Shown: in pieces, positions 1 through 64,000 of the stretch
How the letters are laid out: each line of letters begins with the position of its first letter
Position numbering within the stretch: the stretch's first letter is position 1
NCBI GenBank assembly: GCA_965153355.1
Contig: OZ231126.1
Coordinates: forward strand, 37,200,001-37,264,000
DNA length: 64,000 nt
Origin: Flaccisagitta enflata
Lineage: Eukaryota
Direction of reading: 5' to 3'
Program-made: the position numbers and the translations under genes
Notes under the pieces: model-generated
What the model saw: the letters and a program-made list of their open reading frames with translations, nothing else
Told to the model about the DNA's origin: nothing
Databases searched by the model: none

Positions 1-493
1 TTCGTCATCGTTAGGCCATGGTGTCTGCATCCCACGCTATGACAGCGTAAAAAAAGAAAACCAAGGCAGCGAAAAGCTTTAGTGTATTGGCTCGGTGTAA
101 CGTCGTAACGTCGAAGTTATAAAAAGAATCCGAATATTTATTTCTTTTTGAACAGAAAAGGTTTGATACTAAATCACCGCTTACAACAATGGTAGGGGCG
201 GCTTCTTCAATGACAACTATTATCGGGTGCCATTTTATTTTATTTCATTTTAGTTTGCTGTTTTGTATTTATTTCCAATGGCGATAACTTGCATTTCTTC
301 ATTCTTTCAAATCGTGTCGGAAGAAAAAAATTATTCCAAATGTAGTTTTTTCCCCCTTTTAAAAGAAAAGCTGGAAGTTAAAGACACAAACAAACGGAGA
401 GACACTTCGGGAGCCTCTCCCTGAGAAAATTGTTATATTATGAAAACAGGAAACAGATTTAAACACAAAGAATTGTGGTGGCTAAAACAAATT

Positions 494-593
<100 letters not shown>

Positions 594-1820
594 TCATATG
601 TGGCTCTCTGCCTTTCGCGATTTTTTGATACAGTATAGACATCAATTATGCAATTATATCCATAAAAAAATGACGAAGACGATTAGTCAAAGAGTCGATT
701 AGATATCTTTATGGGTGGCAATGCGGAATAAAATCGATTGGAGTTATTGCCTGTTTGTTATCTGCTATATCGGTCATGCTTAAATCGCATGAAATTAAAA
801 GCCATAATAAATGATAGATCACGGACTAATTCATGTCCCGATAGTCAAGATCGAATGAATTGCTTCCATCCCTTAAATCATTTGTATCTGGACCCTCCCC
901 GATAAACATTTTTTTTGTTTGTCGCATGCACTCGCAATTTTAAGTCCTTAATCTGTCGGTATGTTGTTTCCTTTATTCTTATGGCTGTCATCGACATCGA
1001 TGCATGACTTGAGCATTACTGTTCCTGTTTATTGTCTCTGATATATCTTCGTTTTCCGAATATCTTTTTTTCATCCATTTGAACATTTTCCAACTGGATC
1101 AATGCCTATGCATTTCGACCTCCTGGATCCCACTTAACCAGGCCGGATACACGGCTACGCCAGACGCGTGTGGGTGGCTGGGGGCCATATTTGAGGTCAC
1201 TAGACCATTTGAACGGACCGACCGACCGACATACCGACCGACCGACCGACCAACCGACGCACAAAGCGGGCTGTAGAGTCGCGTAGCACGTGACAAAAAA
1301 CAGCCCAATTTAGATGGAGTCCATCCAGAGGTGGTCAAGCTTGGCGTGTTCATGGACATCAATGAAGTCGGTCGCAAATGCCATTGAAGGGGTTAACAAG
1401 GTCGGATACAGGGCTACCCAAGTCGGGGGCAATTAACGGTATAGGCTAAACAATCATTTGGGCCGAGGCAGTGATGCTTAACTCATCCACAAACGCCGAA
1501 AAAGCAAAGTGTTACAGACCCATTGAGGACAAACACAAATCAAATACCATCAACAAGACACTTTTGAGCTAAATCACATTCTAATCGTATTGCCTGGAAA
1601 AAATCCTGAATTTCCTTCCTTCAATCTCATACAGTTCGAACACAAATTTAGCGCCCCTGGTAATTTTGCTGTCGAATGCCGCTGGGTGTGTTTACTAACG
1701 ATCCTACACGCGCAATCGAAAAAATATTGCCACCTACGCATTTGGATGCACAGCCGCACCTTCCAATGGTGCCATGTTTGTTTCATGTTTAAGAAGATCA
1801 TTTTAGGAGCAGACCTATAC

Positions 1821-2234
1821 GTATGATAGGTGGAACAATATCCCTCACTATACCCTAACTTAGATAAATGGAAGAGGGCCTTGTGAACCCTCAGTGACTA
1901 CTGACTAGTCAATACGCACACCGCTCCTAGTTTTCCATAAAACATAATCTGAAAAATTGTTTTTCTTATTCACCCAAAACAAATTGCTTACTAAAAGTAG
2001 TTAAGGTCAATGATTGTTACCTGTTAAACCAAAATTCAACATATCACCCGAGGGTAACCTTATTAAGAAACCATACCCTTAGAGGGTAGAATCGAGGTCA
2101 AGCTAAATGCGACCGCCGGACATTCTAATCCAAGGTACTGAGTAGTAGGACAGGTGGAACAATATCCCTCACTATACCCTAACTAAAATAAATGGAAGAG
2201 GGCCTTGTGAACCCTCAGTGACTAGTTAATACGC
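1821..2234 (-). repeat. Partially tandem small structured repeat, subfamily A (324-bp period, about 90-bp terminal direct repeat)
   Basis: AGGTGGAACAATATCCCTCACTATACCCTAACT...CCCTCAGTGACTA occurs at about 1828 and 2152. Core 2064-2141 is the reverse complement of 31282-31360. Confidence 0.85.
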
Positions 2235-3735
2235 GCGTATATAACATCTACAAACGTCAAGACTCAAGATTCCCGTATTTTGATATCGCTGTTGTGGTTA
2301 AATTATTGTGAATTTGCGCATCGTGACTGGCAAGCTACGGCCATACGGGTTACGAATATGCACGAATTAGAAAAGAATTTAGGTGGATTCGTATGAAAAA
2401 CTTCGTGATGAATCCAATTTTTGAACAATGTTTTTATCCACTTCTGGAGCGAATATAAGAAGAGCAGAAATGCAAATGATCTTGAAATTTGCAATAAAAC
2501 TGACAAGGTTTTCGAAGAATACATCAAACGAATTTAATTTCATTTTATTGTTCCACTTCGTTGTTATTTGTTACGTCGATTTCTTTCTTTGTTTTGGCTA
2601 ATGGAGAGGCTTGGAATTCAATGTTTTCCTCTTTTGTTTGGTCGTTGTTTTTGTACTTACAACGGATATTTTCCCTTACTTTCAGGAGATGGCGTGAGAA
2701 AGAATTGATTTGGTTTTCTTACTTTCATCAATGTTCTTTTTTTTCCCCTTTTTTTGTTCTTCTGTGGCGCCTTCAATTTGGCTGAGATTGGAAAAAATTT
2801 CGTTCTATTCAGGATTCTGATCAAAAAATCGAATCAAGATTCGAAAATCAAAAGAACTGAAACTCAATTCGGTTGCCTCATCCAACTACCCTGCCGAGAA
2901 ATGTGGTTGTGAATTTGTTCTCATTAGACATTACTTATTATCAATATCAGCCAGATATTTTGGAAAGCAAATAATTTGACTGCGCTCTATATTTTTTTTA
3001 TGAAAATGTCTAAATTGTTTGATGATAATTCGAAATAATGAATCATGAAAATATTTCAATATAAAGTTTTATTGAAAACAAAATTTAACTGATTACCAAT
3101 AAAGGTGGCTAATCGCCGTAGGAAAAAAGTCGTAAATGCTGATAGAAAGAGAGAGAGAGAGAGAGAGGGGGAGAGAAAGACAGAGAGAGAAATAGAGAAA
3201 AACATGTAACACAGGGTATCAATATCGTTGTGGACAGGGGCATCCAACCCCATCCACACCCTAACCCCCACACACAAGTATCTAGACTGCTTGTTTTTCC
3301 ACTTTTCCACTTGGACGGACAGACGGACCAACAGACCGATGGATAGACTGACAGACAAAGCCTCTCATAGAGTCCGGAGTTGAAATAAGAGAGAGACTGT
3401 GCTGCCAGGATGCACAATTATCACCCTGGACATTTCAAAGTTCAAACAGACTTCAACTAACTCGATTTTCCTCGTTTTTTGGGAAAACGCAAAAAATTCG
3501 GAAAAATAAAAAAGATTCAAAAATTCACAGCTCCAAAATTATTGATCGCACAGAATTCTGCGTTGCGTCATCTGAAAGAGGAGAATTAGCTCTTTCTTAG
3601 CTGTTAATTTCATGCGTAGTCCCATTTGGCCCAAAAAAAGCACCAACTTCCCCAAAAGACGCACGAAAAAAGGGAAAACCAAATTCCTCCGCAGGTCTCA
3701 AAAAGCCGAAGGTATTCTTCGACTTTTTTCCAAAT

Positions 3736-3895
3736 TACACTTTTTATTTTTTATAAGAACCCAGCTTATAAGAACATCAATGCTTGAAATTGCTCTAAAA
3801 TTAAGAACATCGTAGTTATTTTATTAGTAGCTATCTCTATCTCTTTTGAAGGCTTCGACCAAAAAATGATGTTCTTATAAAAAATAAAAAGTGTA
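3736..3895. mobile_element. TA-flanked MITE (Tc1/mariner-like)
   Basis: TACACTTTTTATTTTTTATAAGAAC...GTTCTTATAAAAAATAAAAAGTGTA. Confidence 0.8.
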
Positions 3896-5619
3896 TTGAT
3901 CAACTATGAGAATTTTAAATCTAGATTCACATTTTTAATGACTGTGCTAACCACCTGATGATAGTTATTGGCAACAGTATCCTAGCGTTAAGTAAAGCAA
4001 ATAGTTTAAATGATCATTGATAAAATATGTATCATGTAAAAATGGATCTTTGTAGATCCACTCATGGTCATTTAAAATCATATAAATTGCTGTAATTACC
4101 AATAATTGAAAAATTCCGCTTGATGAACATGAGAAATACAGTTAGCTCGTACTAAATAATGAAAGTTCATATATATTTCAATTTGATTCAATTCAATTCA
4201 ATATATTTCAATTTGATCAATGAGAGTATTCATACAAAATGGCTTTCAGGGTTTGGTGAAGCCAATAGAAACTCTGTATACATCTAAAAAACAAAGTATT
4301 GATGGAATGATAAGCCAAAATTCAAATACTATTGATTCAACAAAACATATTGCTTATACATAACTGAAATTAAGTACAAATAGAAAAAAGAAAAAAATCC
4401 CAGGGACACTCGACGCTGCAGGGTAGTGGATGATATCCATGCTGCGTATGATGATGTTGCAAAGCTGGTTGAGTCTACTTGTGTGGTCCTGTCATGGAGG
4501 AGCTTCGGAGAAAACCTTCGGGATGGCCCGCGTGAATCTGCTCATCGAGGATCGAATCAACGCTCGAGAGCTCCCGGAGTGCGGCCACCTAGAAGCCAGC
4601 GGGCTCCAAGGTTGAAGCCGATGAACTTTGTTAAAAACTAAGAAGCCTGAAATTCAAGTGATAGTTGAATTATAAAGATAAAGCATAAGAATTTCAATAT
4701 GACTTCATCAAAGGGAGAGAAGAAAAAAGAGCCAACGGGGAAAATATAAGATGGGGGAAAAACGAAGGAGAAAAAAAAAGAAGGAAGAAAGTGTTTTCTT
4801 AAATCGAGGACCAGATCGAGCATTAAATTTTTAACTAAAAGAAAGAAAAAAAAGCGGCTTTTGATGAATTTTATTGTAATTAAAATAATGCGGCTAAGGA
4901 AAAGGGAGAGAGAGAGAGAGAGAGTCTAGGAGTCGAGGCCCGGGATCCGGCCAATACACAATTCGATAACAAAGATCGAATAATTGAGAAAATTTGTAAA
5001 AACAAAAGAGCGTCGAAACGCGGAAAGGGAGAGAGAAAAAAAAAGAATGGTCCGAGGAAGGAGAGGGAGTGGCAACAGGAAAAAAGGGCAAAAGTTCGCT
5101 GAAGGGGAAAAGAAATGGTGAAGTTACTTTGCGGTTAGTAGAAAACCCCAAAGATGTACCATGTTGGTAGGATCTATCATCCAAAAGGGGTTGATGAATA
5201 TGTGTCCATGATGTAAAAGAGTGCTAATGTTGCATGACCACTTGTATTTGCGTAAGTATTAAAATATACCAAGTAAGTTGGTTCATCGAAATGTAGGAAA
5301 AAAAAAGTTCATGAGAACAGTTAACAACGTCGCGTGCGTTCGATCTTTCAAACAAAATTTTTTTGTCATACATGAAAAACAAGGCCGAATACACTCCCCC
5401 CCACCCTTTCCGGATGGGTGGGCAGGAGCGGAATAGCAAAAAAACGCTCACATTTTGTTTTGGTTACCGACATACCGACGGACCGACAGACGGACGGACG
5501 GACCGACACAGCAAGTTCTAGAGTCCGCGACTAAAAAACAAAAGGCACTTCTAAGGGCACGCAGGACAGTGAACGGTGGTTTAGGTTGGTTAGGTGGTTG
5601 GTTGGTCTCCGGTCTGGAT

Positions 5620-5678
<59 letters not shown>

Positions 5679-6222
5679 GAGAGAGATCTTTTTCTTAGAG
5701 ATCAATTTATAGAATTTTTTTTCATAGATTCAAAATGTATACTCAAAGATTTGGCTCTATAATGCCATTTTATTTGCTTAAATAAAGGACTTCCCACCAA
5801 AAAAGAAAGAAAAAAGAATGGTTCCACGAGCACCCGAAACAACAATAAATCGGTATCTTTATCACTGTTAAACACGTCAGGAGTGTTTACAGCCGGTTGC
5901 CTCCTTATCCCAACCGGTTTTGATGTAGCCGAAAAGAAACGTCAAAAAATATCAATTTTTGCGGTTGAGAAATTCAAAGTGGATCTAAATGAGATAAGGA
6001 AACTTCTCGTTGAAGCTTTTAGCCGACGATAGCTTTGTGACTCATTTGTTTTCTGTATTAGACTTTTACAGCCTTTCATTCCTTTCATTGAATTGTAAAG
6101 TTCAACATCGCTATTTCACGATGACCATTGGATAACCAAATAATTGGATAACAAAATAATGGTCAAACTGGAATCAGGCCGTGCGCATTTATAGTCGCGC
6201 GCACGGCATACGCGGACGCACT

Positions 6223-6286
<64 letters not shown>

Positions 6287-7912
6287 ACTCTGTCGTTCCT
6301 ATGCCCGGTCCGTCTGTAAACAACATTATTAAACATAATTACCATTAATAAAGTCTGTTTTCAATTATGATTATGTAATTATGTGATTTTGTTATTATGT
6401 TATCATGTAACAATGTGATTATCCTATTACGTATTTAAAGGTAAAAATGAAATGATGTAGTTATGTAATCATACAATTATGAAACATTTTAATTGCGTAT
6501 ATAAAACGAAGCAGGTAACTCTGACCCTGCTGGGGTTGCTATTCATGAGAATAGTACAAAGTAGCCTTAAAATGAATTTGGTACTGCAGCAATACGTATA
6601 TATGACGTGAAGAACGGCTACAGTACTTTAGGGTACGAACTCTCCTTGATAGAAATATGAAAACGTAAAAACCGACCCAGACGCGAAATCAAGCAATTTA
6701 TGCGCTGGTTTTGAGCGACACCGGGTACTGGAAAAAAATTTCAACTTTGCGGAAAAACGAACCGAGAATACTACTTAATGAACCGCTGTTTCTAAATAGA
6801 AAACTAACGACGTGGTTTACTTACTACGTGACAACCCTTATTCTAAAAAGATCAACGAGGTAGATCTTATCGCTTGATCTGTATGAATCCCGTAAATAAC
6901 GAGTCTCATTCTCTATTCCTCGTTAAATGGTAAGCAGGAATATATTCTAGTCATTATATGACCTCAGGATCCGGATGCAGTTCCGAGTGCTAATCAGTAA
7001 TCACAAAATCTAAAAGAAATAGAGTATATTGAACCGCACCACGGGATAGATTTATTGTCATCGCCCATAAGAGAGATAAAACTTATAAGGTTAACTACGT
7101 GACCATCCAGTGGTGGAAGCTTTGCAGAAAACCACTCGCAAATCAAAAATCTTACCAACAGACTGAAAGAATGATAGACTGACAGTCAGTCACTAACTGG
7201 CGCACCAATGGACTGATGACCAACTAACCAACCAATCAACCAACCAACCAACACAGCAACGCAAAGAATTGCATGTGTGGGACAAAAAATGTGCCATGCC
7301 CGGTTGAATACGTTTCATGGCATATAACATTTAGATTTTTTCCCAACTATCAAATGCATTCTTATTCTATCCTTTTTCAGCCCAAAGTGCGGCCTATCAT
7401 TAGAAGATTAGACACCTCAACGACGAACGCTGATCAATCGAGTTTTCCAAAGCTTCTTTCGAGCCTCTTAAAAACAGGTGCGAGGACGAGGTTACAATAT
7501 CCAGTTGTCTAGACTAGATGTTACTCGGGACTTGTTCCCAGTTATCACGTGGCGGAGCGATATGGGTGGGAAGGTGTTGGATCACAACCTCACAAGCATG
7601 CTGATCTAATCCCTAAATTGCGTTATTGGAATTCTGTAATTCGATGAGACTCATCTCATTCCAAGTAATTCGTTCACTTACAACCATGACAATATCACAA
7701 GGATGAAAGATCTTTCTGAAGGCCTCATGCGTCGGGCATAAATCAAATCACTGTAAAAGTGGGGCGATCTTCACGACGGAGTGTCTCATCCGTAAAAACG
7801 CTCGGCTGATCTTTCCGTCAACATCTCAGTTTTTACGCACACAAAAAGCCGCCTTGTCTCAGAAACGTCAGATCAAAATCCCGCACAACCGAAATCGAAG
7901 AGAAGAGAGTGA

Positions 7913-7968
<56 letters not shown>

Positions 7969-8629
7969 AGAAAGAGAGAAGAAACGTCGAAACAGGCGCT
8001 GCATGGACTGTGATCACCTTATGTAGGAGCAGAGAAATAGAAAATGAAGTGTTTTGAGCCAAAGAGGTGAATTTCATAAGGAGATCACGGTCAACTTATT
8101 AAGGACACGGTAAACACGGTACTTGTGGAAAGGGCCAAACTTCGAATGGAAATACATCATACTGGTCACAAGGTCTAAAAGGGAACATCCCCTTATGGAT
8201 CCACTGTCCAGAAAGTAAAGGATAAAAAAAAAGAAAAAAGGGAGCTAACGATGATGATATGGACAAAGTGACAGAGACCGCAGCTGAAAAAACATCGTTG
8301 GCCGCCATCCGATGTTGTGGAAGAAAACGAAGACGACGACGACGACGACGAGGCTTTATCCTGTCACCGTCATAATGTTCTTAACCCAGTCGTCCATATC
8401 ACCGTCATCACCGTCATCATCTTCGTTATGGTCGTCACCCTCCGTCGTTGTCACCGTCATCAGGGGCGTCAACCTCTTTTTATTTTCTGTCATTTTTACG
8501 TTGTTGTACTTTCTTCGCCTCCTTTAAAAAGCGGATTGACATCTCAAAAGAAAAGAATCATTTTTTCTTTTTTTATTGAATAGACGTGAAGATACATTCG
8601 TCCTTTAATTGGCAGGAAGAGAGATGAGC

Positions 8630-8676
<47 letters not shown>

Positions 8677-8801
8677 ACATTGGGCATATTCTAATGAAAT
8701 AATCCCTTCCTAATTAGTTCATCGCAACTTTTTCAAATACACATCCTGTCTTTTATTCATACATGCTCTCTTTCTTTGTCTGTTTTTCTTCTCGGTCTGT
8801 C

Positions 8802-8857
<56 letters not shown>

Positions 8858-8905
8858 GGCAGTCATTGAGTATCTCTGTCTCTCTATCTCTGTTTATCTT
8901 TCTTT

Positions 8906-8996
<91 letters not shown>

Positions 8997-9237
8997 CTCT
9001 TTATCCATCGTGGCTCTCCGGCTCTCTAACGGTTTCCTTTGCCTGCAAATTTTCTGCCTCCGCGGCTGTTTTAATGGTGTAATAATGATGGGTTTCGATG
9101 AAGATTTAATCGACGCCGAATTAAGTTTCTCCAAATTATCGTAATAAATTGAAGCTCCGCGGACCAACAGAATCCAACCGAATCGTCTTCCCCGCGCGTC
9201 GGCATCCCATCCTGGTCCCTCTCCTTTTACAAATTCA

Positions 9238-9344
<107 letters not shown>

Positions 9345-9859
9345 CTCTGTGTCTGTGTCTGTGTACGTGCGTGTGCGCGCGCGCGTCATTCTCTCTCTAC
9401 ACGTCCTTTGCCTGAGATGCGCCTATAAGCACAAGCATGAGCTTCTGAGACGCAACAATAAGGCTCTTTCGTTTTTCTTCCAGATTGGTAACGGTGACTT
9501 GTATAGCAATTAGTGCTCTGCGCAGTTGCCCATGTTTTTTTTTTACAATTTTCAGGTGAAAAACTAAAAAATTTGCCTGGCGATTAGATAATGATAACAT
9601 TGATTGACGCCTTTATTTGGTCATGCTAGAATGCTTGGCGAATATTCTCATCCTTTTGGCTGTCAGAGGGACCATAATTTACCACATCCGATCTTTCCTC
9701 GGGTCCTTGTTTTCCTATGCTCACTACTCCATCCGGTGAGGGTTAACGAGGGTATGGGATGTTTTTTTTTCCTTTGTTATAGAATCAAAAAAATTGCTTT
9801 GGTAATGTTTGTAGGAAAAGCTCACTTGCACTTCCGCATTGGAGACTAAGACACGCCTT

Positions 9860-9916
<57 letters not shown>

Positions 9917-9918
9917 TG

Positions 9919-10056
9919 TATAGTTAATCCTCACTCCAACGAATTTCAAGAAATCAATAAATTTGACAGTATCGAGAAAGAAACGAGCTGAAAAAAAAAC
10001 AAAGAATTTGCATAATGTCCCATAAGAGCAGTCCGTGGGAGCGGGGTTTAACTGTA
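9919..10056. mobile_element. Degenerate TA-flanked MITE (Tc1/pogo-like)
   Basis: TATAGTTAATCCTCACTCC vs GGAGCGGGGTTTAACTGTA. Confidence 0.55.
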
Positions 10057-10157
10057 AATTGAGAGAAAGACTAAGTGGGAAGTGAAGTATTGGCAGTTTT
10101 GACTCTCGGAGGTCGAATGTATCAGCCTAATTAGCTGTTGGTTTTCTTCAAATTCTC

Positions 10158-10204
<47 letters not shown>

Positions 10205-10207
<3 letters not shown>

Positions 10208-10594
10208 GTCTTTTCCTCTAAGCGAGAGTCTCTCCCAAATTCAGGAAGAGGGGAGCAGCACCATGAGACCCATCTCGCTACCATCTCTCAAAGCGTGCCC
10301 GAAGAGAGAGGCAGTGTGAGAGAGAGGTTAGGAAAGAGAGGCATTCTCAACGATGTAGCCGAGACTTCGCTATTGACTTCCTCTCTTTCCCCCTCTCTCC
10401 ACGTCTTTTCCTCTAAGTGAGAGTCTCTCCCGAAATCAGGAAAAGGGGAGCAGCACCATGAAACCCATCTCGCTACCATCTCTCAAAGCGTGCCCAAAGA
10501 GAGAGTCAGTGAGAGAGAGAGGTTAGAAAAGAGAGGCAATCTCACCGATCTAGTCATGACTTCGCTATTGACTCCCTCTCTTTCTCCCTCTCTC
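10205..10594. repeat. 195-bp tandem duplication
   Basis: CACGTCTTTTCCTCTAAG...CTTCGCTATTGACT at 10205 and 10400. Confidence 0.92.
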
Positions 10595-11237
10595 TTTTTC
10601 TCTCTTTCTCTCTTTCTCTCGATCTCATCTTGTCTGGTACTACGCGATCGATGGTAACAATAGACTCATAATATATGGTCAATACATCTTCTAGATCAAA
10701 GAAAATTAGGTGTGAATGTTGAAACACTTGTCCCCACATTGCTAACACAGCACAAGTCAAAAGTCAAAAGTCACTGAACAAGTCAAAAGAAAGTTTTTTG
10801 AAGAAATCATTATCTCGTTTTGCAAATAAAAAGGGAAAAAACAATTTAACAAACAACAACAACAATAATACAAAACGTTAACTACATTCGTTCTCCTACT
10901 CTCATCTTGCAATGTGAACAAGAAAAAACATTCGTAACGGCATTTTCATTTTCAACAAAAACGCCAGTTGACGCGATCACGTGACTCATCCATAACGTTG
11001 GAACCACTTCACCACGACCGACAAGGCTCAAGCTAACGGCCACGAGAAATCCACGGGCGAATTCTTTTCCACTCTCTGGTGAGAGGCAGTTCCACTGAGT
11101 ACTATAACGCGTCGACTGTATTCTAACGAATATCTTGTTCTCCTTTTATTTCATGTTACCGGGTAATTTGTCCCACGGAGCGGACAATTCCAACGTGAAA
11201 ACATCCTCACCGTCCGTCACATTTCACACCCGTCGCA

Positions 11238-12646
11238 ATGAAGCCGGCATCCAACAGAGCCAGAGGTGGCGGAGCAAAAGCTAGCGCCAATCTTCGTGGA
11301 AAAAAAGGGAAAGGAAAAGGAAATGCCAAAGCTGTCCACTTGGATAGTGGCAATGTTGACAACCCTAATGTTAAGGCAATGCTGACTAACCTCGTCAATA
11401 GCCAATTTGCCCAACTACTTACCAACCACGCTGATGACTCTGATTCTGAAGACGAGGGTGACATGGAGATATCCTCAACGCCATCGCCATCTGCATCAAC
11501 GTCATACCAGCCAGCCTCAAAAACACCAGCCTCGAAAACATACAAGAGTCAGGTTGTGATTTTGGAAGGTGTTGATGACAAACTTAAAAAGCACCCGGCT
11601 CGACTTTCAAAAGCCATCAAGGAGACAAAACCTCAGCTTGAAATAAATAAAATCCGCATCACTGCTAGCAACGCGGTTCTGATTGAGCCAAAGCATCCCA
11701 AAGACTGCTGCAGTCTCCTAAAGGAAAATGCTTTTCCACCAAATTCCCCCCTTGGCACTGGAGTTAAAGCACGTCTCCCACGCGAGAACACTGTGACACA
11801 CCAAGTAGTAATTCTAGGTCTTGATGTCGAAATCACCGACAAAGAAATAGAAGAAATGCTTGATCTTCAAGAATTGCCCCACAATGGCGTCAAAAGGATA
11901 AAAAGTCGAAAAAAAAACCAACCCACTGAGCTGGTGCGGCTGTTCTTAAAAAGTGAAGAAAAGAAAAAGCAACTTCTTCGTCAAGGGCTTTATCTTGACC
12001 AGATGCATTTCAAATGTGTTGCTGCAAAGGAAGATGAGGAAAAAAGCTCACCTTCCAGTGCTTCAATTGTCAAGCATGGGGCGAACACAAAACATGGCAA
12101 TGCGAAAATGAGACCAAGTGCGTCATCTGTGGTGGTCCGCATCGTACGGCCGACTGTGACAAGAGCAAAGCTGAGGCCACTTGCTGCAACTGTGGCCAGA
12201 ATCATGCTGCATGGTCTACAGCATGCAAAAGCTACAAAGATTCAGTCGAAAAGCGGAAAACCACTGGTAGATCGTATTCCTCTGTGACAAAAACTACCAC
12301 TCAACCATCCCTACTCCATACACAGATTCTAGCTGTCGTCCATGAGGCAATGGCCAACCTCAAAAAGCAGATTGCAGTGATTGTGGGGGAAGTGGTTACA
12401 AAAGCACTCCTTGAACACACCTTCTACGAGACAGAGAAAAAGCGGACCAATGGTAAGACCCATCTTGGAGCCACAGCTCGAACCAACTCCATTGCCAAAA
12501 TGGCTGCCACTGCCGTCAATGCTAGGCCTTTCTTTGACTCCGACACGTCGCAAGTCTGTACGGAGGAGATTGGCCGCGTCGTTTTGGAAAGATTGTCAAG
12601 CTCCTTCCAACAAAACACAACAGGCCCATCTGCCAGTTCACAATGA
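11238..12646 (+). CDS. LINE ORF1 (gag-like nucleic-acid-binding protein, 3 CCHC knuckles), about 469 aa once one -1 frameshift near 12040-12046 is corrected
   Basis: The 11238 frame reads to ...AAKEDEEK. Shifting -1 in the A6 run gives KLTFQCFNCQAWGEHKTWQCENETKCVICGGPHRTADCDKSKAEATCCNCGQNHAAWSTAC, which continues in frame into the 12284-12646 ORF. The -1 frame has TGA at 12035-12037, which bounds the shift position. Confidence 0.9.
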
Positions 12647-15426
12647 ATACTTCATCTAACTGTTTGAGAATTGTCCATATAAATGTAAGAGGCATTCACG
12701 TGAATGGCCAATCATTAAACCATTATCTCAGCCGCCTTCAATTCCCAGAGATTATCACTATTAACGAAACAAAATTGAACCAATCAGTTGACTACTTTCC
12801 AGAAAATTACTACTGCGCCGCACGACGAGACTCTTCCCACGGTCATCATGGCTCAATGATACTGGTAAAAAATGGTCTTAATGATGTTAGTGAGCTTACG
12901 TCCTTTCAGAATGAGTTCAAGGAAGAAGTGATAGGAATTCGCATAAATGGTAAAGATAACCGACCGGCATTGAACATTTGCACATACTATAATCCACCTG
13001 GTAGTTATGTTAACCCAAATATCTTTGAGATGTGTAATAAGCTCAAAGGAGCTACGGTCATTTGTGGTGATCTAAACTGCAAAAATTCTATATGGGGTTC
13101 AACAGCAGATGATGCACAAGGCGACCATCTCCTCCATACCATAAATAACACAAACTTTGCCATACTAAATGATGGGAATATGACGCGATGTGATCCCTAC
13201 TATGGCACAGAGCAAGTTCTTGATATTGTTTGTTGCAACCAGAATGCATTGAAATATTTTAACTTCTTCTTTGTCGGCCCAGATATAGGATCGGACCACT
13301 ATCCTATCTCCATAGAATTTCAACATCTAGTCCCCTCAGTAGCAACAAAAACACGATATATCAAAAACACTGATTGGAACCGATTTAAAGAAATTCTTAA
13401 AGAGATTACTGTCCATGATCCATCAACGCCCGAGGAAGTTGACACAGTCGTTTCAAGCATAACTGATGCAATCATTAATGCATTTGATTCAGCTTGCCCA
13501 CTGACTAAAAAGTATGTAAGAAGATGTTCTTTCACACCCAAAATGATTACCATAGTAAAGGAAAAACGCCATTTACGAAGGCAAAGAAGAGCTGCAAACA
13601 AAGATGGTAATTCACTTCTAGCTTCATATTTACAAAAACAGATAAATTTGAAAAACAAGCACCTGAAACATCTTCAAAAGAAAAAAAATCGCGAAGATCT
13701 GAATCGAGACTGTAACACTCTCAACGTTGAGAAAGACAGTGCAAAGTTTTACAGGCTCTTTGACAGACTGACAAATCGGAAGAATAAAGTTCATCAACTT
13801 AGTCCTTGTATCAGTACAGATGATGGTGAAACTGCTGTAACTAATCGTGAAAAAGCTGACCTCTTCGCTAATCATCTTGGAAAGTGCCATAGATTGAATG
13901 ACTATCATGGATTTGATAAAAAATGGCGCAAAGAAGTGGAAGAATTTGTTAACAAAAACCATCGGATGTTTACGGCGCATAAAGATGAGTGTTATACAAC
14001 CACTGAGCCGGGTGACAATCACCAACTACTTGATTCCATAAGTGTAGAGGAAATCGCCGACAATCTAAGATTCTGTAAAAACAAATCTGCTGCAGGCAGA
14101 GACAGAATCAGCTATGCTATGCTGAAGAAAGTTCCAAGAAATGTGTACAACGCTTTAGCACAAGTTTTCAATTCTTGTTTGAAACTAGGCTATTTTCCCG
14201 ACTCATGGAAAAAAGCATCTGTCTCTATGATACCTAAGCCAGGTAAAGATTCTCGCCTTGCAAAAAACCATCGACCAATCTCCCTTCTACCATGTATTGG
14301 CAAAGTTTATGAAAGAATCATATCAAAACGACTTTCAGGTTTTATGGAACAAGAAAATCTGTTCAGTCCATATCAGAGCGGATTCCGTAGAGGACGTCAG
14401 ACTTCAGAACAATTACTCCGCCTCATAGAAGAGACCTCCAACGCCACTAAACAAAAGAAAATTTCTGCTGCTCTCTTCTTGGATGCAGAAGCTGCTTTTG
14501 ACAAGGCATGGCACGACGGAATCCGCTACAAACTCTTTCAACTTGGACTTCCTCAACGACTTATACGACTGATAAGTTCTTTTCTTACTAATCGCTCACT
14601 AACAGTCAAGGTTGGTGACGAATTATCAGCCCCTGTTCAAATGGAAGCAGGGACGCCCCAGGGCTCATCGCTGTCACCGCTTCTCTACATCATCCTGGTC
14701 AACGACATCCCAAAGGAAGTAACACAAACTACCTCTTTAAGTCAATTCGCAGATGACATAGCACTGTGGTCCCAAGCTTACACACATAGAGAAGCAGTAC
14801 GCAAACTGCAAAAAAGCATAGATATGTTAGGGGGCTGGTGCAGACGCTGGCGAATTAAACTTAATGCAAGTAAATCCAACTTGCTCATCATTAGCAGAAT
14901 TCCAAATAGTAAAACAGATGACTCCAGTGTAATGCTGTTTGATGACATTGTTTCTCCTTGCCAACATGCCAAGTTTCTTGGTATAGAAATTGATGATCGC
15001 CTGAACTTCAACAAGCACTATGACGAAAGAGTAAAGAAAGCAAAGTCACGCCTTAATCTTTTCACGCTGTTGTCACGTGGCGGAGTAAACAATGCAACGC
15101 TTGTCCGCCTTTACAAGACTTTTGTTCGACCGCTCTTTGAATACGGTTCAGTAGCAACAATTGCTGCAAATGAAAAGAGCGTTTACAAATATCAGAAAGT
15201 GCAGAATGACTATCTCCGGATCTGTCTCTCTTTACCAAAATATATTCGAACCTCTCTATTACATGAAGCAGCAGGACTTGAACTGATTGATAAACGGTTG
15301 AGTTCACTGAGTATAAAACAATTCAACACAATGAAAAGCCTCGACATAATCAAAGACATGTGTGATAAATCTCCAAATATTATCCCGCTGAACGAATTTA
15401 AAAGCCCATTGGATTTCTTGCTTTAG
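12643..15426 (+). CDS. LINE ORF2: APE-type endonuclease plus reverse transcriptase, 927 aa, intact
   Basis: APE motifs INVRG, INETKL, GDLN, GSDH. RT motifs RPISLL, QSGFR, LDAEAAFD, GTPQGSSLSPLLY, QFADD, KFLGI. No RNase H motif is visible in the C-terminus. Confidence 0.97.
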   Translation: MNTSSNCLRIVHINVRGIHVNGQSLNHYLSRLQFPEIITINETKLNQSVDYFPENYYCAARRDSSHGHHGSMILVKNGLNDVSELTSFQNEFKEEVIGIRINGKDNRPALNICTYYNPPGSYVNPNIFEMCNKLKGATVICGDLNCKNSIWGSTADDAQGDHLLHTINNTNFAILNDGNMTRCDPYYGTEQVLDIVCCNQNALKYFNFFFVGPDIGSDHYPISIEFQHLVPSVATKTRYIKNTDWNRFKEILKEITVHDPSTPEEVDTVVSSITDAIINAFDSACPLTKKYVRRCSFTPKMITIVKEKRHLRRQRRAANKDGNSLLASYLQKQINLKNKHLKHLQKKKNREDLNRDCNTLNVEKDSAKFYRLFDRLTNRKNKVHQLSPCISTDDGETAVTNREKADLFANHLGKCHRLNDYHGFDKKWRKEVEEFVNKNHRMFTAHKDECYTTTEPGDNHQLLDSISVEEIADNLRFCKNKSAAGRDRISYAMLKKVPRNVYNALAQVFNSCLKLGYFPDSWKKASVSMIPKPGKDSRLAKNHRPISLLPCIGKVYERIISKRLSGFMEQENLFSPYQSGFRRGRQTSEQLLRLIEETSNATKQKKISAALFLDAEAAFDKAWHDGIRYKLFQLGLPQRLIRLISSFLTNRSLTVKVGDELSAPVQMEAGTPQGSSLSPLLYIILVNDIPKEVTQTTSLSQFADDIALWSQAYTHREAVRKLQKSIDMLGGWCRRWRIKLNASKSNLLIISRIPNSKTDDSSVMLFDDIVSPCQHAKFLGIEIDDRLNFNKHYDERVKKAKSRLNLFTLLSRGGVNNATLVRLYKTFVRPLFEYGSVATIAANEKSVYKYQKVQNDYLRICLSLPKYIRTSLLHEAAGLELIDKRLSSLSIKQFNTMKSLDIIKDMCDKSPNIIPLNEFKSPLDFLL

Positions 15427-15565
15427 CAATTTACCGTCTTGAAATTATATCAGCCAATTGGTTGACTGAATTACTTGTTTTACACTAGAAAATACGTTTT
15501 ACAACCCTGTTTTTACATTTTCGAATGTATGATTTGTATTTATACTTTTAACCTTAAAGAATTGG

Positions 15566-15642
15566 GATGAAGGGACTCTTTTTGTTAGTCCGTAGCGTCC
15601 TTTAGACATTGTTGCAGTGTTTTGCTTGCTATATGTCTATTA
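15566..15642 (+). other. LINE 3'UTR stem-loops upstream of the (CATTT)n tail
   Basis: GGATG/CGTCC encloses GGACT/AGTCC. A second stem TAGACAT/ATGTCTA follows. A role in RT recognition is inferred from other LINEs. Confidence 0.45.
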
Positions 15643-16692
15643 AACATCATTTTCATTTCATTTCAAAAGAAAGCAAGAAAAAAACAAGTAATGCGGGGTC
15701 ATGATATCATTGCGGATGGTTGGGCAGGGGCAGGGACGTAGCAAAATCTTTCTTTTTATGCTCATTGCCCCAACCGATAGTTTGTTTGTGTCCATCGAAA
15801 CTTTAAGAAAAATGAAGCCAAGCATTGGAAGAGATGTACAGGACGGGCCCATGAAATGGACGGAGCAATGGACAAATGGACAGACAATCTTATAGAAACG
15901 TATGACCCAACAAATATTTTGTCTAAGACCAATAGTTGTTAAATTTGTTTAGCCACAGCACCTTTCCAACATCCAAAGTAACAATACTCGAAAAAGTGTT
16001 AGATGGTCAGATATGGTTGAGATCGAAGTTAAGAGAGGGAGCAGAGCATCGGTCCTAAATGGGCCGATGACTTATGCTTCCACTCATGGGGAAACTTCTC
16101 CTTCTTAAAGCGGTTGTAATTTTGGCCTTTGGGCTGAGATTTAGGCTTTCAGTCTAAGGTTTGGACCTTGAAGCTGGCATTTTGGCCTCAGGCCGGGATT
16201 TTGAGCTTGAGGCTTTGATTTAAGCTTCAAGGCTGGGATTTGGGTCTTGAGGCTTAGATTAGAGCCTTAAGGCTGGGATTTGGGCCTCGAGGCTAGGATT
16301 AGGGAGGACATACAAGAAGAAGAAAAAATAGGAGATATTTCTCCATGTGTGAAAGCTTAGTTCATCAGCTCTTTTTAGGCCGCTGCCCAAAAAGTGAATG
16401 AACAGCTTAAAAAATACCGTAAAACTGACCATACAACTTTCAATCTTGAAAAAGGTTCATCAATTGAATGCAGAATCTCTCTTTTAAGTCGCAGAAACGC
16501 CACTTGACACCTTGCTGTGTCTTTCTGTCAAACGGTCGGTTCATCCATCCGGGATATTTTCAAATTGCAAGTGGTTTTGCATTCTTGCCCCTGCCCAACC
16601 GTCCGCCACTGTCTTGCCGTGTATCCGGGCTTGTCCTTCTTCTCCAGATCCTCCACCCCCTTCTTCTTCTTCTTCTTTATCACTTTTTTATT

Positions 16693-16933
16693 CAAACAAG
16701 GCCGGATACACGGCTACCTTAGTCGCGTGCGGGTGGGCAGGGGCAGTATTTGAGTTACTAAAGCACTTGGGCAAGTGAGGCCAAAGACCGCAAAAACATA
16801 AAAAAAGTAAAATGGGGACTGACCGACCAACCGACCAACCGACCAACCGACCAACCAACCAACCGACACACCGACCGACCGACTGACCGACCGACGGACA
16901 AAGCGGGGTGTAGTGTCGCGTAGCACGCGACTA
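16693..16933 (-). mobile_element. HINE family 1 copy
   Basis: AAACAAGGCCGGATACACGGC...(ACCG)n...GTCGCGTAGCACGCGACTA. Absent from the paralog (TTCAAATTACTC at about 27489-27500). Confidence 0.8.
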
Positions 16934-16934
16934 C

Positions 16935-17028
16935 TTACTCTTCATCTTCTTCTTCTTCTTCCTCTTCATCTTCTTCTGCTTCTTCATCTGAATATTCATC
17001 TTTACCTTCTTCTTGTTCTTCTTCTTCG

Positions 17029-17070
<42 letters not shown>

Positions 17071-17207
17071 ATATCATCATCATCATCATCATCATCATCA
17101 TCGTCTTCGTCTTTGTCATCGTCATCGTCGTCGTCATCGTCATCGTCATCGTCATCGTCCTCCTCCTCCTCCTCCTCCTCCTCCTCCTCCTCCTTCTCCT
17201 CCTCCTC

Positions 17208-17241
<34 letters not shown>

Positions 17242-17402
17242 TTCTTCTCCTTCTTCTTCTTCTTCTTCTTCTTCTTCTTCTTCTCTTCTTTTTCTTCTTC
17301 TTCTTCTTCTTCTTCTTCTTCTTCTTCTTTTTCTTCTTTTTCTTCTTCTTCTTCTTCATCTTCTTCTTCATCTTCTTCATTTTCTTCTCCTTCTTCTTCT
17401 TC
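16935..17402. repeat. Compound trinucleotide microsatellite (CTT/CAT/CGT/CCT), representative of dozens of (AG)n, (AC)n, (AAC)n, (AAAG)n and (AGAC)n tracts
   Basis: Directly visible. Much shorter (about 45 bp) at the paralogous site 27497-27541. Confidence 0.97.
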
Positions 17403-17610
17403 TAGGTAGAGGAGAAATTAGAAGAAGAGGAGGAAAGTGAAGAAGAAGTGGAAACCGAAGACCATACACAGTGACTTTGATGGTGATTTTATTTCTTAAA
17501 ATTTTCGATGACGATGCCAATGCCGATGATAGGGATGCGGGGAAAAATCCTGATTCCCGACTAAAGCCACCAGACATTTGACACAATAGGTCGCTCAAGC
17601 TGCATACACT

Positions 17611-17808
17611 TTTTTAGTCGCGTGCTACGCGACTCTATAACCCGCTATTTGTTCGGTCGGTCGGTTCGTCCGTCATTTGCTGTTAGCTTTTTTTCGGCTT
17701 TTACGGACGATTTTTGCGTAACTGCCCAATCGCTTAAATAACTTTTTTTATCACTGCCCCTGCCCACCCACACGCGACTTCGGTAGCCGTGTATACAGCC
17801 TTGTTTTT
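17611..17808 (+). mobile_element. Non-autonomous Helentron/HINE (DINE-1-like), family 1
   Basis: 5' T-run plus hairpin AGTCGCGTGCTACGCGACT, (GGTC)n microsatellite, 3' subTIR CACGCGACT, terminal ...GCCTTGTTTTT. Empty T7 site in the paralog at 27812-27818. Related copies at about 1137-1300(-), 25799-25990, 34765-34919, 44880-45111(-), 45786-45980, 47976-48170, 55138-55295. Confidence 0.8.
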
Positions 17809-18469
17809 CTTGTGAGAACATCACTTTTTGGGCGAGCTTTCAATGTTCTAGAATTTTGGGTAGTATCAAGGCTTGAACGTTTTTAAATTGTTCTAAATTT
17901 AAACTCAGTTTTCGAGCTTTAGTCAAGAAAGTTTTTAATTGGTTTGAGTTTGTCTTCAAGGCGGAAATGAAGGAAAATGTCAATAAAACTACAAAGCAGT
18001 TCCAACGTTTTAAGTGAATGGTAAGAGCAATGAGAATGCTGTAAAAATCATACAATTCATATGATTTTATCCAGGTTTACTATTTCCATTGAACAAATGA
18101 AGCTTTCTAATATTTCTAGCATGTTCTTAAATTTCTGAAGATTTCGAGCTTATGTTCTTGAATGTTTGATGAAAGGAAGCCTTCCAATGTTCTTGCCACT
18201 TTTTTAACTAAATATGAAGTCATTAAACCACAATTTGGTTTCCTCCAAAAAATTGTACTCATTATGCAAATAAGTTATTCTTGTATATCCAGAACAAAAG
18301 ACAACCGTCTTTGCAGGTATTCTTTATACCGCCTTGTTTTACCGATTCTTCAGCTAATGAGGGTTCAAGTCTTACAGAGAATCAACCAATCACAGTATTC
18401 TCACCTTCCCAGTGGAAAAAATCGAAGCGGGACCTGCGTTTTAGCACTTTTGTGTTTGTCGGTAACATC

Positions 18470-18519
<50 letters not shown>

Positions 18520-18560
18520 CGACAACGACAACAACAACGACAACGACAACGACGACGACG

Positions 18561-18591
<31 letters not shown>

Positions 18592-19415
18592 AAACAACCG
18601 TCCGTTGGTCCGTTGGTCCGCCCGGCGGTCCATGGTGATCAAGTTGGGAACTGTAACACGCATTTACGCCCCTGCCCACCCGTCCGCAACTGGTATTGGC
18701 CGTTTATCTGGCCTTATTTTTTTACATATCCACTTAAACATCGCATGTGACTAGAAGAAGAAAAAGAAAAAGAAAAAGAAAAAGAAAATGAAAAAGAAAA
18801 AGAAAAAGAAAAAGAAAAAGAAAAAGAAATTTTTGAAATTTGAAATTTATGTGATTCTATTGACCCAGACCCAGACGCGTAACAAATAATCACGAGTGTC
18901 TAAAGTCTAAAAGGGTAACTTGATAAATGATAAATGCGCGAGGTGCGCTGAGATAAAAACATAAACGTCTTCTTTGTTCGCCACCTGTCGAAGTAATGAG
19001 AGATAAAAGACAAACGCAATCTCTTTGATCGTCCAGTTGGAAGGGGGGGGAGAAAGGGTGAAGTGATAAATGGACAAAATCTCAATTTTACTTTGTCTTT
19101 ACCGTCGCCATAGGTCGGATGTGAGCGCAGAAAAAAAGAAAGACTTGAAAAACATGGCTAAACTTCTCCCAAGAAGAAAATCCAAATCGCGTAGATAACC
19201 GGCCGCCGTCGTAAGAAAAAGAAAAAGAAAAAGAAAAAGAAAAAAAGGATACAAGAAGGAGAAGAATGAAAGAAAGAAATTTAGTGTACAGGCAAAAAAA
19301 GCGATGTACAACGGGACGATGCAGACAGCCATAAAAACAAGGCCAACACCTATAAGTCGCGTGCGAGACTTACAGATTGGCTTAGAATGACTAAAAATGA
19401 CTTAGAATGTCTCAG

Positions 19416-20025
19416 TACCACCTTGGAAATAAGTATATCGACACCTTCAACTTAAGATTTCTCCGCTTCTAGAATAGCTAGAAACTTTTTTAAAAAACAA
19501 TTAAACTTTGGCAAATTATCTTCAGAATGAATGCAATCTGGTTCTTGTAGCTTTAGCCGTTTAGAAATGGCAAACAAAAGAACGAAAACATTCATTTTAA
19601 AAATGCAGAAAAAATCAAGCATGAAAAAGTTAATTTTTTAATGAGAGTTTTAACTGAGGATATATTTGCTTCTAGAAAAGCTAGATACTTTTGTAAAAAA
19701 AGCAAATTAAACTCCATCAAAAAATCTTTAAGATGAGCGCAATCTGGTTTCTGTAGCTTTAGTCGTTTAGAAATTACAAATAAAACAATAAATCTATATC
19801 CACAATGATTGGTTCTGCAAAGTTAGTTTAAGATATGTTAAACCAAATCATCCTTTACAAAATAAAAAGCCATATAGAATGCTTGAAATATGGAAAACTC
19901 GAATCATCAGTAAGATAAAGACATCATATTACCCCCATGCACTTTCAGTATGAGGTTTTAGTTGATGCCTAGTAGATTAATCAATGAATTGCCTAGGTGT
20001 CGGTATACTTTTTACCAAGATTGTA
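19416..20025. mobile_element. MITE nested in a HINE, with an internal duplication of about 200-bp period
   Basis: CTTGGAAATAAGTATATCGACACC vs GGTGTCGGTATACTTTTTACCAAG. 19466-19580 resembles 19668-19786. It interrupts the AATGACTT array. Confidence 0.68.
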
Positions 20026-21041
20026 TACTCTTAAGTGACTTTAAATGACCTTAAGAAATAGAATTGATAAAAAAAAGAAAAAGTGTGATGGAACGAAGGA
20101 CCGACCGACCGACCGAACGACGGAAGTACGAAGCGGGGTGTAGAGTCGCGTGCACGCGACTAACAACTATCTCACCCCAAAAATCTATGTATACGTGTAC
20201 TTGTATTTGTATTTGTGTTTGGGTAAGGAGAAGAAGAAGAAGAGGGAGAAGAAGACCGAGCAGAAGAAGCATTAGAAGAAGAGGGAAGGATAGAGAGAAG
20301 GGAAGAGGAAACCGAGGACTTTTTCCCGAAATTGACGCAATTGGAATTTTCGATGATGATTCCGATGACGATGCCAATGCCGATGATAAGCAGATGGGGG
20401 AAAACAGATGGCAGAAAAAACATGCCATCCAAGGATCGTACATGGTCAGCGGTACCCAATGCCTGCTTGGAGTGATTAGCTGAAGAAGTGGAGTGAGAGC
20501 AGGGCAGTGACTACACAAGGGCAATGTCCTGTAGGACACAAGGGTTGAATTTCTGTATGTCCTGGGAGGGCATGTTTGAGGCCTTAGGAGCAATTTTCCA
20601 TGATATTCATTGCATTCTTTCATTATCTCATCAATTTGCCATTTCCATGTTATTTTAGTAGGACATAAGCATTTTTTTACTTTTTGGGCAGCATCCGTCC
20701 GTCCATCTGTCTTCCCCCCTCGAATTTGCCCTCCCAGCCCTCAATTTAGCCTTCGAGGCTCCAAATCAGCCCCCCCCCTCAAATCTAACCTCCAGACTTC
20801 AAATCTGCCCTCCAGACCTTCAATTAGCCCTCCAAGCTGCTTGTAGCGATTAACTGAAGAAGTAGAGTGAGAGCAGGGCAGCGGCCCCAAAGGGCCGATG
20901 TCCAGTAGCACACAGAACGTAAACGCCAAAACTGCAAAGTGTTTCCGACCGACCAATATGCAACAGACTGACCGACCCACAAAACAACATTGTGCGACAC
21001 AAAATCCACCAAAGAATTAAAAAAACGATCTGTCATCGACT

Positions 21042-21208
21042 TTATGAAAGTTGAAACAACATTGCCCTTAAAAAAGGAGGCCAGAATTCTCCAATTTACA
21101 AAGGATGAAAGCCTTGCAAGCTTTCAATGGTGTTTACTCCGGATTGCTCACAACTATCCTTTACTACTGACAAACAAAATGCTTACCCGACAAAATGTAA
21201 TTAGTTGA
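21042..21208 (-). repeat. Truncated copy of subfamily B repeat
   Basis: Reverse complement of about 31490-31648, ending at the same CAACTTTCATA boundary. Confidence 0.85.
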
Positions 21209-21257
21209 TCTCGGTTTTAGATGTGAAAATTACAGTTACTCAACAATGAAAACTAAG

Positions 21258-21351
<94 letters not shown>

Positions 21352-21424
21352 CTAGTTGGATTGGATTGATTCAGAATCTGCCAAAACGAATTTTTGTGCT
21401 GTACTCATCATCATCATCATCATT

Positions 21425-21460
<36 letters not shown>

Positions 21461-21634
21461 GTCGTCATCATCATCGTCATTGTCGTCATCATCATCATTG
21501 TCGTCAACTGTTTGAATATATCAGTATATCATATATCATTAGTTCCGCTCCGCCTTCTGTTCAAATTTGCATTTAAATAGTTTTTGATAAAAAATCTGAA
21601 TCAAATAATCATCTCTATCGTCATCACCATCATT

Positions 21635-21736
<102 letters not shown>

Positions 21737-22098
21737 TTCATCACCCCAAAACAGACACCGCATTGCATAAAGATAAAACGACCTTAGGCTTAGATTGGCT
21801 GAAAAAACTGTTTAAACAACTTGTGATGGACCGACCAACTGACAAACCAAAAAGTAATATAGAGCCACGTAGCACGTGACTCAATTTTTTCATTGAACCC
21901 CTCCTCGGTCTCTTCCAAAGAAATTGTTATTACTATGCAAATTAGCTATACTTGTACTAATCCTGAACAAAAGACACACGTCGTTGCAGGTCTTTAGTAT
22001 AACGCTTTGTTCTCCCAACTCTCCAGCCAATGAGGGCTCGAGCTTGATATAAAACAAACCAATAGCAGCGTTCTCTCCTTTTGGTGGAAAAAATACTG

Positions 22099-22189
<91 letters not shown>

Positions 22190-22523
22190 ATTTGCCCTTC
22201 ATCCACGCCAATCAACCTTACTTGAAGTTGAATGCTGATTTTTTTTTTCATTTCCGGAAGTATCACTTCATTTTCTCAATATATTTTCGTAACCTTACGC
22301 GCATTTGCCATTTGTCCACCAAATCATGTCTCAATCTTTTTAAGTCGCGTTCTACGCGACTCTACACCCTGCTTTTTGCAGTCTTTTGGTTAATTGGTTA
22401 GTTGGTCAGTCATGCTTCATTCTTTAAACTGTTTTGAGTGTGCTCTACTTGATGTTGTTGTTGTTGTTGTTGTGGTTGTGGTTGTGGTTGTGGTTGTGGT
22501 TGTGGTTGTGGTTGTGGTGGTGG

Positions 22524-22586
<63 letters not shown>

Positions 22587-22589
22587 TTT

Positions 22590-22665
<76 letters not shown>

Positions 22666-23380
22666 CGTTGTTGTTGTTATATCATTTTCAATGTCTTAAG
22701 TCATGTGCTAGGCGACTCTACAGCCTGCTTTGTACGTCCATCCCTTGGTTGGTTGGTTGGTTGGTTGGTTGGTTGGTCAGTCAGTCACATATTTTCTTGT
22801 GCGTCTATGGCCTAACCACTCCGGCCCAGACGTGCTCAGCCACTCACTTCGCTCACTCCCTCGTTGGGCAAGTGAAATTCTTGAAAATCTGTTCACGCTG
22901 AAAACGCGTTTCACAGGAACAAACGCGTATTTGGTCATCGCTAGAAACACGCCTTAAGTTGAGACTCGATCACGCTTTTTAATCGTCTTTAGTTGCCTAC
23001 TGAAGTTTGCAATGCGAAATCTGGGATTGGCTTTAATAGCGGTTTTTGGGCAGCGGCCCCATAGGGGTCAATGACCTTTGCTTTCACACATCTGGTGAAA
23101 TTTCTCTTTCTCTTTCTTCTTCTCCGCCCCCTCTCAAACTTCAGCCTTAAGGCCCAAATCCCAGCCTTGAGGCCCAAATCTCTGTCTTGAGGCCCTAATC
23201 CTAGCACTAATGCCTAAATCTTAATCGCCAGAAGGAGAAAACTCCTTTGGGCCGCTGCCCTGCTCCCTCCTTTCTTTTTGGCCAAATGTCCGTCCCCCAA
23301 GTTTCTCATGGCTTAAATTCCCATTGAATAACATGAAAAATTGACAAAAAATGCAAAATTCCCATTGAATTTCATGGAGA

Positions 23381-23472
<92 letters not shown>

Positions 23473-23560
23473 CCTGCGTGCGCGTGTGTGCGTGTGCGTG
23501 TGCGTGTGCGTGCGCGTGCGCGTGCGCGTGCGCGTGCGTGTGTGCGTGTGTGCGTTTGTG

Positions 23561-23619
<59 letters not shown>

Positions 23620-23909
23620 ATAAATGCATGCATGTGTGTGTGTGTGTTTTTGAAACTTAGTCTAATATTGCTGAGCTTGATTACGTATGTCTGAGGTCTT
23701 TGGAGTGACGATCTTTTGATTTGTCTTTCCAAACTTTTGCAGACAGCAGCGCGCATCACAAAGAAACGGGGGAAAAGGAGGACGGGAAAGTGGAGAGGAG
23801 AAGAAAAGAAATGAACACTTGACAAAGCAGAAAAATCCCAAGTTTACAACTTTTTTTCCAGGTGGCGATAGCCGCCTTTCGTGGTTATATATCTGACAGT
23901 CTGTCTAGC

Positions 23910-23980
<71 letters not shown>

Positions 23981-24700
23981 GGCTTATTGTGTTTGTCTGT
24001 CTTTCCCTCTCGTGGATTGTTTATCCCTCAGTTATTCATCTACTCATTGCTCCTCCCCTTTTTAATAACGATGAAATCCTACCGATTATCGATGATTAAT
24101 GATGATCGCAAAATCAGCTGAGATATTGGCTCAATTCCAAGTCAGATTGACCATGAGCCACCTTAGTTCATGCCAGGGATTCTCTGTTATCGATCGATCG
24201 CTCAGGGTAGTAATAACTAGAGATATGAAAGAATCCTCAATTTCAAACTAATTTCTTCCTATCTTTCTTTCTTCCCATCTTTCTTTCTTTCTTTCTCTTT
24301 TCTTCGTTTCTTCGTTTCTTCGTTTCTTCGTTTCTTCGTTTCTTCGTTTCTTCGTTTCTTCGTTTCTTCGTTTCTTTGTTTCTTTGTTTCTTTGTTTCTT
24401 CCTTTCTTCGTTCCTTCCTTTATTCTTTTCTTCCTCTCTTCCTCTCTTTCTTTCTTTCTTTCTTCTTCCCTACCTCCTTTCCTTTTTTGAGGGGGAGCAG
24501 GGCAGCAGCCCCAAAGGGTACGAAGCCCTGTAGAACACAGGGGGAATCTGACTGATGGATGGAAGGACAGACAGACAGACAGATAGACAGACATACAGAC
24601 AGACAGACAGACAGATAGACAGATAGACAGATAGACAGATAGACAGACAGACAGATAGATAGACAGACAGATAGACAGACAGACAGACAGATGGAAAGAC

Positions 24701-24767
<67 letters not shown>

Positions 24768-24784
24768 TCCCCCCTGTGTTCTAC

Positions 24785-25063
24785 AGGACTTCATCCCCCT
24801 TCGGGGCCGCTGCCCAAAAGACAATGTCAATCGGAGTAGGTTTTTAACAGTTCATGGATATGGTGGTTGTTTCGTCACATCTTGCGTAACATTGAAGTGT
24901 TAGTTAGACTTATTATTCGAACCAAGATTGACTCAAGAGAAGCACACTCGTGTAAAAAGACTTGTCCGTATGTATACATTTTGGAAGTCTCAAGCAAACG
25001 CTTATGGCGAAGAAGAAGAAGAAGAAGAAGGAGAAGGAGAAGAAGAAGAAGAAGAAGAAGAAG

Positions 25064-25155
<92 letters not shown>

Positions 25156-25465
25156 CGACGACGACGACGACGACGACAACGACGGAAGACTTCGTCCCCT
25201 TCGGGACCGCTGCCCAGAAGACAATGTCCAACGGAGAAGTGTGGCAGTTTACATCATCTACTGAGTAGGTTTTTAACAGTTCATAGATATATGGGTTGTC
25301 TTGTCTCATCGTGCGTAACATCGAAGTGTTAGTTGGACTTTAGATTAGACTTTAGATTCGAATCATTCGAACTGAGATTGACTCAAGAGAAGCATACTCG
25401 TGTAAATAACTTGTCCGTATATGGCCGTATACATTTGGTAAGTCTCAAGCAAACTCTTATTGTAA
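24785..25465. repeat. Tandem duplication of about 230 bp separated by (GAA)n(CAA)n
   Basis: GAGTAGGTTTTTAACAGTTCAT and AGATTGACTCAAGAGAAGCA each occur twice. Confidence 0.85.
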
Positions 25466-26519
25466 AGAAGAAGAAGAAGAAGAAGAAGAAGAAAAAGAAA
25501 AAGAAAAAGAAAAAGAAAAAGAAAAAGAAAAAGAAAAAGAAAAAGAAAAAGAAAAAAAGAAGAAGATGAAGAAAAAAAGAAGAGAAAATGAATGAAATCA
25601 CTCCTTATCAATACGTGAGGAATCGTGTCACTATGTCCTCGTTTTGTTCTTTCTGACAATGGCCAGTCCGATTGACCACAATGAAACTCTTGATTTCATC
25701 GATGATGACTTTCAAAACGATGATTACGATGTCTCTGTTGTTTAATTAAGAATACAGATAAGATCAGAGAAAAAATATTTTTTCATAACGTTCATTCATT
25801 TAGTCGCGTGCTACGCGACTCTGTACCCCGCTTTGTTGGTCCATCCGTTGGTCCGTTGGTCCATCCGTTGGTTTGACACACTTTACTTTGTTTTGGGTTT
25901 TTAAGGTCTTGGGCCTCACTGCTCATGCCTAAATTATGAAGTGACCTCAAATATAGCCCCTGTCCACCCCCATCGGACTGGGGTAGCCGGTTCATTAATC
26001 ATTGTCCCAATATCGCTTGAAGCAATAGACAGGGGCAAGGACATGGAAAACATGGATGGACAGCATACTATTAGTTGGGCCCGTGAGATGTGATTTTTGC
26101 TCAGGAGTTGCAATACCATGGATTACCTAGTGTTGGTTTTTATGCCTCTTTATTTTTCCGCTTTTTTGTTTGACTGGTGTGCTCCAAAGCAAATATATAA
26201 GAATATACATCTGTCTTTGGGTCTGTCAGTCCCCCATCAACGCAGACAAATATTTTGCTGTGACGAACTCTGCTTATTTACCCTTAATGAGCAAGCTTGC
26301 TCAGTGTCTGGCTGAGGTTTTCCACTCATCCAGAGCTAAACTGAGCCGAGGGGCTCCCGAACTATTCATTCTTCGCCTCCTTGCTGCTCCAAAACTCCCA
26401 AATCTCCCTCTTTTCTGCGAAGTCAGGAGGAAGTCAGGATTATGAAGAAAACTCACTCATTGGCAGCTCGCTCACTTCCTGCGATTGCGCGAGAGGCTCT
26501 CTCCTCAGTGCAAATAACT

Positions 26520-28480
26520 CCCTCTCTCTTTTTCTCTCTTTCTCTCTTTCTCTCTTTTTCTCTCTCTTTTCTCTCTTTCGCTCTTTCTCTCTTTCTCTCG
26601 ATCTCATCTTGTCTGGTACTATGCGATCGATGGTAACAATAGAAAAGAAAATTAGGTGTAAATGTTGAAACACTTGTCTTCACATTTCTAACACAGTATC
26701 TGAACAAATCAAAAGAAAGCAGTTGTGCAGGGGCAGGGACGTAGCAAAATCTTTCTTTACTCTACTCACTGCCCCAACCAATGGTTTGTTCGTGTCCATC
26801 GAAACTCGATCTTCACCAATTGGCCTTAAGAAAAATAAAGCCAGATTGGGCAACCTCACGCATTGGTACAGATGAACTGGACGGGCCCATGAAATGGATG
26901 GAGCGATGGACAAATGGACAGACCATCTTATAGAAACGCGTGACCCATTAAATATTTTGTCAAAGACCAATAGTTTTTAAATTTGTTTAGCCACTGCACC
27001 TTTCCAACATCCAAAGTAAAAATACTCAAAAAAGTGTTAGATGGTCAGAGATGGTTGAGATCGAAGGGAGGGAGCAGAGCAGCGACCCCAAATCGGCCGA
27101 TGACTTATGCTTCCACACATGGAGAAACTTCTCCTTCGCCTTATAGCGGTTGGGATTTTGGACTTTGGGCTGAGATTTAGGGTTTTGAACCTTGAGGCTG
27201 GCATTTTGGCCTCAGGCCGGGATTTTGTGCTTGAGGCTTTGATTTAAGCGTTAAGGCTGGGATTTGGGTCTTGAGGTTAAGATTTTTTTAGTCGCAGACA
27301 CGCCACTCTACACCTTACTGTGTCATTCTGTCAAATGGTCAGTTCAACCATCCGGGATATTTTCGAATTGCGACTGTTTTTTGCATTATTGCCCCTGCCC
27401 AACCGTCCGCGACTGTCTTGTCGTGTATCCGGGCTTGTCCTTCTCCATATCCTCCATCCCCTTCTTCATCTTCTTTTTCACTTTTTAATTCAAATTACTC
27501 TTCATCTTCTTCATCTTCATCTTCTTCTTCTTCTTCTTCTTTGACAATGATCTTTTTAGGTGCGACAAAGCACCTCTATAACTGGCTGTGACCGTTGGTT
27601 GGTTGGTTGGGTATTCGTTCGACGATCCACACGTCGCACCTTATTGGCCCACTTGGCCTTGTTTTCAAAATTTTCGATGACGATTCCAATGACGATGCCC
27701 ATGCCGATGATGAGGATGCGAGGAAAAAATGGGAGAACACACATCATCATCCCGAGTCCCGACTAAAGCCACCAAACATTTGACACAACAGGTCGCTCAA
27801 GCTCCATACACTTTTTTTCTTGTGAAAACGTCACTGTTTGGGCAAGCCTTCAATGTTCTAAAATTTTGGGTAGTTTCAAGGCTTGAACGTTCTTAAATTG
27901 TGCTTGATCTAAACACAGTTTTCAAGCTTTCATCAAGAAGGTTTTTAATTGGTTTGAGTTTGTCTTTAAGGCGAAAATGAAGGAAAATGTCAATAAAAAC
28001 TACAAAGCAGTTCAAAATTTAAAGTGAATGTCAAGAGCAATGAGAATGCCGTTAAAGTAATACGATTCATATAATTTTGTCCAGGTTTACTATATTCATT
28101 GAATAAATGGAGCTTTCTTATATTTCTAGCATGTTCTTACATTTCTGAATATTTCGAGCTTATGTTCTTGAATTTTTTAAGAAAGGAAACCTTCCAATGT
28201 TCTTAGCACTTTTTTGACTAAATATGAAGTCATTAAACCATAATTTGGTCTCCGCCAAAGAATTGTAGTCATTATGCAAATAGGTAATTCTTATATATCC
28301 CAAACAAAAGACAAACGTCTTTGCAGGTCTTTTCCATACCGCCTTGTTTTAGCAATTCTTCAGCCAATGAGGGTTCAAGTCTTACAGAGAATCAACCAAT
28401 CACAGTATTCTCACCTTTCAAGTGGAAAAAAAATCGAAGCGGGACCCGCGTTTCAGAACGTTTGTGTTTATAATGACATC
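26520..28480 (+). repeat. Segmental duplicate of about 10570-10793 plus 15663-18480, lacking the LINE
   Basis: Colinear diverged matches: GATCTCATCTTGTCTGGTACTA (10621, 26600), GGGCAGGGACGTAGCAAAATC (15728, 26731), CCTTCCAATGTTCTT (18180, 28190), CTTACAGAGAATCAACCAATCACAG (18371, 28381). Confidence 0.92.
27553..27665 (+). mobile_element. HINE family 3 (AGGTGCGACAAAGCACCT hairpin)
   Basis: Same architecture as families 1 and 2. Absent at the paralogous position about 17485-17500. Confidence 0.75.
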
Positions 28481-28495
28481 AACAACAACAACAGC

Positions 28496-28571
<76 letters not shown>

Positions 28572-28573
28572 GC

Positions 28574-28621
<48 letters not shown>

Positions 28622-29704
28622 CACTTGATCACTTGATCACTTGATCACTTGATCACTTGATCACTTGAGCAGGAGCAGTGAGGCCAAAGACCGCAAAAAC
28701 CAAAAAAAAGTAAATTGCGACAGACGGACAGACCAACAGACGGACCGACGAACCAACAAGTGAGTAGAGTCGTGTAGCACGTGACTAAGAAGTTTGACGG
28801 ACCTGCGGACAGATGGACCAAGGGACCAACGGACCAACAGACAAAGCAGGTTGTAGAGTCGCGTGCACGCGACTAAAAAGAGACTACTGAATAACTGAAT
28901 AACTGAATAACTAAAACATACAGGCAATCAACCAGACAGCATGAGATGCACACACAGAAGACCATGCACTGAACAAGGCTGAAAAAGCAAATGGTGACCG
29001 ACCGACAAACCGACCAACCCAGTAAGCAATTTATAGAGTTGTGTAGCTTGCAACAAAAAACAGTCTCCCATTTACAGGTCCGGTCAAAGCTCAAAAATCT
29101 AAAATCCCAGCGCACTGTGGTCCACAAAATGAAAATTAGGGCGCCAACTTAAAACAATTTTGATTTCCTACTTATAAAAGTTATCCAGAATCTAAAAAAA
29201 AGCCAACTGATAATATTTGATGTGCCAGATCCAATGGTGACACCCGCAGGTGTGCAGCCATAACAATCTTAGAGAAAAAAGGTGAATTAAATTGATAATC
29301 GATGCACAATTGGCACAAATAATAAATTCAGGCGCAAAATTAAAAAAATCAGCATTTTGTAGCCACAAAAAAAAAAAAATATACACCACTGAAAATTTCA
29401 TAGTTGATAGTTTTTGATATGCAAGTACTAATAGCAATGTCCGCAGGTGCGTAGAACCTACAGTTTCTGCAATACAGACAAGCAAAATCAGACTTAAAAA
29501 TTTCCGAATCAAGGGGACATAGTGATTAATTAAAAAAGCATTGTTTTTTAGTATTCACTATGCTGAATCCAAATATGTTTTTTTTACTCAAAACTGAAGG
29601 GAAGTCGCTAAACAAAATCAATAACTTTTTTCAAAAAATATTTTTTTTGCCAATTTTTTTTTTTTTTTTTTTTTTGCCTAAAAATCATTTTTGAAAACTC
29701 TAAA

Positions 29705-30100
29705 AGTTTTAGCGGAAAAAAATTTTTTCAAAAATTTTAGCGAGAAGAAATTTTAGCGAGGAGAAATTTTAACACGAAAAAATTTTAGCAAGAAACAATT
29801 TTAGCGAGAAAAATTAAAAAAAAAAATTTTAGCAAAAAAATTTTAGCGAGAAAAAATTATAGCAAATGATTTTTGCGAGAAAAAATTTCAGCGAAAAAAA
29901 ATTTAATAAAAAAAAAATTTTAGCGAGAAAATTTTAACACGAAAAAATTTTAGCGAAACAAATTTATGCGAAAGAATTTTCGCGAGAAAAAGTTTTAGCG
30001 AGAAAAATTTTAGCAGAAAAAATTTAACAAAAAAATTTTAGCGAGAAAAAATTTTAGCGAAAAAATTTTAGCAAGAAAAATTTTAACGAAACAAATTTAA
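29705..30100. repeat. Degenerate 15-16-bp minisatellite (AAAAATTTTAGCGAG)n
   Basis: More than 20 degenerate copies visible. Confidence 0.9.
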
Positions 30101-30160
30101 TGAGAATTGCAGAAATGGTAAGTTCTAAGTTCCCAATGATGCCATTCGATCAGACATATC

Positions 30161-30539
30161 AACAAGGCCAACACCTATAAGTTGCGTGCAAGACTTACAG
30201 ACAAAGAATAACTTAGAATGACTTAGAATGACTTTCAATGACTTAGAATGACCTAAAATGACCAAAATTGACTTAAAATGACTAAAAACCCAAATGACCA
30301 AAAATGACTTAACATAACTTAAATTGACTTAAAATGACTTAGAATGACTTAAAATGACTTAGAATGACTCAAAATGACTTAGAATAACTAAAAATGACTA
30401 AAAATGACTTAAAATGACCTAAGAGTTGACGTTATAGTACAAAAAAGTAAAGTGTGACAGACGGACCGACGGACAGACGGACCGACAGACGGATGGACCG
30501 ACAAAGCGGGTTGTAGAGTCGCGTGCACGTGACTAAAAA
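30161..30539 (-). mobile_element. HINE family with central 10-bp array (AAATGACTTA)n
   Basis: AACAAGGCCAACACCTATAAGT(T/C)GCGTGC...array...(GACG)n...AGTCGCGTGCACGTGACTAAAAA. Also at 19334-20163 and 63745-64000 (cut by the window end). Confidence 0.75.
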
Positions 30540-31221
30540 CTGTAAACTATGGAATCTTTAAAGATCAGGGTTTTTTTTAAGATCAAGATTTCTAGATTTT
30601 TTTAATTTTGCGCCTGAATTTGCAATTTGTGGCGCACTGTGCGCTGAATATCATATTAAATCACCCTTTCTCTTCAAAACTGTTACAGCTACACACCTGC
30701 AGGTGTTACCATTTGATCCAGCACATCAATTACTGCCAGGTAGCGTTTTTTTTAGGATACTGAATAACCTCTGTGGGGGAAAAATTCATATTCTTAAGTT
30801 AGCGCCCAAATTTTCATTTTGGAGACCACAGTGCGCTGAAAATGTTGAATTGTAGGCGGAATTTGGCTTGACGGCCTTCGACGTCATCGGCTGCTGTCAT
30901 CGTAATTGTTGACGGATTAAGCTGAGATTTGAACCGGAGGTAGTTTTAACCCATGAGCAGCTTTGATAAAGATTTCAGCGATCTCGAAGGTCGTTAAGGC
31001 CATAGTTCGTTCGCTCGTTTGTTTACGTTTGTTTAATCATATGTTTTTTCGTTTAACAATGGCGAAAATAAGAATTAGACGCTCAATATTTCTCAATAAG
31101 TTGTAAACCACTCATGCTTTTTGCTTTAAAAAAATCCATTAGCATATAAAAGAGCTTCAAAAACTTTACAAATCTAGACCAAGCAGAGATTTTTAGCTCA
31201 ATTCGTTTAGATATGACATAA

Positions 31222-31649
31222 TTAATTGGAGAATTCTGGCCTGCTTTTATAAGGGCAATGTTGTTTCAACTTTCATAAGTATCAGTACCTTGGTAGAGAA
31301 TGCCGGCGGTCCCAGTTGGTTGTACCTCGATTCTTGCCTCTAAGGGTATGGTTTTTTAATCAATATTGCTAGTGTCAGTACTTCCATCAGTACATTAGTA
31401 ATCTTTGATTGTAACTTTTGTAAGATATTTTGTGTATACTAAATGGTATAGGCCTGTCCAACCCTATGCTAATGAGGTATGCAGTCAAGCTGATTTTTTG
31501 TCAGGTAAGCTTTTTTTTGTTAGTAGTAAAGGATAGTTGTGAGCAATCCGGAGTAAACACCATTGAAAGCTTGCAAGGCTTTCATCCTTTGTTAATTGGA
31601 GAATTCTGGCCTCCTTTTATAAGGGCAATGTTGTTTCAACTTTCATAAG
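31222..31649 (+). repeat. Partially tandem small structured repeat, subfamily B (370-bp period, 58-bp terminal direct repeat)
   Basis: TTAATTGGAGAATTCTGGCCT(G/C)CTTTTATAAGGGCAATGTTGTTTCAACTTTCATAAG at 31222-31279 and 31592-31649. Confidence 0.88.
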
Positions 31650-32349
31650 ATTGAAGTTCAGTACTCAAATTCCTGATTGCCCAATAGAGCAGATTTCAGC
31701 GCCGGAAAATCTGGCACTATTTGTCTTACATATTCTGTAAAACGCAAAAATGAAATAAATGATAGAAAAACAAAGGTAAAAATAAAGTATTTCTAGTTCT
31801 CTACATGATGGAACCAAGCAGAAATTGCTTCGTTTACAAGCTATATCAATAAAAAGTTGGTTACTTTAAAAAAGATGGAAGCAAGATTTGAGATTTTTGA
31901 GTGGATATCTTTAAATTGTCATAACTTCCAAAGTTTTTGTGCTAGAATGATCGGAAGGAGCTCAAAAGAAAGATATTTTGAAGCTCTTTAAAACCGTCAT
32001 GGATTAAAAGGTTCTAGCGTTTTTGATTACAATGCAATCAACAGTCAAAAGATCGCGTCTAGTTGTTTTTTTTTGTTTTTTTTTTTGCTATTGTTTTTTT
32101 GTTGTTTGTTTGATAGGTCGTTTGTTTGTTTATTCATACACTTATTCACTTATTCAGTTCAACAGCATAAGAATTGGGGTATAAATCATTCATATTTCGA
32201 GTCAAACCAAAAACAATGAAATCGTCATGACCGCTGATTTCACTTGAAACAAGGCCGATTAGGCCAATAAGGTGCGCCGTGTGGATCATCAAATGAATAT
32301 GCTACCCGACCAACTGACTAACGTACACAGCCAGTTATAGAGATGCATG

Positions 32350-33222
<873 letters not shown>

Positions 33223-33594
33223 TTGTGTTTGATCAAGGAAACACGGTGTACATGACGCGGTTTTTGATGACTCGAGCGTTTTCAGTGGTTATTTGGGTAG
33301 CTTTTCCTTTGGCCTTGGTAAACTTAGTGTCGATAATTGGAAAAGAAAATAATGCTCAAATCTTGAAAAACTCATGGTGGAACAATTCAATGGCCTTCAA
33401 TTCAGATTAGGGCCAGTTCGATATGTCTCTGTTCAACTGTAAATTTTGGCAAAATGCTTAAACCGATCTAGAATAGATTCAGTATAAAACAAGGCCAGAT
33501 ACACAGCTACCCCATTTGCCTGCGGGTGGGCAGGAGCAGAGCTGGTGAAGGTCTCTAGAGCATTTGGGCAGGAGCAGTAGGCTCAAAAATCTGA

Positions 33595-33813
33595 ACAAGT
33601 GACGCGGGGTCACAATATCGTTGCGGACGGGTGGGCAGGGGCATCCAACCCCCATCTACACCCCAGACCACCCCCAACACTCAAACATACACAAAAAGTA
33701 TCTAAAACGCTCGTTTCCCACTTTTCAACTCAATGACCGCTTCCGACAGACAGACCAACGGACGGACGGATGGACAAAGCCTCTTATAGAGTTGCGTGTC
33801 CGCAACTAAAAAA
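33595..33813 (-). mobile_element. HINE family with AGTTGCGGACACGCAACT hairpin
   Basis: AACAAGTGACGCGGGGTCAC...GTTGCGGAC...(GGAC)n...AGTTGCGTGTCCGCAACTAAAAA. Related copies at about 3200-3385, 56744-56910, 58517-58748, 63352-63586. Confidence 0.72.
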
Positions 33814-34064
33814 CGCCAAAATAGAAAAAAGGGGACCAACCAATTCCAACTCCCCAAATGATCCATTCAGACTTGTGAATCATTGCCGAATATCGATATC
33901 CATTCATACCTTCAATTACCATTCCTATTCCTCGTCATTGCTTTTTCTCCAACGCCAACATAACATTGATTCTTTTGCCGCTTCAAAAAATCGGCCAATG
34001 CCTATGATTCTAAATAGAGCGGTGTTTTTCCGTCTCTCTGTTCTTCTCCTTCTTCTTCTACTTC

Positions 34065-34096
<32 letters not shown>

Positions 34097-34985
34097 CTTC
34101 TTCTTCTTCTTCTTCTTCTTCTTCTTCTTCTTCTTCTTCATCTTCTTCTTCTTTTTCTTTTTCCTCTCCTTCCCCTTCTTCTTGTGTTGGGTGTGTTCAC
34201 AAGGGTCTTCTTGCTAAATGGCGTCAGGACACTGTATTCTGAGACATGTTCACGCTGTCTTTCTTAGATGCGTTCACGCTGGTCTTCTATGACGTGAACT
34301 TAGACATGTTCAAGCTGGTCCTGACGTGAACTTAAACATGTTCACACTGATCTACTATGATGTAAACTTTGACATGTTCACACCTATCTTCTTAGACATG
34401 AATTTCTTCTCAATTCCCTCATACACTCCCACATATCAACGTTGACAATATACACGTTCATTCAGTTTTTTCAAGGTCTTTTTTTTTTACAATATACATT
34501 CACTCAAAACGCATTATCACTGGTCAAACTCATACTTTTGGATCACCACTAATTCTGATTGCCTTCTGATCGGTCAAGTGACATCACTATGGGAGACTCT
34601 TTGTGTTTTGAGTTGGGATTGGGTTGCTTTAAGGAGTAAGGAAAATGTAAAGTTAATCAGTGTGTCAATTTCCTCGATGTCAACATTCTTTTGTTGCCAA
34701 AATAAGGGAGTAAGGAAATTTGATGTAGATCTATATCTATCTTTTTCTTTTTCTTTTTTTTTTCTTTTTAGTCGCGGACACGCGACTCTACACCTTGCCA
34801 TGTCGGTCGGTCAGTCCGTCCGTCCGTCGGTCACATTTCTAAATTGCAAGCAGTTTTTGCATTACTGCTCTCGCCCAACCATCCGCGACTGTCTTGCCGT
34901 GTATCCGACCTTGTTTTTTCTTTTTTCTCTTTTACGTTTTTTTTCGTTTCTTTTTTCTTTTTTTGTCTTTTTTTGGTTTTCGTTT

Positions 34986-35037
<52 letters not shown>

Positions 35038-35054
35038 TGTTTCAAAGTGGGTTT

Positions 35055-35293
35055 TTTATCCTTTATGAGCATGCTTGCTCTGTCTCTGGCTGAGATTTTC
35101 CACTCATCCAGAGCTAAACTGAGCCTAGGGGCTCCCGAACTCCTTATTCTTCGGCTCCTAGCTGCTCCAAAACTCCTTAATCTCTCTCTTTTCCGCGAAG
35201 TCAGGAGGAAGTCAGAATTATGAAGAGCACTCACTCATGGGCAGCTCGCTCACTTCCTGCGATTGCGCGAGAGGCTCTCTCCTCAGTGCAAAT

Positions 35294-35300
<7 letters not shown>
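35055..35300 (+). repeat. Direct duplicate of about 26275-26520
   Basis: CACTCATCCAGAGCTAAACTGAGCC and GGCAGCTCGCTCACTTCCTGCGATTGCGCGAGAGGCTCTCTCCTCAGTGCAAATAACTC are shared. Confidence 0.9.
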
Positions 35301-35390
<90 letters not shown>

Positions 35391-35622
35391 TCTCCCTTTT
35401 CTCTCCTTTCCTTCAAACACGGGACCTTGGCGCTAATGAGGAAATCATTTGGAGTAATTGATTGGTTTTTGCTAGGCCACTTTTTTGGGGGCTAAACTTT
35501 TGTTGAGAAACGATTCATTATTTTTGCATTAAAGGGGTATTTTGAATAGAATTGCAAAAGGATTTTTCAAGATGATGGATCGATTTTGACGATGTTACCG
35601 CGCGCGCGCCCTTAGCAAAGTG

Positions 35623-35653
<31 letters not shown>

Positions 35654-35792
35654 TCGTCAGTCACATTGCATTTCTATTGCCTATTTCTATCTATTTTGTT
35701 TGTAATATATTCAACTGCTTTTGTTTGTGTACTGTTTCTAAATTCAATGTGTGAATGTATATACTAAATTCTGATCGGTATACTTAACTCCC

Positions 35793-36407
35793 CACCATCC
35801 GTTCAAACTACCGCCAGGTGGTTTTCAGTATTACTCTGGATTTTCCGCTTGTTTACACTCAATATGGACCTCCTGAACAAGAATCCAGCTTCAAAAAAAT
35901 CTTTCTTGTGGCGCTTTCTGAAAAAAATCCAAAATTGATTGTTTTTTCTCTTATTTTGAAGTCAGAATTTTTAGGGTGGCAAGAAGATCTTTTTAGATAG
36001 CATATCTGAATTCCTGATAAAATTTCCTTTCATTTGATAGGTCGCACTATATGTTTTTGAAAAGAAATAAGATTTTCAATTTCTAAGCCACCGTTACAAA
36101 AAGTAACGGTGGCTGAAAAATTGAAAATTTGATCTCTTTTGAAAAATATATAGTGCGACCTATCAAAGAAAAGGAAATTTCATCAGGAATTCAAATATGC
36201 TATCTAAAAAGGTTTTCTAACAACCCTCTAGAATCTGGGTGCAATATAGAATGAAAAATTATGAATTTTGGATTTTTTTCAAAAAGCGCCACAAGAAAGA
36301 TTTCTTTGAAGCTGGATCCTAGTTCAGGAAGTCCATCCTGAGTAAATTCAAGCAGAAAATTCAGAGTAATACTAAAAACCGCCTGGCGGTAATTTGGATG
36401 GATGGTG
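35793..36407. mobile_element. Fully palindromic foldback MITE with CAC termini and 4-bp TSD (Chapaev/CMC-like)
   Basis: About 305-bp arms meet at AGCCACCGTTAC-AAAAA-GTAACGGTGGCT. Termini CACCATCC/GGATGGTG. TCCC at 35789-35792 and 36408-36411. The superfamily call is inference. Confidence 0.85.
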
Positions 36408-36485
36408 TCCCTCTATGACGCCTTTCAAATTCCTAATAGGTCTTACATAATAAAGTAACAAAGGAGATCTAAAAGAATTTGTTAC

Positions 36486-36860
36486 TTTTTAGATGCATCC
36501 TCGCATCTCTATAATAGGCTGTGTCCGTTGGTCAGTTGGTTGGTCGGGTGGTCGGTAACGCATTCATTAAAAACATCAAAATCATGCATTTTGAGTTGCG
36601 ACAAAGCACCTCTATAACTGGCTGTGTCCGTTGGTTGGTTGGTCGGTTGGTTGGGTAACGCATTTGTTCGACAATCCACAAGTCGCACCTTATTGGCCTA
36701 CTTGGCCTTGTTTCAACAGAAAAGAGGTTCTTACCCAGTAAAAGAAGCATACATTTAGTAATTCATTCATGAAATCATTTTTTCATTCATAAAAACATTC
36801 ATCCATGGAAAAAAACATTCATTCACAGAGGACGCATCGTTGGCCTACTTGGCCTTGTTT
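36486..36860 (+). mobile_element. HINE family 2 with a family 3 element nested at about 36589-36713
   Basis: Outer AGATGCATCCTCGCATCT...GAGGACGCATC-GTTGGCCTACTTGGCCTTGTTT. Inner TGCGACAAAGCACCT...GTCGCACCT-TATTGGCCTACTTGGCCTTGTTT matches 27553-27665. Confidence 0.75.
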
Positions 36861-37155
36861 GTGTAAGACCCGATACCATGTCAACAAAAGGTAGATTGGT
36901 TGAAGAGAATATTTATCCATTACGGGTTAAATTGGGATTCTACTGCTCCAATGCTTACTCGGTGGGGAAAGAAAGGGTGTAACAAATGACAGTTATGAAC
37001 AGGTGATCGAAATATGAAAAACATAATAAAAAAGAACAGGCAGAATGTTAAAGATAGATCAAAATTTAAAAATGAAGAATGTGGTCCTGGGTAGGTCTTG
37101 TTATTCAGAATGAATATGATTGGGCGAGGGTGGGCCAGGTACTCCTGAAAGAGGG

Positions 37156-37204
<49 letters not shown>

Positions 37205-39004
37205 AAAGGAGAGGTTCAGAACAACACTTTTAAAATAATGACAAAAAAGGGGAGGAGAACAAATGACGCATTGGAGTTGGATGGATGACAGATAAGACGG
37301 ATTAACAAGGCATGGACGAGAGAGAAAAAGAGACACACACAAAAGGGAAAGGCGTTCTGAGGGGAGTTGAATAAGAAACGAATACATACTGCACTGGGTT
37401 GAATAAAAGGTGAGGTAAGATTGATAACGGGGTTAATGAAATCTTGGGGGGGGGGGGACGGGGCCGGGCACGATGGCAGTTGTCGAGACCACAATGCAAT
37501 GGTCGCCCGCAAGTCATTGAATAAACCCTCACAATCTCTGATAGAGGAAAAAAGTCACATCGGGAATCACTAAGGGCGAGATGCAGAGATACAGAGGCGA
37601 TTGTAAAGGGTCGGAAAATTCCTTGTTTTTGGTCCGTCGGACCGTCGGTCTGTCGGTCGGTCTTTCGGTCACAAAGTTGTTTTAAAAGGCGTTTCAGACT
37701 TTTTTAAAGACATTTTAAAGCTTTTTTAGTATCGATAAGAACCTGTTGGCTAATTCAAAGGTCCTTTTGAAAATTTTAGTCTGTCTGCCTGTCTGTTTAT
37801 TCAACCTTTTGTGAAAATGCCGACGCACGCGACTTAGGTCCAATAACCTTGTTAACCAGTATCAAAACAACAACAACAAACAAATTTGGATGTAGTGATG
37901 TAGCTGAAGGACCTTCAATTCTGGTGAAGGGGAGGGGGGGGGTTCAAGAAGGGGGCGGAGGCAGGCGTGCATTTTATGGAGTGAAGAGTAACGCCGTTAC
38001 TCGGCTACACGGCAAGACAGTCGCAGACGGTTGGGCAGGTGCAGTAATGCGATAACCGCTCGCAACTAAAAAAAAATTGGGACCGAAACGGCTAAAAAGA
38101 AGCATAGAGAAAGTGAACAAGGCACACGGCTACCCAGTTGCGTGCGGATAAGCAGAAGCCATTTTAAGGTCACTAGACCATTTGGGCAGGAGCAGTGAGG
38201 TCATCAGGTCAAAGAATTGAAATCATAAAAAAAGTAAAATGTGACGGACGGGCAGACCAACATAGTCAACACGTTTTCGATAAAGGAGCGCTCGAGAAAG
38301 TATTTCTGGTGTTACTGGTTGGACCTCGACTCCTGCACTTGCAGATTATTCGAAACTGGCAGAGCCATTACGCCCCTACAGTTGTCAGAATTTTAAGGGC
38401 TGCAGTGATCTCACAAAATTCTACATTTTTAAAAGCATTATTAAATCCATTGCATGCATCTGTTTTTTAAAACTTTACAACAAATAAAACCAGTATGATC
38501 TCTTTGCAAATGAAAAAGTGTTGATACTATCTGTTTATTTTGTGAAAGCTGTGTACTAATAATTGTCTTTAGTTCCAATTGAGTAAAGTTGAAACGTTTG
38601 TCATTTCAAAAAACAGAAATCTTGATACTGCATTATGCAAATTAGATTACTGGTGATTTGACTCACTTCCATGTCTATCAAACTTAGGGTTGGTGAACAT
38701 TAAGTTAGACAGGATCGAGACAGTTTGACAAGTCGGAAAATCCCAGGATTAAATGTAAGTTACACGGAAGGAAAGAAAGGAAGGAAAGCACGCCTGGGCG
38801 GAGGAGGAAGGGGGAAGACAGAATAAGCGAGGTAACAAGGGATAGAAAAAAGAGAGGACAGAAGACTGAAAGGACAGAGAGAGGAGAGGACAGAAGACTG
38901 AAAGGACAGAAGAGGGTGACAAAGAGGATGTGATCGATGATGAAAAATGACGGATGCAAAGGTGAAAGGGGATGAAAAATCGAGAGTAAATAATGATGAA
39001 AAAT

Positions 39005-39180
39005 GAACGACGAGGGTGATGAATAAGGACGATGGAGAGTGACATAAAGGGAAGTGAACGACGAGGGTGATGAATAAGGACGATGGAGAGTGACATAAAG
39101 GGAAGTGAATGACCAAATGAACGACGAGGGTGATGAATAAGGACGATGGAGAGTGACATAAAGGGTAAACGACCAAATGA
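39005..39180. repeat. Three-copy 51-63-bp minisatellite
   Basis: GAACGACGAGGGTGATGAATAAGGACGATGGAGAGTGACATAAAGGG x3. Confidence 0.92.
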
Positions 39181-40139
39181 AGTAACGAACCGACGCGGAA
39201 AAAGCACTGAATGATGGTCGGCGCGTTCCTAACCAGCGCTTATGATGACGATGATGACTGTGACGATGATGACGGCGATGACAAGGACGGTGACGACGAC
39301 GATGATGAAGTTGACGACCGCTTGGGGAAAATAAGATGTACTTTGGGAGATAGCGACATTCCTTATAGGATATTGACGCACAGATGTAAAATTAAGTGCA
39401 AACTATGAACAAGTCACCGACTCTCCGTCGACGGGCCGTCTATGTTCGTTTTCAACGGTTTCACAAGTGAAAATCATGTTTTTTTTTTATCAAACCGTTA
39501 ACGATTATGAGATGAAGAAGAAATCAATTAAAAAGCTAAAATGATAACAATGTACTCAACGTCACCAAGCTATTAACGAAGCAACACAGATTTGCAAAAC
39601 AATTGCGAACCCGGATGAACTAAACGAACAGAAAAAAAAAAGATTCATCAAAAACGCGTCAATCAGGAATGAAAACTAATTCGGCCTAAAGCCCTACTTA
39701 TAGGACTTCGAAGGGGTTCAATTTGCTGTCAAGTTATAAAAGTGGTGTACATCGAGAAATAAATCGAAACGCGGGGTCAGGAGGGGGGGGGGAGCGAGGG
39801 GCGCAAAGTGAAGAAAATTGATAGAGAAAGGAGGGGGGGGGGGAAGGTTGAAGAGATCGAAAGAAGGGCGATGAAGTAAAAGAGGGTAAAAAGTGGAAGA
39901 AAGGGAGTGACCGAGTGAGAGCCAAGATGAGAGGGGGGGGGGTAAAGAGGGAGTGATGAAGGTAAAATGGGCCTGATAAGTTGTAGGAAGAAAGACAGGA
40001 AGAGGGTGGTAAAGAAAATAGTCGCAAAAGCGTTAGATGGTCAGCGGTACCCGTTGCCCCTATATGAGTGTATGAGGGTGTGAGGTGGTGAGAGGGGCAG
40101 TGGCCACGAAGGAGCCAATGACCTATGTTGTTTTTTTTA

Positions 40140-40525
40140 GCCTGGAACCTGGGGCCTTGAAGCTGGGATTTGAGCCTGGAGGCGGGGATTTGAGCCTTGT
40201 GGCTGGGATTTGAGCCTTGTGACTGGGATTTGAACCTCGAGACTGGGGTTTGAGCCTAAAGACTGGGATTTGAGCCTGGAGGCTAGGATTTGTGCCTCAA
40301 GACTGGGATTTGTGCCTCAAGACTGGGATTTGAGCCTCGAGGCTGGGATTTGGGCCTCGAGGCTGGGATTTGGGCCTCAAGGCTGGGATTTGGGCCTCGA
40401 GTCTGGGATTTGGGCCTCGAGGCTGGGATTTGGGCCTCGAGGCTGGGATTTGGGCCTCGAGGCTGGGATTTGGGCCTCAAGGCTGGGATTTGGGCCTTGA
40501 GGCTGGGATTTGGGCCTCAAGGCTG
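40140..40525 (+). repeat. 20-bp minisatellite array, about 19 copies, inside a foldback-family element
   Basis: GGCTGGGATTTGGGCCTCGA repeated with near-perfect 20-bp period. Confidence 0.95.
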
Positions 40526-41494
40526 AAAGCGGGGGGGGGGGGTACAGAGAAGGAGGAGGAGAAGGAGGAGAAATTTCTCCTGTGTGAAAGCATAGGTCGA
40601 ATTGGCCGAGATTTGTGCCAAGAAGTTAGGATTTGGGCCTTTAGACTGGGATTTGGGCTTTTAGGCCAGAATTTGGGCTTCAAGGCCAGAATTTGGGCTT
40701 CAAGGTTGAGATTCAGGCCTGGATGTTGGCACTTGGGTCTTGAGGCCAGGATTTCGACTCTAGGGGGGGACGAAGAAGATGGAGGAGGAGAAGAAGGAGA
40801 AATTTCTGCATATGTGAAAGCATAGGTCATCGGCCCCTTCGGGGCCGCTGCCCAAAAGGAGGGGAAAAGACTGAAAAATGGGGATGGCAAGATATTGGAT
40901 GGGGAGATTAGAGGAGATTTTGAAAAAGTTAAAGGCGTATGTATTAGAGTAATGCACCAAGTGGCGAGTGCATGAAATTGAAAGCGGAGTTTAGGCTGGT
41001 TTTCCGCGAACCTCACTGTGCAAATGTTGAAATGCATATAGAAGTGGTGATCTCTGTGCGACATCAATTGAAAAGATACAGTCTATGCTTGAGCGTATTT
41101 TCATACAAAAGAGTAACCAGCTCTTTTCAAACATGGTCACACCCAGAAGTATCTCAAGACTTATTACTGACGGCGTAATTTTCAAGCACAAACCCGCGCG
41201 AACGTCGCGTCGCCACACACGAAGACGATATTCCATTCGATGAAAAGGAACCATTTTCCGCATCTTTTAATTCTCTCCTCTCCTCTTTTCTTTCTTTTCT
41301 AATCCTTTTTTCATCTTTTTTTTCTTCACGGGTCAAAGGAAAGGAAATAATCGATGAATAGAAACGACTTAAAAAAAGGATTGACTAATCAAGAGGAAGG
41401 GAAAAAAAGGGAAAAGAGGATTGACTAGTGGATGGGAAGAATAGAGGGGAGAGACCAGAGACATGTAAGTGTATATGAAGATGATGATGATGAT

Positions 41495-41585
<91 letters not shown>

Positions 41586-41642
41586 GGTAAGTAGAAAGTG
41601 AGAGTGAGACAAACTTACAAACACTCATAAACACATAGACAC

Positions 41643-41734
<92 letters not shown>

Positions 41735-41757
41735 ACAAGAGACTCAAAGCATTATTA

Positions 41758-41817
<60 letters not shown>

Positions 41818-41829
41818 AAAAGAAAGAAA

Positions 41830-41907
<78 letters not shown>

Positions 41908-41915
41908 AATAAGGA

Positions 41916-41987
<72 letters not shown>

Positions 41988-43226
41988 AGAAAGAAAGAAA
42001 AAAAGAAAGAAAGAAAGAAAGAAAGAAAAGAGGAAAGAAGGAAAGAAGAAAGAGTAAGAAAGTAGACGAAAAGTTTCAGGCGCGCATATCTTGAGATTGT
42101 TATCTAAGAAGGACGATATTTCCTTCATCTGAACTTTGTAGGCGATCAATCGCTTCTTTATTCATTCATTCGTCGACATTGATAACCATTTCGTCCATGT
42201 TGATGTTCATCTGCGTCGATCACGGCATCTATCCTCATCGACGCTGGCATTCATAAACGTCGGCAAATGAATCTATCTACGTCGACAAAAACAGTTAAAT
42301 CCGCGTCAACTTTCAATTGGGTCGGCGAAAAAAGTCATCTGCGCGGACCAAGACACTCAACTACTTTGACAGCCTTTAGCTGCATCGACCAAAACATTCA
42401 TCTGAATGGATCAAATCATTTTTCAGCATCGAGCAGAGCATGTAACTGCATCTACCAATGCATTCATTCGCGTCGATCAAGGCATTAATCTCTTTGTATA
42501 AAGGACGATGATGCGTTTTTGTATCAACAGAGGGAGATACTCATCTGCAAACTAACTGCGATTATCTGCGTCGACTGTGATAGTCATCTGTTTGTCTGCA
42601 CAGACTAATGCGTGATGTTCATCAGCTTCCGCTATTCGCCGCGATGGCGCCTCGAATTGTAAACTCCATTGTGTAAACTGGATTTACTAATTCCACTCAC
42701 TCGCGACAGAAGGGTGGTCGGGTGTATAATGTTGGATGGCGTGCGACTAGAACCTATCAATGTGTTGCTGTTTGATTGTTGTGTTTAACGAAGTATTCAT
42801 CTTTAAGTTGGCATTAACCGTATTGATCAAACTCGTTGGATAAAAGTTGTACTGAAAGTTTATGACAGAGCAATTTTTTTGGCAGTCACCTCAAAGGGCC
42901 GATGTCTTACAGGAAACCGGGGTAAATTTCCACATGACCATCTATCAATTTTTCTGTCCTTCTGTCTTTCTGTCCCCCCCCCCCGCCTTGGCCATCGAGG
43001 CTAGAAATCAGTGCTCTCAGGCCTTATATTTGCCATCCCAGCCCTTAAATTGGCCTTCCAGAATTCAAATTCGCCTTCACCCTAAAATTCTACAGGATAT
43101 TAGCCCTTTGCTCTCACTCCTAGTAGGGTACCGCCGACCATGTGCGATCCTTTGATCACTGGTTTTAAATGCAGCCTGCTAACAATTCATTTTTCAAAAG
43201 TTTATATTTCTACCATCGTTTTTTCG

Positions 43227-44092
43227 TTTTTAGATGCGTCCTCGCATCTCTATAAGAGGGTCTGTCCCTTGGTCTGTCTGAATGTCTGAGTGTCTGAGTG
43301 TCACGCGAAAATTTCAAAACGCGATTTTCAAGGTTTTCTCTTCATTTCTCTTCCTGTCTCTTCATGTCTCTTATATTTCTTATGTCTCTTTCATCTCTTT
43401 TGTCTCTTTTGTCTCTTTTGTCTCTTTTGTCTCCTATATGTCTCTTATGTCTCTTATGTCTCCTATATGTCTCTTATATCTCTTATGTCTCTTATTTCTC
43501 TTATGTATCTTAGGTATCTTAAGTCTCTTATGTCTCTTTGTCTCTTTTGTCTCTTTTGTCTCCTATATGTCTCCTTTATGTCTCTTATGTCTCCTGTATG
43601 TCTCTTATGTCTCATATATCTCTTATGCCTCTTATATCTCTTACATCTCTTACATCTCTTACATCTCTTATGTCTCTTACATCTCTTATGTCTCTTATGT
43701 CTCTTAGGTCTCTTATGTCTCTCATGTCTCTTCATGTCTCCTCATGTTTCCTCATGTCTCTTCATGTCTCTTTATGTCTCTCCAAGTCCCTTCATGTCTC
43801 TTTGTGAGGATAAGGCGGGGGAGGCGTGGGGGGGCGTGGGGGAGGCGTGGGGAGGCGTTGGGGGGCGTGGGGGGGTGGGGAGGCGTGGGGAGGCGTTGGG
43901 GGGCGTGGGGGGGTGGGGAGGCGGGGGGGAGGGGTGGGGAAGCAAGGGGGGTCAGCTTATATTTTTGTCTTTATCTCTGTATCTTTATATTTTCATATCA
44001 TTATATCTTAATATCTTCATGTCTTAATAATTTGTATGAAAATGTCTTACATCTAAAGAGGAAGCATCTATTGGACATCTCTTGGCCTTGTT
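43227..44092 (+). mobile_element. HINE family 2 carrying expanded central tandem arrays (TGTCTCTTA)n and (GGGAGGCGTG)n
   Basis: 5' TTTTT-AGATGCGTCCTCGCATCT hairpin, 3' GAGGAAGCATCT subTIR plus GGCCTTGTT. Related copies at 36486-36860 and 60950-61113(-). Confidence 0.75.
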
Positions 44093-44201
44093 GGTTAGTA
44101 ACATGATCATCTCAAGGGACAATACAAAGACTCCGAAGTATTCTTCTCTTAAGCCTCAAAAACTGCCAAAAAGAAGAGCTTTTCTCTCTCATTAAAAAGA
44201 A

Positions 44202-44312
<111 letters not shown>

Positions 44313-45446
44313 CAGAGAGAGAGAGACAGAGACAGAGAGAGCGATTTGAAAGGTGGGATGGTTTTTGTTTATATTATATCCATTTCATGTTTACATTGAG
44401 GCCAAGTTTTTGGCTAAGGATGCGCGCCAAATGGAAACAGAATCGCCGGATGGGGGGGGGAGGGAGGTGGCGGGGTGGTGGTGGGTGAGGGGGGAGGTTG
44501 GCGTCTCGACTTAACAATTCAGTCAAGATTTAAAACGACCGAAAAAAGAGGGCAAAGATCAGGTCGTCGTACAAAGAAAGAATGGAAGACCCTTAGAGAA
44601 ATTGAATGAGATAAATTGAGAATAAAGACAGTAAAGCGCAACGTAACTGGATTAATCAATATCGATGAACGCAGTGCCCGGTTAACTAATAATTAACTTT
44701 CCTATGGCTACTGACCAACTGAGCTGAAACTGATCAACAACATTTTAGAATCAAGACTCTTTCTGATACCAACGTTTATAAATTTAAAAGAAGTTATTCC
44801 CTATCTTAAAGCAAGTTGCTATACGCTTTACGCAAATATCCTTTAAGAACGCAATAAGGAGACTTCATGTCAATAAAGGAACAAGACCAACGCGTTACAA
44901 GTCGCGTGCGGTCTTGAAGACTAAAAGAATAAAAGACCTAAAGACCAAAAGACAAAACAACTAAAAGCAGGAGCAGTAATGCAAAAAACGCTCAAAAACG
45001 CTGAAAAAAGCTAACGGAGACCGACCGATCAACAGACAGACCGACCGACCGACCGACCGACCGATCGACCGACATGGCGGTTCATAGAGTCGCGTAGCAC
45101 GCGACTAAAAACGAAACATGCTGATCTGAGAATGGGAAGTCTTTTTTCGATGAAGTCCTTGAACCCAAGTGGGGGCGTAATTGATGACAAATAAGACAGA
45201 AAGAAAACTGCGAGGAAAGGCGACACATTAACCATTTTCATCATTTTCATCATTTTTATCATTCCTTCCCCCTTCGCACTTCTCTTTTTTGTTATGCAGA
45301 ACATATCTTAAATTCTTGATCAAAACACGAAACGACAAGAACTGATGAAAAGAGACACAACCTGAGAGTCAACCAACCAGACAGACACACACACACACAC
45401 GCACACACACACGCACACGCACACACACACGCACACGCACACACAC

Positions 45447-45593
<147 letters not shown>

Positions 45594-47975
45594 AACAAAC
45601 AACGTGAGAAAAAAAAACCCAACCTAATGGGATCATTTCTACGACCGGTAAAGGCGATCCAATAAAGCACAATGAAGAGGTGAAAGGCGTCTAATAAAGT
45701 GTAATATGATTTAAACTTTAATCTCTTTTTCTCACATTTTAATTCCGCCCCGTTTACCAAGCTTGGTTTGTCGCCGTTCGTTTCCTTTTTTTAGTCGCGT
45801 GCACGCTACTCTACAACCCGTTATGACTGTCGGTCAGTCCGTCTGTAACACTTTGCTTTTTTGGCGTTTATGGACGGTTTTTGCACCACTGCCCTCGCCC
45901 TATTGTCTGATTAACTTATTTCATCATTGCCCCTGCCCGCCGGCACGAGACTTGGGTAGATGTGTATCCGGCCTTGTTTTCTTTCGCGAGGATATTACGA
46001 GAGGAACTCCTTCGTAACAGAAAGAAATCCTTAAACGGGGATTTAGGGATAAGCTCCCCGCGGGACGAAGATTACCGAGGAAATAAGGACCGTAATGGAG
46101 GCCCTTCACCACGGTTTGAAATGGAACCAAGCAACTCTGGTTCGTTATTGCAATTCAGTGCTCACATTCGTAACTTGCAACTCGCCTTGTAAATGCTTGG
46201 TATTATCCTTTTCTCCCCATTTTAAAGATGTCCGACTGAAAGTTCTGTAAATCACGACAAGCTCAATCTCGCCATCCCATTCTACCAGCCGTTTACTAAT
46301 TATAGTCCCAATTTGGCTAGAAGTATCACATTTTGCACAGCAGTTCAGAAGGGTGAAAACAAAAAAAGAGCGGAGGAGGGAATCTGTCCATACATCCGCA
46401 CATCAATTTGCCCTTCTCCCTCTGGTTTTTCAGGCAAGTCCCCTTTCGGACCACTGCTGAAAAGTTATGACAACGTTGGGAAAACATTTAATAAACAGAT
46501 GCTAGCGTTGTCGATTCACCTTATTGCGCACATCGTCACGATCGCTACATGACACGTATGCACCAATACTCGAGTGATCCATTCACCGTAGTGAGATATA
46601 TCGATAATGAAAATTGGTTAAAGAGAATCCCCGTTTAAACAAGAGACAGGAAGGAGCCTCGAAAAAAAAAGAAATGGAGATAAGGTATTCCAGATGAAGT
46701 GGACAGGAGAAAAAGAGACACGTTGCGCTGGATAGCCACGGTTGACGATGTTTGGCAAAGTATTCACTAAAAACAATGAACCAAAATCTACCTTTTCATA
46801 TGCCCAGACAAAAAAAAAAAAAAAACAAAAAACAAAAAACAAAAACAAAACTCACATTAAAAGCACTTTGTCTTTGGGCGGTTCATGGAACAACATTTTC
46901 CTGTAGTTATAGAGGATCCGTTCGGGTGTGTCAATATGCAAAACATTATTCCCTGAGAGTATAACGCTAGGGCATCATGGCGTTACTCATTTAAATGCCT
47001 TCACCGTTTTTCTTTTTTCAAATTTCGGTCATCTTCCGTTTTTTCTAAAATCCCTGTTTTGCCCCTAATTTGCATAACGTTGTGATCACATTTTCGACTT
47101 TTTATCCTTTGCCTTGTATGGTGGGGCTTTCGAATTACTTCTAAATGCTGCTATCCTCTTTAAAGCTTCACAGAAAAGTGCCTGGGATAATCATATCAAC
47201 TTCAATGAAATAGTAAAATGGTCTTTTTTGGTTAATGAATTTGTTTCTTGGCGAACGAGTGTGCAGACATTGCATTAGATTTCGATCGAGAAAAAAAACG
47301 GTTGCTGAATGAATTTTGGAAAAAGAAAAACGGTGATCGTTCTAGAATCAATAGCCCCATCTTGCGTCAGCGTTATGGTCTCAAATTCAGTCATCACCCG
47401 TATTTGACACACCTGAAGGATCCGTTGTTTAAGTAGTTGAGCCCCCTTTCGTCATATCTGTTTCATTGAGCAACGGAGAGTTCATCTGCGTTGGAAGGAA
47501 TTAGCAGACAAATAATTACAGATTTGGGGAAGATGATTGAATCTATATCGACAGAGGCGCTAAATCCTAGCAACGCAATCATGCAAAGAAAAAAAAAAAA
47601 ACAAAAAAGAAACAAAACGAAAAACCAAAACCAAGGCACAGAGTAGCAAAAAAACGTTATTTTGTTTTGGTTACCGACCGACCGACCGACACAGCAAGTT
47701 CTACAGTCGAATGACCGCTACTTAGAATAGAAAGGTTACAATGTATGGTAATGTTAAGATTGTTATAGATTTACCACCAGCAAAGAAACTGACATAGAAA
47801 TGGGCGTGAAATGGAACGAGCTGGAGCAGTTCAGGGTCACGTCGGTCACTGCTTAAGCAGTACCTATCAAGTCTTGAGCAATGCTAAAGCAATGCTCCGG
47901 CACTTTTTGCACTATCCTCCAGATCAGCGGAGGTTCTCATCTTCTCTGTGGCTAAGGCCTACGTTGGTTTTTTTC

Positions 47976-48170
47976 TTAGTCGCGTGCTACGCTACTCTAC
48001 ACCCCGCTTTGTCAGTCCGTCCATCGGTCCGTCGGTCCGTCCGTCGATCCGTCACACTTAACTTTTTTGTTTTTTTGCCTCACTGCTCCTGCCAAAGTGA
48101 TCAAGTGACCTCAAATACGGCCCCTGCTCACCCGCACGCGACTGGGGTAGCCGTATATCCGGTCTTGTTT
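47976..48170 (+). mobile_element. HINE family 1 copy
   Basis: AGTCGCGTGCTACGCTACT hairpin, (GTCC)n, GCACGCGACT subTIR, terminal CCGTATATCCGG-TCTTGTTT. Confidence 0.78.
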
Positions 48171-48688
48171 TATTTTGTTTTTATTTAAACGGCATAACGC
48201 GAATGTATTATCATAGTTAACTAGATTTCATCGCAAAGAATAGAACATCAACTAGACAAGTCTAGAGGCAAAGATAAGCAGACAAAAAGTTCTAAATATC
48301 AACTGTCGCTCGTAAGCTCTTGTAAATAAATGAGACTGACTAAAAATCGTATCTGCATGTATGCGTAAAAAAAGCGCGATACATTAAACCGTTGGTATTC
48401 TATTTTTGCCCTCGTTCTTATTCATAGCGCGCAGCCGTGGACAATACAAATCGATCGAAAATGGGGTTTTCTTTTCCCGTTTTCCCAAACTCTTGTTTTT
48501 ACGTTTCTTAATTTCTTTTTTTTTTCTCTTTTATCGCAAGATTCTTTCCTTTTTTTCCCTTTCATTCTTCCAATTTTATTTTTCCCTATTTTTATTTCTT
48601 ACTTCTTACTTCTTTTTCTAATTCTTCCTTTGGGCAATCTTCTAAGCTGAAAAGAGGACTTTGACAATGCTTGAGCGCCTTTTTCCAC

Positions 48689-48768
<80 letters not shown>

Positions 48769-49451
48769 CTCAGTTTCCCCTTTTTCCAAGGATTTTTGTG
48801 GTCTCTAAAAAGAGGGGAAAGATTTTTCCCACCCAGATTCTTCACGGTGGAGCGGAGCACAACGAAGAAGAACAACGATGACGAAAGCGATGAGGCGATG
48901 ACCACCGCCGTTGGATGCGGTTGGAATCGTGGAAGCGAAAATATAGAAGTAGGCTTAAATGGGAAAATGGAACCGCGCCAATGGACGGATGGATTGTGGA
49001 AATGGAGAGTCGGATGAGTCACAGAAAGGCCGGGGAGGATGTTTGCTTACTCGCTAAAAAAGTGGGGATAGTGAATGGATGTTCCGATGTATGTTTTGAG
49101 TAATGGATGGGGATGAGCGAAATGGACTACGGGGGCTGGGTTTAGGAATCGATTTTACGGATGGATACATGAATGGAGTAGAAAGGTAAGTGATTATTTG
49201 TTCGTTTACCTATTATTCAAACATTCCACTCCAATTCATGTCTAATTGAGTGCTTCATTACGAACCTACCATCACCTTCGCTGTTAGCTGTTGGCCTTGG
49301 CGCGGCGTGCACTGATGTTTCATTTGCAGAACAGATTGGGGCCTATTGACAGATAACACTCAAAAACTAATATCAACCGATTCAATCCGATGCGGAATGA
49401 AAAAAAAATGTGATGAGTTTGCCGTTGAGTCTGGAGAGGGGGACTTGCGTA

Positions 49452-50142
<691 letters not shown>

Positions 50143-50252
50143 CTTGCGTATATTGTTCTTGTTGATATATGAGAGAATGTTTTTCGTACGCATGTGAGGC
50201 AGTCGATGATGTTTTAGATTTCCACACATTACCGCTAATGGTGACTTTCATC

Positions 50253-50566
50253 CAGGGGTGTATATAGTTGCACGACCTTTGATTTCTTTCCCCCCCCTGG
50301 TCCTTTGATTTTCTTCCCCGCGGGGTCAAAATATATTTGTTTTTCTTCCCCATATACCCCCTATAAAGTAATATTTTGGTTTAAAAAGTATTAAATAGTG
50401 TTGTGGTAACTTAATATTACATTTTAGTACTGCCAAAAGTGTAATATCTTCTATATTTTTTTATTTTTGGTTTTTCTACCTTTTGATTTTCTTCCCCATT
50501 TCCAAATCCTTTGATTTTATTCCCCCCCCTGCCGGGGGGGGGAATATGCAACTATATACAGGCCTG
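50253..50566. mobile_element. hAT-like MITE
   Basis: TIR CAGGGGTGTATATAGTTGCA / TGCAACTATATACAGGCCTG. Perfect 8-bp TSD CTTTCATC at 50245-50252 and 50567-50574. Confidence 0.9.
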
Positions 50567-50574
50567 CTTTCATC

Positions 50575-50668
<94 letters not shown>

Positions 50669-50808
50669 TTGCCCGTTTTTACGCCTTTCAAATTCACTTT
50701 TTCCAATTTGCTGAAAGAAAAACAAGAAAAGAAAAATGAAAAGAAACGAATCTAAAAAGAGAAGAATGGAAAAACAAGAAAAGCGACGGCACATAAACAT
50801 CCAAAGGG

Positions 50809-50982
50809 GAGTTTAATGCTGGCGAAAATTCTTAGAATTCACGCTACCGAGAATCGGGGATTTTCACGCTACCGAGAATTCTCGGTAGCGTTAAAATGGT
50901 AAGAGAAATTTGATTCTTGCTATTGAGAATTTGTTTATCTTTTTCTCTGCCCTTCCTCCTACTTTCTTTTCTTTTCTTTTTC

Positions 50983-51080
<98 letters not shown>

Positions 51081-51700
51081 TTTCCCATTTTTCTTTTTCT
51101 TTTCTTTTTTTTCATTTTTTTTCATTTTTTCAATTTTTTCAATTTTTTCTTTTTTCTTTTTTTTTTTTATTTCTATTGTTCTTTCTTTTTTACTTTCTAT
51201 GTTTTGTTTTTCTTTTTTTTTTCCATTTTTCTTCTTTTTCTCTTTCTCTCTTACTTTCAATCTTTTTTTTCTTTCTTTGTTTTTTTTTTTTATATTTTTT
51301 TTTTTGTTTTTCTTCTTTATTTCTTTTTTTTTCTTTTTGTCTTTGTTCCTTCTTTCGTTCCTTTTATTTGTCCTTTTTTTTCTTTCTTTCCATTTTTTTT
51401 CTTTTTTGTTCTTCCCTTTCTCCGTTCCTTCTTTTTTTCTTTCTCTTTTTTTTTCTTTTTATTCATTCTTCCTTTTTTTCTTTTTCTTGATGAAATCACT
51501 TCTAAATAAATAGAATTTATCCTAAAAATTTTGATAACAAAGATGAAATGAAAAAGATTTGACAAAAAAATCTATAAAACTTTGTTTGATGAAAAAATAT
51601 TTTCTATAAAAAACCTGTAATATTCTTATCTTTTTAAGGTTTTGATATCTTTTTTTTTAAAAGCGTTCTGTCCCACTTGTTCATTGAAATAACATGAGAA

Positions 51701-51763
<63 letters not shown>

Positions 51764-52461
51764 AAGAACAAATTTATTCTCAGTAACAACTATTTTTGGG
51801 CAGCGGCCCCGAAGGGGTCGATGACCTATGCTTTCACACATATGGGGGATTTTCTCCTTCTCCTCCTCCTCCTTCTTCTTCGTCACCCCCCCTCAAATCC
51901 CAGTTTTGAGGCCCAAATTCCAGTCTCAAGGCCAAAATCCCAGTCCTGAGGCCCAAATTCCAGCCTTGAGGCCCAAATCCTAGCCTCAAAGCCCAAATCC
52001 TAGCCTTGAGGTCCAAACCCCAGCCAAGAGGCCCATATCCCCGCCAAGAAGCCCAAATCTCAGCCTCGAGGCTAGGATTTGGGCTTTGAGGCTAGGATTT
52101 GGGCCTCCAGGCTGGAATTTGGGCCTCGAGGCTTAGATTTGGGCCTCCAGGCTGGGATTTGGGCCTGGAGACTGGGATTTGAGTGGGGAGGGACAGAGGA
52201 GATGGAGGAAAAGGAGAAGGAGAAAATCCCCCATATGTGTGAAAGCATAGGTCATCGACCCCTTCGGGGCCGCTGCCCTGCTCCCCCTTCCACTTCAAGC
52301 ACAACCTACTCAGCAGGGCACGGGTACCGCTTTTGCGACTATTTACAATAATCATCATAACTGAGAATTGATTTTAATGCTATGGAGAATTCTCTATAGC
52401 ATGAAAACATTAAAATGACATCGTTAATGCTACCAAGAATTCTCGGCAGCATTACCCACTC
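50809..52461. mobile_element. Mutator-like non-autonomous element with nested foldback repeat
   Basis: 10-bp TSD ATCCAAAGGG at 50799-50808 and 52462-52471. Imperfect TIR GAGT..TAATGCTG.CGA. Subterminal GAGAATTCTC-centred palindromes at both ends. Confidence 0.7.
51793..52330 (+). mobile_element. Foldback repeat with about 70-bp inverted ends and two opposing arrays of a 20-bp unit (GGCTGGGATTTGGGCCTCGA)
   Basis: GGGCAGCGGCCCCGAAGGGGTCGATGACCTATGCTTTCACACATATGGGGGATTTTCTCCTTCTCC at 51798 is reverse-complemented ending at 52278. Relatives at about 16040-16393, 23043-23260, 27070-27282, 40035-40857 and 24500-24815 (with a (CAGA)n centre). Confidence 0.8.
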
Positions 52462-52534
52462 ATCCAAAGGGAGGCAAATGGAGAAAGCAGAACGATAGGC
52501 ACAGCAGGACAGCTTGTACAACAATTACATATGG

Positions 52535-52617
<83 letters not shown>

Positions 52618-52727
52618 AAGGAGACAAATACCGAGAAAAGGCAAACAGACAGAATGACAGACACAGACAGTTGAACAGGTAGGCATTAGGCAAATAGATA
52701 GACATACGGACAGACGACGGAAAGACG

Positions 52728-52853
<126 letters not shown>

Positions 52854-52983
52854 CAGCGAGCACCCAGAATTAGTGTGACTGCCAGACAGAGAGTAGTAAA
52901 ACAGACAACCTAAAGTTAAATAAAAAAGAATCAAACTGATAAACAGATAAAAGGAAGTGAACAAATAGCAACAGAGGACAGAG

Positions 52984-53103
52984 TACAGGGTGTTTCAGGC
53001 CAAATTAGATGTAAGAAAACGAAAGAAAAGGATTTGTGTAAAAATTTCATGGGGCAGAATGGCATCGTTTTCTCATATCTAATCTGGCATGAAACACCAT
53101 GTA
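52984..53103. mobile_element. Tc1/mariner-like MITE
   Basis: TA-CAGGGTGTTTCAGGCCAAATTAGAT...ATCTAATCTGGCATGAAACACCATG-TA. Confidence 0.8.
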
Positions 53104-53351
53104 ACTAGAAAATGGAATGGAAATGATTTTTTTTATCTATCTCGATTTCAATTCATTGTGAATCTCCAATCCCCTCCTTTGATCCAATTGAGTCCGTGAG
53201 TGTCACAAATTCAAAGATCTTTTATTTTCTTAAATCTTCATTCTCGTTTTTTTCATTTCTGTCTTTTAATTCCACGTCCCCATTGTAAGCCTAACGATTT
53301 GGTGTGTTTCTCTAGGTACAGAAATAAGCTAGTTCTCTCTCTTTCTCTCTT

Positions 53352-53464
<113 letters not shown>

Positions 53465-53776
53465 TATCGAAGGATTTGTTCCGCCTTTTCTTTCCACCGT
53501 GATGAAGGGTGAATTATATGCTCTCTATCAATCTGTAGAGCTCTTTCTCCATTTTCACGATTTCTTAGTCTTACTATCCATTTATCTGTCTGTTTATCTG
53601 TTTCCGATTCTGTCGGTTAAAAATCATCACTGTCTTCCCGCGTGTCAGTCTGTCAGTGTCTCCTGTTTCTCTCCTGAGCTACTTCATCCCCGTTATATGG
53701 CTAGGTGAGTAGGAATCTACTATTTGTCTTTCTGTCTGTCTGTTCCCCTCTCTTTCTATCTTGATATCTGTCCGTC

Positions 53777-53909
<133 letters not shown>

Positions 53910-54039
53910 ATGCCGGCTGTGATTGCTCTCACTCACTTCATACCTGGTTCGTCGACCTAGAAAGAAAATTCTTCACTGTTTGAGTTTCAAATCCCAACCT
54001 GGGGAGAGAGAGTAAAGCGAAAGCGCGGAAGCTTAAGAC

Positions 54040-54114
<75 letters not shown>

Positions 54115-54122
54115 TAGGAGAT

Positions 54123-54201
<79 letters not shown>

Positions 54202-54498
54202 ATGGGTAGACAAACAAAAAGACAAAAAAGAGTGAGAGGACCATTCGCATTCTTATTGAAAGATTTGCAATTTCAAAAAAGGTGAACAAAGGATGATGCC
54301 ACTGCACTGCCGGGTTGACGAAGCAGTCTTCAGTGTGAGGACCGTAACAGGCGGGAGATGCCAAGGCAGATGACAAGGATGTCCGAGTTTGCGTCCAACA
54401 AATGCGTACAAAAAGTTAAACTAAAGTTCAACATTGACGTTGACAGACTTGAAACGTATGCAAATCCAATTTTTACAAATGATGGGTAAAGCCACACA

Positions 54499-54552
<54 letters not shown>

Positions 54553-56976
54553 AAATTAGCTCACGTCATCTGTATTTGGCAACTCCCTTATTTACAAATT
54601 AAGAAAACAAGGCAGCCAGACAGAGGCCCTTGTTGCGCGCGAATAAGGCTCGTGCATAAACAAGAGGCTCCCTGGAAAATGCCTGCATCGTTGGTCAGCC
54701 ATAGATATTCAAGCCAAGTGGGGTAAACGAGTTACACGGGCAGTCAAATCAACACCTCACATTTGCTTGCTTCCCAATGATATTTCGTTGCTAAAGGGAC
54801 TTACAATTGTCTTAGAAAACCGCCCATTAATGAAAAATCATCCTCAAAACAAGAACAAAAATGTTGTGGACATTTTCTGTGACACAGATGCGCGGTCTTA
54901 AGGATACAGGAAGAAGTTTGTAGTGCCTTGTACCAACTGAAACCTGACAGAATCTCAAACAGCGATATGCAACTTAGGACATAAAACAGTGCTGCTAAAT
55001 AAACGGAAGATGACCAATTTTTGGAAGAAGAAAAATGGTGAGGGCCAAGTAATTAGTCCCTCCGCGTTGGGTTAGGGGGACGAGAAGAAATTCAAAACTT
55101 TTGCTATGTGAAGCACCTAAACCACCCATACGGGGAGTTTTAGTTGCGGACACGCGACTCTACACCTTGCCGCGTCGGTCGGTAGGTCAGTCTGTCCGTC
55201 GGTCCGTCCGTCCGTCACCTTTTTGAATTCCAAGTGGTTTTCGCATTACTGCTCCTGCCCAATCGACCGCGACTGTCATGCCGTGTACCCGGCCGCGCCT
55301 TATTTTTCAAGAGTTTGGAGTTGACATACAATTTTTTAGGATATGAGTAGTATGCCCCAATGGATATGGTCCCCTACGCACCCTACGCCATATCTATCAT
55401 ATTTATCGAGTGTTTTCTTGTGGTCTGCATATCTCATGTGTAGACAGGGATTGGTGACCTTTTTCTAGGTGTTGCGTAACTTTTGATAAGTTTTGTGGTA
55501 GTTTTTGAGGAGGGCATCATTTTTCAGAAATTTTAAGGGTGGTTGTGAAGGGTCCAGATTAAACACAGTGAGAGCTCCAAAGGCTCTTGTTCTTATTTTG
55601 GATTTTATTGAGTAGTGATGTTGTCGCACTTTCATAGCATTGATCGATTGCATGCGAGTAAGTTTTTTTTCTATCAATCATTTTTCTCATCTTCAGCCCG
55701 CTTTTCAGGGCACAGTGGGACGCAGTAATTTCAAACTAATGGTTTTTACCTTCAAACTGAACTTCATTTACAAAATGAAAGTTTTTTCTACTCTTCTATT
55801 TTTGAGTCAATAAATCATAACGGTCCTCTCGAGTACGCATCTCATTATTCTCATACCGAATCTTTGATTTGATTCGTTAATGAAAGAAAATCATGCGTTT
55901 TCAAGATGATTCAGTCATCGTCTTCCACAAATAAACAATAAGGATACGAGATCGCGAAAGAGAGTAATGAAGATGTTGATGGAATTCAATAAACGAAAAA
56001 GGTAATCAAATGTTCTTGATCATTAAGCAAAGGAAATTTAAGTGCTTTCTAGTCATTAATCTTGTAATTTTTTTTTATTATTTAGCGTCAATGATATCCA
56101 AAACAAGGTCCAACAAACGGATACAAGAGTCGACTTGTAAAGCCGCGTAGTCTAAAACTAAATCAAGTCAAAACCTGAAGGGTGTGGGCAGGGAGAGTGA
56201 TGCAGAAGATTACTCATTGGGCAGGAGTAGTGATGTCAAACATCCGAATTTGTTTTGGTTCGTTTTCGAGCCATTGCATTGTCTATGGTTTGAACGCTGT
56301 TTTACGAAAAAAACAAGGCCGGATACGCGGCTACCCCAGTCGCTTGCGGATGAGCAGGGGCTATGTTTGAGGTCACTACAGCATTTGGGCAGGAGCAGTG
56401 AGGCCAAAAACCGCAAAAAGATAAAAATGTAACTAAAGCGACTAAAAACCATCGATGGCGCAGAAAAGGGAAAACGGGTATTTCTTACCTAGTAATGGTT
56501 TCGCATCAATTTTCAGTCTTCGCACCTTTTTTTTCTGATTCATCGTAATGACGTGTTATTCTTTGCACAAAAGCATCTAAACGTTTTTCAAGTTTACCCT
56601 CAAATAAACAGATTTGCAAAAGAAATTGAAGCGATGGCAGCAACTGACACGAACATGAAGGTGTAGAAAGGAAAACAAGGAGAGGGAAAAGAAGAGGAGA
56701 TGAGGAGGAAGGGGAAGATGGAGAAGGAGAAGAAGAGATAGAGCAAGTGACGCGGGGTCACAATATTGTTGCGGACGGGTGGTCACTGGTCAGGGGCGTC
56801 CATCCCCATCCACACCCATTCACAAAAAGTACTCAAGAACACTTGATTTCCCACATTTCGAACGACGGACCGATGGACAAAGCCTCTTAAAGAGTTGTGT
56901 GTCCGCACATTTTATGCATGCTTAATTCCGTTATTACCTGCTAATCATACCAGAATAGCCGCTTATAGAAGAAGAA

Positions 56977-57011
<35 letters not shown>

Positions 57012-57581
57012 AGAAGAAGAAGAAGAAGAAGAAGAAGAAGAAGAAGAAGAAGAAGAAGAGGAAAAAGAAGAAAGAGAGAAAAAGAAGAAGAAGAAGAAGA
57101 AGAAGAAGAAGAAGAAGAAAAAGAAGAAGAAAGAGATCCTTTCTTTGTTCCAACCAATTAGAAGCCTTCGATTCGATGTGAGGTCCGTGGATTACGCCCA
57201 CTTTGCCAGCTCACGTTTGCAACGGATTAAAAAAATCACATCTTTTGCGAAGAAAAGAGAGAAATTACCGTCTCGGAAGACAACAGACCCTACAAAGGGC
57301 AACAGTCGCGGACGGTTCGGCTGGGGCAAAGAAAAGAAATACACTCACACATACACGAATCAAAATGACATAAAACACCATAAAAATGACAACACAACGG
57401 TTATTCAGCAATGCGATGGAGGGATGGACAGACAGACGGATGGACCAACCGACCAACAGACACAGCGAGGTGTCAAGTTGCGTGTTCGCGAGTAAAAAAG
57501 ATCTCATTGTCCCTCAAAGAAACTGGCAAATTCAAGAGACAATTACTCTGCTTAATGCGCAGCCACATTTACAGGCATAAT

Positions 57582-57915
57582 CATGGGTGTACGGCAAGGG
57601 ACGTCAGGGACGTCGGCCGACGTCCCTGTTTGTCGGGCTTACACCCCTGTCGGACTTAAGCCCATGTAAAAAAAGAAAGCAAAACTTTTAAAAAATGAAA
57701 GAAAAAGTAAAACAGGAAGAGAAAAAGCAAATTAAGGGGAAGAATGAGAGAGAATGTGTGATTGTCTTTCAAATTTATCTTTCGTATCTTATTTGAGAAT
57801 GTAATTTAAGATTGGAAAAAACTGAATTAGTTATAAACTTTATTGGGCTTGAAGCTCTGTCGGACTTGAAACTGTTTCCCAACGGCCCTTTTAGATTCCG
57901 CGCCATACACTTATG
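57582..57915. mobile_element. hAT-like MITE related to 49452-50142
   Basis: Imperfect TIR CATGGGTGTACGGC / GCCATACACTTATG. 8-bp TSD GGCATAAT at 57574-57581 and 57916-57923. Shared subterminal GTCGGGCTT and AGGGACGTC motifs. Confidence 0.82.
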
Positions 57916-58336
57916 GGCATAATGCCATGCTTTAGTATACGTACATGTGGTCAGTTGTCATCAACAGGAGAGAACAGTTTTCATTCATGATAAAAAGTAA
58001 AACTAATAATTCTTATCTAATCTAATTCTTATCGTATAATGTTTGCCTTATTTGTATCACCTTCTTCGCACTTTACTGCCCTCATGGAGCGTCACTCAGT
58101 TTTGGTCTCTCCACACCTATGATTAATTGATTATGGGATCATCTTTTGACGATTTGATAAATGATAAGTGTGAATTCATTGCAATGTTACCTTCAAGAAA
58201 TTCCTGAAGGTGTTTGGTTCTAATCTTTTCTGACGGCCATCTGGTTAATCGTCAATCACAAATTATTTGTAATTGTCTGTGTTCATTTCAAAATTCAAAT
58301 CAAGAAATCCATTGACGCGTATCAATCTGCCTATCT

Positions 58337-58368
<32 letters not shown>

Positions 58369-58961
58369 TCCTATAAAGTCAATTGCACAAAAGTACGGAC
58401 CAATGGACTGACTGACCGACGGATCCAGAAGGAAGAGTCGCGTGCCGACGGAAAGATGGATAAAGTAAGTAGGATGACAATTTTTTCTTCATTCATTTCA
58501 AATCAAGAAAGAGAGAAAACAAGAAACGCGGGGTAACAATATCATCGCGGATGGGTGGGCATAGGCGTGCAACCCCCATCCACACCTCACCTCCCCTGCC
58601 CTCCCCATACACAGACACATGCACAAAAAAGATCCAAAACACTCGCTTTCCCACATTTTAACTTATAATGCTCATGGACGGACCAACGAGCGGACCAACG
58701 GGCGGGCGGATAAAGCCTCTTGTAGAATCGCTAGTCCGCGACTTAAAAGGTAATGAGACAAAGAGAGAAGGAATAAGGAAGACCTTAATTTCTTTCTCAT
58801 AATCATTTTCTTCTTGTACACGAAAAAAAGAGCCTTTGGCGTTCCGGGAAGGTCGTTAATAATAACATTTGCCTATTGTGCATCGAGTGATAAATGTGAC
58901 GGGTTTCGTAATGCCAGACCCCGTCGTAGCAAAATGACGATAACCCGGGCACCATCATGAG

Positions 58962-59037
<76 letters not shown>

Positions 59038-59914
59038 TCTTGTTTGAACAAGGCCGGCCAGGCGGATGCGGTAGACCCATGCAGACGCCGGCACTAGTAG
59101 TGGAGCGGATGCGGGCCAGCTACTTGGGAATTGGGTAGCAGAGGCAGAGGCGACCCAAATACAAACCATATTCCACGAATAAGGGATAAGGAACAATAAG
59201 GAACTCAGGAACAGAAAACTACATGGAGGAGAGGACCGAGGACTGTCATGTCCGACAGACCGACCGACCGCATTGTGAGTCGCCTAATACTAATAAAAAA
59301 GTAATAGTTACCTAAGAACGAATATCTTTTAAGACTAAGAGTTATCGTATCAGAGGTAAGGCCGAGTTTTAGGGCCCAGAGACTGAGAAAGGGAACCCGA
59401 GTCGGGTAAGTGAGAAATAATGAGTGCGCGTCGGATCAAAAGGTAAGGTCGCCGCGAGGAGACGAAGGTCTTTGAAACTCACCCTGGAGCCGGTATTTGG
59501 CTAGTCTTTGATGCCAGCCAGAATGAATGGGAGACGAACAAGAGCCCGTATTAATCAACGAATATCTGCTACCTATCGCATTACCCCATTTGCCTTTGTT
59601 TCTCCTGAAGAATATTCGCTTTCTTTTATTTTTCACTTTTCTTTATCAATACGGCTTGATATTTTGATCTTAGACTTGACGGTTGCTCAAAATAGTTGTA
59701 AATTCGATTGAGGGAGACTTTTTATGTTTTTAGGAACACCTTCACACCTCTAAATGAGGATTCATTGTCCGTCAGTCGGTCGGTCGGTTACACTTAAGTA
59801 GGAAAACAGGACAAAATGAATGATTCCCTGCACGATTTTGTTTGTATTTCCGAATCCTCCGCCAGAGCGAATTTAATTCGAATAGCTTTGGGCCGTAATA
59901 CATTAAACCCAGCC

Positions 59915-60056
59915 AACCCTTAGCCCTAAAGCTAACCCTGTCCCTAACCCTAACCCTAAAACTATCCCCAACCCTAAAGCTAACCCTGTCCCTAACCCTA
60001 ACCCTAAAACTATCCCCAACCCTAACCCTAACCCTAAACCCACCCCTAACCCTAAT
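59915..60056. repeat. Degenerate interstitial (TAACCC)n telomere-like tract with a 48-bp higher-order duplication
   Basis: CCCTAACCCTAACCCTAA runs. CCCTAAAGCTAACCCTGTCCCTAACCCTAACCCTAAAACTATCCCCAA x2. Confidence 0.8.
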
Positions 60057-60250
60057 TTAAAAAACCGCTTAAAAAGTCTTGAAAACAAAAGATCACAGAT
60101 GATCGTACAATTGTACCGGAAAAGATCGCCTTGCACTCCATCGTGACTTTCTTGTCATTAGTAGTTGTATTGGTATTGTTTTAACCTTAGTGAATTAAAC
60201 TGCACATGAATAAAACTTAGTTTGCCAAACGGGGATGCCCAAACGGTGGC

Positions 60251-60302
<52 letters not shown>

Positions 60303-60332
60303 CCGCAACCACAAGACCACGAGAACAACAGC

Positions 60333-60430
<98 letters not shown>

Positions 60431-61253
60431 CGGATAGTATGTTTGACGCTTGCCGGCCGTGTCTAGGAAATCTGACAGATAAGTGTGGGTTCTGCGGAAC
60501 TTTGCCATAAAATATGGAACTAAGCTTTCAAGATTTTGCTATTACCTCGGCGGTACAATTGTTCAAAATTTGTGTAATGTATATTTAGCCATCGATTCAC
60601 TCTCTTTGTTCTCCCCTCCCTCCATTGGTAGAAATACAGCGTTTGTTTTAAAAGTAACCTTTTTTTTTATTCTTAGTTGAATTTTTGAGAATTTAAAACC
60701 TCCTCGTGAAATTCCTGGCCTTCACCACAAAAGGATCGACGATTTCTACCGCCACCGTTCCGATTTTTTCTTTTCTTTAAAAAAATAGTTTCTTTGACGA
60801 GGAAATCAATGACATATCTGTTTTCTTTCGTTCCCATGACCACAATTTTCTGATGATGAGTCGTAGCTTTTTATAGGTTATGTATGTGAAGTAAAATGTA
60901 GGCCCCACATAACAGGATGCAAAAATTACAAGAAAAATTTGGAAGTATGATAACAAGCCCAGGCGGGCAATTCGATGCGTCATCTGCTAGATATGAGAAG
61001 AGGCGTAACGCAAGGACGGACGGACGGACGGACGGACGGACGGACGGACGGACGGACGGACGGACGGACGGACGGACAGACCCTCTTATAGAGATGCGAT
61101 GATGCATCTAAAAAGCTATCAGTATTCAACTGACTAACAATTATTTCTCTCAATGAAAGGTGTTTAAAAGAAAAAAAAAACCCTAAAATTAAACAAAAAG
61201 AAGAAAATATGTAGTCGAGACCTAAAATTAGTTGAAAGCAAGAAAGTAACATA

Positions 61254-61507
61254 TACAGTCAATGGACATTTCCGTATTTGTAGATATGTCAGCAGTTTGG
61301 TATATTTCAATCCGTTGAAATCTTTCATTCTGGCATATTTCAACGGGTTGAAATCTCTCATTTTGGCACATTTCAACACATTGAAATCTATCATTCCACA
61401 AGATTTATATCAGTAGAATGAAAGATTTCAACCCGTTGAAATATGCCAGAATGAGAGATTTCAACGGGTTGAAATATACCAAACTACCAAAATGTCCATA
61501 GACTGTA
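61254..61507. mobile_element. TA-flanked foldback MITE with about 33-bp subterminal repeats
   Basis: TACAGTCAATGGACATTT / AAATGTCCATAGACTGTA. ATTTCAACGGGTTGAAAT palindromic units on both arms. Confidence 0.85.
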
Positions 61508-61708
61508 TAGGCTATCGACAGAACGGGAGTTGCGACAGACCTAATCGAAATTCTAAGACACCAACGCATCCGTTTCATAATTTGATAATTGTCACGCACA
61601 ATTTCCGTCATAATAATTTCAGTTGACGCCTCTCATCAACGGAAATGAAATGATTTGGCCATTGGAATCCATCAACGAGATTCAACCTGCAAATCGCAAC
61701 TAACTTAC

Positions 61709-61900
61709 CAAAATGAGGGTTGTCGAGGTAAGAAGCATCGTTGGGTTCGACGAAGGCGTTGTTCATGAACGGGAAGCGGGGATGATGATGCGGAGGAGGA
61801 GGCACAATCGGAGGAGGAGGAAGATGCGGTGGTGGAGGCGGATGAGCCGGAGGCGGCGGCGGAGGCGGCTCCAAGTACGTGCTTGAAGACCCGCTGGCAC
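61709..61900 (-). CDS. Candidate internal exon (192 nt, phase 1-1) of an unidentified proline/histidine-rich host protein
   Basis: CCTTAG|GT acceptor and TTG|GTAAGT donor. Encodes ASGSSSTYLEPPPPPPPAHPPPPPHLPPPPIVPPPPHHHPRFPFMNNAFVEPNDASYLDNPHF, with Pro codons varying at the third position and many C-ending codons. Confidence 0.55.
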
Positions 61901-62020
61901 CTAAGGATTATCCAATTGGAAAATACATGTAAATGTAAGAGGTATGGACAGCCTGTGGCCAGCCCAAATCCAGCCCAAATCCAGCCCATATCCAGCCAAG
62001 AACCTTTTATCTGCTTCAGC

Positions 62021-62790
62021 AATACTCCAGCTCCCGCTAGTGCCTCTCCCGCTGCCCCTGCTTAGCTTATTCCCTTACTAATGGTGCTGCTCCCACTAAT
62101 TCCTCTCCCGCTGCTCCTGCTCCCGTAGCTCCCGTTTGAATAGCTCCCGCTCCCGCAACTCCTGCTCCATCAACTCCCGATCCCGCAACTCCCGCCTCCG
62201 CTCCCTCCCCTCAGGCACCTGCAACTCCCGCAGTCACAACTTCCGCTTCCGTAACTCCCGCTCCCGCTCCTCCTGCTCCTCTCGCTCCAGTACCTCCCGC
62301 TCCTCCCGCTCCCGCTCCTCCCACATCTGCTCCTCCCTCTCCCGCTCCTCCCGCTCCCGCAACTCCTGCTCCTGCTGCTCCCGCACCCGCAACTCCCGCT
62401 CCTGCTCCTCTAGCTCCTTTACCTTCTGCTCCTCCCGCTCCCGCTCCCGCTCCTCCCGCTCCTGCAACTCCCGCTCCTGCAACTCCCACTCCTGCTCCTC
62501 CCTCTCCCGCTCCCGCTCCTCCCGCTCCTGCAACTACCACTCCTCCCTCTCCCGCTCCTCCAACTCCCGCTCCTCCTGCTCCTCTTGCTCTGGTACTTCC
62601 CGCTCATCCCGCTCCCGCTCCTCCCGCTCCAGAAACTCCTGCTCCGGTATCTCCCACTCCCGCTCCTCCCGCTCCCGCTCCTCCCGCTCCAGAAACTCCT
62701 GCTCCGGTATCTCCCAATCCCGCTCTTCCCAATCCCGCAACTCCCACTACCCCCGCTTTAGCCAACCCCAACTCCCGCTTCCGCAACTAC
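62021..62790 (+). repeat. Triplet-periodic C-rich low-complexity tract; a Pro/Ala/Thr-rich frame is open 62140-62892
   Basis: CCC-GCT-CCT-GCA-ACT units. No ATG in the open frame. Coding status unresolved. Confidence 0.6.
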
Positions 62791-62975
62791 CATCTGATCG
62801 TGGGCTTTTTCGCACAATTTAGACGATTGCCTTTTGGAATTTACACCAACTCTCAAACAACTACGTATTTCAGGGCAGAGGAGAGGCACAGTTGATAATC
62901 ATATCCACAATTTTTATCAGACGCAAAAAAAAACAACAAAATAAATCGATTATTATTTGTCAATTTCCAAATTCA

Positions 62976-63029
62976 TATGAAAGTTGAAACAACATTGCCC
63001 TTATAAAAGGAGGCCAGAATTCTCCAATT
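62976..63029 (-). repeat. Truncated copy of subfamily B repeat
   Basis: Reverse complement of 31593-31647, with the same fixed end. Confidence 0.85.
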
Positions 63030-63037
63030 ACAAAAAG

Positions 63038-63138
<101 letters not shown>

Positions 63139-64000
63139 TACACATACACGTGCGCATTACGCCGATTGCATCCCGGGACTTTGCTGAATTGCTCTTATGC
63201 GCCCCCTACATAATATGACACTTGCAATTTCGTTTCAAATGAGCCAATGCGCAGCTCTCAAGCTTGATGGGAATATGTCAAAAACTCAAGGACTGACTTC
63301 AACTTATTTCCTGACAAGCATATAAAGTACATGTGTGGAGCTTGGCCATTATAACAAGTGATGCGGGTTCACAATATTGTTGCGGATGTGTGGGCAGGGG
63401 CACCCAACCCCCATCCACATCCAACGCCCCTTCCAACCCCCCTTCCAACACACACACATGCACAAAAAGCTTCTACAACACTCGTTTTCCCACTTTTCAA
63501 CTCAATCACCTCTACAGATTGACGGACCGACAAACCAACTGACGGACGGACAAAGCCTCTTATAGAGTTGCGTGTCCGCAACTAAAGAGAAAACAAAAAA
63601 ATCAAACTATCAATTGTCAACCACCTCATCGAAAGACATGTTGTAAATCGTTTGCGTCAGTGTTACGCATTTCACATGTTTGATTTTCATGCATTCAAGA
63701 AAACATGGCACGGTTTATTTTACAGCGTTTTTCAGCGTCATGGGAAAAAACAAGGCCAACACCTATAAGTCGCGTGCGACACTTTCTGACTTAGAATAAA
63801 TTAGAATGCCTGTAAGAATGACTTAAAATGACTTTGAATGACCTAACATGACTTAAAATGACCAACAAGGACTTAAAATGATGGAATGACCTAATGACCA
63901 AAAATGACTTAAAGTGACTTAGAGTGACTTAAAATGACTTAAAATGACTTAGAATGACCTAGAATGACTTAAAATGCCTTAAAATTATTTAGAATGACTA

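Follow-up and report, generated by a model that had tools for sequence, protein, structure and literature searches.

A family of short non-coding repeats with a fixed 3′ end, possibly a hammerhead-less relative of Penelope-type retroelements

A family of short (∼324–370 bp), non-coding, very high-copy elements is present in the window (the whole 64-kb stretch of DNA that was analysed), where it comprises at least three subfamilies (A, B, and C), and thousands of its copies occur in public contigs from a marine plankton animal. The copies share a fixed 3′ end, one of them is a single 427-bp insertion with a 5-bp flanking repeat, conservation is concentrated around the junction between the tail of one unit and the head of the next, and hammerhead motifs are absent. 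The best reading, to which we would give about an even chance, is a hammerhead-less, non-autonomous Penelope-type retroelement with a tail-to-head RNA template, a fixed internal start of reverse transcription, and a hairpin (hairpin 2) that serves as the docking site of the reverse transcriptase (RT). Most likely, the family itself is new, the kind of element is already known, and no new ribozyme is involved.

Comparison of the window with itself by blastn returned the four copies listed by the first-pass annotation, and the family was extended to five loci, three of B and one each of A and C (Table 1). The C locus, which that list did not contain, is weak in blastn and reached E 4e-24 in a profile search. 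The profile searches counted seven tails and two cores and no copies in the window beyond these, which are the only alignable material for the family. The B unit (31278–31649) matched 21195–21042 with 96.1% identity over 154 bp (E 2e-54) and 63038–62976 with 95.2% over 63 bp; at the B 1.2-mer, 31222–31279 and 31592–31649 were 98.3% identical over 58 bp, and the nhmmer tail profile matched the upstream partial copy at E 6e-9. The A repeats, 2231–2145 and 1907–1821, were 92.0% identical over 87 bp. Two of the five loci are thus longer than one unit, a 1.2-mer of B and a 1.3-mer of A, and the periods given earlier for them, 370 and 324 bp, were reproduced by blastn. The 5′ limits of the partial copies at 62976–63038 and 31222 agree within ∼7 nt, and both short copies (31222–31277 and 62976–63038) stop just past a small GGAG...CTCC hairpin. 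Two of the five loci lie no more than 50 bp from a microsatellite; with an expectation of 0.17 per copy this is not significant, and microsatellite targeting was rejected on this count.

Table 1. Positions of the repeat units, partial copies, and putative structural features in the window.
Feature	Position	Strand	Remarks
Full A unit, period 324 bp	1821–2144	−	hairpin 2 ∼2141–2071; hairpin 1 1893–1873; end ...CCTATCATA
Upstream partial A copy, ∼100 nt	2145–2245	−	carries hairpin 1 at 2217–2197
5′-truncated B copy, unit positions ∼205–371	21042–21212	−	blastn
5′ copy of 5-bp flanking direct repeat CATAA	31217–31221	+	3′ copy 31644–31648
Upstream partial B copy, last ∼56 nt of unit (tail)	31222–31277	+	pLTR-like direct repeat of 1.2-mer
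Closing helix P0, 5′ arm GGCAATGTTG, in tail	31254–31263	+	pairs with 31361–31370; in MFE
Full B unit, period 370 bp	31278–31648	+	blastn; end ...CAACTTTCATA(A)
Hairpin 2, interrupted ∼22-bp stem	31286–31348	+	loop 31309–31325 variable; begins 8 nt past unit junction
Closing helix P0, 3′ arm CAATATTGCT	31361–31370	+	MFE
Hairpin 1 of B, 7-bp stem, loop TTGCAAG	31564–31584	+	∼64 nt before 3′ end
Subfamily C, 5′-truncated copy	∼55520–55637	+	hairpin 1 55569–55589; common 3′ end
Tail-only B copy, ∼55–63 bp	62976–63038	−	adjoins (TG)n microsatellite

All five loci end in ...TCATA next to unlike flanks. The B copies all stop at ...CAACTTTCATA beside unrelated sequence, C stops at ...CACTTTCATA, and A stops at ...CCTATCATA, which aligns with the B end; it had been proposed that the three B loci share one stopping point with varying opposite ends and that A stops at the homologous position, and both statements hold. 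Outside the window, 81 public contigs of X1 diverge into unlike sequence at 31647 (agreement 0.35), and summed contig depth drops ∼20-fold after 31653; X1, X3, X9, and X17 are assembled contigs, not reads. Contig depth also increases toward the 3′ end, a quantity that cannot rank the parts of one stretch. At the B 1.2-mer, contigs with an empty-site joint (31216→31644; 6 in X1, 1 in X3, and 2 in X9) skip 427 letters, and five letters fit either side of the joint. These empty sites are paralogous copies of the repeat that hosts the 1.2-mer, and no empty paralogue of that repeat lies inside the window. The 427-bp B 1.2-mer is one insertion flanked by CATAA and missing as one block from the empty-site contigs; the 3′ CATAA copy (31644–31648) overlaps the terminal CATA of the element. 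At the A 1.3-mer, ATACG stands at both flanks as a 5-bp direct repeat, and at both loci the repeats run into the terminal (C)ATA, which a staggered cut followed by priming on the RNA end would predict. None of the 24 loose-end clusters listed, out of 802, places a 5′ end where the unit starts (31278), which argues that heads are not usually preceded by random flank.

The Penelope-type reading would account for these ends as follows. Tail-to-head (tandem or partly tandem) copies would be transcribed, and an RT supplied in trans would dock on a module made of the last ∼25 nt of the tail and hairpin 2, which in such a transcript would lie just downstream of the tail, perhaps closed by the helix P0. 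Synthesis of cDNA would begin at one internal site, the ...TCATA end, and copying toward the 5′ end would halt anywhere, sometimes past one unit length; an internal start with a variable stop would give the fixed 3′ end, the 5′-truncated copies, and the 1.2–1.3-mers with their extra piece at the 5′ side. A second conserved RNA element of the template would be hairpin 1, which stands ∼64 nt before the end, and the family would spread by target-primed reverse transcription, as in Penelope-like elements (PLEs) and their non-autonomous pLTR derivatives. We infer the template RNA, the internal initiation, and the binding of RT by hairpin 2, and the partner would be a PLE, perhaps from one of the clades that lack a hammerhead, for example Naiad. 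In this form, the earlier proposal, that the element is retro-mobile but non-autonomous and belongs to the retrozyme or Penelope pLTR type, is kept as the best reading, on the strength of the fixed 3′ end, diverse flanks, 5′ truncation, 1.2–1.3-mers that are single insertions with 5-bp repeats, and presence in RNA libraries.

Precedents for such a course exist among PLEs. The RT of an anole PLE initiates internally in a multimeric transcript at a stem-loop; ∼55 nt of RNA beyond the start are required, and the hammerhead is dispensable (PMC11167929). Naiad and Chlamys are PLEs without canonical hammerheads that rise to tens of thousands of copies in invertebrates, a crab among them, and their non-autonomous derivatives carry pLTRs and form head-to-tail insertions (PMC8557442). 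A recent preprint relates animal non-LTR retrozymes to PLE pLTRs (10.64898/2026.07.22.740005). The PLE trait of a partial tandem with a 5′-truncated upstream copy is found at two of the five loci, one of them the B 1.2-mer that the empty sites lack as a block. Neither a 30–40-bp tail extension nor an inverted 5′-truncated companion copy was found at the five loci; both features are optional in PLEs (PMC8557442), so that their absence from five copies is weak evidence. Against the Penelope-type reading stands the overlap of the flanking repeats with the element's end, whereas the RT start of the anole PLE is not homologous to the cut target.

The conservation between subfamilies is centred on the proposed docking module. 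The bodies of A and B are unalignable by blastn, in agreement with the first-pass annotation, but its view that the subfamilies align only in pairing segments proved too narrow, since both also share the linker, the final ∼25 nt of the tail, and ∼15 nt beyond hairpin 2. Tail end, linker, and hairpin 2 together show 79% identity between A and B over 104 bp (blastn), or a mean column identity of 84% over 129 columns of the alignment, and the unpaired stretch after hairpin 2 is identical at 14 of 15 positions. The best-conserved piece of the element is the tail's final ∼25 nt together with hairpin 2. The same arrangement occurs in contigs from RNA libraries, of which one, 115 nt long, covers exactly 31253–31367 with one difference, and those of other subfamilies pass from the tail directly into hairpin 2 (loose ends at 31267 and 31284 in X9 and X17). 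Word share showed the core in four RNA libraries, and placement of contigs showed it in two.

Hairpin 2 had been described as covarying, which the comparison did not bear out: 20 of its 22 pairs are invariant between A and B, one is compensated (G.U to U-A), and one is broken in B, a pattern of conservation and not of covariation. Among the contig rows listed, no variant of ≥10% falls in the arms, and loop positions vary. At the paired positions that bound the loop, G>A at 31309 (0.8, 0.08, 40, and 58% in X1, X3, X9, and X17) never exceeds C>T at 31325 (11, 25, 48, and 67%), which fits a passage from G-C through G.U to A-U, as frequencies only and without linkage. The T-run reported after hairpin 2 is likewise not a family character; A has TTTCTT, and 83% of the X1 depth has C at 31356. 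Neither hairpin 2 (z −0.30 and −1.70) nor the 146-nt domain (z −0.26 and −0.15) folds with a stability beyond that of shuffled sequences, and, as hairpin 2 is almost without covariation, its RNA structure is only putative. The B domain reaches −32.0 kcal/mol on the element's strand versus −16.8 kcal/mol (z +2.28) on the opposite strand. The candidate closing helix P0 has 10 pairs in B, counting Watson-Crick and G.U, equalled by 81 of 2000 shuffles and hence marginal; in A, it is not significant (529 of 2000). In other family members, a perfect P0 complement, CAACATTGCC, follows hairpin 2 (contig loose ends).

For hairpin 1, the arms are GAAAGC/GCTTTC in B, GAGGGT/GCCCTC in A, and GAGAGC/GCTCTT in C, the loop is conserved as T..(C/A)AAG, and 20 of 21 cells are paired, with two of the seven pairs changed on both sides. 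The compensatory character claimed for this stem therefore stood in so far as pairing is kept through two double changes, but not as a statistical signal: 67 of 500 shuffles reached the same covariation, which is not significant because there are only three distinct sequences. All the wobbles of hairpin 1 lie on the element's strand, in line with the earlier remark that mismatches resolve as G.U pairs on one strand.

The first-pass annotation also raised a possibly circular or self-cleaving RNA with a new motif, for which nothing positive was found. The hammerhead core is CTGANGA...GAAA, and scans allowing up to one mismatch and requiring a helix II of at least 3 bp gave no candidates in ten sequences on both strands, including the A and B units joined to themselves (spanning the junction) and the A, B, and C loci. 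The small self-cleaving ribozyme families have Rfam models, and no match was obtained at gathering threshold or at E ≤ 10 for HDV-like, twister, twister-sister, pistol, hatchet, hairpin, VS, or Hovlinc ribozymes. The whole window had no Rfam match at gathering threshold, and at E up to 10, the A and B loci matched no ribozyme, tRNA, 5S, or 7SL family, the matches being to unrelated bacterial, nematode, human, and miRNA families (E 1.7–7.2); the cmscan-type check against ribozymes and Pol III RNAs that the first-pass annotation had suggested was thus negative. A fit of the HDV-like fold by hand failed, the first nucleotides of the unit being without a P1 partner. The earlier failure to fit a hammerhead, HDV-like, or twister core by eye was accordingly reproduced with searches, and stability is ordinary.

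A retrozyme-like element whose RNA carries a new motif, self-cleaving or processed in some other way, is very unlikely. Its junction would sit within an internal loop that separates hairpin 2 from P0, and cleavage at that point would leave the fixed 3′ end and release monomers, which might then form circles and serve as templates for rolling-circle reverse transcription; a copy longer than one unit is easily made from a circle. The junction is indeed enclosed by conserved sequence, including the nearly identical unpaired stretch, unit size, low GC, and partial tandems are as described for animal non-LTR retrozymes (PMC7229834), and the core is found in RNA libraries. There is only a slender chance that the junction domain (tail end, internal loop, hairpin 2, invariant stretch, and P0) is a ribozyme or a host-nuclease site cut at ...CAUA. 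Besides the negative hammerhead, Rfam, and HDV-like results, even across junctions, and folds no steadier than shuffles, long arrays are absent from the window, where only 1.2–1.3-mers occur. Internal initiation by RT, moreover, explains the fixed end without cleavage.

An unlikely alternative to the Penelope-type reading is a LINE-dependent, SINE-like retroposon, in which hairpin 1 and the terminal ∼20 nt would be the tail recognised by a stringent LINE RT, hairpin 2 would be a conserved 5′ head with a promoter or stabilising role, and the 1.2–1.3-mers would be occasional template switches or insertions beside an older copy. A fixed 3′ end, 5′ truncation, and short repeats overlapping that end are classic products of LINE-type target-primed reverse transcription, and all are seen here. 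A conserved head with variable body and tail, as in this family, is the usual SINE layout, and hairpin 1, ∼64 nt from the end, combines compensated pairs with a conserved loop. The only coding element recognised in the window, among 26 ORFs submitted to Pfam, is, besides, a LINE with APE and RT domains and an intact-looking ORF2 of 962 aa. However, its 3′UTR is unlike any unit (local alignment scores of 13–17, within those of shuffles), and it was dropped as a partner. A tRNA-, 5S-, or 7SL-like head is also missing (ARAGORN found no tRNA genes; Rfam gave nothing meaningful at E ≤ 10), and both units hold several runs of at least four T, which would stop Pol III. The conservation spans the tail-head junction, with tails of several subfamilies running on into hairpin 2 in contigs, two of the five loci exceed one unit, and the listed loose ends include no pile of 5′ ends where the unit starts. 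By eye, TTGGTAGAG and CTCGATTCT loosely resemble A and B boxes, and a likeness to 5S or 7SL heads was noted; all these likenesses were abandoned.

Read on the opposite strand, the same features could describe a non-autonomous rolling-circle (Helitron/Helentron-like) DNA transposon with a fixed 5′ end TATGAAAG..., which we consider very unlikely. P0 would then supply subterminal inverted repeats, hairpin 2 a palindrome ∼8 nt from the 3′ terminus, and bypass of termination the partial tandems. These are the places where HINEs carry such structures: HINEs have subterminal inverted repeats, a palindrome 8–35 bp from the 3′ end, and tandem arrays formed by terminator bypass (PMC4067079). It would also fit that the copies 31222–31277 and 62976–63038 halt within ∼7 nt of each other past the GGAG...CTCC hairpin. 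By the criteria of the same paper, Helitrons and Helentrons have 5′-TC and CTRR-3′ or T-run ends and insert at A^T or T^T without duplication (PMC4067079). The ends on that strand are instead TATGAAAG... and ...GATACT, the bases beside the fixed end are T, T, A, C, and G at the five loci, following no A^T or T^T rule, and two insertions have 5-bp flanking repeats, which such elements do not make. Pairing of the hairpins on the transferred strand is poor (the −16.8 kcal/mol and z +2.28 of B; 6 bp for P0). The 3′ terminator is normally the best-kept part, yet three of the five loci (21042–21212, 62976–63038, and 55520–55637) and the partial copies in the 1.x-mers would be without it, and the putative subterminal repeats lie ∼13 nt from one end instead of 2–4 and ∼85–95 nt from the other instead of 38–60.

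Searches for relatives and a partner were also made more widely. The core motifs had no match in the metagenome or genome contig collections, and one 18-mer match in viral contigs, inside a phage coding region without hairpin context, was judged to be chance. A motif search of the literature found a 12-mer in common only with two unrelated mouse papers, and a literature search on PLEs in copepods gave no relevant description among the papers listed. No PLE domain (RT or GIY-YIG) was present in the 26 ORFs tested with Pfam, from 85 non-repetitive ORFs of at least 90 aa in the window.

On present evidence, no new class of catalytic or structured RNA is added. If the Penelope-type reading is correct, the family would be a compact natural example of a poorly understood mechanism, in which the conservation of a 370-bp template marks the RT start and the ∼100 nt of RNA needed, including RNA downstream of the start; it would offer a ready minimal substrate for the biochemistry of internal initiation and would mean that retrozyme-like mini-elements can thrive without a hammerhead. 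Were a processing motif present after all, this would be the first class of retrozymes to lack a hammerhead. The family, very abundant in a marine planktonic animal, also turns up in plankton metagenomes and metatranscriptomes, where its repeats can mislead assembly and annotation.

Among known systems, the eel UnaL2/UnaSINE1 pair is reportedly a case of a SINE with a stringent LINE 3′ tail, whose stem-loop is recognised by the partner RT. SINEs of this type share with the family a compensated stem-loop near a fixed 3′ end and 5′ truncation, but the family differs in its lack of a Pol III head, its internal T runs, its conservation across the tail-head junction, and its unlikeness to the LINE of the window. 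HINE/DINE-1 elements (Thomas et al., 2014; PMC4067079) resemble the opposite strand in subterminal inverted repeats, a near-terminal palindrome, and tandems, whereas the family has flanking duplications, no TT target, poor pairing, and other repeat-to-end distances. Animal non-LTR retrozymes (Cervera and de la Pena, 2020; PMC7229834; Li et al., 2026, preprint) have in common with the family a non-coding unit of 150–450 bp, a low GC content, tandem arrangement, occurrence in RNA libraries, and presumed dependence on PLEs; however, a type I hammerhead defines them and they range from dimers to long multimers, whereas the present family has no hammerhead and, in the window, only 1.2–1.3-mers of 324- and 370-bp units. 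Poseidon, from Anolis carolinensis (Frangieh et al., 2024; PMC11167929), is an autonomous PLE with a hammerhead, and its start, inside an AC-rich stem-loop, has no homology to the cut DNA. Poseidon and the present family are alike in a fixed cDNA start beside or within a stem-loop of a multimeric transcript, in an AT-rich target, and in RNA downstream of the start, which Poseidon requires for protein binding and which here holds a conserved hairpin 8 nt past the 3′ end. Non-autonomous pLTR-forming PLEs, including the Naiad and Chlamys derivatives (Craig et al., 2021; PMC8557442), differ in their 30–40-bp extensions and inverted companions, seen at none of the five loci, and in the overlap here of the flanking repeats with the end. 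They share with the family partial head-to-tail insertions with a 5′-truncated upstream copy, a 3′ end that is fixed and has no poly(A), very high copy numbers among invertebrates, and the absence of a canonical hammerhead, and two of the five copies here lie beside microsatellites.

The repeat family was confirmed, with more copies in the window than first reported. The four copies claimed in the first-pass annotation and the periods of 324 bp in subfamily A and 370 bp in subfamily B were all borne out by blastn, and their common 3′ end also held. A third subfamily, C, was added, whose end ...CACTTTCATA matches the family end and in which hairpin 1 (in B about 64 nt before the 3′ end) is present in different letters. 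Profile searches of the window gave seven tails (the 3′ part of the unit) and two cores (tail end, linker and hairpin 2) in total, and no copies beyond these. Every copy in the window terminates in TCATA, with unrelated flanks beyond. The two shortest B copies (31222; 63030–63038) start at most ~7 nt apart, at unit positions 315 and 308, and a small GGAG...CTCC hairpin lies just 3′ of both starts; this near-coincidence could be fortuitous, or could reflect a site at which the reverse transcriptase (RT) tends to stop, transcription that begins within the tail, or a solo-repeat produced by recombination.

Features of the repeat family and its neighbors in the window
Feature	Position	Strand	Evidence
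B full unit	31278–31649	+	blastn
B partial copy, 58 bp, directly upstream of the full unit	31222–31279	+	blastn, 98.3%
B copy	21195–21042	−	blastn, 96.1% over 154 bp
B copy	63038–62976	−	blastn, 95.2% over 63 bp
A locus, two 87-bp arms 92.0% alike	2231–1821	−	blastn
C subfamily	about 55520–55637	+	weak blastn match, then profile search
LINE, intact-looking non-LTR retrotransposon	11199–15426	+	ORF1-like frame (362 aa) and ORF2 (962 aa)
195-bp tandem repeat	10181–10595		2.1 copies, 89% matches
Arrays of a 20-bp unit (ATTTGGGCCTTGAGGCTGGG and variants)	16119–16304, 23142–23221, 40152–40705	both	up to 18.7 copies

Parts of the window stretch occur in 20 of the 24 public runs listed, eight of the 20 being RNA; these comprise DNA runs of one organism together with marine and plankton metagenomes and metatranscriptomes, which makes a marine planktonic animal the most likely host. 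Contigs from two DNA runs (X1, X3) and two RNA runs (X9, X17) were aligned to 31150–31750 at ≥85% likeness, and the family is extremely abundant, since 6207, 2304, 142, and 10 contigs aligned, respectively. At 31647, 81 X1 contigs diverge into unlike sequence (agreement 0.35), which is the pattern of a genuine end bordered by many different sequences. The B insertion of more than one unit (1.2-mer) is flanked (31150–31216, 31649–31750) by a different high-copy repeat, with a summed contig depth of up to ~9 × 10⁵ in X1 and no second copy in the window. Contigs of this flanking repeat join 31216 straight to 31644, skipping 427 bases (six in X1, one in X3, two in X9), with five letters at the joint compatible with either side, and the opposite flank is reproduced by loose contig ends at 31644 and 31221; the 1.2-mer is therefore a 427-bp insertion (57 + 370). 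The direct repeat CATAA flanks it, the 3′ copy overlapping the element’s terminal CATA, and ATACG flanks the A 1.3-mer in the same manner. TAAA may be the flanking repeat of the copy at 21042–21212; none was found at the B copy adjoining (TG)n.

The A and B bodies gave no blastn alignment. The earlier statement that the two subfamilies are barely alignable outside pairing segments holds for the bodies, but both share the final ~25 nt of the tail, a linker of 8–11 nt, hairpin 2, and ~15 nt beyond it (79% identity over 104 bp by blastn; 84% mean column identity over 129 columns). A 115-nt contig from X9, with the greatest depth among those listed for this run, spans exactly 31253–31367 with one difference, and in both RNA runs contigs of other subfamilies join the core from a different tail and exit into a different body, with loose ends at 31267, 31284, 31356, and 31359. 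Therefore, the conserved module spans the tail–head junction and is present only where a head follows a tail. None of the 24 listed loose-end clusters (of 802) marks a 5′ end at 31278. Hairpin 1, a fixed end, and short duplications would all be expected of a SINE-like element dependent on a LINE, but such an element would leave the junction-spanning core, copies longer than one unit, and the absent Pol III head unexplained, and we consider it rather unlikely.

Structural evidence was weaker than first described. Hairpin 1 is a seven-position stem with seven Watson–Crick pairs in B, five plus two G.U in C, and five plus one G.U and one mismatch in A, around a loop of common pattern T..(C/A)AAG; 20 of 21 cells are paired, versus at most 57% with the partner slid. 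Of the compensatory changes claimed for it, two positions (4 and 5) altered on both sides with pairing retained were upheld, as were wobbles that all fall on the element’s strand, but the covariation is not significant (the alignment has only three distinct rows, and 67 of 500 shuffles equal it). Read on the opposite strand, the family would match a Helentron-like rolling-circle element in geometry, with subterminal inverted repeats and a palindrome (criteria of PMC4067079), but this reading is contradicted by the ends, target, duplications, and strand of pairing, making it highly improbable.

In hairpin 2 (31286–31348, 8 nt past the unit junction), 20 of 22 pairs are invariant between A and B; of the other two, one keeps its pairing through a G.U to U-A change and the other is lost in B, a pattern of conservation and not of the covariation first proposed. 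The T-run said to follow it is a peculiarity of the 31222–31649 copy: A has TTTCTT at this position, and at 31356 C accounts for 83% of the depth in X1. No variants fell in the arms among 40 of 49 contig variant rows listed, and 31309–31325 (loop and inner stem) is variable. Frequencies in X1, X3, X9, and X17 of 31309 G>A (0.8, 0.08, 40, and 58%) and 31325 C>T (11, 25, 48, and 67%), taken as separate sites, fit a possible G-C to G.U to A-U path in the inner stem. A closing helix, P0, formed by GGCAATGTTG of the tail and CAATATTGCT downstream of hairpin 2, encloses the junction; it is present in the minimum-energy fold of B, and its downstream arm is a perfect complement in other family members (loose contig ends). 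Of 2000 shuffles, 81 do as well as P0 in B, and 529 of 2000 do as well as the best helix in A. No fold exceeds dinucleotide shuffles in stability (z −0.30 and −1.70 for hairpin 2; −0.26 and −0.15 for a 146-nt domain); on the opposite strand, the B fold is clearly less stable than that of its own shuffles (z +2.28).

The earlier failure to fit a hammerhead was confirmed, with no candidates at ≤1 mismatch on both strands and across junctions in 10 sequences. The suggested Rfam search matched no ribozyme or Pol III RNA family, with no matches at gathering in the whole window and, for the B and A loci, only unrelated ones (E > 1). The hint at a new ribozyme went unsupported, and a novel motif of this or another processing type at the unit junction is the least probable reading. 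A tRNA-derived element was rejected (ARAGORN found no genes, and several T runs in both units would stop Pol III), as was a tail copy of the window’s LINE, whose 3′UTR has no likeness to the units. This 3′UTR ends in a short (CATTT)-like repeat, ...TTTCATTTCATTTCA, with only the pentamer TTTCA in common with the family tail. The LINE’s ORF2 contains RT (RVT_1, 1.7e-39) and APE endonuclease (Exo_endo_phos_2, 1e-17) domains, and its closest relatives are proteins 90% and 80% identical from metagenome assemblies; no Pfam domains were found in the other 25 window ORFs searched. The 195-bp tandem repeat, ∼600 bp upstream of the first ORF, may be a repeated 5′UTR monomer of this LINE.

A Penelope-type mode of insertion appears to be the best fit for the family. 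On this view, RT would dock and start on a module made up of the tail end and hairpin 2, with ...TCATA as the start site, and the 1.2–1.3-mers would be cDNAs extended beyond one unit length along a tail-to-head template. Such initiation, as proposed, would explain the fixed end, junction-spanning conservation, missing 5′ terminus, single-piece insertion, and absence of a ribozyme. In the anole Penelope-like element (PLE), RT copies a multimeric transcript from fixed internal start sites at a stem-loop and needs ∼55 nt of RNA lying downstream of the start; insertion can proceed without the hammerhead, and genomic copy ends coincide with RT start sites (Frangieh et al., 2024, PMC11167929). Craig et al. 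(2021, PMC8557442) describe partial tandems with 5′-truncated upstream copies as a PLE hallmark, non-autonomous derivatives that form pseudo-LTRs and head-to-tail insertions, and the Naiad and Chlamys clades, in which canonical hammerheads are lacking but copy numbers run to tens of thousands in invertebrates, a crab among them; a 2026 preprint ties animal non-LTR retrozymes to PLE pseudo-LTRs (10.64898/2026.07.22.740005).

The family is thus best filed as new but of an already known kind, in keeping with the original interpretation of a non-autonomous retrozyme- or PLE-like retroelement, and is of practical interest as a minimal natural template for work on PLE-type initiation. The window is eukaryotic DNA dense in microsatellites and minisatellites (235 TRF rows; perfect simple-repeat runs ≥20 bp make up about 8% of bases), and the 20-bp-unit arrays are a minisatellite family dispersed within it. 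Two of five copies have (TTG)n or (TG)n within 50 bp on the 5′ side (21258–21352, 63040–63140), recalling some PLE clades that are reported to target microsatellites, although this adjacency is not significant against the repeat density of the window. The optional PLE tail extension or inverted companion copy was not seen at the family copies. Unlike in the anole PLE in vitro, the flanking repeats of this family overlap the element’s own end.
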